The notes beneath the pieces are model-generated. The model had not been told where the DNA came from. It saw nothing but the letters and a program-made list of their open reading frames with translations, and searched no databases. From assembly GCA_005779435.1 (NCBI GenBank), contig SXJH01000225.1:1-36529 (forward strand): a stretch of 36,529 nucleotides of DNA, read 5' to 3'. This stretch comes from Nitrosomonas sp. (GTDB taxonomy: Bacteria; Pseudomonadota; Gammaproteobacteria; Burkholderiales; Nitrosomonadaceae). Shown one piece after another: positions 1 to 36,529 of the stretch. The position numbers were made by a program, and so were the translations under genes. How positions within the stretch are numbered: position 1 is the first letter of the stretch; the number at the start of each line of letters is the position of its first letter.

Positions 1-29
1 CGTGGGTTCGAGTCCCATCAGCCACCCCA
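1..29 (+). tRNA. 3' end of tRNA-His (T arm + acceptor strand + CCA); left att core
   Basis: CGTGGGTTCGAGTCCCATCAGCCACCCCA has a GGTTCGA T loop and the GCCACCCCA end typical of tRNA-His; the GTG anticodon arm appears at the other end of the window. Confidence 0.9.
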
Positions 30-32
30 TTA

Positions 33-45
33 AATCAATCAGTTA
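33..45 (+). promoter_or_regulatory. IHF-binding site beside att core
   Basis: AATCAATCAGTTA matches WATCAANNNNTTR exactly. Confidence 0.7.
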
Positions 46-61
46 CCATCCGATAGTGGCA

Positions 62-95
62 AATTTTGTAATAAAAATTTGTGTTTTTGTAAGAT
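62..95 (+). repeat. Integrase arm-type repeats (TTTTGTAA core x2)
   Basis: AATTTTGTAA at 62-71 and TTTTGTAAGAT at 85-95; same words at 36409-36421 and inverted at 36466-36473. Confidence 0.6.
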
Positions 96-110
96 AGCAT
101 CCAAGATCAA

Positions 111-467
111 TTAGAATTTCCTGTCATAAACCACTCGTTCCCAGCGATCCTTGCAGGCATCATCAGAACATGTTTTTATTTTCTTCGGCAGCCATTGCAG
201 ATTATGCAGCGCATCGCACCCACCAACGGCTAGCGGTATCACATGATCGATTTGCCAATCGCTGCGCTTATATCCGATGGGTAAAGGATAGCGCGCTTCA
301 AAATCTCGCAATACCGCTGCGCTGCGCTTAATTTTTCCCGACGCTGTGCGTTTCGGTTCGCCGCAATACCGAGTTTCGGGTGAATGATTGTCAGCATACA
401 CAGGATCGCTACAGGAAAAGATCAGAAAACTTATCGATAAAATAATCGACAACCTAAAAATCATCAT
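111..467 (-). CDS. HNH-domain protein with N-terminal signal/lipoprotein-like peptide
   Basis: IDHVIPLAVGGCDALHNLQWL HNH motif; hydrophobic N-terminus ending LIFSC; GGAGG RBS before ATG 467. Confidence 0.75.
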   Translation of the reverse strand: MMIFRLSIILSISFLIFSCSDPVYADNHSPETRYCGEPKRTASGKIKRSAAVLRDFEARYPLPIGYKRSDWQIDHVIPLAVGGCDALHNLQWLPKKIKTCSDDACKDRWERVVYDRKF

Positions 468-469
468 TT

Positions 470-874
470 TCAATCCTCCCAATGCGACGCGCCGCCAAGG
501 CGCACGCCCGCCCACATCGCCCAAGCCGTCACTTTGGCACGGAACAAGCTGACGCCATCCTGTGTTAAGCATTCGATAATCACGCCGCGCAAAACTTTGT
601 CGGCGGTTTCTCGATCGATCTTTGAGCCGCTGCCGGTTGATGTTGTGTGATCTTTACGATACAACCAATCGTGCAGCGTCGCGGCCTCATCACCAACCCC
701 GCCGAATAACAAGTACATAAACGGCAAACGCGGCACGGATGCAAAATTGGTTTCAAACCCGGCATCGACTACGATCAGCCCTACGTTATCGGATCGGTAA
801 ATTAGCGGCTCAATCAAGCGCCAGGAATGCTCCCCGAGTTTTTCTACGCGCAGCTTCGTTTGAAATTTACCCAT
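470..874 (-). CDS. DUF1353-family protein
   Basis: GFETNFASVPR...AATLHDWLY motif; TAATG overlap with the upstream gene. Confidence 0.8.
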   Translation of the reverse strand: MGKFQTKLRVEKLGEHSWRLIEPLIYRSDNVGLIVVDAGFETNFASVPRLPFMYLLFGGVGDEAATLHDWLYRKDHTTSTGSGSKIDRETADKVLRGVIIECLTQDGVSLFRAKVTAWAMWAGVRLGGASHWED

Positions 875-1179
875 TAATTCTTTCTCCTGTTTTCTACTGT
901 TTGAGGAACCAACAACCCGATACCTGCGCCCGCGATAATGATCTGCGACATTGTGAGTCCGTCCAGATAAGACAGACCACCCGCACCGGCGCACATCGCC
1001 GCGAAAGTTGTGATAGCGCGTCCTGTTGCGTGGGCATCGCCGAACATATAACCGGCCAGCCCCTTATCCACAGTCTCAAAAGACCATTTCCTGTAATATG
1101 CATACAGCATGCCGACTATGCCGGAAACGACGAATGCGCCGAGCCGGATCGCTTCGGCTTTATCTATCAACTCAATCAT
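874..1179 (-). CDS. Putative holin (multi-TM small membrane protein)
   Basis: 101 aa, 2-3 hydrophobic segments, basic C-terminus, in lysis cluster, ATGA overlap. Confidence 0.55.
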   Translation of the reverse strand: MIELIDKAEAIRLGAFVVSGIVGMLYAYYRKWSFETVDKGLAGYMFGDAHATGRAITTFAAMCAGAGGLSYLDGLTMSQIIIAGAGIGLLVPQTVENRRKN

Positions 1180-1688
1180 GGCCGCAGCGCCACGCCAGCG
1201 AGGATTTTGGCGAACGTGATTGCATCGAGCATCGCTTGATAACGATGTCCTGCCGCTATCAGTCCGTCGACAGAATCGTTCATATTTTTCGCTCGCGATT
1301 GATAATCCAGCAGCAGGTGCCGGTTGGATTCCGGGTAATCTTCCCAATGCGCCGCGACGATCTTTTCGGCGGCGCGATATTGCGCGACGAGTTTATTGTA
1401 ATCCGCAACAAAAACCACAAACGCCGGGGCTGTAGAGTCGATATCCATTAGCGACGCCTTCCAGCGATCTGCGAAAGCCATATATTCGTTGAGCGCATGA
1501 TCGATCATGAGCCGTTCCGTGTCCGACAGCGGCGCGCTTTTAATTACGATCCCAACCTGCCCGGATTGGATCTGCTCGTTTGCGATTGCTGCATTGGTCA
1601 AATCGGCTGTATTTTTTAATACGGTTTCGCATCCAACTATCATGAAAAATACGAAAAACAACGCAAATCTATTTAAATAATCCTTCAC
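1176..1688 (-). CDS. Lipoprotein, possible spanin
   Basis: Signal peptide with IVGC lipobox; directly after the endolysin. Confidence 0.6.
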   Translation of the reverse strand: MKDYLNRFALFFVFFMIVGCETVLKNTADLTNAAIANEQIQSGQVGIVIKSAPLSDTERLMIDHALNEYMAFADRWKASLMDIDSTAPAFVVFVADYNKLVAQYRAAEKIVAAHWEDYPESNRHLLLDYQSRAKNMNDSVDGLIAAGHRYQAMLDAITFAKILAGVALRP

Positions 1689-2130
1689 GTTTCAAATATC
1701 CTTTAATCGTTAAACATTGCATCCTATTTTTCCCGCTCACAATTGAGCAGTGCACCCAACCAGAACTCGGCATTCCGGATTCGTAGTTTTCGAGAATTAA
1801 TTGATCGTAAATAAGGTTCATTGAAATCCAGTTGGCTAAGTCATAGTTGGATACGCCCGGGATTTCAAAATCAACGGCCTGCCCAGTCATGTGCTGCGAT
1901 GATTTGCTTCCTCTAATAGCTTGGTTGAGTTCGGCGCAACGGTAACCACTATTGGGTCTAAACGGAATATGGAAATGATCCCGAACCGGTTCTAAGATGC
2001 GGCAACAAACGATTTTTAATCGCTCAATGACATCTTCCGGTGGAGTATTGTCGATGCCGAGTTCGATGGCTTTATCGGAATGAATGAGTTCCGATAATTT
2101 AAAGTGCGGGGAAAGGTAGATGTCAATCAT
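1669..2130 (-). CDS. Endolysin, peptidase M15 family
   Basis: LSPHFKLSEL, SGYRC..LN, SQHMTGQAVDF, WVHCS motifs. Confidence 0.88.
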   Translation of the reverse strand: MIDIYLSPHFKLSELIHSDKAIELGIDNTPPEDVIERLKIVCCRILEPVRDHFHIPFRPNSGYRCAELNQAIRGSKSSQHMTGQAVDFEIPGVSNYDLANWISMNLIYDQLILENYESGMPSSGWVHCSIVSGKNRMQCLTIKGYLKREGLFK

Positions 2131-2306
2131 TTGCTGTGTGTCCTTTCTAAATGATTATCTAGCCTAGCGTGAGCGTCATTTGCCGATTTTTCAATATGAT
2201 CGATCCTTGAATGGATCGACCTAATATCTGCGCGTATGCCGCCCCATATTGCCGCAGCAACGATTAATTGACCCCCAAGCCATAGCAACATACTTTGATC
2301 CTCCAT
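2127..2306 (-). CDS. Small single-TM holin-like protein (59 aa, not in ORF track)
   Basis: MEDQSMLLWLGGQLIVAAAIWGGIRADIRSIHSRIDHIEKSANDAHARLDNHLERTHSK; ATGA overlap with endolysin start. Confidence 0.7.
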   Translation of the reverse strand: MEDQSMLLWLGGQLIVAAAIWGGIRADIRSIHSRIDHIEKSANDAHARLDNHLERTHSK

Positions 2307-2317
2307 TCTGTTTCCCC

Positions 2318-2345
2318 AAAAAATAAAGCCGCATAAGCGGCCTTG
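2318..2345 (-). terminator. Intrinsic terminator-like hairpin
   Basis: GCCGC/GCGGC stem followed by a T tract on the minus strand. Confidence 0.5.
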
Positions 2346-2357
2346 TTGTTTGATAAA

Positions 2358-2585
2358 ATGATTTTTTATTATTTAAAAACGTCTGACATTTTGGACTACG
2401 AAACAGTCAGATCAATAATTGTCCCGCTTGGTGTTTGCCTATTGATGCCCTTGTACTTGAGGTTCCAAAAGTGGCTTCAGGATTGGGTAGCCCGCTACGG
2501 ACAATGGCAAATTGAAGCCTCTTATCAGCTCGGGAGGAAGTGCGGCCGGGCGATTAAACGCATTCGCGCCTGGATTAAGCGCTGA
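2358..2585 (+). CDS. Possible small membrane protein antisense to the 3' end of the ejection gene
   Basis: One TM-like segment and a basic tail, but 147 bp antisense overlap and no clear RBS. Confidence 0.25.
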   Translation: MIFYYLKTSDILDYETVRSIIVPLGVCLLMPLYLRFQKWLQDWVARYGQWQIEASYQLGRKCGRAIKRIRAWIKR

Positions 2586-4562
2586 ATTAACCTGCCCTCG
2601 AACCCTGAAGTTCATTAATGGATTAATCGCCAATTCTTTCAAATACGGAAGTCCTGACATTCTGCCCATTAAATTTGCAATTGCCTGTGATGTGCCAGAG
2701 TTATTTACGGCAGCGCCAACCGGCTGGGATTGTATCGCTGCCGATACCCTGCCGATTCTTTGCAAGTGCTGCATTTCCTCTGGCTGAAACAAGATTTTCA
2801 GTTTAGCTTCGCCGATTTGCTTTAAAGCTTTGTTGTAGGCAGATTGGCTAAATTTTCCGAACTCGTCAGTCGATCCGTTCAATGCCTTCTCTTTCAGCCA
2901 GTCGATTATCTGGCCCTTTGTTTCTGTGAACAGTTGCGGATTGTTTTTCAGATCGGAACGAAGCGCCATGACATCGGCAGCCTTCCCGCGTATTAGAAAT
3001 TTGTTCACAAAATCATCCGGCGATATCGCGCCTTCCACAACAGATTTTAGCGGGGCGGAATTATCAAGCGCGTTGAAACGCTGCGATGCAGCCGATCTTG
3101 CAGCCTTGAATGCATCGCCTGCCTGCTGTCCCATCGTGTCGCCGATCCTGTCGATCTCGTTTTGTAGCGCATTGTTCACGATCTTTAGCGCAACATTTTC
3201 CCTTCCCGGAATTTGAGACATTTGATCGTTGATTGCTTGTCTTATTTGCTCGGCTTTTTGAATCGTGAACGGAAGCTCACCGGTTGCAATTTGATTGATC
3301 GCCTTCCTGACGCCGTCCGGCAGCGCATCGCCAAGCAGGGCATCATCTAGGGCATTGTTTACCGATTGCGCAAAGTTCGCCGGGTTAAGCGGCGTGTGTA
3401 TTCCGGCGGCCTCTCTTGCTGCGCCGTATAAATTATCCACGCTTGATTTTCTTGCGGCATCGATCGCTTTCAAATGGTCAATAATTTGATTGCCCGCGCC
3501 GTATCTGTCCAAGCCCGCACCGGATCTTTGTGTATTCAGATTCTCAATTAATTGCTTGTTTTGGGTATTAAACCGGTTTGCCAACTCATCGCCGGCACCA
3601 GCAATGCCGCGCGTATTTTGCTCAAATTGAAACTGCCCCGGCTCTCTTGTCAATTGTCCAAGCGTAGGTTTGATATTCAATGAATCGAAATCAGCCTTCC
3701 GCGCCAAGGCGTCAATATCAAGATTTCCGCCAGATTTTATGGATGTTTCCACGTCTTTCATAAGAGAATTCTGCATTTCCTTTGAAAGCCTGTTGAAATC
3801 TATTCCGCGTTGAGAGAACTTAACAGAAAGTTCTTCCGCCCCTTGCTTTGGATCGAAACCTCTAAATTTTTCTGCAATCTTTGAAAAACCTTTAGCCAAC
3901 GCATCTGACACGAAAGGCGAAGCCGCGCCCGTTGCCGCACCTATTGCCGCTTGTTCCCCTTTTTGCTCCCAGAATGAATTATCCGCGCCAGCGTCATTCA
4001 CTGGCTGCATTGCTGCGCCAACGGTTCCAGCTCCGGCGCTTGATAAAACTCGTGTTAACATCGGCGCGCCTTTTGCTGCCATAAACGGCATGCCAAGCGG
4101 GATTGATGCGGCTATATTGCCACCGATCCGACCGACATCGAAGCCGCGATCCTCTCCGTTACGCCAATTTTGCCGATAATCTTGTTCCGCCGCCTGATTG
4201 ATGCCTTCGACCTTTTGACGTTCCGCCTGCATGAATTTCTCGAAATCGGAACCCGCCGGGGCGATGGTTTCCAATCCTCGCGTCAATAATTGCGCGCCAC
4301 CATCCGCAATATCCCGCGCGCCTCGGACTGCCCCACCAATAAATGAATTTTTCAGGTTATCAAGAAGTGTGGCGCCTGGATGCTGTCTTGTGGTGTTGGT
4401 TTGCGCCACCGGATTGGGCACTACATCCGGTTGCCCGCCGCTTTCCGGCTGTGTGTGCAAGTTTTGCTGCACGTAACCGATGGCATCTTCCTCGGTTGCG
4501 CCTTCTGGCGCAAATACTCGGTACTTTTTCCCGTCAGGTGCTGTAATCTCAAATTTCGGCAT
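2439..4562 (-). CDS. Large DNA ejection/internal virion protein (P22 gp16 position)
   Basis: 707 aa, Ala/Gly/Gln-rich helical; N-terminal FEITAPDGKKYRV..PEGAT; last of three consecutive ejection-type genes. Confidence 0.7.
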   Translation of the reverse strand: MPKFEITAPDGKKYRVFAPEGATEEDAIGYVQQNLHTQPESGGQPDVVPNPVAQTNTTRQHPGATLLDNLKNSFIGGAVRGARDIADGGAQLLTRGLETIAPAGSDFEKFMQAERQKVEGINQAAEQDYRQNWRNGEDRGFDVGRIGGNIAASIPLGMPFMAAKGAPMLTRVLSSAGAGTVGAAMQPVNDAGADNSFWEQKGEQAAIGAATGAASPFVSDALAKGFSKIAEKFRGFDPKQGAEELSVKFSQRGIDFNRLSKEMQNSLMKDVETSIKSGGNLDIDALARKADFDSLNIKPTLGQLTREPGQFQFEQNTRGIAGAGDELANRFNTQNKQLIENLNTQRSGAGLDRYGAGNQIIDHLKAIDAARKSSVDNLYGAAREAAGIHTPLNPANFAQSVNNALDDALLGDALPDGVRKAINQIATGELPFTIQKAEQIRQAINDQMSQIPGRENVALKIVNNALQNEIDRIGDTMGQQAGDAFKAARSAASQRFNALDNSAPLKSVVEGAISPDDFVNKFLIRGKAADVMALRSDLKNNPQLFTETKGQIIDWLKEKALNGSTDEFGKFSQSAYNKALKQIGEAKLKILFQPEEMQHLQRIGRVSAAIQSQPVGAAVNNSGTSQAIANLMGRMSGLPYLKELAINPLMNFRVRGQVNSALNPGANAFNRPAALPPELIRGFNLPLSVAGYPILKPLLEPQVQGHQ

Positions 4563-4564
4563 AA

Positions 4565-5695
4565 TTAATCAATCCTTTGGGCCGCCCATCCGCCGCCGCT
4601 TATTGTTGATCTTTTGTTTTGCGATGCCGGAGGTTGACCGGCTTTCGTTTTTGCTCGGCCAATGCCATTTCGAATTATTTGCTGGAATTCTCTCGATGCT
4701 TTGATAAATTCATCCTCAGTATTGGCTTTTTCCATTCGAGACATGGCTTGCGTTGCCTTAATGCCTTCAATCTCAGTGATCTGCCCTCCGCCTTTTAACG
4801 TCTCAAACGCTTCCAAGAATTGCTTGCCTTTGAGTTGTTTTAGCGCAATATCGAAGCTTGCGGCATCGGTGCCGGGAACATAAGACAATGGAGAACCGAC
4901 AACGGCGCTTTTTCCAACCGATATTTTAAAGCCTGGATGCGCAAGCAAATCGTCAATCAATTTAATCGATTCTTCGCCCTGCTGTATTACTTTCGGCAAG
5001 TAAGCCTGAGCCTTGATACGATTAACCGCGCTCTCTTTTGCCCCTGCTATTTCCCCGGCCTTTTGCGCCTGAAATTCTGGGCTGTAATCCATTGCAAATC
5101 TAGCCCGATTCAAATCATAATTCGCCCCGAAATGCCGTTCACTCTGAGCTAGTCTAGCCGATTCTCCCGGACTGATCGTTTTTCCGTACTGCGCGACAGG
5201 TTTCATCGAAACCGGATCAATCAATGCATTCGATCCGCCCTGATCCATTTTAATCGGCGCTTTCCAAGGTGTTTCGCCGGTATTCGTCACGCCGCCGAAT
5301 GAATCTATATACTTGACAACAGGTCGTCCGTTCTCGTCGGTTGCTTCAATCTTTGCCTTATACTGCGGAATTGTGCCCTGCAGCGTTTTCACATGCGACA
5401 TCAATTCCGGCATACCGCTCGACATCAAGGCATTGATTGCGCCCTTGTGATCGATGGAGCCGTCGTTTTTGGTGTGTTGTTGTAGCGTTTCTTGCAACAT
5501 TTGCCGCGCCAATTGATCGCGCAAGAATTTCTGGTTCTGCATCTCAGCCATAAGTTTCCGATGCTGCAACTCATTTCCAGTCATAAGGCCGTTCATTGCG
5601 CCTTGAAAACCAGCACCGAATCCTCCATGAGGATCAAGAAAGCCAGCCGCGCCGCCCAATAAAGCTAATGTTTGTGGACTTGTCCAATTACTCAT
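4565..5695 (-). CDS. DNA ejection protein (gp20 position)
   Basis: Gly-rich hydrophobic N-terminus, LKGGGQITEIEG motif, synteny. Confidence 0.65.
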   Translation of the reverse strand: MSNWTSPQTLALLGGAAGFLDPHGGFGAGFQGAMNGLMTGNELQHRKLMAEMQNQKFLRDQLARQMLQETLQQHTKNDGSIDHKGAINALMSSGMPELMSHVKTLQGTIPQYKAKIEATDENGRPVVKYIDSFGGVTNTGETPWKAPIKMDQGGSNALIDPVSMKPVAQYGKTISPGESARLAQSERHFGANYDLNRARFAMDYSPEFQAQKAGEIAGAKESAVNRIKAQAYLPKVIQQGEESIKLIDDLLAHPGFKISVGKSAVVGSPLSYVPGTDAASFDIALKQLKGKQFLEAFETLKGGGQITEIEGIKATQAMSRMEKANTEDEFIKASREFQQIIRNGIGRAKTKAGQPPASQNKRSTISGGGWAAQRID

Positions 5696-5707
5696 ATTCT
5701 CAATCCT

Positions 5708-6937
5708 CTACGTTAACGAAACAATTGGAGCGTTAGCGACTCCTAGACCTCTGCCGCCAAACATTTGCATGCTGCCTAAGGGGGAACTCATTAATCCACT
5801 CATGCCGCTTAATCCACCCATGCCGCTCATCAAACCGCCAGCCCCCATAGCGGCGCCTATTGCCAATTGTGCAATGCTAGGAGTAGTAGTTTGTTTACCT
5901 CGCTGGATTCCGTAAGTCTGCGCCGTCGGCGCCGTTATGTTGTAATACCGTGACAAATTATCCCAATTCAGTGTATTTGGCATATTAAGCGCGTTCATAT
6001 AATTACCGTACATCGAATCTGCCATGGTGTTAGTGTTATTTAAAACATTAAGCCCCTGCATGCGGTTATTCAGGTTTTGCGCGTTTCGATCCATTAATTG
6101 TTGATTATTTTGCAAGCCCAGATTCGCATTAAATTGATTTGCGTTCATCAAATTCGCTATATTTTGTGCCTGAGAATTGAAATCGTAACCCGCATTGATG
6201 TTTTGTGCGTTCAACGATCTGTCAGTATTTCCGATAGCCAATCCGACAGCCTGATCGTTTAATTGGTTGGCCGTTCCCATCATCCGGTTCTGTGCGTTTT
6301 CAAATGCCGCACCATACATCGGAGCCAATCCGGTTGATAAATCCTGATTCAATCTCGACATAGCCAGACCTTCGGCAATTCCTTGTCGTGATCCACCATA
6401 TTGACCGGCCCCCATCGCTCCCGATCGGATCTGTGGCAATACGTTTTCAGTCGTATTTCTGGTTATCTGATTGGTTATGCTCTGCGCGATTGGGTCAAGG
6501 TATTTTGTGTTTATGCTCCCAGAAAGTAGCTGGCTTAAGGAATTACTTGGATTTAATGCCCCTTGCAAGTTCCTTGCGGAAAATGCGTCTACTCCTCTGC
6601 CCGCATATACATTTGGTGCGTCAATACCCCCTGGGTTGTTTATATCGCCAACGCTGGAAAAATCACTATCGAACTCACCATTGCCGGTTCGGTGCGCGGC
6701 ATCATGGATTCCGGGAAGCCATCCGGCTCGCTGGCCGATATTTTCCCGATATGCGTCGCTAGCCCCTTGCATTGCATCGTTCCATCCGCCGGAATTGTAA
6801 AGCCGCCCAGATTCAGGCAAATACCCCTTAACGCCCGATTCTTCGTCGCCTAAAATATATTTTTCGCCCTCAGCCCATGGCGTTAAATAACTTTTGCTTT
6901 TTTTCTTGCTATTAAGCAGATTTGTGTCGCCCATCAT
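5708..6937 (-). CDS. DNA ejection/pilot protein (gp7 position)
   Basis: GQYGGSRQGIAEG motif, Asn/Gln-rich, Gly-rich hydrophobic C-terminus. Confidence 0.65.
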   Translation of the reverse strand: MMGDTNLLNSKKKSKSYLTPWAEGEKYILGDEESGVKGYLPESGRLYNSGGWNDAMQGASDAYRENIGQRAGWLPGIHDAAHRTGNGEFDSDFSSVGDINNPGGIDAPNVYAGRGVDAFSARNLQGALNPSNSLSQLLSGSINTKYLDPIAQSITNQITRNTTENVLPQIRSGAMGAGQYGGSRQGIAEGLAMSRLNQDLSTGLAPMYGAAFENAQNRMMGTANQLNDQAVGLAIGNTDRSLNAQNINAGYDFNSQAQNIANLMNANQFNANLGLQNNQQLMDRNAQNLNNRMQGLNVLNNTNTMADSMYGNYMNALNMPNTLNWDNLSRYYNITAPTAQTYGIQRGKQTTTPSIAQLAIGAAMGAGGLMSGMGGLSGMSGLMSSPLGSMQMFGGRGLGVANAPIVSLT

Positions 6938-7377
6938 TTAACCTCGTAAGTGTAATTCTCGCTTTTTCTCACGTAACCTAAGCCGTCATAAAACATCTTT
7001 CCGATACCGCGCCTGCTGCACGTATCAATCCATTTCGCGCCATTTTCTTTTGCATACGCGACAAATGCATCGTGAAGTTTTGTCCCCCAATCATGCATTC
7101 CTTCTCCACCGGTCAAGAACAGAAATAACGATTTACCACCCGGGTGCTCGGTAATTGTGGTTACTGATGCGCTAACAAGAGCACCGTTCTTAGTGATCGC
7201 CCAGGCTTGGCTATCGCCGCGAATTAAATCAAGCAAAACGAAATCTATCGGGTATTTTTTATCCGTGTCGAACTTGGTGAGAGCTGACAACAAAAAAGGG
7301 CGTATTAACGGCCAATTGTTCAGCACAATCGATGTGTCTAGTTTATGAATTGCTATATTGTCTTGTTCCATTTTCAT
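6934..7377 (-). CDS. GNAT-like virion assembly protein (gp14 position)
   Basis: LFLTGGEGM..W and CSRRG pattern; TAATG overlap at 7377. Confidence 0.55.
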   Translation of the reverse strand: MKMEQDNIAIHKLDTSIVLNNWPLIRPFLLSALTKFDTDKKYPIDFVLLDLIRGDSQAWAITKNGALVSASVTTITEHPGGKSLFLFLTGGEGMHDWGTKLHDAFVAYAKENGAKWIDTCSRRGIGKMFYDGLGYVRKSENYTYEVK

Positions 7378-7646
7378 TACCCTAAAAACACCCAGGCCGA
7401 ACCGTTGTACCGGTAAAACCCGATGCCGCTTCCTGGATTCCAATTTGTTCCGTCCGCATACCTAAAATCACCATCGCGCGGCTTTGATGGGGCTGCATGA
7501 ATCTTGTCCAAATGCCCATCGGCCAGCCGGTTGACCGCAGCCTGTATCTTTTCAAATTCCTGTTGCAAATAAAGCGGAATGTCTTTCGGCTCGACAGGCA
7601 CCGGGCCGGGTGCATAGAACGCGCTGCTGTTATTTGCTGGTTTCAT
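7377..7646 (-). CDS. Small tail protein (needle/plug position)
   Basis: Short coiled coil plus YADGTNWNPGSG..Y.YNGSAW; follows tail hub. Confidence 0.55.
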   Translation of the reverse strand: MKPANNSSAFYAPGPVPVEPKDIPLYLQQEFEKIQAAVNRLADGHLDKIHAAPSKPRDGDFRYADGTNWNPGSGIGFYRYNGSAWVFLG

Positions 7647-9197
7647 TTACCACGCCCCCACCTCTTCAATGTCCAAGTCGTACGAATCTAAGCGCCACTG
7701 ATACGCTGTACCAGTCTCAAGCCTCACCGAAATATAGCGACCGGCCACCAGGCAATTGTTCGCAACCGTTGACCCTATGGTGTGCGTCATGCTTGTGTAG
7801 GTTGGCTCTTCCCACGGGTCGGATTGACTGCCTATCTTTAGAATAACGGTTTCGCCGGTATTTCCAACGATGCGCGGGCGTATGCCTTTCACAAGCTTTA
7901 TCTTTTCCGGCGCGCCAAATGAAAGTCCGCGCCGCTCAAGATATGCGGCTGGCAATGCGCCATCAAAGCTTGAGCTTGAATCCATCATGAACAGCTTGGT
8001 TCCATTACCGGCCATCAAAACACGTGCAGTCGATGGCACAAAATCCGGGCCGTTCCACATGGTTAAATCCGATAGCCACGGAGCGGAATCTTGCGACCAA
8101 TTCCCGGTCAATCCGTTCTCGATTGACCCAAAAGCAGCATGATTGATATTCGGCAATTCCCTGATGCTTATCGTATTGTCTTTGTAGTTCCAAACAATAG
8201 CCATATCGGGAACAGAAGATCCGATCTGCGCGAAGGCGATAAATACTTCATTGAAAAACGGATTCTTAAACGCGAACGATTTACCAACAGCATCCACGTC
8301 CATATTCTGAAACAGCCAGCGGCGGGTCATTTTGTCCAAGACAGACCGCGCCGTCATGCCATCGTGAACGATAATATCTGAGCCGGTCAGAACCACGTGG
8401 AAACCATCGACTTCAACCGCGCAGTTACGATTCAGCGCACCGGATGTTCCAAGCACCTTTGAAAACCTGAAAACATAAGGCCCGCCGGTAAAATCCATAC
8501 GCCAACATGAATTTTCTTTATAAATCATGAACGTGCTGCCAAGTTGCAAGCCGTCTATAATATGGTCGTAACCCTCGGCAAGATCAGCTTCACCCGCGTC
8601 CTTGGTTGTGTCGGTATGATCCCAACTTGCAGGAACCGCGCCGGGGTCAGCCGGATGCGACCATTTCACCATGTGAGGATAATTGGTCGCGGTCTTGGTT
8701 ACGTTCAGCGCGACAAGGTGTTTGTTAAAAGCTCGCAATGACTTACAATAAGTATTTGCTGGCCAATTTGCAAGATCAACGAAATCATTGGCTGTGTTCA
8801 AGTCCCATGACATCGGGACTTTGGACGTATCACCAACATTCAAAATCGGAATTCCTGAAAGCAGCGTGCTTGTCCATTGATTCGCAACACCGGTACGCGG
8901 CGTCGCGTGCGTAATATCGGTATGAACTGCCGCGCCGCCTGTAATCGTCACGCAATAGGTTTTGGCCGCCGTCGTATATATCCAATACCTGTTACCGCCA
9001 ACGTTACAAGGCAAAACATGTTGAGGCGCAAATGACGGCGAATTGTAAACTTCACCATGCCCATAAAATTGATGAGCGTAGCCATCCAAAAACCGGATGT
9101 TCTCGCAATCAGTCCACGCATTGATTGGTAATTCATGGTTGGACAGATCCTTGTTAACGCCGATAGAGCCTGCATTCGGCACGTGGATTAACGCCAT
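7647..9197 (-). CDS. Tail hub / packaged-DNA stabilization protein (P22 gp10-like)
   Basis: 516 aa beta-rich, VKWSHPADP..W motif, synteny. Confidence 0.7.
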   Translation of the reverse strand: MALIHVPNAGSIGVNKDLSNHELPINAWTDCENIRFLDGYAHQFYGHGEVYNSPSFAPQHVLPCNVGGNRYWIYTTAAKTYCVTITGGAAVHTDITHATPRTGVANQWTSTLLSGIPILNVGDTSKVPMSWDLNTANDFVDLANWPANTYCKSLRAFNKHLVALNVTKTATNYPHMVKWSHPADPGAVPASWDHTDTTKDAGEADLAEGYDHIIDGLQLGSTFMIYKENSCWRMDFTGGPYVFRFSKVLGTSGALNRNCAVEVDGFHVVLTGSDIIVHDGMTARSVLDKMTRRWLFQNMDVDAVGKSFAFKNPFFNEVFIAFAQIGSSVPDMAIVWNYKDNTISIRELPNINHAAFGSIENGLTGNWSQDSAPWLSDLTMWNGPDFVPSTARVLMAGNGTKLFMMDSSSSFDGALPAAYLERRGLSFGAPEKIKLVKGIRPRIVGNTGETVILKIGSQSDPWEEPTYTSMTHTIGSTVANNCLVAGRYISVRLETGTAYQWRLDSYDLDIEEVGAW

Positions 9198-9604
9198 CTG
9201 TTATTTGCTGCTGCAATGTATTGGTTAATGTCGCCTATCTGCCCGTATCTTTTCTCACTGAAACCGAAGTTATTTCCTATACCTTGCCTTCCTTGTCTTC
9301 GGCCAAGGAAATTTGGATTGAAATTGTTTCCAGCAAGGCTTAAAAGACCGCCGTTCAATTGATTCCTGACCATCCCAGGACTGGCTAAACCGCCGTATTG
9401 TTGAAAGAATCCATCCTTATTTAAGCTTGGATTCGTTTTGTCCATTTTGTAGCCTTGATAGGCAAATTTTGCGGCATTCGCGAATGATTTGTCACTCATG
9501 ATCGGATTTGAAGATGGCGCAGAAACCATGCCCATATCTTGCGCTCTACCGTATAACCCGCCGGGCATAACGGGCGCTTGATATTGTTGATAAAATTTTG
9601 TCAT
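9188..9604 (-). CDS. Hypothetical protein
   Basis: 138 aa ORF filling the gap in the late operon. Confidence 0.6.
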   Translation of the reverse strand: MTKFYQQYQAPVMPGGLYGRAQDMGMVSAPSSNPIMSDKSFANAAKFAYQGYKMDKTNPSLNKDGFFQQYGGLASPGMVRNQLNGGLLSLAGNNFNPNFLGRRQGRQGIGNNFGFSEKRYGQIGDINQYIAAANNRWR

Positions 9605-9609
9605 TTTCT

Positions 9610-10017
9610 TTATCCTCCAAATTTCGGTAATTCGGCTATTAATTCTTTAATGGCCGGGGCGTCCCTACTTCCCCCTTGCACGTCCTGTAAAACTTGATAG
9701 CAATAACCCCAAACTTTAGAGCGCCAAACAATAAACGACTTGCTTTCGGTTTGGAATTGATTGATTTCCGCAGCATAAGAGCATGCGGACAAAATGGAAT
9801 CATAGCCTTTGGATTGTGCGATAGAGTCAAGATGCGCTTGCACTGCTTTTTCATATTGCTGCACAGTTGGCACTATTTGAGGGGCCGGATGAAAAGCCCC
9901 ATCGTAAGCTCCGCCAATCTGCGCGGAGCCATTATCTTCAATCCAATTATCAGCCAACGGAAAATCAGATATGGCAACATTGACCACAATATTATTTTCT
10001 ATAATCGCATATCTCAT
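9610..10017 (-). CDS. Tail fibre assembly-like protein
   Basis: MRYAIIENNIVVNV..., AQSKGYDSILSACSYA; follows the Gly-rich fibre gene. Confidence 0.65.
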   Translation of the reverse strand: MRYAIIENNIVVNVAISDFPLADNWIEDNGSAQIGGAYDGAFHPAPQIVPTVQQYEKAVQAHLDSIAQSKGYDSILSACSYAAEINQFQTESKSFIVWRSKVWGYCYQVLQDVQGGSRDAPAIKELIAELPKFGG

Positions 10018-10883
10018 ATCCAAAATACCCTCACTAAGCCGTTGCCGCCGTTGCCGCCGTTGACGCCGGTTCCTGATGCTGACGAGCCGCCGCCACCTCC
10101 GCCGCCCGATGGAAAGCCCCCCCTGTTGCCATTACCTGCGGTTCCTGACACCGGTTGAGATCCGCCAGCACCACCCCCTGCGCCAGAGCAGCCGATTCCA
10201 GAACTGCTCTCACTTAAAGATAAAAATGTTCCATCTGCGCCAGCATTACCACTGTTATTCCCAAATGCCCCGCCGCTTCCGCCCGTTGCTGAATACGCGC
10301 CGTTCACTGAATTCCCGCCAGCCGAACCGGCTGCATTTCCATCTCTTTCACCCGCGCCGCCGCCAGCGCCAGCGCCATTGGTCGTAGATCCTCCTACAGC
10401 CGGACTATTGTTTGTATCAGCACCAGCCGCGCCAGCACCACTAACAATTGATGTAAATATTGATGAAATGGTTGGTGCCGATCCTGCGGTTCCGCCAGTA
10501 TCTCCGCTCGTCGCCCCGCCACCTGGAGCCGATATATAGGAGCCGAAGGCCGTGGCTCCACCTGCCGGGCCATTCGATCTGGCCCCGGATGTTCCGGTAG
10601 GCCCTGTCCCGCCCGCGCCCACAACGACTTGTATGACGCTCGCCAATCTGGATGGAGCCAAACAAACAGCAAGCGCGCATGCGCCGCCGCCACCGCCAGC
10701 GCCCGGACTGTTAACTGCATTTCCAGCCCCGGAACCGCCAGCACTTCCGCCGCCATACGCCTCAACGACGATTAATTTCGCATCGGTTGGGACATTAAAC
10801 AATCCAGACGAAAGGAATATTTTTTGTGAGCCGCCAGCTTTAAGTATGGCTTCAGTGAAGCCGGGCATTAATCCGTTATTCAT
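10014..10883 (-). CDS. Glycine-rich tail fibre-associated protein
   Basis: GGGSAGGSG...GAGGGGG repeats, terminal GGNGLVRVFW. Confidence 0.75.
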   Translation of the reverse strand: MNNGLMPGFTEAILKAGGSQKIFLSSGLFNVPTDAKLIVVEAYGGGSAGGSGAGNAVNSPGAGGGGGACALAVCLAPSRLASVIQVVVGAGGTGPTGTSGARSNGPAGGATAFGSYISAPGGGATSGDTGGTAGSAPTISSIFTSIVSGAGAAGADTNNSPAVGGSTTNGAGAGGGAGERDGNAAGSAGGNSVNGAYSATGGSGGAFGNNSGNAGADGTFLSLSESSSGIGCSGAGGGAGGSQPVSGTAGNGNRGGFPSGGGGGGGSSASGTGVNGGNGGNGLVRVFWI

Positions 10884-10884
10884 A

Positions 10885-11289
10885 TTACAGATCGCCGCCG
10901 ATTGCTATTACATTGAATGACTCTGCGTTATGCGTCGACGCTCGCAGACTATATCCGGTTGGCAATGTCAACGGCAAAAACCCTATGTCCTGTCCGTTAT
11001 TGCTCGACATTGCCGCATAGAATGTCGCAACAGAAGCCGACGGCGTTACCGCTGATACCGGGACTTCACGCCATAATCTGGCTGAGCTTCCATCATGAAT
11101 AAATAGCCTCACCATCCCGGCTGTGGTCGTGCTCGTGGCAATAACAACGATCCTATCTATCCGCGTACCGCTTGCTCCGGCAGATAAAACAGTGCCGATC
11201 GTTCCGGTTCCGTCCCTGTTTGTGTTTGCTGTTGTGATATTGGCCAGCCCAACTTTCGGGGTTGCGGCATATTGAGGTGTTGTGCTCAT
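10885..11289 (-). CDS. Hypothetical virion protein
   Basis: TANTNRDGTGTI motif, Thr/Ala-rich, tail cluster. Confidence 0.65.
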   Translation of the reverse strand: MSTTPQYAATPKVGLANITTANTNRDGTGTIGTVLSAGASGTRIDRIVVIATSTTTAGMVRLFIHDGSSARLWREVPVSAVTPSASVATFYAAMSSNNGQDIGFLPLTLPTGYSLRASTHNAESFNVIAIGGDL

Positions 11290-11705
11290 TATATTATTCC
11301 TTCTGTTTGATATAAAAATCCTGGAAATTTACCCCAGCTTGCTACCGACACGCCATCCGTTATCAATACGTCGCCCTCATCGGCGCTTGCTTGCCCTGGT
11401 AGCGCGCTTGAAAATGATGTTGCGGCTACAAACGCAGTTGTTGCGATTTGTGTTGTGCTTGTTCCTATCGCTGCGGTAGGTGCGGCGGGGGTGCCGGTGA
11501 ATGTTGGCGACGCTATCGGTGCTTTTGCGGGCACTGTATTCAGATCGGAATGGGTCACTGTTACCGCGCCTGAAACATTCGGAAATGTTGTTTTAATTGC
11601 CGATTTGATGTTTCTTATATGGTCGTCGCCCTCAGATTTTGGATCTGCCGATACCGGATTTGTACTAACAAGATCAGAAATATAAGTTACGCTTTCTAGC
11701 CCCAT
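11289..11705 (-). CDS. Short tail fibre proximal subunit
   Basis: GDDHIRNIKSAIKTTFPN and ASPTFTGTPAAPTAA..TTQIATTAFV fibre motifs. Confidence 0.75.
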   Translation of the reverse strand: MGLESVTYISDLVSTNPVSADPKSEGDDHIRNIKSAIKTTFPNVSGAVTVTHSDLNTVPAKAPIASPTFTGTPAAPTAAIGTSTTQIATTAFVAATSFSSALPGQASADEGDVLITDGVSVASWGKFPGFLYQTEGII

Positions 11706-11706
11706 T

Positions 11707-12336
11707 TTAAGATCCTCCGTCAATTATGTTGCCTGTTGCTTTTGTGCTTAAATCGCTTTGTAATGTTGCGTTTGTTCGGTTGCCGAATTCGGCGTTTTGA
11801 GCTTCTTCTAACGCTGATCTAAATCGCATTTCAAACATCTCAGCATCTTTATAATCGCGCGCAAATGTGCATGCCTCAACCAACGCACTAAATAGATAGA
11901 CATTCGGATAATTAGTCAAAATGTCATTGGTCGACGTGCTTGAAATGTCGTACCCCATCTTGTACCGCATGGAATAGGTATACGCGGCAGAACATGGGCA
12001 GTTGAATGCCAAATTTGCCCCGTCTATCGTGTAATACAGCGGAATTCCGTTGCTGTTGCTGACCGGCAATTGCTCTGGCGTCAGATAAGGAACCTCCACT
12101 CGCGGCAAGTATGTTGTGAACCACAGCGCGTTTGGAGAAATGAACCTTGTTGGCAGCGTAATAAACCTGCTTCCGATTGATCCCGTTAATGTGGCTTCCG
12201 TTTCGGCTGCACGAGAAGCCAATAGCGTATTAATTCGTTTCTCAGCCAGTTCAATAAAATCCGGTATCTGCGAAACGTCTCGATGATGCCAATCTGCAAT
12301 TGCTGTTTGCAATTCAGCGTAATTAGCAATACTCAT
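11707..12336 (-). CDS. Head-to-tail adaptor protein
   Basis: NYAELQTAIADW..IPDFIELAEKRIN, TNDILTNYPNVYL. Confidence 0.75.
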   Translation of the reverse strand: MSIANYAELQTAIADWHHRDVSQIPDFIELAEKRINTLLASRAAETEATLTGSIGSRFITLPTRFISPNALWFTTYLPRVEVPYLTPEQLPVSNSNGIPLYYTIDGANLAFNCPCSAAYTYSMRYKMGYDISSTSTNDILTNYPNVYLFSALVEACTFARDYKDAEMFEMRFRSALEEAQNAEFGNRTNATLQSDLSTKATGNIIDGGS

Positions 12337-12527
12337 TTTTTACGATTCTGCCGATGCGCAATCTTTGTTTGCTGCTCAGGTTCTGCCGGAATTTCCTGTT
12401 TTGCCGAATTTGCCGATTGCGCATTATCAGGCGAATCCGTCCAGCCATTCTTGCACATCAAATCAACCTCATCGTTGCTGTACGCATTGTGATACCCATG
12501 TTGCGGGTGAAATAATCGTGTAGGCAT
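12333..12527 (-). CDS. Hypothetical protein
   Basis: 64 aa, GWTDSP motif, basic tail, ATGA overlap. Confidence 0.6.
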   Translation of the reverse strand: MPTRLFHPQHGYHNAYSNDEVDLMCKNGWTDSPDNAQSANSAKQEIPAEPEQQTKIAHRQNRKK

Positions 12528-12555
12528 AAAAAACCGCCCCCATTACTGAAGGCGG
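12528..12555 (-). terminator. Terminator-like hairpin
   Basis: CCGCC/GGCGG stem then T6 on minus strand. Confidence 0.55.
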
Positions 12556-12576
12556 CCTCAATTGATTAATTGACTG

Positions 12577-13068
12577 TTACGACGTAGCGAAAGGATCGGC
12601 CAATGTGCCAGCACCTACCGCGATACCTTCTACATACCACGAAGTTGCGCTTAAAGCGGTAAATCTCAGTCGCCCGCCCTTCAATCCGCCTTTGGTTGCG
12701 CCATCCATTGACACGGCAACATGCGTCGTACCGTCACCGGCAAACACGTCGCCCGATTCCGCCACGGTCAAAGAACCAATCATTACCGCGCCAGTGAGAA
12801 ACACCGTCGCAGCATTCGTGATAATTTTCGCCGCATTTGATGTGATCGATGTTTTGACCACAAAATCGAATTGCATGCCCTCGACCGGTGCCGGCAAAGT
12901 GAAAACAATACCAGCCGCACGATCAAACACGCACAAAGCGCCGGATTCTTCCGGCAGCAAGGTGCGTGTCGCTCCTTGGCTCTGAATAACCTCTATGTGT
13001 TGACCTGTTGCAATACAACCGTCAGCGCTGTCGTAATTCAATCGTTCAAGATTTGCTGAAATAGCCAT
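12577..13068 (-). CDS. Putative capsid decoration protein
   Basis: Immediately after coat; FTLPAPVEGMQFDF beta-rich. Confidence 0.55.
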   Translation of the reverse strand: MAISANLERLNYDSADGCIATGQHIEVIQSQGATRTLLPEESGALCVFDRAAGIVFTLPAPVEGMQFDFVVKTSITSNAAKIITNAATVFLTGAVMIGSLTVAESGDVFAGDGTTHVAVSMDGATKGGLKGGRLRFTALSATSWYVEGIAVGAGTLADPFATS

Positions 13069-13086
13069 TTTATTAATCCTCCGTTA

Positions 13087-14331
13087 TTAAGATGCAGAAC
13101 CGATCATGCGACAAGCCCAAGCCGGACGCAGCGCGGCCATTCCGTACAAAATGTCTAAACGCATGAGCAATTCATCGTTTCGGATGTCAGAAGCCATCCA
13201 TACGCGAACCGATAGATTATCTTTCATGCGGCGCACGCATTTCTGAGAATCATCCATGATAGGGAGATCGGCTGTTACGAACTGGAACGCTTCTTTGTGA
13301 TACATCAAGCTTTGCACGTAGCTAGTAGAAGCAGCGCCAACGAACGTTAGTGTCTTACTATTGAAATCCGTTGTAGCTAATGCAGCGCCGGTGCTTGAGC
13401 AAACGTTTTGACGTGGCCCGCTAATGTAAATTGCTGGCGAAACCGTCGTATCGTTGCCTGAAGAGCCGGTTATGACGAATTGCTGCAATACACCTAAGCT
13501 TGCCTTGGTTTCAGGGTGGCACTGGTAAACACCGGAAATCGTGAAAACCATGCCGACGTTCTGATCAGCAATTGCAACGGTACTGTGCATGCCCACCAGA
13601 TTACTGCCATTGGTAACACCTGCCGCCGCATTGGTCGTGCCGGTAACGTCAGCGCCATTGGTCAGCGTCCATAAGCGTTCGTTTTCATAGTAATCAGCCA
13701 TGGCAGTACGAGAAATCAGCCCTTCACGGAATTGTTCGCCGATTGCATTGGATGGGTTGAAATACGCGGCCATGCCGTTAACCAGGCCGCCCATTGTGGT
13801 TGAGTCCATCTGGATTGAGCGCTGATTGTCCTTGGGTGCCAGACCTTGGTTCAGTTTTGCCCGAGCGGAACCCGGGACAACTAGCGTGGTAATGCCAGTA
13901 CCAGCGGTTCCTGCGACGTTGTAAGTTGCTTTGGATGCAAACGCCAGAAAATCGGACTCGATGCCCGATACCAGTACACTGACCGCCGGTTCGATGTAAT
14001 TTTTGCTCAAATCATCGAATGCAGCGCCGCTGTTGACTGACTGAATCAACTCAGCCGAATTGAAGCGCATATCAACGCCGTCCTGCGTTGCGACGGTAAT
14101 CGTTTGCGATGTTTCGGCTTGATCTTGCACATCCATCACGCGAGAACCTTGACGACGTGCGTACATATTCGGCTCACGAACACGCAAGGTAGCGCCTTGC
14201 TTGCCTTTGCCGTTATCTTTAAACGATGCATCATATTGACGATCAACTGTCCCAATAAAGGTCAGTTTTTCGTGCGCAATACGAAGCGCCTCTTTAGTCA
14301 CCATATCGACGACTTTAAAAGAATTTGCCAT
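13087..14331 (-). CDS. Major capsid protein, P22 coat family
   Basis: MANSF..MVTKEALRI, YHKEAFQFVTADL, RLDILYG..LRPAWACR. Confidence 0.9.
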   Translation of the reverse strand: MANSFKVVDMVTKEALRIAHEKLTFIGTVDRQYDASFKDNGKGKQGATLRVREPNMYARRQGSRVMDVQDQAETSQTITVATQDGVDMRFNSAELIQSVNSGAAFDDLSKNYIEPAVSVLVSGIESDFLAFASKATYNVAGTAGTGITTLVVPGSARAKLNQGLAPKDNQRSIQMDSTTMGGLVNGMAAYFNPSNAIGEQFREGLISRTAMADYYENERLWTLTNGADVTGTTNAAAGVTNGSNLVGMHSTVAIADQNVGMVFTISGVYQCHPETKASLGVLQQFVITGSSGNDTTVSPAIYISGPRQNVCSSTGAALATTDFNSKTLTFVGAASTSYVQSLMYHKEAFQFVTADLPIMDDSQKCVRRMKDNLSVRVWMASDIRNDELLMRLDILYGMAALRPAWACRMIGSAS

Positions 14332-14368
14332 TTTTTAAGCTCCTGTGGATTTACCGAAGCCACAAATG

Positions 14369-14391
14369 AAAAAAACCGCACGAGGCGGGTT
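14369..14391 (-). terminator. Terminator-like hairpin between scaffold and coat
   Basis: CCGC/GCGG stem followed by T tract. Confidence 0.45.
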
Positions 14392-14416
14392 CTCTTTGTG
14401 TTCCGGTGTTTGTTTT

Positions 14417-15286
14417 TTAGCGTTTGGCGATCTGCTTCCTGCGCCATGCGGCAAACTCGGTATCACTCATTTCGGACGGGTCTTTGTTGATCTTTCCAAC
14501 CCGGCTGGTAATGTTTGTTACCGGTTTTGCCTCGGCAGGACGCGCTTTCGCCGTCTGTTTTTTGATAATTTGGTCGCCCTGAAAGGCTAGGTGTAAAAGC
14601 TTGTATATTCGAGGATCGGTTTTTGCTTGCTGTACATCCGCAAGATCAAAACCAAAATTTGAAATAGCAAACCTCTGCAACCGCCCCTCTAATTCGGGAG
14701 ACCAGTTTTTAATATCTCGCTTCAAAACAGATTCGCTTTCCTGCAATAACTTGGCAGCATGCTGCTGTTGTTCCAGAGCCATGTACTGTTCTTTCTGTGC
14801 GAGTTGATTGACCAATTGCGCCCGGCCATCTTTTAATTGCGAGAATTGCATGAATAGCTGTTGCGCTCGGATTGGGTCTTGCTCTGTCAATCCATTCCAG
14901 TCAACTTGCGAAAATTGATTGATTTGCTCATCAATCGCCGTAAGTTTTGCAACCTCAGCAATATGCTGCTGATGAAATTGAGCCTGCGCCTCGAATTGCC
15001 TGCGCTGCGCCGCCAGATCCTCGGTTTTGCGCGTGTAATCCTGATGCATCATTACCGCTGGCTTGATATCCTTCGGTATGCGGTATTTCTGCCCGTTTAG
15101 CTCAATTTCCTCGCTATCATCTTCCGGCGCTGCCTGGCCATCCTCCTCGGATAGCTGCTCATCGTCACCGTCTGATTCTGCGTAATCGTCTCCGTATTGT
15201 TCAGCTTCGTTCGCCTCGTCGTCCGCCTCGATTAAAGCCGGGTCGACATCGGGTACTAAATTAGCCTCTGCAATCGCTTGATCCAT
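14417..15286 (-). CDS. Scaffolding protein
   Basis: Acidic N-terminus, QDYTRKTEDLA, coiled coil, C-terminal MSDTEFAAWRRKQ; upstream of coat. Confidence 0.8.
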   Translation of the reverse strand: MDQAIAEANLVPDVDPALIEADDEANEAEQYGDDYAESDGDDEQLSEEDGQAAPEDDSEEIELNGQKYRIPKDIKPAVMMHQDYTRKTEDLAAQRRQFEAQAQFHQQHIAEVAKLTAIDEQINQFSQVDWNGLTEQDPIRAQQLFMQFSQLKDGRAQLVNQLAQKEQYMALEQQQHAAKLLQESESVLKRDIKNWSPELEGRLQRFAISNFGFDLADVQQAKTDPRIYKLLHLAFQGDQIIKKQTAKARPAEAKPVTNITSRVGKINKDPSEMSDTEFAAWRRKQIAKR

Positions 15287-15300
15287 TTTTTAAACCTCAC

Positions 15301-15362
15301 AAATAAAAAAACCCGCTCAATGGCGGGCACAAATAAAAAAACCGGCGCTAGGCCGGTCTTTT
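15301..15362 (-). terminator. Two tandem terminator-like hairpins
   Basis: ACCGGC/GCCGGT and CCCGC/GCGGG stems, each followed by T tracts. Confidence 0.6.
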
Positions 15363-15379
15363 CTCGCGTTGCTGCCGAT

Positions 15380-16564
15380 CTAGATCATCGTCATAATCAG
15401 CATAATCAGCATCAATTCGTCTTCTTCCTGTTGCAGTTTTTCTCGCTCTTTTTCTATTTGTATTCTTTGCTCAATATCGTGAATAGCACGTTGAATCCGC
15501 GCAGAAATGCGCTTGTGTTCTAGTGATTTAAGTATCTGTAACGAAATGACATAAAACTGCTCATCAACCTTGAATCCTTCGCGCTCAATATTGCGCTCAA
15601 GCGCCTGTATTGATATTGGCTCATCCTGTGCTTGCTCTATCTCATGCTGCACAGCCTGACGAATGGCCGTTTGTATTCTTTTCTTGGCTTTCTTGAGCTT
15701 TTTCCTATTTTTCTCAAGTGCACCAAAATATTCACGCAGCGTTCCGTATGTTGCCTGGATCGCCTGCGTTGCCGCTTCAATCGTTGCGCCGAAAAATTGA
15801 TTCGTGCTGCTAAATATGCTGTCCTGCGTCAGCGTTACCGCACCCGGTGTTACCGTATACCCATAAAACGTATTCGCGCTGTCAAACGTTGCGCTCTGGG
15901 TTAAGCCCTGAGTCGCCCCAGGTGCCGTGACGGTTGCCGAGTAAAACGCAGCCGAATTATCAAACCGGCTTGCCTGGGTTAACCCGTGGCTGACAGTTGC
16001 AGCGTAAAACGAACTGTTGTTGGTTGCTGTGCTACTTTGAACCAAGCCATGATTTACAGTCGCGGAATAAAATGCTGCGCTATTCGTTGCGCTGCTTGCC
16101 TGGGTCAGCGTTACCGTGCCCGTCGTTACTGTTGGCGCATAAAAACTATTGCTGTTTGAAACTAAAGACGGCAATAGCGTTTGAGTCCCGCCCAATGTAA
16201 CAACGGCGGCATAAAACGAGCTGCTGTTATCAAACCTCGACGCCTGAACCAGACCATGACTTACGGTTGCGGCATAGAACGATTCACTGTTTGAAAATGA
16301 ACTGCCCTGCGTCAGCCCATGGCTGACCGTCGCTGCATAGAATGCCGCGCTATTATCAACCAGCGCCGATTGAGTCAGTCCATGACTGACCGTATGCGCA
16401 TTGAAACTATTGCTGCCATCAAATCGACTGCTTTGCGAAAGCGTTACCGCGCCCGGCGTTACCGTAGCCGCATAGAATGAACTGCTGTTATCAAATCTAG
16501 TGGACTGTGTTAGCGTTTGGTTGCCAGATCCGGCAACATAACTACCAAAATAAATACCATCCAT
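15380..16564 (-). CDS. Repeat-containing putative virion fibre/surface protein
   Basis: About ten imperfect LTQSxxFxNSxxFYAATVx(HG) repeats, then a charged helical C-terminus. Confidence 0.7.
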   Translation of the reverse strand: MDGIYFGSYVAGSGNQTLTQSTRFDNSSSFYAATVTPGAVTLSQSSRFDGSNSFNAHTVSHGLTQSALVDNSAAFYAATVSHGLTQGSSFSNSESFYAATVSHGLVQASRFDNSSSFYAAVVTLGGTQTLLPSLVSNSNSFYAPTVTTGTVTLTQASSATNSAAFYSATVNHGLVQSSTATNNSSFYAATVSHGLTQASRFDNSAAFYSATVTAPGATQGLTQSATFDSANTFYGYTVTPGAVTLTQDSIFSSTNQFFGATIEAATQAIQATYGTLREYFGALEKNRKKLKKAKKRIQTAIRQAVQHEIEQAQDEPISIQALERNIEREGFKVDEQFYVISLQILKSLEHKRISARIQRAIHDIEQRIQIEKEREKLQQEEDELMLIMLIMTMI

Positions 16565-16566
16565 GA

Positions 16567-16878
16567 TTAGGCTGTGGTATTAATTTCCAGCCAACCATCA
16601 GCCCATTCCTTTGTACTTGTTTGATCTACCCAAGTAATTAACACATTATCTGCATTCATCTCCGTAGCAGATAAATCTAACTTAACACTAACACTACTTG
16701 CAGGTGTATTTGTTGGTAATGTAGTGAGATTGGCAAAAGCACCACCATCTTTACTTATTTTAAAATCCCCAGCAGCAATAGTAGGGGTAGATTTTAATGA
16801 TAAATTATCGGTAGCATCTCTTACGCATACATAAGTGACAAATGCTTGATTCTTTTTGGGTGGATTGCTATTAGCCAT
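16567..16878 (-). CDS. Hypothetical virion-associated protein
   Basis: PTIAAGDFKISKDGGAFANLTTLP; coupled to neighbours. Confidence 0.7.
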   Translation of the reverse strand: MANSNPPKKNQAFVTYVCVRDATDNLSLKSTPTIAAGDFKISKDGGAFANLTTLPTNTPASSVSVKLDLSATEMNADNVLITWVDQTSTKEWADGWLEINTTA

Positions 16879-18020
16879 TAGAACACACCCACTTGACCAC
16901 TACACATATTTACTCCTTGCTCCATGTGGACACCTAGTAAACCAATTAAAGTTGTCCTAGTTTTTGCTGTCCCCGCATTAAAATCAGAGAATGCCCCAGT
17001 GTTATCTAATCTGCGGCACGCATATATTGAACTTCCATACATTGTAAGTTTCGCTTCCGTAGTAAGAGCATCAAGGTAATAAATAGTCACGTTATTTGCC
17101 GTTGTTGGTCGACAGGTTATTGCATAGTTAGTATTTGCCTTCATGGCAAATGGAACTGAGAATACCACTTCAATTTGAGCTACTGCGACAGATCCTATTT
17201 TAGAAACATCCACTGTGATTGTACGTTCTGCTACTGGCGTTTCTAATGGATTACTATATAGGATGAGTTCAAAATCAGAGGATGTGCTTGCGAGTAATCC
17301 ATTAAAAAATAAGCCGTAAGCCATGTATGTTGTGTTGAGATTAACAATATTGCCATATTCGTCAGCTGTAGCTGTTCCTGAATTTATGGCTACCCCTGTC
17401 GGAGCAACTGCCTGGAATGGAAAACCCCCAAAATATCCGATGGAGCCATCATTAAACACAATATAACAATTTGGAAGTGCTGCTGATGTTTTTAGATATG
17501 CACCAGTCGTATTATTAGTGCTGGTAGGTAGATTTGGTGTTGCTGGGTATATTCCATTATTATTAAAATTAACTAAGACAGAATCAGTACCCCCCCGAGC
17601 TGTCATTGAAAATACTACTGCTATTAAATCACCATGAGCAATGGTTTTTGTTCCAGAAGTCATTACTGAGGTTTGTACTGCCGCACTTGTCACCCCACCA
17701 CCACCACCTGTAAAACTCGCTTCAACATCAAAAGTCCCGTCTCCTTGTGCTGGAGCTGAGGATGCGGCAACATCTTGAATTCCCACTTTAAAAGTAGTGG
17801 CTGCATTTGCGAATGTAGTGGTGCCTGTCCTCCAAACAATACTACCACCCCCTGCCGCCGATATGGTTTTACTACCCCCAATAGGATTTTGTAGCAAAAT
17901 ATGCCCAATAGCGAATACAGTTTCCCCCGCTGCATTTAATGTTACTGACGTATACCCGGTGGAATCTGCTTGAGCAAGAAAAGGGAGTCTATTTACCTGA
18001 TTTACAAATACTTGACTCAT
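16878..18020 (-). CDS. Hypothetical beta-rich protein (possible adhesin)
   Basis: 380 aa Thr/Gly/Ala-rich, AT-rich codons. Confidence 0.7.
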   Translation of the reverse strand: MSQVFVNQVNRLPFLAQADSTGYTSVTLNAAGETVFAIGHILLQNPIGGSKTISAAGGGSIVWRTGTTTFANAATTFKVGIQDVAASSAPAQGDGTFDVEASFTGGGGGVTSAAVQTSVMTSGTKTIAHGDLIAVVFSMTARGGTDSVLVNFNNNGIYPATPNLPTSTNNTTGAYLKTSAALPNCYIVFNDGSIGYFGGFPFQAVAPTGVAINSGTATADEYGNIVNLNTTYMAYGLFFNGLLASTSSDFELILYSNPLETPVAERTITVDVSKIGSVAVAQIEVVFSVPFAMKANTNYAITCRPTTANNVTIYYLDALTTEAKLTMYGSSIYACRRLDNTGAFSDFNAGTAKTRTTLIGLLGVHMEQGVNMCSGQVGVF

Positions 18021-18256
18021 ATTGTTATTGTATATCCATTAGTCAATGCTGTTTTTACCTGTTGCTGTGTTCTCCCTATTTTGGCAACACGAAGTAGCAC
18101 TTTCAGGAATGCTTGCTTTTCTTCTTCAGTAATAGTGCCAGTTAAATCCGGAAGATAGATACCAACATCCTGTGCTGGAACATCACCAGTGACACTAAGC
18201 CTAAGATGATCCCCTGCCGCGCATTCGTATACTTTTTGTAACGTAATAGTCGCCAT
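18017..18256 (-). CDS. Hypothetical protein
   Basis: 79 aa, ATGA overlap. Confidence 0.65.
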   Translation of the reverse strand: MATITLQKVYECAAGDHLRLSVTGDVPAQDVGIYLPDLTGTITEEEKQAFLKVLLRVAKIGRTQQQVKTALTNGYTITI

Positions 18257-18259
18257 TTT

Positions 18260-18676
18260 TTACAGCGCAAAAATGCCGGAAGCGTTCCAAGAAATTGAAA
18301 TATTGCCGCCGTTTGGAGTTACCGGTAGACCAGTAACACCGGTATCAATGTACGCAATCAACCGCCACGTTGTGTTAGCGCCCGCATTTTTACGGTACAG
18401 AACCAACGCCTCAACCGTCGCGCCGGAAACCGCCGTGAAGGTCACATCAGCACCATCGAACGCGCCGTTAGTGTAGCTTTTTGTTGCGCCTATTTCCTGA
18501 TCCGTTCCGACAATTCCGGATAATGACGAATAAAACTCATGCGCAGAACTGTAGGTGTATGTGCCGGTATCAACAAGCGCCACATAAACACCCGTCGTTC
18601 CTGTGCCGTCCAGATCGGAATCTGCCGAGTTCTGCAAAAGTGCTTCTTTCCATTTTGGATATAGTGCATTAGCCAT
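18260..18676 (-). CDS. Hypothetical virion structural protein
   Basis: FDGADVTF, PVTPNGGNISISWNASGIFAL motifs; coupled to portal stop. Confidence 0.7.
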   Translation of the reverse strand: MANALYPKWKEALLQNSADSDLDGTGTTGVYVALVDTGTYTYSSAHEFYSSLSGIVGTDQEIGATKSYTNGAFDGADVTFTAVSGATVEALVLYRKNAGANTTWRLIAYIDTGVTGLPVTPNGGNISISWNASGIFAL

Positions 18677-20828
18677 TAATCATTTGCTCCTCTTCGTTGT
18701 TTTCCGCCTGCTCTTGCGGTTGGTGATCCAAATATTCGGTGTAAACCTGCCAAGAACCGTCGTCTAGTTTCACCGCGCGCGATACTTTGCTGTGCGGCTT
18801 TGGTTGAGCTTGCTGCTCAATCGATGGCTCCGGAACTGCCGAAACACCCTGCACAGCCTCGGCAACAACTGCCCGCACCTGCTCAGGTGTCATACCTGTT
18901 TGCACAACTTTCAGCCGGTTTGTTTCAGCGTTGAAAGCGTCGATTTTGAGCTTTTCAATTTCCAGTGTTTTGTCCGCCGTTGTCGCCTGCGCTTTCTGCG
19001 AAACCTCTTGAATCTGCTGCTGTAATTGCTGGATTATTTGCTGCGCCTCTGCTTGGGTTTGCTCTAATTGCTGCTGTAGTTGCATGATTTCTGGCGGAGG
19101 CTGATCGCCGTTTTCGGCTTCTTGGACTTGCGGGGGCAACATCGCTTTGAATCGTTTGGCCATTTCCTCAGCGCCTGGCCAGTCAAGATTTTTAGCCAGC
19201 AAATCAGAAATTAATGGCGCGGCTGCTGGATAGGATCTGATAAATTCGGTCATCTGCGTCGCGGCCTCTTCGCGCTTAGTAGCAAACGACGGCCCGGCAC
19301 TCACAACAACGTCATATTTACCGACTGACAAGTCATAAACGCGCGTTAATTCGCCGTTATCGCCTTTGATCTGCTGCGCTTCTTCGCCGATGCGCACGTT
19401 TTCAGCTTCTTTTCCGTCTTCGCCGAGAATGCGGACAATCCTGTCGCCGGTGTAAACGTGCGGGATCAGATCGATCACGATTTGCCCGACGTGGCGGATC
19501 GCGCGCGACAGATTGTCTACAAAATGGAAATTACCGATTTCGCCTTGCCGCTGACGCGCCATAATTGCGCGCCCTGACGTTTCGTTAGATTCCGCACCCA
19601 TACTCGGATCGTGCATGTTAAGCACTGTTTTTATGTCGTCGCTTGCGTTCATTGCCTCTTGTAGCGCCCCGGCCGGAACGCCCGCGAAAGCTTGGCGCTG
19701 TGGTGCATCATTGCCTTTGTATTGTAAAAATGCGTGATCTTCGATGTTCGCTGTCGCCCATTTGTGTGAATCAACGGAAAATGCACCTTCCTTCCCAACC
19801 CACGGCGCATTCGGTGCGAGCGCGACTAATTCAGTTGTTTTTGTCCGCCAATAATTAAATATCCGTTGCGGGTCTTTGGCGTCGCGGATCAAACTCTTAA
19901 AATACCGCTTTCCGGCCACGATGATTTCATCGCCATAAACGGGCACAATAGGAATGTACTTACCAGCCCATTCGTTTTCTTCGAGGACTTCCGAGCCGGT
20001 TACGATAAACTGTTTAACCTTCCAACTTCGAGTCTGGCGCTCATCAACCTTCTGCGCGCCGATTGCTTCGTAGTAGTCTGATTGCTCCGCGTAGACTTCG
20101 GCATCAACAACGGAGCCTTCGTTAAGCAGGAAGATTGTTTTGGCGACTTCTTCGCGTACCCAATACTCAGCAATCAGAATTCCATCTTCGTCCAGCCAAT
20201 CGGCATCAAACCCGGTGTAGCCGTCGGAATCTTCCCAACCCTCCGCAGAATCTTTTTTATACTTCGCTTTGAATTCGGATTTTGTGATCCGATCAACAAT
20301 CATGCACTCATTCCAATCGCTCGAATCTGCGGCCATGCTGTGCGGATCGCCGAACACAGCGAATTGATTGGCCACCCTATCAATCTTGATATCTTTATCA
20401 AATGTATCATCGTGCGCATAATCCACATTTACCCGGATGTACCCATAGCCCCCAGCAACCGCATGTAAAACGGCGGTATCGTATGCAAGGTCGGCTTTTG
20501 ATGTTGATTCAATGTTGCGAATCAGCCCGGTGTATATTTCTGCGGTTTCCGGGTCGGCGTTATCGTCAACCGGCTTGACTGATATCGATGGCTTGTTTTG
20601 TCGTGAGTTGTTTACAACCTGGTGAACGTACGCGACCAGCTTATTTATAGTCAGGCACGGCTTCCCGCGCGACTTTCGGCGATCTATGTCGGATTGCTCC
20701 CACTGCTTGCCAAGTAAAGAAAACTCAATATCATCAAGCGCGGACTTGCGGTTTTCTCGCTCCGCATCGCTCGCAAGCGTGAAAAAATCTTTGGCTTGCT
20801 TGATTATGTCGACTGTGTTTTTTGGCAT
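18669..20828 (-). CDS. Portal protein, P22-like
   Basis: PCLTINKL, YIPIVPVYG, KDPQRIFNYW, ETSGRAIMARQRQG, C-terminal Q-rich barrel. Confidence 0.92.
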   Translation of the reverse strand: MPKNTVDIIKQAKDFFTLASDAERENRKSALDDIEFSLLGKQWEQSDIDRRKSRGKPCLTINKLVAYVHQVVNNSRQNKPSISVKPVDDNADPETAEIYTGLIRNIESTSKADLAYDTAVLHAVAGGYGYIRVNVDYAHDDTFDKDIKIDRVANQFAVFGDPHSMAADSSDWNECMIVDRITKSEFKAKYKKDSAEGWEDSDGYTGFDADWLDEDGILIAEYWVREEVAKTIFLLNEGSVVDAEVYAEQSDYYEAIGAQKVDERQTRSWKVKQFIVTGSEVLEENEWAGKYIPIVPVYGDEIIVAGKRYFKSLIRDAKDPQRIFNYWRTKTTELVALAPNAPWVGKEGAFSVDSHKWATANIEDHAFLQYKGNDAPQRQAFAGVPAGALQEAMNASDDIKTVLNMHDPSMGAESNETSGRAIMARQRQGEIGNFHFVDNLSRAIRHVGQIVIDLIPHVYTGDRIVRILGEDGKEAENVRIGEEAQQIKGDNGELTRVYDLSVGKYDVVVSAGPSFATKREEAATQMTEFIRSYPAAAPLISDLLAKNLDWPGAEEMAKRFKAMLPPQVQEAENGDQPPPEIMQLQQQLEQTQAEAQQIIQQLQQQIQEVSQKAQATTADKTLEIEKLKIDAFNAETNRLKVVQTGMTPEQVRAVVAEAVQGVSAVPEPSIEQQAQPKPHSKVSRAVKLDDGSWQVYTEYLDHQPQEQAENNEEEQMING

Positions 20829-20852
20829 AAAAAAACCCGCTCGAGGCGGGTT
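20829..20852 (-). terminator. Terminator-like hairpin after terL
   Basis: AACCCGC/GCGGGTT stem followed by T tract. Confidence 0.55.
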
Positions 20853-20877
20853 ATAGGTGATTAATGTATTTTTTTGA

Positions 20878-22179
20878 TTAACTCATCCAGCCATGCGTTA
20901 AAACTGGCCGCGTGTATTGCTCGTCAGTTTTTGTAAAAAGATCCTCAACCGCTATCGCCATCAATCCGAACGCATCCGCACCGTGACTACTCCAGTCATG
21001 ATCCGGGCCTAATCCAATGCCGCGCGCATCATCAATTTTTTCGTGATACCAGCCCAGCGCATCAATGCCAGCCGATGTAGTCGCTTCGTTAAACCAGCAA
21101 GACCCAAGCCAGCGCCGCACCGCTTCAATCCTCAGCATCGCTGCACCCTTGCCTTGATTTGGCACCACTTCTACCCGATAACCAGCAGCATCGAACGCGG
21201 ATTCGTAGCTGACTGCATAAACACGGTCGTTCTGCCCGCCGTCGTGCGGCAGCCAAATTTGTGATTTTGTTGTTGTGTAATTGCGCGACCGCAGCCAGTT
21301 GATATGCGCATCAATCGGCTGGCCCTGGCTCTCATAGTAATCAATAACCCGGATCTCTTTTCCGATAATCTGACACGCCCAAATTGCAAAAGCGTCCGAT
21401 CTTGCGCCTGTGCCGCCGATATCACAGAAAAGATGGATAGCCATCAGCGGATCGGCAGCGACTCTACCAATGCGCCCGCTTGATCTTGCTTCAGCTAAAT
21501 GCCGGGCGAAATATGCGCCGGAATTTACGGCAGCATAGCCACCTTCCCAAATGTGATCGTATTGTTCGGGTGTTGTGCGCAAACAATCCAGCCGCTCTTG
21601 ATTGAGTTCGGGCGGCAACATTGGATTATCACTCCAATTTGCACGCACAACTACCGCGCCGGTTGGCAGATCATCGCCGCGCAGCATCATATCAACCGGA
21701 TCAGTTTTGCGCCTCGGATTCCAGCTAAACCACAGCTCCGAGCCGGACGCGCGGATTGTGGGGCGAAGCAATGATAATGATCTGGCACTCAATGTTTGCG
21801 CCTCCTCAATCCACGCCCGGCCAAAACCCTCGAGCGATTTTATAGATTCCGCGTTGTGATCCTGCATACCGACAAACGTTATTACGCCATCGCCAGGCGT
21901 TCTGATGACCTCGTTAAATATTTTAAAGCCGTGCTTTTCACCGATCCCAAATGCACCCAACTTATCCTCAATCAGCCGCTTGCTCGACTCTTTGAGCGTT
22001 TTTTGCACCTCGCGAATACAAACCGCCCGCATGCCGCGGAATTCAAAACAATCCTCTATCAATTTTTCGGCGAAAAAATGCGATTTACCAGAGCCGCGAC
22101 CGCCCCACGCGCCTTTGTATCTAGCAGGCTCTAAAAGCGGAGCAAATACCCGCGCCGTATTAAATTCAATTTCAGGCAT
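20878..22179 (-). CDS. terL: Terminase large subunit (PBSX family)
   Basis: GGRGSGKS Walker A, WIEEAQ Walker B, SWNP, HDWSSHGADAFG. Confidence 0.95.
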   Translation of the reverse strand: MPEIEFNTARVFAPLLEPARYKGAWGGRGSGKSHFFAEKLIEDCFEFRGMRAVCIREVQKTLKESSKRLIEDKLGAFGIGEKHGFKIFNEVIRTPGDGVITFVGMQDHNAESIKSLEGFGRAWIEEAQTLSARSLSLLRPTIRASGSELWFSWNPRRKTDPVDMMLRGDDLPTGAVVVRANWSDNPMLPPELNQERLDCLRTTPEQYDHIWEGGYAAVNSGAYFARHLAEARSSGRIGRVAADPLMAIHLFCDIGGTGARSDAFAIWACQIIGKEIRVIDYYESQGQPIDAHINWLRSRNYTTTKSQIWLPHDGGQNDRVYAVSYESAFDAAGYRVEVVPNQGKGAAMLRIEAVRRWLGSCWFNEATTSAGIDALGWYHEKIDDARGIGLGPDHDWSSHGADAFGLMAIAVEDLFTKTDEQYTRPVLTHGWMS

Positions 22180-22494
22180 TTATCCTGCTGCTGCCGGATC
22201 AATAATCCTGCGCACAAACGTGATCGTATGATCGATCGTTCCGCCATCTCGACCGGATAGCTCAAGCGCTTGCGGTGCTTTGCCGTATGCACGATCAATA
22301 ATGTATTGAGCTGCGGCCAGTCGATTGCGCTCATTTTCGCCGCTCCGCATGATCTCGATGATTGTGTCGAGCGCATCGGGCGTTTTTGTTTTGCACATCG
22401 CCTCAAGTGTGATTTGCTCTGCGGTTTTTTTGGCGCGCCCGCTTGGATTTCCGCTTTTCCCTGGTTTAAATCCGTTGACTGGTGGTTTTCTCAT
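22180..22494 (-). CDS. terS: Terminase small subunit (DUF5681-like)
   Basis: FKPGKSGNPSGR and IIDRAYGKAPQ; upstream of terL. Confidence 0.75.
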   Translation of the reverse strand: MRKPPVNGFKPGKSGNPSGRAKKTAEQITLEAMCKTKTPDALDTIIEIMRSGENERNRLAAAQYIIDRAYGKAPQALELSGRDGGTIDHTITFVRRIIDPAAAG

Positions 22495-22537
22495 TGCAAA
22501 ATCCTTGTTACCAATGTAAGTTTTCGCGCCATAAAAC

Positions 22538-22568
22538 AAAAAAGCCCGGAGCTTTCGCGCCAGGCTTT
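22538..22568 (-). terminator. tR'-like terminator in late leader
   Basis: AAAGCC..GGGCTTTTT hairpin between late promoter and terS. Confidence 0.5.
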
Positions 22569-22636
22569 CGGTTAACTTATTGTTTAATTAGTGGTTTTAT
22601 TTCTTTTACTTACACTAATACCACTCTACAAAAAAC

Positions 22637-22665
22637 AGCATAATCTTGTTACCGGGATTTTGCAA
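22637..22665 (-). promoter_or_regulatory. Candidate late promoter (PR'-like)
   Basis: TTGCAA-17 bp-TATGCT pointing at terS. Confidence 0.55.
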
Positions 22666-22693
22666 CAAATTTTAAAATATTTTAAAAAAAGTA

Positions 22694-22721
22694 CTGACAT
22701 TGCGCCCAATGGGCGTATAAT
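22694..22721 (+). promoter_or_regulatory. Sigma70 promoter with palindromic operator in the spacer
   Basis: CTGACA-16 bp-TATAAT; CGCCCA-A-TGGGCG palindrome at 22703-22715. Confidence 0.75.
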
Positions 22722-22812
22722 TATTTCCTTGCAGCACGGTACTTGATAGCCGATCATATCAAGAGCGATTCAGACCGCTAAAGTCTTGAAACCAAGATAG
22801 GGGTAACAGATC

Positions 22813-23142
22813 ATGATGAATACCAAAAACGCATTCAAATTGGAATATTCAAAGCAGCGCAAAATAAATAGCTTATATGGCGCCAGCCATGTAAGAAATG
22901 GGGCCAATGTAACATTCAGGAAATGGATTCCTGAAGCAACAAGAAACGCATCTGCAATAAAGGATGCAGCTTACCTGTGCGCATTAACTCCAATAGGGAA
23001 AGTATATTTCCCTGGAATTTACGCAAAAGTTGCCGAGCAGCGCAAGCAATTGTTGATTGATGGCTTGGGGTGGATATCAAATTTTGCTGGAATAAAGGCA
23101 GAAATAGCAGCCGCAAGACTCTCGATCGAAAAAGGAGAATAA
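22813..23142 (+). CDS. Hypothetical protein, candidate anti-defence/Acr
   Basis: First gene of a three-gene operon ending in a small HTH. Confidence 0.65.
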   Translation: MMNTKNAFKLEYSKQRKINSLYGASHVRNGANVTFRKWIPEATRNASAIKDAAYLCALTPIGKVYFPGIYAKVAEQRKQLLIDGLGWISNFAGIKAEIAAARLSIEKGE

Positions 23143-23145
23143 AAA

Positions 23146-23391
23146 ATGAGATCAACAGTAATCATAAGCAAGCGTGGCGAAGGCTACATAGCCACGGTAT
23201 CCGGTAAGTTCGGCGGTGGTTTCCAGGGTGGGCGTTGCGGATTAACTCCGTTCGAAGCGGCAGCAAAAGCAGCAGAATGGATGATTAGTTATGGCCAATC
23301 TAATCCGGAAGGCGGAGACTTAATGGCTCCGCAAGAAGTGTGGGATCTGGTGCCTGATCATTTACGCAGCATCCAGGCGAAAGATGCCTAA
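23146..23391 (+). CDS. Hypothetical protein, candidate anti-defence/Acr
   Basis: 81 aa, AAGGAG RBS, directly upstream of the HTH gene. Confidence 0.7.
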   Translation: MRSTVIISKRGEGYIATVSGKFGGGFQGGRCGLTPFEAAAKAAEWMISYGQSNPEGGDLMAPQEVWDLVPDHLRSIQAKDA

Positions 23392-23644
23392 CCACCCCAA
23401 CCGCAGCCGGGCGAAAAGCCCGGCGAGCAATCCAGATACCGATTCAATTATCGGCGCCCGAATTAATGCCGGTCTTACGCAGCAACAATCAGCCCAAATC
23501 GTAAATTCCGGGCTGCGTACGTGGCAGCATTGGGAGGATGGCGACCGGCGCATGCATCCGGCGTTGTTTGAGTATTTTTTGCTCAAAACCGGGCAGGCGG
23601 AATTGGTGATCGATCCGCGTTGCCGGGCGGCAGAAAAACAATAA
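23384..23644 (+). CDS. XRE-type HTH regulator, Aca-like
   Basis: ARINAGLTQQQSAQIV..LRTWQHWEDGDRRMHPA. Confidence 0.8.
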   Translation: MPNHPNRSRAKSPASNPDTDSIIGARINAGLTQQQSAQIVNSGLRTWQHWEDGDRRMHPALFEYFLLKTGQAELVIDPRCRAAEKQ

Positions 23645-23728
23645 TCATCTACTCAGCGCCGCTATCCCGGCGACTGGGGCGCATCTATAACTTTCATCTT
23701 TAATCTGTAGTCTACTCCGCTTTTTTCC

Positions 23729-23782
23729 AGCCACAACGCGGGCGGTATGACCTTCCGATAAATGAGCGTAGCGCTTCACCAT
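23729..23782 (-). pseudogene. Tyrosine-integrase C-terminal fragment (MVKRYAHLSEGHTARVVA)
   Basis: Translation resembles the catalytic-Tyr segment of tyrosine recombinases; frame stays open to TGA at 23645. Confidence 0.6.
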
Positions 23783-24306
23783 TTGCCAACCAGGCCAGCA
23801 TCAATCATCTTGCGCTCGATAATATCAATCGACTGCGAGTGCAATTTATCCATGATCGAATAAACGATTTTTCGATAATCTGCGGCGGACGCATTGTGGC
23901 AGCATAACGACTCCCTTATCATTCTATGCGTAATCTCCCGCCCGCCGATCCGCGCTCCGACATAAGCTAGAATCAGCATAGTTAAATCTCTAGATCGATC
24001 TGTTAAGTGTAAATGCACGCGCGACACTATCCGCGATACATGATCCGGATCGTTAAAATACTTGCACAAAAGATAAGCTTCGCACACCGGGTCGATATTG
24101 ATTATCATCGAATAGATATTGTCAGCCTGCCGATGAACTTCCTCGGGTGATAATCCGGTGAGAATGTCGTTATCGGTTGGCCGCGACGGTTTTCCGCACA
24201 TCCTGCTGATCGAAGGCGCTTTGTAAATCAGAGTCTCCCTAACCTGCGCCGCCCACATTAAAGCCGATTCCGTTGATTTAAACAATATTCCCCCCTTTTG
24301 CATCAA
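23776..24306 (-). CDS. Putative late-gene antiterminator (Q position)
   Basis: LFKSTESALMWA N-terminus; last gene of early-right operon before the late promoter. Confidence 0.5.
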   Translation of the reverse strand: MMQKGGILFKSTESALMWAAQVRETLIYKAPSISRMCGKPSRPTDNDILTGLSPEEVHRQADNIYSMIINIDPVCEAYLLCKYFNDPDHVSRIVSRVHLHLTDRSRDLTMLILAYVGARIGGREITHRMIRESLCCHNASAADYRKIVYSIMDKLHSQSIDIIERKMIDAGLVGKW

Positions 24307-24542
24307 ATCTCATGCCGCGCGCCATCGATCACCAGCGCGATCTTAACCTCGTTGTTCTCATAATCGCGGTAGCTAATCATGTTGGTTTTAAGGTTCTCGC
24401 AAAGTTTCTTCGCCGCTTCTTCGATAACTTTTTCCGCATGCGGCATCAACGCCGCCTTGATCTGATTTTCCAATTCATTTTCAATGCTTTTGGCAATGTG
24501 TTCAATAGCGTTTCCTAGTTTCAACTGGGTTGTAATAGCCAT
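24303..24542 (-). CDS. Hypothetical protein
   Basis: 79 aa, GGAG RBS. Confidence 0.65.
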   Translation of the reverse strand: MAITTQLKLGNAIEHIAKSIENELENQIKAALMPHAEKVIEEAAKKLCENLKTNMISYRDYENNEVKIALVIDGARHEI

Positions 24543-24564
24543 GATCTTTTCTCCAAAAATTAGT

Positions 24565-24999
24565 TCAGTCTTTTAATTCCAACTCACGCACAATCACAAC
24601 TACGCCTGGTGTTTCTGCGTATCGTTTGCGCTTAAAAACCTCAACAACTTGCACATCATCAACCCAAACAACGCCGTTCATTCCATCAAATACACCCTTC
24701 TCAACATTGTCAGCATCGGGCTTTTTAGTAGCAGCAATCAACCCTTGTGCCGCCATTTCTTTTTTCTTTTTCGTCCACGACGCCGGGATTTGCAGCCGTA
24801 TGTCCAGATCAACAGAAACCGCGCCGGATATAAGCGATTGTCCGGCCATTGCAACGTATGCGGCATGCGCTACCAATGATTCATAGTTCGCGGTTTTTTT
24901 AGGCGTATACATCGTTATAAATTTACCTCTGCGCGCCGCTCTTGCTCTGCCCTTGCCGACGGGCTGACCTGGAACTGTAAATTTAATTTCAATACTCAT
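24565..24999 (-). CDS. rusA: RusA-family Holliday junction resolvase
   Basis: PVGKGRAR, KKPDADNVEKGVFDGMNGVVWVDDVQV. Confidence 0.9.
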   Translation of the reverse strand: MSIEIKFTVPGQPVGKGRARAARRGKFITMYTPKKTANYESLVAHAAYVAMAGQSLISGAVSVDLDIRLQIPASWTKKKKEMAAQGLIAATKKPDADNVEKGVFDGMNGVVWVDDVQVVEVFKRKRYAETPGVVVIVRELELKD

Positions 25000-25184
25000 T
25001 TGCTTAAAATATCAGCGCCGTCATTCATTCTAAAAAACTCGTCCTTGTCTGCGACATGCTCGCCGCATTGTTCGCATGGATGCAGATCAATATCAAATCC
25101 GGCTTGCAACAAATGAACGCCGTGACCGCATTCGCACACCTTGTACCCTTGCTCTTTGTCCTGATCGTTCACTTTTTTTTCCAT
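24996..25184 (-). CDS. Small zinc-ribbon-like hypothetical protein
   Basis: CECG and CEQCG motifs, overlaps neighbours. Confidence 0.55.
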   Translation of the reverse strand: MEKKVNDQDKEQGYKVCECGHGVHLLQAGFDIDLHPCEQCGEHVADKDEFFRMNDGADILSK

Positions 25185-25345
25185 TCGATTTTTACCCGAT
25201 TAACAATCGATTCCGCGTAATTATCCCCGTATTTCTCGCGCCAATATTCGATGCATGCTGCCCGGTATTCTCGCGTGTGCGCTTTTGTGATCCATTCGAC
25301 CGCTTCCTTGATCGTCGGCTGCCGTGCGTTTTCTGGCTCATTCAA
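25169..25345 (-). CDS. Hypothetical 58-aa protein (TTG start; not in ORF track)
   Basis: MNEPENARQPTIKEAVEWITKAHTREYRAACIEYWREKYGDNYAESIVNRVKIEWKKK; fills gap in operon. Confidence 0.55.
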   Translation of the reverse strand: MNEPENARQPTIKEAVEWITKAHTREYRAACIEYWREKYGDNYAESIVNRVKIEWKKK

Positions 25346-25485
25346 TTGGTGCGCCGGTTACGCTCCGGCGAATCCGCACTGCGCGCCTGGGCATGCGGGG
25401 AACAGGTTTTCAGGTTTTTATGTTTCACAATCTTCTGATTTAAAATTTCTTTTATCTCTGATAATCTTTTTTCTGTTTCTTGTTT

Positions 25486-26142
25486 TTACTGAACAACTGC
25501 CGCTAATTTTGGTTTTCTGGCTTCCATTTCAGCCTGTAATTCAGAAGCGATTTCGCCAATAAGCACTGGGGCGTTTTTATCTATTTTTGAGTTAAGTAAC
25601 TTGTTGCCAAACTCAGTTTGTTCGTGAGATGGAAACAAAGAAAGCACATGTTCTTGAGTTAATCTCCCTTTTTCGGCGGCCTCACGCAAAACATGCTCGC
25701 GACTATTTTTATCATGCCCGAGTGAAGGCTCCCAATGCACAAGTACGTGATTATTCCGCGCATCTAAGCATTTCGCTTTATAAGTTTCAATGAACGCCAT
25801 CCGCGCAGCAATATGATCGCCTTCCTCAATCAATGGCAAAGCAATGCCGAATGATTCGGCCATTTCTCTTGTCCACACGACAGATTTATATTCTTCTTTC
25901 GGTATCATGGCCCAAGCCTCTTCAGGCCCAGGCCGTCCATCATCGATGCGATCGATAACATCACTTATTTTTAACCTACCTTTCAGTTCCTTGCGACATC
26001 TTTCAAGAGATTTCAAAACCTGTTCTTCTGGGAATCCTGACAAATCCTTCGCCATAATTCTTGCCGCAAATTCTGACAAATCGGTATCAGTTAATTCAGC
26101 AGTAACCGCTATTGCTTTTAGTAAATTTTCAGTTGGTTGCAT
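25486..26142 (-). CDS. Replication protein at P (helicase loader) position
   Basis: DGRPGPEEAWAM, SVVWT, ARMAFIETY; directly after initiator. Confidence 0.7.
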   Translation of the reverse strand: MQPTENLLKAIAVTAELTDTDLSEFAARIMAKDLSGFPEEQVLKSLERCRKELKGRLKISDVIDRIDDGRPGPEEAWAMIPKEEYKSVVWTREMAESFGIALPLIEEGDHIAARMAFIETYKAKCLDARNNHVLVHWEPSLGHDKNSREHVLREAAEKGRLTQEHVLSLFPSHEQTEFGNKLLNSKIDKNAPVLIGEIASELQAEMEARKPKLAAVVQ

Positions 26143-27052
26143 TTGCCTTAGCCTCTTCGATTAGCTTGTTGAAAACATTCCTGCGCGCTTGAGTTTTATC
26201 GGCTTGGCGTGCTTGCGTGCCGGTCATTTGCCGCTGCGTTACCCATTCCGTACGCAACTTCTCCGCATCAGCTAATAGCAGCCCTACGGTGTGCATTTTT
26301 TGAACGTAAAATTGATTGTTGTGATTTACAAAGAACTCTGCTACATGCGGTGATTCATCAAACCCAATTCGTTTTATAAAACTAGAAAGCTGAGCGTTTA
26401 CGGTTGCGTTACGCACAGGTTGTACTCCGTACCGCGAAAAATACGCCTCGCTGTACGCCTCCCAGGTTTCATGGGTTGGAGCCAAATCTTGATTTTTAGA
26501 AATCGGTCTTGTTTTTTTGACCGGGGTTATGTCGCGGTTTTTTGCGACTACCCCCGACGAAACAGGGGTGGAGGAATCGATAGATTCCGAAACCCCGCAA
26601 TCAGGAATCAGAGAATCAGTATTAAGGGAATCAGTATTAAGGGAATCAGTATTAAGGGAATCAGCCGGGCGGCTTCCGTTATTTAACGGTTCTTTAACCG
26701 TTAAATAACAACTATCTGAATTTTCTATATATTCTGGGAGAACTGTTTCGGCTTCTGTTTTGTGTGGATGTTGGTGCTTATCGAAATTTATTACCTGAAT
26801 AATCTTTAACCCGTTGCACTCATACCTGCATATAAAACCTAGTCGATGCAGCACCGTTAGATAACCGTTAATGTCTATATTTTCACGGTACGGGAACGTT
26901 TCGGCCTTTATTCGTAACGGCCTATCCTCGAGCCTGCCGGCTTTGTCAGCCAGGCACCATAAATTTATAAAAAGAATTGTTAGCATCGGGTCTTCAACGC
27001 CCAGAATCTCATTCTTAAATAATGCTGGTTTTATATTTCGCGCTCTAGCCAT
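26129..27052 (-). CDS. Phage replication initiator (O-like)
   Basis: MARARNIKP, LWCLADKAGRLEDRPLRIKAE, internal iteron repeats. Confidence 0.85.
   Translation of the reverse strand: MARARNIKPALFKNEILGVEDPMLTILFINLWCLADKAGRLEDRPLRIKAETFPYRENIDINGYLTVLHRLGFICRYECNGLKIIQVINFDKHQHPHKTEAETVLPEYIENSDSCYLTVKEPLNNGSRPADSLNTDSLNTDSLNTDSLIPDCGVSESIDSSTPVSSGVVAKNRDITPVKKTRPISKNQDLAPTHETWEAYSEAYFSRYGVQPVRNATVNAQLSSFIKRIGFDESPHVAEFFVNHNNQFYVQKMHTVGLLLADAEKLRTEWVTQRQMTGTQARQADKTQARRNVFNKLIEEAKANATN
26613..26703. repeat. Probable replication origin: 15-bp tandem repeat x3.5 and TAACGGT/ACCGTTA inverted pair
   Basis: GAATCAGTATTAAGG at 26613, 26628, 26643 plus partial at 26658; TAACGGT..ACCGTTA at 26684-26703; further ACCGTTA pair near 26853-26870. 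Confidence 0.7.
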
Positions 27053-27374
27053 TTTGTGAAGCCTTTTTAGCGATTCGAAGGTTGCGTTTTCCGCCAATTG
27101 GAAAAAGGGTGACATCGCACGAATACTCAGGATCAACAAGACATGGCTTTTGGCTGACAAACATCAGCACATGCGCGGCAATATCGAATTCGCGGCTATT
27201 TAGAGAGCGCATGTACACCTTCAATGCGGTGTGCCATTTTTCTTTGGCAAAAGCTTCTCTGCGCTCATATGAAAGATGAACGATATTGGCTATTACTTTT
27301 GGGTTGATACTAAGTGATTTGCTGCGTGATCGTGTTTTTGACGTTGCTTTCGCAACTTTTGATTGAGTAACCAT
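27045..27374 (-). CDS. Hypothetical protein controlled by C4-like RNA (icd/kil position)
   Basis: AGGA RBS within the antisense target; the upstream in-frame extension to 27629 is an Ash-type reading of the RNA region. Confidence 0.55.
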   Translation of the reverse strand: MVTQSKVAKATSKTRSRSKSLSINPKVIANIVHLSYERREAFAKEKWHTALKVYMRSLNSREFDIAAHVLMFVSQKPCLVDPEYSCDVTLFPIGGKRNLRIAKKASQNG

Positions 27375-27425
27375 GAATGGCATCCTGACGGCTGTGTTAA
27401 AAATTCGTTCCTTGTTCAGAGGAAC

Positions 27426-27505
27426 GGCCAGGCACTTGAACACCGCCGTCAGACGGCCAGCAATATTTCCCTTTCGGGTATTGTATTTTTGCTCGCTACC
27501 CGGCC
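27426..27505 (-). ncRNA. C4/CI-type antisense RNA (P1 c4 / P4 CI class)
   Basis: Closing stem GGCCGGGTA/TGCCTGGCC, CCC-GAAA-GGG hairpin; CTGACGGCGGTGTTCA is complementary to an upstream and a downstream site. Confidence 0.75.
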
Positions 27506-27590
27506 ATAGACAAACTATGGACGTAAAAAAACCACGACTCTCGGGCGCGGGGCAATCCGCTGACGGTGGTGTGTTCAGCACCAGAACCGC

Positions 27591-27620
27591 AGAATAATCC
27601 GAATCAATCGCAGTTGTCAA
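27591..27620 (-). promoter_or_regulatory. Promoter of the C4-like unit
   Basis: TTGACA-18 bp-TATTCT. Confidence 0.7.
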
Positions 27621-27679
27621 CATATCCATTTATCTCGTTGTAATAAACCATAAAACAATTCCTTTATTTGCTAACAAGC

Positions 27680-27817
27680 GAAACGGGCTGGGCTTGATAC
27701 CAACTATGTGAAATTCAGGCTCAAGACACTCGATGATCGTAGCTATAGCTATACCTGTTTTATCATCAATGTATTCACACATACTCGTCTACGCACGTCC
27801 TTCCGTGCTGCCGCTTC
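27680..27817 (-). ncRNA. tRNA-like scaffold RNA B with long insert
   Basis: 7-bp stem GAAGCGG/CCGTTTC, D-like arm GCACG-GAAGGA-CGTGC, T-like arm GTTGG-TATCAAGC-CCAGC. Confidence 0.6.
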
Positions 27818-27855
27818 CTTCTTAGCCCTGCCGCTTACCCGGGCAGGTTAGGTGT

Positions 27856-27989
27856 TTGTTGGTTACCGGAGCTGATCCCGGTTTAATAACCTCACTGTCC
27901 ATCTAACTAACAAATGCGCGTTACCGCTATCCGACTAACCGAGAGCGACTCGGCTTCCGTGCGTATCAGCCTACGCATCAAACCAACAA
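27856..27989 (-). ncRNA. tRNA-like scaffold RNA A with complementary loops
   Basis: 9-bp stem TTGTTGGTT/AACCAACAA; GCGTA-GGCTGA-TACGC; ACCGG-GATCAGCT-CCGGT; loops GCTGA/TCAGC can pair. Confidence 0.7.
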
Positions 27990-28067
27990 GAACAGGCTCT
28001 AGCAATTTGCAGCATCGGCTTGTGAATTCTGATGTTTTGCCAAAGCCTGCTCTTTTTGATTCTTTTG

Positions 28068-28106
28068 AAAAAAATAAGCCAGCGGGCAGTTAGGTAACCC
28101 GCTGGC
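28068..28106 (-). terminator. tR1-like intrinsic terminator
   Basis: GCCAGCGGG/CCCGCTGGC 9-bp stem followed by TTATTTTTTT. Confidence 0.75.
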
Positions 28107-28230
28107 ATTGAGTTGCAGCGGTGGCTGCTGGAAAATAGTTGCGACCATCCGATTACGCAAAAATGCGCTGGCCGCTGCGGCGGGAGAGTAACACGAAAAT
28201 CTGTGATCTGTTTTTGCTCCATTCTTAGCC

Positions 28231-28259
28231 CGGTTCATCCCCACGGGCGTGGGGAACAT
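28231..28259 (-). CRISPR. Solitary type I-E CRISPR repeat
   Basis: ATGTTCCCCACGCCCGTGGGGATGAACCG: 29 nt, CCCCAC/GTGGGG stem and ATGAACCG handle; no array or cas gene in window. Confidence 0.85.
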
Positions 28260-28283
28260 TTTATTAAACACAGCTTGTTATCT

Positions 28284-28526
28284 CTATGCGACTTGCTTTT
28301 CTTTATCTTGCTCTGCCAGTTCCGGCCATAGATCGCGCCAATTGGCTGGACAAAGATCGCGCCTTGTTACAATGCCATTTGTGGCCAATTCGATTTGCGG
28401 GCATCGCTCAAATGGTATCGGCCTTACTCCATTCCGCCATTGGCTTATTAACGAAGGGGAAACCCCCAGCTTTTCGGCCAGGCCCGCATTTGAATCAACT
28501 TCTGATAAGTATTTTTCTAAATTCAT
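28284..28526 (-). CDS. cro: Cro-like repressor (YdaS type)
   Basis: LAEKLGVSPSLISQWRNGVRPIP..RC..IELATNG.VTRRDLCP..W..LWPELA; probably leaderless from PR. Confidence 0.85.
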   Translation of the reverse strand: MNLEKYLSEVDSNAGLAEKLGVSPSLISQWRNGVRPIPFERCPQIELATNGIVTRRDLCPANWRDLWPELAEQDKEKQVA

Positions 28527-28532
28527 AACGTA

Positions 28533-28574
28533 ACGATAGCAAATGCTATCGATTGAGTCAATAGCAAATGCGAT
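28533..28574 (-). promoter_or_regulatory. PR-like promoter with two operators
   Basis: TTGACT-17-TATCGT; ATAGCAAATGCTAT at 28536-28549 and a variant at 28561-28574. Confidence 0.8.
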
Positions 28575-28639
28575 TTTGATCGCTAGCACCATAAGAACAA
28601 AATTATCATCATGGAGTTTCCTATATTGAAGGTGCTCAT

Positions 28640-28924
28640 TTATGCACCCCCTTGCTGTTGTTCATCAATCCACTGAAAAAACTTTGCCTCATCGATGAGC
28701 AATTTTCGCCCGATTCTGACTAAGGCAATATTCAATCCATTACCTTGAATTGTCCCTCTCGAAGTTTTGCGATTTTCTGCTAAGAAAATTTGATTGCGGA
28801 GGGCCCCTTGAGAAAAGGCCGGGTGCTTTTCAGAAAATTGTCGTACAGATAGTAGAGTCGGAAGTTGTGATGATGAATTAGGAAAAGTTAATTCTTGCTT
28901 TGGGAGTGTAATTTGAGTTTCCAT
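28640..28924 (-). CDS. Excisionase/AlpA-like winged-helix DNA-binding protein
   Basis: LLSVRQFSEKHPAFSQGALR and VRIGRKLLIDEAKFFQWI; AGGA RBS. Confidence 0.75.
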   Translation of the reverse strand: METQITLPKQELTFPNSSSQLPTLLSVRQFSEKHPAFSQGALRNQIFLAENRKTSRGTIQGNGLNIALVRIGRKLLIDEAKFFQWIDEQQQGGA

Positions 28925-29095
28925 TTTTTCAGTCCTTTGATTAATTGCTCAAAACGCTACAATGTCTCAGTAGCTTGGATAGACTCTAAACAGAAACTTC
29001 TATTTGTTCACGCCGCTAAAATAATTTATTTTCCCGGTGCAGTATTTACGCACCGGGATTGCCCCGGTCAAAGATATTCAGCAGATTTTTCAACA

Positions 29096-29239
29096 TCGAA
29101 TCTTCCACAAGTCTGGAAGATTCACTGGTTATTTTTCGTTCGAATCTTCCACAAGTCTGGAAAAGTCCCCCGTTATTTTTCGTGCGAGTTTTCCACAAGT
29201 CTGGAAAAGTCCCCCGTTATTTTTCGTGCGAGTTTTCCA
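29096..29239. repeat. 44-bp tandem repeat x3.3 with internal palindrome
   Basis: Units start at 29096, 29140, 29184, 29228; core TTCCA-CAAGTC-TGGAA. Confidence 0.9.
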
Positions 29240-29263
29240 TATTTAAAATTATTTAGGCGTCCG

Positions 29264-29305
29264 ATAGCATTTGCTATTGACTCAATCGATAGCATTTGCT
29301 ATTGT
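29264..29305 (+). promoter_or_regulatory. PL-like promoter with two operators
   Basis: TTGACT-17-TATTGT; ATAGCATTTGCTAT at 29264-29277 and 29289-29302. Confidence 0.8.
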
Positions 29306-29373
29306 GCATTTTATCAACTGACTCATAAATCGTAAGCGTGGATGAGGTTGAAAACCAAACATTGGAGAGAAAA

Positions 29374-29754
29374 ATGAACATAGATGATTTAACGCTCGGG
29401 CAGATTAAGGAAATCCAAAACCTTGTTGGAGTAAAAAACAATGAAAACCAAGGATTAAACAGGATGATCGGCAGCAAGGTCATTATCAGAACATATTCAG
29501 CAGGAGTCTGGTTTGGAAAGCTGGCAGAAAAAAGCGGCAACGAGGTAATTCTTGAGGACGCACGCAGAATGTGGATTTGGTGGGCGAAGGAAGGAATTAG
29601 CCTCTCGTCTGTGGCAGTTAATGGCATTAACCAAGAAAAATCAAAAATAGCGGAAGCGGTGAAATCTGTTTGGTTGGAAGCCATAGAAATCATACCTTGC
29701 ACAGAAAATGCGATTTTATTAATTGAGAACGCACCAAATGCCAAGGCTGAATAA
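29374..29754 (+). CDS. Conserved phage protein (DUF6948-like)
   Basis: IGSKVIIRTYSAGVWFGKL..EVILEDARRMW.W motif; GGAG RBS. Confidence 0.75.
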   Translation: MNIDDLTLGQIKEIQNLVGVKNNENQGLNRMIGSKVIIRTYSAGVWFGKLAEKSGNEVILEDARRMWIWWAKEGISLSSVAVNGINQEKSKIAEAVKSVWLEAIEIIPCTENAILLIENAPNAKAE

Positions 29755-29971
29755 TTTTATTAATGTCGGCGACGGCGACGGCTACGGCGACGGCTCCGGC
29801 TACGGCTCCGGCTCCGGCTACGGCTCCGGCTCCGGCTCCGGCTACGGCGACGGCTCCAGCGACGGCTACGGCTCCGGCTACGGCTCCGGCGACGGCTCCG
29901 GCGACGGCTCCGGCTACGGCTCCGGCTACGGCTACGGCTACGGCTCCGGCTACGGCTCCGGCGACGGCTGA
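29738..29971 (+). CDS. Gly-Ser/Tyr/Asp low-complexity protein encoded by 6-bp GGCTMC/GGCGAC repeats
   Basis: (GSGYGDG)n; overlaps the end of the previous gene. Confidence 0.6.
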   Translation: MPRLNNFINVGDGDGYGDGSGYGSGSGYGSGSGSGYGDGSSDGYGSGYGSGDGSGDGSGYGSGYGYGYGSGYGSGDG

Positions 29972-30041
29972 AATGGGTACTCTTTAAGCTGTGACTCAAT
30001 GAATCCCGTGGAAGCCAGGAATTAATTGAAAGGAGAGACGA

Positions 30042-30191
30042 ATGAAACCACTCAAATTCAGAATCAAGATAAAAACGGCAAGCGGCAATTACCGTTACAC
30101 CGGGCTGTTTCAGTCGGCATGGCATGCCTTAATGGCTACTGTCGCACACATAAACGAGCCTTATACCGTCCGTGTTGAGGTGATCCGATGA
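30042..30191 (+). CDS. Hypothetical 49-aa protein (not in ORF track)
   Basis: AAGGAG RBS; MKPLKFRIKIKTASGNYRYTGLFQSAWHALMATVAHINEPYTVRVEVIR. Confidence 0.65.
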   Translation: MKPLKFRIKIKTASGNYRYTGLFQSAWHALMATVAHINEPYTVRVEVIR

Positions 30192-30295
30192 AAATCGACA
30201 TCGATTCAATCAGCTTGAGCATGGCGGCAATAATCGGCGCGTACCTGGTGGCGGGTATGTGTTGGGAACAAATTTTCAACCACTTCGGATTTTAA
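30188..30295 (+). CDS. Hypothetical 35-aa membrane peptide (not in ORF track)
   Basis: GAGGTG RBS, ATGA overlap; MKIDIDSISLSMAAIIGAYLVAGMCWEQIFNHFGF. Confidence 0.55.
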   Translation: MKIDIDSISLSMAAIIGAYLVAGMCWEQIFNHFGF

Positions 30296-30297
30296 AA

Positions 30298-30891
30298 ATG
30301 AATAAAACAGACTGGGAAATATTAGGGAAATTTGGCGTTACTCAGGAAAATCTGAGTGTGGGCGGCTCGCTTGATCTGAGGGGCTGCACCGGACTCACGG
30401 CGCTGCCTGATGGCTTGAGCGTTGGCGGCTCGCTTTATCTGAGGGGCTGCACCGGACTCACGGCGCTGCCGGATGGCTTGAGTGTGGGCGACTCGCTTGA
30501 TCTGAGGGGCTGCACCGGACTCACGGCGTTGCTGGATGGCTTAAGTGTGGGCGGCTGGCTTGATCTGAGCGGATGCACCGGACTCACGGCGTTGCCGGAT
30601 GGCTTAAGTGTGGGCGGTTCGCTTGATCTGAGCGGCTGCACCGGACTTACATCGTTGCCGGATGGCTTGAGTGTGGGCGACTCGCTTGATCTGAGGGGCT
30701 GCACCGGACTCACGGCGTTGCTGGATGGCTTAAGTGTGGGCGGCTGGCTTTATCTGAGCGGATGCACCGGACTCACGGCGTTGCCGGATGGCTTAAGTGT
30801 GGGCGGTTCGCTTGATCTGAGCGGCTACACCGGACTTACATCGTTGCCGGATGGCTTGAGTGTGAGCGGAACTATTTTTAAGGATTTTTGA
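30298..30891 (+). CDS. Leucine-rich-repeat protein (8 x 21 aa)
   Basis: LSVGGSLDLRGCTGLTALPDG repeated; 63-bp DNA units at 30352-30855. Confidence 0.85.
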   Translation: MNKTDWEILGKFGVTQENLSVGGSLDLRGCTGLTALPDGLSVGGSLYLRGCTGLTALPDGLSVGDSLDLRGCTGLTALLDGLSVGGWLDLSGCTGLTALPDGLSVGGSLDLSGCTGLTSLPDGLSVGDSLDLRGCTGLTALLDGLSVGGWLYLSGCTGLTALPDGLSVGGSLDLSGYTGLTSLPDGLSVSGTIFKDF

Positions 30892-30892
30892 A

Positions 30893-31867
30893 ATGAATGC
30901 AATTCTGAAAAATATCACGCAAGACAGGGCCAATTTTATTGGAGGTTCCGATACCGCTGCAATTTTGGGCGTATCACCTTGGAAATCGGCATTCCAGCTT
31001 TATCAGGAAAAAACTGGCGAATATCAGGAAGAAATCACGCCTGCCAAACAAAAGATATTTAATCGCGGAAAAAGATGGGAGCCAATCGTTATTGAAATGC
31101 TGGTCGATGAGCTTGAGGATCGTGGCCATGACGTGAAGATCATCACAAAAAACCAGCGTTATATCGATCCTGATTATGGTTTTTTGGCTGCCGAAATCGA
31201 TTTGGAATTGATGCTTGATGGACAGCACGTCAACGGCGAGATGAAAACCGTTCATCCGTTCGCTGCGAAAGACTGGGGCGAACAGGATACCGACGAAATC
31301 CCGCTGTATTACACATCGCAGGTTTTACACGGCCAAATGGTTACCGGACGCAATAAAACCATCGTTGCGGCTTTGATCGGTGCGGATGATCTGCGTGTGC
31401 ATGTGGTCGACCGTGACGATGAAATGATTGGCATCATTCGCAGCAAAGAAATTGAATTTTGGGAGCGCATACAAAACCGCGAAGCACCGGAACCAACAAC
31501 AACTGAAGATATTAATCGATTGTATCGATTCGATTCAGGCTCCGCTATCGAAGCTGATTCTGAGCTTCTCGAATTGATCGGAGAAGCATCAAACAAAAAA
31601 ACCGAATTAAAAGCCATCGAAACACGGCTGGAAAATTTGGTTACTCAAATCAAGTCAAGAATGGGCGAAGCGGCATTGTTGCTTCACAACGGCCAAAAGC
31701 TGGCAACGTGGAAAACCAACAAAGACAGCGAAAAGATTGACTGGAAGGGATTTGCTATCGAATTGATGTTGCGAACCAATGGCGCTATCAGCAAAGACAG
31801 CATCGAAGAAATGATGCGCAGATTTACGACTATTAAACTTGGCGCAAGACCTTTTTTAATTAAGTGA
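30893..31867 (+). CDS. YqaJ-like viral recombinase exonuclease
   Basis: IGGSDTAAILGVSPWKS, EMKT, IPLYYTSQV. Confidence 0.9.
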   Translation: MNAILKNITQDRANFIGGSDTAAILGVSPWKSAFQLYQEKTGEYQEEITPAKQKIFNRGKRWEPIVIEMLVDELEDRGHDVKIITKNQRYIDPDYGFLAAEIDLELMLDGQHVNGEMKTVHPFAAKDWGEQDTDEIPLYYTSQVLHGQMVTGRNKTIVAALIGADDLRVHVVDRDDEMIGIIRSKEIEFWERIQNREAPEPTTTEDINRLYRFDSGSAIEADSELLELIGEASNKKTELKAIETRLENLVTQIKSRMGEAALLLHNGQKLATWKTNKDSEKIDWKGFAIELMLRTNGAISKDSIEEMMRRFTTIKLGARPFLIK

Positions 31868-31877
31868 GGAAACAAAA

Positions 31878-32843
31878 ATGAGCGTAGCAAATTTAAAAGC
31901 AGCGGCAACAGGCAGCAACATGCCGGAAAAATTTTCGGACATGAGGCCGAAAGATCAAATAGCCCATTTGCTAAAAACGAAGCAAGCCGAAATATCCAAA
32001 ATGCTGCCGAAGCACTTAAACGCAGAACGATTGCTGAAAGTCGCTCAAATTGCGGCAACCACCACCCCGGCGCTGGCCAAGTGTGATGTTCCAAGCCTGA
32101 TTGGAGCAATCGGCCAATGCGCGCAAATGGGATTAGAACCGAATACAGTGCTTGGTCATGCGTACCTGCTGCCTTTCAACACGCGCCGCAAAGACGCCAA
32201 CGGCAACGAAAAGTGGGTGAATTCGGTGCAGGTAATCATTGGTTATAAGGGATTGATAGACCTTGCGCGACGTTCGGGCCAGATCATCAGCATTGCCGCA
32301 CACGAAGTTTGCGAAAACGACAAATTCGAACTTGTCTACGGTTTGGATGAAAAACTAAATCACACACCAGCAATGGGTGCGCGCGGAGAAGTGATTGGGT
32401 TTTATTCGGTAGCCAAGCTCAAAGATGGCGGCCACGCTTTCGAGTTCATGAGCAAGCTACAGGTAGAAGAAATCAAGGCTGCGAGTGAGAAAAAAAACAA
32501 GCGCGAATCATCGGTGTGGAAAGATCACTTCGTAGAAATGGGGCGTAAAACGGTGATCCGCAGGCTCGCTAAGTACCTGCCGCTATCGGTGGAATTTCAA
32601 ACGGCGGCGGCACTTGATGGCATGGCCGATGCAGGCAAAGATCAACATCTTGATGATATTGATGGCGATTATTCAATCATCCCTGAAGCAATTGATGCAG
32701 ATACCGGCGAAATCATCGATGGCGACGCTAACGAAACAAAGCCTGCCGATCCTCAGCCGGCGGCGAATCAGGCTAAACAGGAAGAAACCCCGGCGCCTGA
32801 AAAAAAGAAAGAATTAGATCCTGAATCGCTGGACATCGAATAA
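31878..32843 (+). CDS. recT: RecT single-strand annealing protein
   Basis: GLEPNTVLGHAYLLPF, IIGYKGLIDLARRSG, MGRKTVIRRLAKYLPLS. Confidence 0.93.
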   Translation: MSVANLKAAATGSNMPEKFSDMRPKDQIAHLLKTKQAEISKMLPKHLNAERLLKVAQIAATTTPALAKCDVPSLIGAIGQCAQMGLEPNTVLGHAYLLPFNTRRKDANGNEKWVNSVQVIIGYKGLIDLARRSGQIISIAAHEVCENDKFELVYGLDEKLNHTPAMGARGEVIGFYSVAKLKDGGHAFEFMSKLQVEEIKAASEKKNKRESSVWKDHFVEMGRKTVIRRLAKYLPLSVEFQTAAALDGMADAGKDQHLDDIDGDYSIIPEAIDADTGEIIDGDANETKPADPQPAANQAKQEETPAPEKKKELDPESLDIE

Positions 32844-32860
32844 CCAAACTTATACTAATC

Positions 32861-34591
32861 ATGAAAATCGAAAAAATATCATCATCCGGCACCGTGGCCG
32901 TGAAGCATATTGAAGTCGCCGCCGATACACCGATAACGTTATTCTGCGGCAGCAACCGCGCTGGAAAATCATCGCTGCGAGACGGCATCGTTCATGCATT
33001 CACCGGAGAACACCCGAAAGTGAAGTTGAAAAAAAACTATCAGCTGATGATTAACCGAAACGATGGCAACAGTGTCGGGTACACGTACATCGACTATGAC
33101 GGCGGGAAACGTGCATGCATCACCCTGCCAAATGGAACGCACGAATTAACCGATCCTATTCCTGCCGCAATGGAATTTCTAATAGAACCTGCCAAGTTCG
33201 GCAGCATCGCACCGGACGAGCGCAGATCATTTTTGTTCAATTTAGTGAATCTGCGCAGCGACGGCGAAGCAGTAAAAAAGAATCTGGTTTTGCGCGGACT
33301 TAATGCCGACAAAATCGAAGCCGTGGCGCAATTTTTAAAATCAAGTTTCGAGGCAGCAAACAAACACGCGCTGGATCAAGTGAAGCAAGCGCGTGCTGAC
33401 TGGAAAGCCGTTACCGGTGAAACGTACGGGGACAAAAAGGCCGAAGGATGGGAATTCAAGGTTCCGCAAGTTGAAGCTGGCTTATTGCCGCAAGCCGAGG
33501 TAAGTCTGGCTGGTATCGATAAGGAAATTGAGGAAGCAAATCAGAAATTAGGCGCAATGAAAGCGCTGATTAATGGCGAAAAGCAACGAGCGGCAGAAAT
33601 CGCCAGGATGCAAGAATCGGCTGACAAAGAGGAACGAATTAGGAAGAAACTTGATGTTGATCGTAACTCAGTCGCGGAATGGAAAATCAAGATCGAAGAA
33701 ACGCGCAAATTGGCGATGGGATCGAAGCCTGGATCAATCGCGTGCGCATGCCCGGAATGCGGGGTTGAGTTGATCTTTACCGGCAAAGAATTGATTGCGC
33801 GCGGCGGGGATCTGCACGGCGACGAAGACGCTGCTGTGAAACTGCCGGAATACGAAGAGACGCTCAAAATGCTGAACAACGCTGTATCGAATGGCGAGCG
33901 TGATTTGGCTGCGGCCACGGCGGCGCGCGAACAGTTGGCAATGGTTAAAAATACCGGGGCGGCCCCGACACCGGAAGAAATAACCGGAGTTGAAAACAAA
34001 ATTGCGTTACTCAAAGTAAGCCGGGCTAAGATCGATGCGGAAATAAAAGCCATCAAAGATAGCATCGAAAAAGCAGCTCAAGCGGACGAAAAAACCAAGA
34101 AGGCCGCCGCGCATCACATCAATGCGCAGGAGTGGGACAAAATCGCGGATGCGCTTGCACCTGACGGCATACCGGGCGAAATGCTTGGTGCCGCTCTGAA
34201 ACCAATCAATGAGCGCATAAAATTCAGCGTAGAAATCCTCGGCTTTGCTGGCAATGTCCACATCACCGACGATATGACTATTATGGAAGACGCCGACAAG
34301 TTGTATTCGTTTTCATCTAAAGCTACGAAATTGCTGATCGATTCGATGATTGCCGAGGCAATCAGCCATGTTTCCGGGATCAAGTTTTTTATGATCGATG
34401 AATTTGACCTGCTTGATCTGCCAAGCCGCAGCGCGTATTTGAAATGGCTGATTACGCTTGCGCGTGCCGGTGAGATCGATTCCGCACTGCTATTCGGTAC
34501 GCTGAAAGAAAAACCAGCAAAACTACCACCAGAAGTTACGGCGCATTGGATTCATGACGGCGTGATTGATAACGGAGGTGTTTGCTCATGA
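32861..34591 (+). CDS. SMC/SbcC-like ABC ATPase with coiled coil
   Basis: GSNRAGKSS Walker A, central CPECG hook, IDEFDLLD Walker B. Confidence 0.8.
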   Translation: MKIEKISSSGTVAVKHIEVAADTPITLFCGSNRAGKSSLRDGIVHAFTGEHPKVKLKKNYQLMINRNDGNSVGYTYIDYDGGKRACITLPNGTHELTDPIPAAMEFLIEPAKFGSIAPDERRSFLFNLVNLRSDGEAVKKNLVLRGLNADKIEAVAQFLKSSFEAANKHALDQVKQARADWKAVTGETYGDKKAEGWEFKVPQVEAGLLPQAEVSLAGIDKEIEEANQKLGAMKALINGEKQRAAEIARMQESADKEERIRKKLDVDRNSVAEWKIKIEETRKLAMGSKPGSIACACPECGVELIFTGKELIARGGDLHGDEDAAVKLPEYEETLKMLNNAVSNGERDLAAATAAREQLAMVKNTGAAPTPEEITGVENKIALLKVSRAKIDAEIKAIKDSIEKAAQADEKTKKAAAHHINAQEWDKIADALAPDGIPGEMLGAALKPINERIKFSVEILGFAGNVHITDDMTIMEDADKLYSFSSKATKLLIDSMIAEAISHVSGIKFFMIDEFDLLDLPSRSAYLKWLITLARAGEIDSALLFGTLKEKPAKLPPEVTAHWIHDGVIDNGGVCS

Positions 34592-34869
34592 TGCGGCGGC
34601 GTGAAAGACCCGATCTGCGAGAGCCTGAAATAAAAGCAGACTTGTTTTGCGATTGCGAAACAGATATTGAGCGCGCCGATTTTTTTGCGAGCGGACGCGC
34701 GCATGACACCGGGATTGTCTCGGAAATTATTGAAAACGAGGTGGCAAGGGCGTTTTTTGCGCGCCATGCACTGAGAATGCTGCGGGAATGGATTCGCGAA
34801 ATAGATTGGCAACAATTTATAACAGAGTATCCCGAGATAGCAAAAGAAATCGATTATTTATGGAAATAA
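34588..34869 (+). CDS. Hypothetical protein
   Basis: GGAGG RBS, ATGA overlap. Confidence 0.55.
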   Translation: MMRRRERPDLREPEIKADLFCDCETDIERADFFASGRAHDTGIVSEIIENEVARAFFARHALRMLREWIREIDWQQFITEYPEIAKEIDYLWK

Positions 34870-34875
34870 CTAAAT

Positions 34876-35469
34876 ATGACCGCACTAAGACCACATTCGT
34901 TGCATAAAGAAAGTCTTTTAATACTGCTCGGACTCGCGCCGCTTCCTGCGAATGTGCGCAAGTTATTTGAAAAGGAAAAAGTTTCTTCACTCGGAAAAAA
35001 CAGGCCGTACGAAATTTATGACAAGAAAGAAAAAGAATTTTTTTATGAGTGCGTCATAAAAATCATCAAATCAGGAACGCATTATGAAAGCGACATCATA
35101 AGCTGCTTGGAGGCTGACGAAGAATGTAACGGAAAAAGAATATTCCCAACGGGCAAAAAATTCGGGAAGCGGCCACCGAAAGAAACGCTGGTCAATTGGA
35201 TTAGAGAAGTAAAAAGAACCAACAAGCTGCAAAGGATAAAATTTTGTGACGCAATTGTGCCTCTTGCATTATCCGGGAAATCTGTTTCCGATGCGGTGCG
35301 GACAGTCGGCTGTAAAAGAGCGACCGCCCTCAATGTATACAACGCTCTTGGTCTTGGTGCGAAACGTAAAAATCAGTTCAAGAAGCTGAAACCGTCATTT
35401 GTTAAAATGATCAACGCGCTTGCGCACAAACTAAAACATGAGGAATTGAATAATGGCATCCGTCAATAA
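34876..35469 (+). CDS. Hypothetical basic protein, possible C-terminal HTH
   Basis: 197 aa; [23 protein letters not shown]. Confidence 0.65.
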
Positions 35470-35860
35470 AGTAATTTTAATCGGCAATTTGGGGAAAGAC
35501 CCGGAAACCCGCCACATGACGAACGGCGACGCCGTAACCAATATTACCTTAGCAACGACGGATACCTGGAAAGACAAAAATGGCGAGAAACAAGAAAAAA
35601 CCGAATGGCACCGCGTCACTTTCTATCGCAAGCTCGCGGAAATTGTTGGCGAATACTTGAAGAAAGGCCGCTCCGTCTATGTCGAAGGCAGGCTTGAAAC
35701 CAAGAAATGGACGGACAAGAACGGCGTCGAACGCTACACCACTGAGATCGTCGCAACGGACATGAAAATGCTAGGCGACAAACCCGGCGGCGATGCCGCA
35801 CCAACCCCAAGAAATGCTGGCGCAGGCGGCCGAGTTGATGACGATGAGATCCCATTTTAA
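35453..35860 (+). CDS. ssb: Single-stranded DNA-binding protein
   Basis: [31 protein letters not shown] tail. Confidence 0.96.
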
Positions 35861-36405
35861 TGGATAAGCAAGTAATCGATGTGTGCTGCGGTAGCCGGAT
35901 GTTTTGGTTCAGCAAGAATAACCCGTCGGCGGTTTTTTGTGATATCCGCAGTGAGAGCCATATTCTGCCGGACGCATCGAGTGCTGGCGGACTCAGGACA
36001 TTGGTAATCAACCCCGATATTCAGGCAGATTTTACAGAGCTCCCATTTAATGACGGGCAATTTGCTTTGGTAGTGTTCGACCCGCCACATTTAATCAGGG
36101 CCGGGCGCAAAAGTTGGCTGGCAAAAAAATACGGTCAGCTCGGATCGAATTGGCGGGACGAACTGCGCGCAGGATTCGCAGAATCATTCAGGGTGTTGAG
36201 GCCGGACGGCGTCCTGATTTTTAAATGGAACGAGTGCCAGATACCTGTCTCGCAGATTCTGGCGTTGACTGAATGGGAACCACTAATTGGCAACCGTTGC
36301 GGCAAATCTGCAAAATCACACTGGATTGTATTTATGAAATCAGCCCATAGCCACAGCGCCGCAATAAAAAATGGCAGCGGTCATTTAAAAGGTCGAAAGC
36401 GGTAG
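35860..36405 (+). CDS. Phage SAM-dependent DNA methyltransferase
   Basis: IDVCCGSRMFWF, VFDPPHL, RVLRPDGVLIFKWNE. Confidence 0.85.
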   Translation: MDKQVIDVCCGSRMFWFSKNNPSAVFCDIRSESHILPDASSAGGLRTLVINPDIQADFTELPFNDGQFALVVFDPPHLIRAGRKSWLAKKYGQLGSNWRDELRAGFAESFRVLRPDGVLIFKWNECQIPVSQILALTEWEPLIGNRCGKSAKSHWIVFMKSAHSHSAAIKNGSGHLKGRKR

Positions 36406-36408
36406 AAT

Positions 36409-36494
36409 AATTTTGTAAGATGGGAAAAACACCCGCATGGATAAAGGATCTAATGGGCGCGCTAATTACAAAAAATCAGCGCAAGTCATTGATT
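36409..36494. promoter_or_regulatory. Right att arm: arm-type repeats and IHF site
   Basis: TTTTGTAAGAT 36411-36421, inverted TTACAAAA 36466-36473, AATCAATGACTTG on minus strand 36482-36494. Confidence 0.65.
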
Positions 36495-36509
36495 ATACGT
36501 CATCCATAA

Positions 36510-36529
36510 CCCGGATTGTGATTCCGGTC
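36510..36529 (+). other. Right att core: tRNA-His anticodon arm copy
   Basis: CCGGA-TTGTGAT-TCCGG (GTG anticodon) preceded by non-tRNA sequence; continues into bases 1-29 apart from a 2-nt gap. Confidence 0.85.

Follow-up and report, generated by a model that had tools for sequence, protein, structure and literature searches.

Results

A lambdoid phage with a lone CRISPR repeat behind cro

The window, by which we mean the whole 36,529-nt stretch of DNA analysed here, is one contig of a 1.72-Mb, 67%-complete Nitrosomonas sp. assembly and encodes a lambdoid phage. Comparison of 54 ORFs of the window with PHROGs identified genes for terminase, portal, capsid, replication initiator, RusA, RecE/RecT-like proteins, and Cro. 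The cro-like repressor gene (28284–28526, minus strand; 80 aa) matches phrog_35 (E 2.6e-20), PF15943 and PF14549, and lies behind a PR-like promoter and operator (28533–28574, minus strand; promoter-like site 28561–28533) with a homologous counterpart in the relative L034. The operator is a 42-bp arm with an inverted second copy at 29264–29305. A RecE-like exonuclease and a RecT-like annealase (phrog_434 and phrog_148) are encoded at 30893–32843 on the plus strand and, from their family matches, constitute the candidate recombinase for the repeat capture proposed below.

No tyrosine integrase (PF00589) was found on the phage contig, and queries with the L034 cI and cII proteins gave no match in the 67%-complete assembly. 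Joined, the contig ends (36509–36529 and 1–30) read as the 3′ portion of the tRNA-His of the genus, lacking 2 nt. This sequence appears to be an att core, and the contig would thus be a complete circular phage or else a prophage cut at att. The phage is likely temperate-derived, having lost int, cI and cII. Its segment 28615–29262 lies in the 690 bp between the operators, where L034 carries cI and 3.8 kb of cargo; it contains a 94-aa excisionase-like ORF (28924–28640), whose nearest named Atlas clusters (excisionase/HTH_17, 0.84–0.85) are a lead only, and about 3.5 copies of a 44-bp repeat (29097–29239). The early leftward operon includes a 210-aa protein of 22-residue leucine-rich repeats (30259–30891, plus strand) and a Gly/Ser/Tyr-rich low-complexity ORF (29723–29987, plus strand), both candidates for counter-defence. 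An Rfam sRNA-Xcc1 match (79.6 bits; 27505–27418, minus strand) falls within a 194-aa ORF that has no family match and sits downstream of a 10/12 promoter-like site (27620–27591).

As the original prediction had it, a 29-nt type I-E repeat lies at 28259–28231 (minus strand), 24 nt past the cro stop (28284) in the sense of cro and within the predicted earliest transcript. Its hairpin and 8-nt 5′ handle (28238–28231) are intact. The repeat is host-like, with 28 of 29 nt identical to array repeats of the same genus: the 28 3′ bases are those of the arrays of genomes G018, G104, G090 and G132. G018 has 38 exact array copies adjoining cas3, cse1, cse2, cas7, cas5, cas6e, cas1 and cas2, and G104 has 68 copies. 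The sole mismatch is the first base, an A in the phage vs a G in the matching arrays (G or C among genus arrays). The host lineage does contain I-E systems, with a Cse1 gene in 18 of 120 genus genomes. The window carries no cas genes, as had been noted, and the 67%-complete assembly has no Cas6e family match.

The locus is a solitary repeat unit (SRU). By the SRUFinder criteria, the repeat fully matches a known CRISPR repeat (28/29 nt, arrays of G018 and G104), stands alone, with no second copy exceeding 70% closer than 100 bp (each flank has a local score of 0.48), and is intergenic in a mobile element without cas genes; in the whole 1.72-Mb, 67%-complete assembly it is the only copy within 6 mismatches. 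The repeat region holds two overlapping ORFs of 83–90 aa, neither with a family match. Stray I-E repeats also occur on genus chromosomes: a two-repeat mini-array in G020 (L032:10153-10065), a single repeat behind a toxin–antitoxin-like gene pair near an array of another type in G005 (L033:10261), and a duplicated leader with one repeat in G018 (L031:18332).

The second repeat-like sequence is native to the phage

A degenerate second repeat had been proposed further downstream, and this claim did not hold. The ungapped alignment to the repeat has 14/29 identities, a score reached by 36% of random 130-nt windows of the phage, and the spacing would be 36 nt, vs 32 nt in 288 of 307 genus spacers and 33 nt, which also occurs. 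Moreover, the sequence is part of a structured element (28139–28185, minus strand) conserved behind cII in three repeat-free genus prophages and not CRISPR-derived. The hairpin element directly follows cII in these prophages (L321, L322 and L340), has no Rfam match and is possibly an antitermination or regulatory RNA. Bases 28192–28191 differ from all relatives compared and make the 5 nt at 28194–28190 equal to the usual start of the repeat, a likeness that may be accidental or may reflect drift in the direction of a second repeat. The predicted terminator at 28106–28068 (minus strand) is present as a native, intrinsic terminator-like 10-bp hairpin and U-run, its hairpin common to repeat-less relatives; the 9-nt loop is above the loop limit of one terminator scan, which hence did not list it.

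Both flanks of the repeat resemble protospacer positions

Exactly 32 nt before the repeat stands an AAG (28292–28294, minus strand), which would be the PAM of a putative upstream protospacer, S_a (28260–28291, minus strand). S_a is native phage DNA, composed of the cro end and a post-cro motif common to the phage and L034. The PAM published for this exact repeat is AAn (extract of PMC8482600). AAG has a frequency of 0.015 across the window and 0.05 locally. The gene order in L034 is cro, the same post-cro motif and then cII (phrog_101, E 3.7e-17), and the comparison points to this as the ancestral order. Among the relatives found, none joins S_a to cII. A leader captured together with the repeat, to which a likeness of this flank to an IHF site had pointed, is rejected, the upstream DNA being unlike genus leaders and shared with L034.

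The downstream flank, S_b (28199–28230, minus strand), is the 32-nt predicted guide. The original prediction had treated 28230–28195 as a pseudo-spacer; the DNA is instead native phage sequence carried by repeat-less relatives, and S_b holds the last codon and stop (28227–28225) of a deleted gene. Contigs of runs X3, X5 and X6, from three studies, share 28139–28231 without the repeat and diverge exactly behind 28231. At their loose ends AAG directly precedes S_b, and the last G of the repeat occupies the position of the G of this AAG. The relatives, which are kin rather than independent, are known from short contig pieces, and the evidence for the downstream junction consists of loose ends 30 letters long. 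Hand translation of these ends in the reading frame set by the stop yields one basic C-terminus with synonymous differences, which resembles cII ends in the genus, and the gene ending at S_b in the repeat-less relatives is likely cII. In X5 and in X6, one contig apiece differs at 3 positions of 28173–28231, two of which are 28191–28192, leaving at most 1 mismatch in S_b; two further contigs are more distant (8/59 and 9/93 positions differ). Close relatives in IMG/VR and JGI (27 of 64 JGI parts scanned) were limited to L034 (69% Cro) and distant Cro genes, and GenBank phages gave weak matches only (E 0.2 or worse).

By comparison, about 0.5 kb with cII is missing at the repeat and the AAG before S_b is replaced by the CCG of the repeat. 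The L034 gene order and the flank comparison together indicate that the repeat has taken the place of this DNA, with both joins at spacer-style positions. The unit would therefore read protospacer–repeat–protospacer.

AAG at −32 recurs in other viral solitary I-E repeats

In viral contigs a scan detected 114 loci; 26 were solitary (24 unique), and the other 88, which were arrays, mini-arrays and edge cases, were left out. AAG is located exactly 32 nt upstream in 13 of the 24 unique solitary repeats vs 8 of 528 at 22 other offsets (p 3e-14). GTDB contigs yielded 85 loci (six offsets allowed), and in the 21 solitary ones 11 of 22 AAG hits are at −32 (p 3e-4), three of the 11 cases showing a partial second repeat; array loci there have no clear AAG peak (18 at −32, 17 at −33). 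Almost all of the GTDB cases, and 12 of the 13 viral ones, come from metagenome assemblies, in which a phage-to-array shortcut would mimic the signature; some may be chimeric. The identifier of one case, L204, reads as that of an isolate; no relatives were found across its junction for a second two-sided comparison. Open frames of at least 270 nt are present on the left and right at 4 and 5 of the 12 AAG-32 loci with full flanks, vs 66% and 73% of control points, and this avoidance of open frames gives weak support to real events. One 52-kb viral contig carries two separate solitary I-E repeats (L131 and L230), both with AAG at −32, and each recurs in a second assembly (L193 and L224). A literature search at record level returned no report that viral solitary repeats have a PAM one spacer length upstream.

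S_b has good predicted targets in repeat-less relatives, with none found at cas promoters

The original prediction had Cascade redirected either to a rival element or to a cas promoter. The first option is strengthened, as repeat-less relatives carry S_b behind AAG and are the only good S_b targets found. The second is not. Across 18 I-E loci of the genus (297 kb, some of them truncated at contig ends; the true host strain not among them), none of 28 seed matches is flanked by AAG, ATG, AGG or GAG, and the own assembly (67% complete) likewise has no seed match with any of these. A search of 189 family genomes that tolerated up to 3 mismatches over 24 nt detected no host array with S_a or S_b, its one match being in a coding region, and both are absent from the 307 genus spacers. 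A weak likeness of spacer 27 of G018 to S_b is likely chance. A spacer motif shared with L037 is rejected as chance: a gapped scan gave three loci, L037 itself and two matches inside a portal gene.

Discussion

Origin of the repeat

The data argue, with good confidence on our part, that the repeat is the scar of a recombination with a host array, in which a spacer–repeat–spacer piece moved into the phage. The host would have held spacer S_b, Cas3 would have degraded upstream of its PAM, and priming would have taken S_a from the same strand. During I-E priming in E. coli, AAG accompanies more than 90% of new spacers, Cas3 moves away from the PAM, and plasmid-derived spacers come mostly from the non-target strand (extract of PMC8179228). 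The RecET proteins of the phage may then have repaired the Cas3 gap on the S_a–repeat–S_b array piece. New spacers enter an array at its leader end, so that the array would read S_a–repeat–S_b, the order seen in the phage. An alternative template, a Cas1–Cas2 half-site with its PAM end still untrimmed, would give the same product; trimming of the PAM after half-integration is described in an extract of PMC10284694. The exchange would turn the AAG before S_b into CCG and hide the S_b site from the host CRISPR system, as CCG allows neither interference nor priming in E. coli (extract of PMC6568314). Loss of cII presumably cost little, since cI and the integrase were also not found on the contig.

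Several observations stand against a scar that now serves as a guide. No host array with S_a or S_b turned up among the 189 family genomes, and no relative found joins S_a to cII. S_a keeps its AAG, which would leave the phage open to attack by a host that carries spacer S_a; the retained AAG would be harmless if that spacer existed only in the cell that was lysed. In addition, the first repeat base is an A where genus arrays have G or C.

The same signature is exactly what a phage-to-array shortcut would yield if the assembler had stepped out of the phage at one protospacer, passed through the repeat of a host array and re-entered at the next protospacer. X1 and X2, probably the source runs, do contain deep arrays with this repeat (summed depths of 1,900 and about 6,000), and this sharing explains why no contig spans the repeat with 31 nt on each side. 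The flanking contigs, by contrast, enter the repeat with no branch and at the depth of the phage (154 and 162 in X1, 25 and 36 in X2), the independent study X3 has both junctions with 0 differences at depths of 3.1 and 3.4, like the rest of the phage, and a repeat borrowed from genus arrays would not account for the first base. We consider a chimera unlikely, indeed very unlikely.

Present function of the unit

Given a scar origin, an active guide is somewhat the more probable present role, and the two together, a scar that has become a sibling-targeting guide, we hold to be evenly poised. The model is that host Cas6e would cut the cro transcript to release an RNA in which the 8-nt handle and S_b are followed by a tail that reaches to the terminator (about 130 nt), and that this predicted guide would load Cascade and target AAG–S_b in repeat-less relatives. 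S_b is weakly structured in the predicted fold. The lack of a second repeat in the predicted RNA, and thus its tail of about 130 nt, counts against this model; the 3′ handle is, however, dispensable for target recognition in vitro (extract of PMC4499155), and a I-E Cracr with a 40-nt tail has been observed (extract of 10.1101/2024.10.29.618823). Relatives with 8/59 and 9/93 differences may escape such a guide.

It is somewhat unlikely that the scar is neutral, with PAM loss as a one-time benefit and an RNA that now lacks relevant effect. All evidence on origin applies equally to this reading, the unit has been seen in one phage lineage only, it has neither second repeat nor leader and is one base off the array repeats, Cse1 is present in only 18 of 120 genus genomes, and no Cas6e was found in the own 67%-complete assembly. 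The intact hairpin and 5′ handle, the position inside the predicted earliest transcript, and the near-perfect AAG-flanked targets in abundant relatives (depth 77 in X6) speak against neutrality. That the unit acts mainly as an RNA anti-CRISPR (Racr) is distinctly unlikely. Here Cas6e would remain bound to the hairpin that ends the cro message, Cas7 would coat the handle-less upstream RNA, and host crRNAs would lose these proteins. The locus does agree with the published description of SRUs, early and strong transcription is predicted, and, in an extract of PMC10651486, RacrIE1 and RacrIE2 inhibit the P. aeruginosa I-E system and RacrIF1 acts via a product without 5′ handle. Yet the upstream RNA is the translated cro message, dedicated promoters do not exceed chance (5 found, 3.8 expected), no anti-CRISPR family was found among the 54 window ORFs in PHROGs (a weak test), and the flank geometry is explicable without selection for a decoy. 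Some titration of Cas proteins is possible as a side effect of a guide, as the upstream cleavage piece with its hairpin may titrate Cas6e or Cas7 and, by analogy, resembles the handle-less RacrIF1 product.

Hardly credible, finally, is a Cracr- or CreR-like role in which a partially matching guide would make Cascade repress a cas or toxin promoter, or the phage site 27827–27813. I-E Cracrs exist (extract of 10.1101/2024.10.29.618823), and the phage segment 27827–27813 (minus strand), which lies behind CAG, agrees with 13 of the first 15 nt of the guide. This CAG is, however, outside the AAn PAM of the repeat (extract of PMC8482600). In the 18 genus I-E loci the longest seed-match run falls inside cse1, and S_b is native phage DNA rather than a copy of a host CreR; no CreR- or CreA-like match to S_b was found in the 189 family genomes, a search limited to 3 mismatches or fewer in 24 nt. 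The match at 27827–27813 to the guide start may be a native repeated motif.

Relation to known systems

The SRUs and Racrs of Camara-Wilpert et al. 2023 (extract of PMC10651486) likewise have one host-like repeat in an intergenic position of phages without cas genes, and the repeat sequence of our phage appears once in the SRU table of that paper, in another virus (L039). Unlike the units described in that extract, both flanks here map to the phage's own PAM-defined protospacer positions, with a gene deleted between them, and unlike the handle-less RNA of RacrIF1, the predicted downstream RNA has a canonical handle and near-perfect targets in relatives.

Viral mini-arrays (Medvedeva et al. 2019, extract of PMC6858448; Faure et al. 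2019, as described there) also combine a host-identical repeat with a guide against close relatives near the same locus and protection from self-targeting. Here, too, the spacer equivalent matches PAM-bearing related viruses and not the carrier: one contig each in X5 and X6, both partial, has at most 1 mismatch and AAG, and the carrier has CCG. Mini-array spacers are placed between two repeats, or a repeat and a truncated repeat, whereas the second repeat here is at chance level and native; the leader of archaeal cases has no counterpart, the upstream DNA being shared with L034. In contrast to the mini-arrays in the extract, the phage has one repeat, no leader and, as its "spacer", its own protospacer left in place. 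An active guide would make the unit work like a mini-array. For phage units that lack a leader, recombination with host arrays has already been proposed (extracts of PMC6858448, PMC11656645 and PMC8616872).

Cracr RNAs (Liu et al., extract of 10.1101/2024.10.29.618823) share the layout of repeat, spacer-like stretch and terminator, include I-E examples and can have long 3′ tails. The Cracrs in that extract have partial PAM-flanked matches to cas or creT promoters; no such match was found in the 18 genus I-E loci, and the guide here is phage-native. Spacer–protospacer recombination (Watson 2018 and Varble 2019, as cited in an extract of PMC8616872) likewise proceeds via spacer homology during CRISPR escape. 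Those cases moved CRISPR loci by transduction, while the present case has one repeat and a deletion fixed in the genome of a replicating phage. To these precedents the locus adds junctions on both sides of the repeat, an AAG at −32 that recurs upstream of many viral repeats, and the cII deletion.

The locus bears on how phages acquire lone CRISPR repeats. We put forward, tentatively and somewhat short of an even chance, that about half of viral solitary I-E repeats are spacer–repeat–spacer escape scars, each of which would delete the DNA between two primed protospacers and turn an old target into a guide against unconverted siblings, and that Racrs and mini-arrays start in this way; in the present phage, which is also without cI and integrase, the event would have removed cII. 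The AAG-32 signature is a one-line test applicable to any SRU catalogue and would sort Racr candidates into scars, sibling-targeting guides and assembly chimeras, and the scar reading predicts a recombination product that laboratory work could seek. The locus would also link CRISPR escape with the loss of a lysogeny gene.
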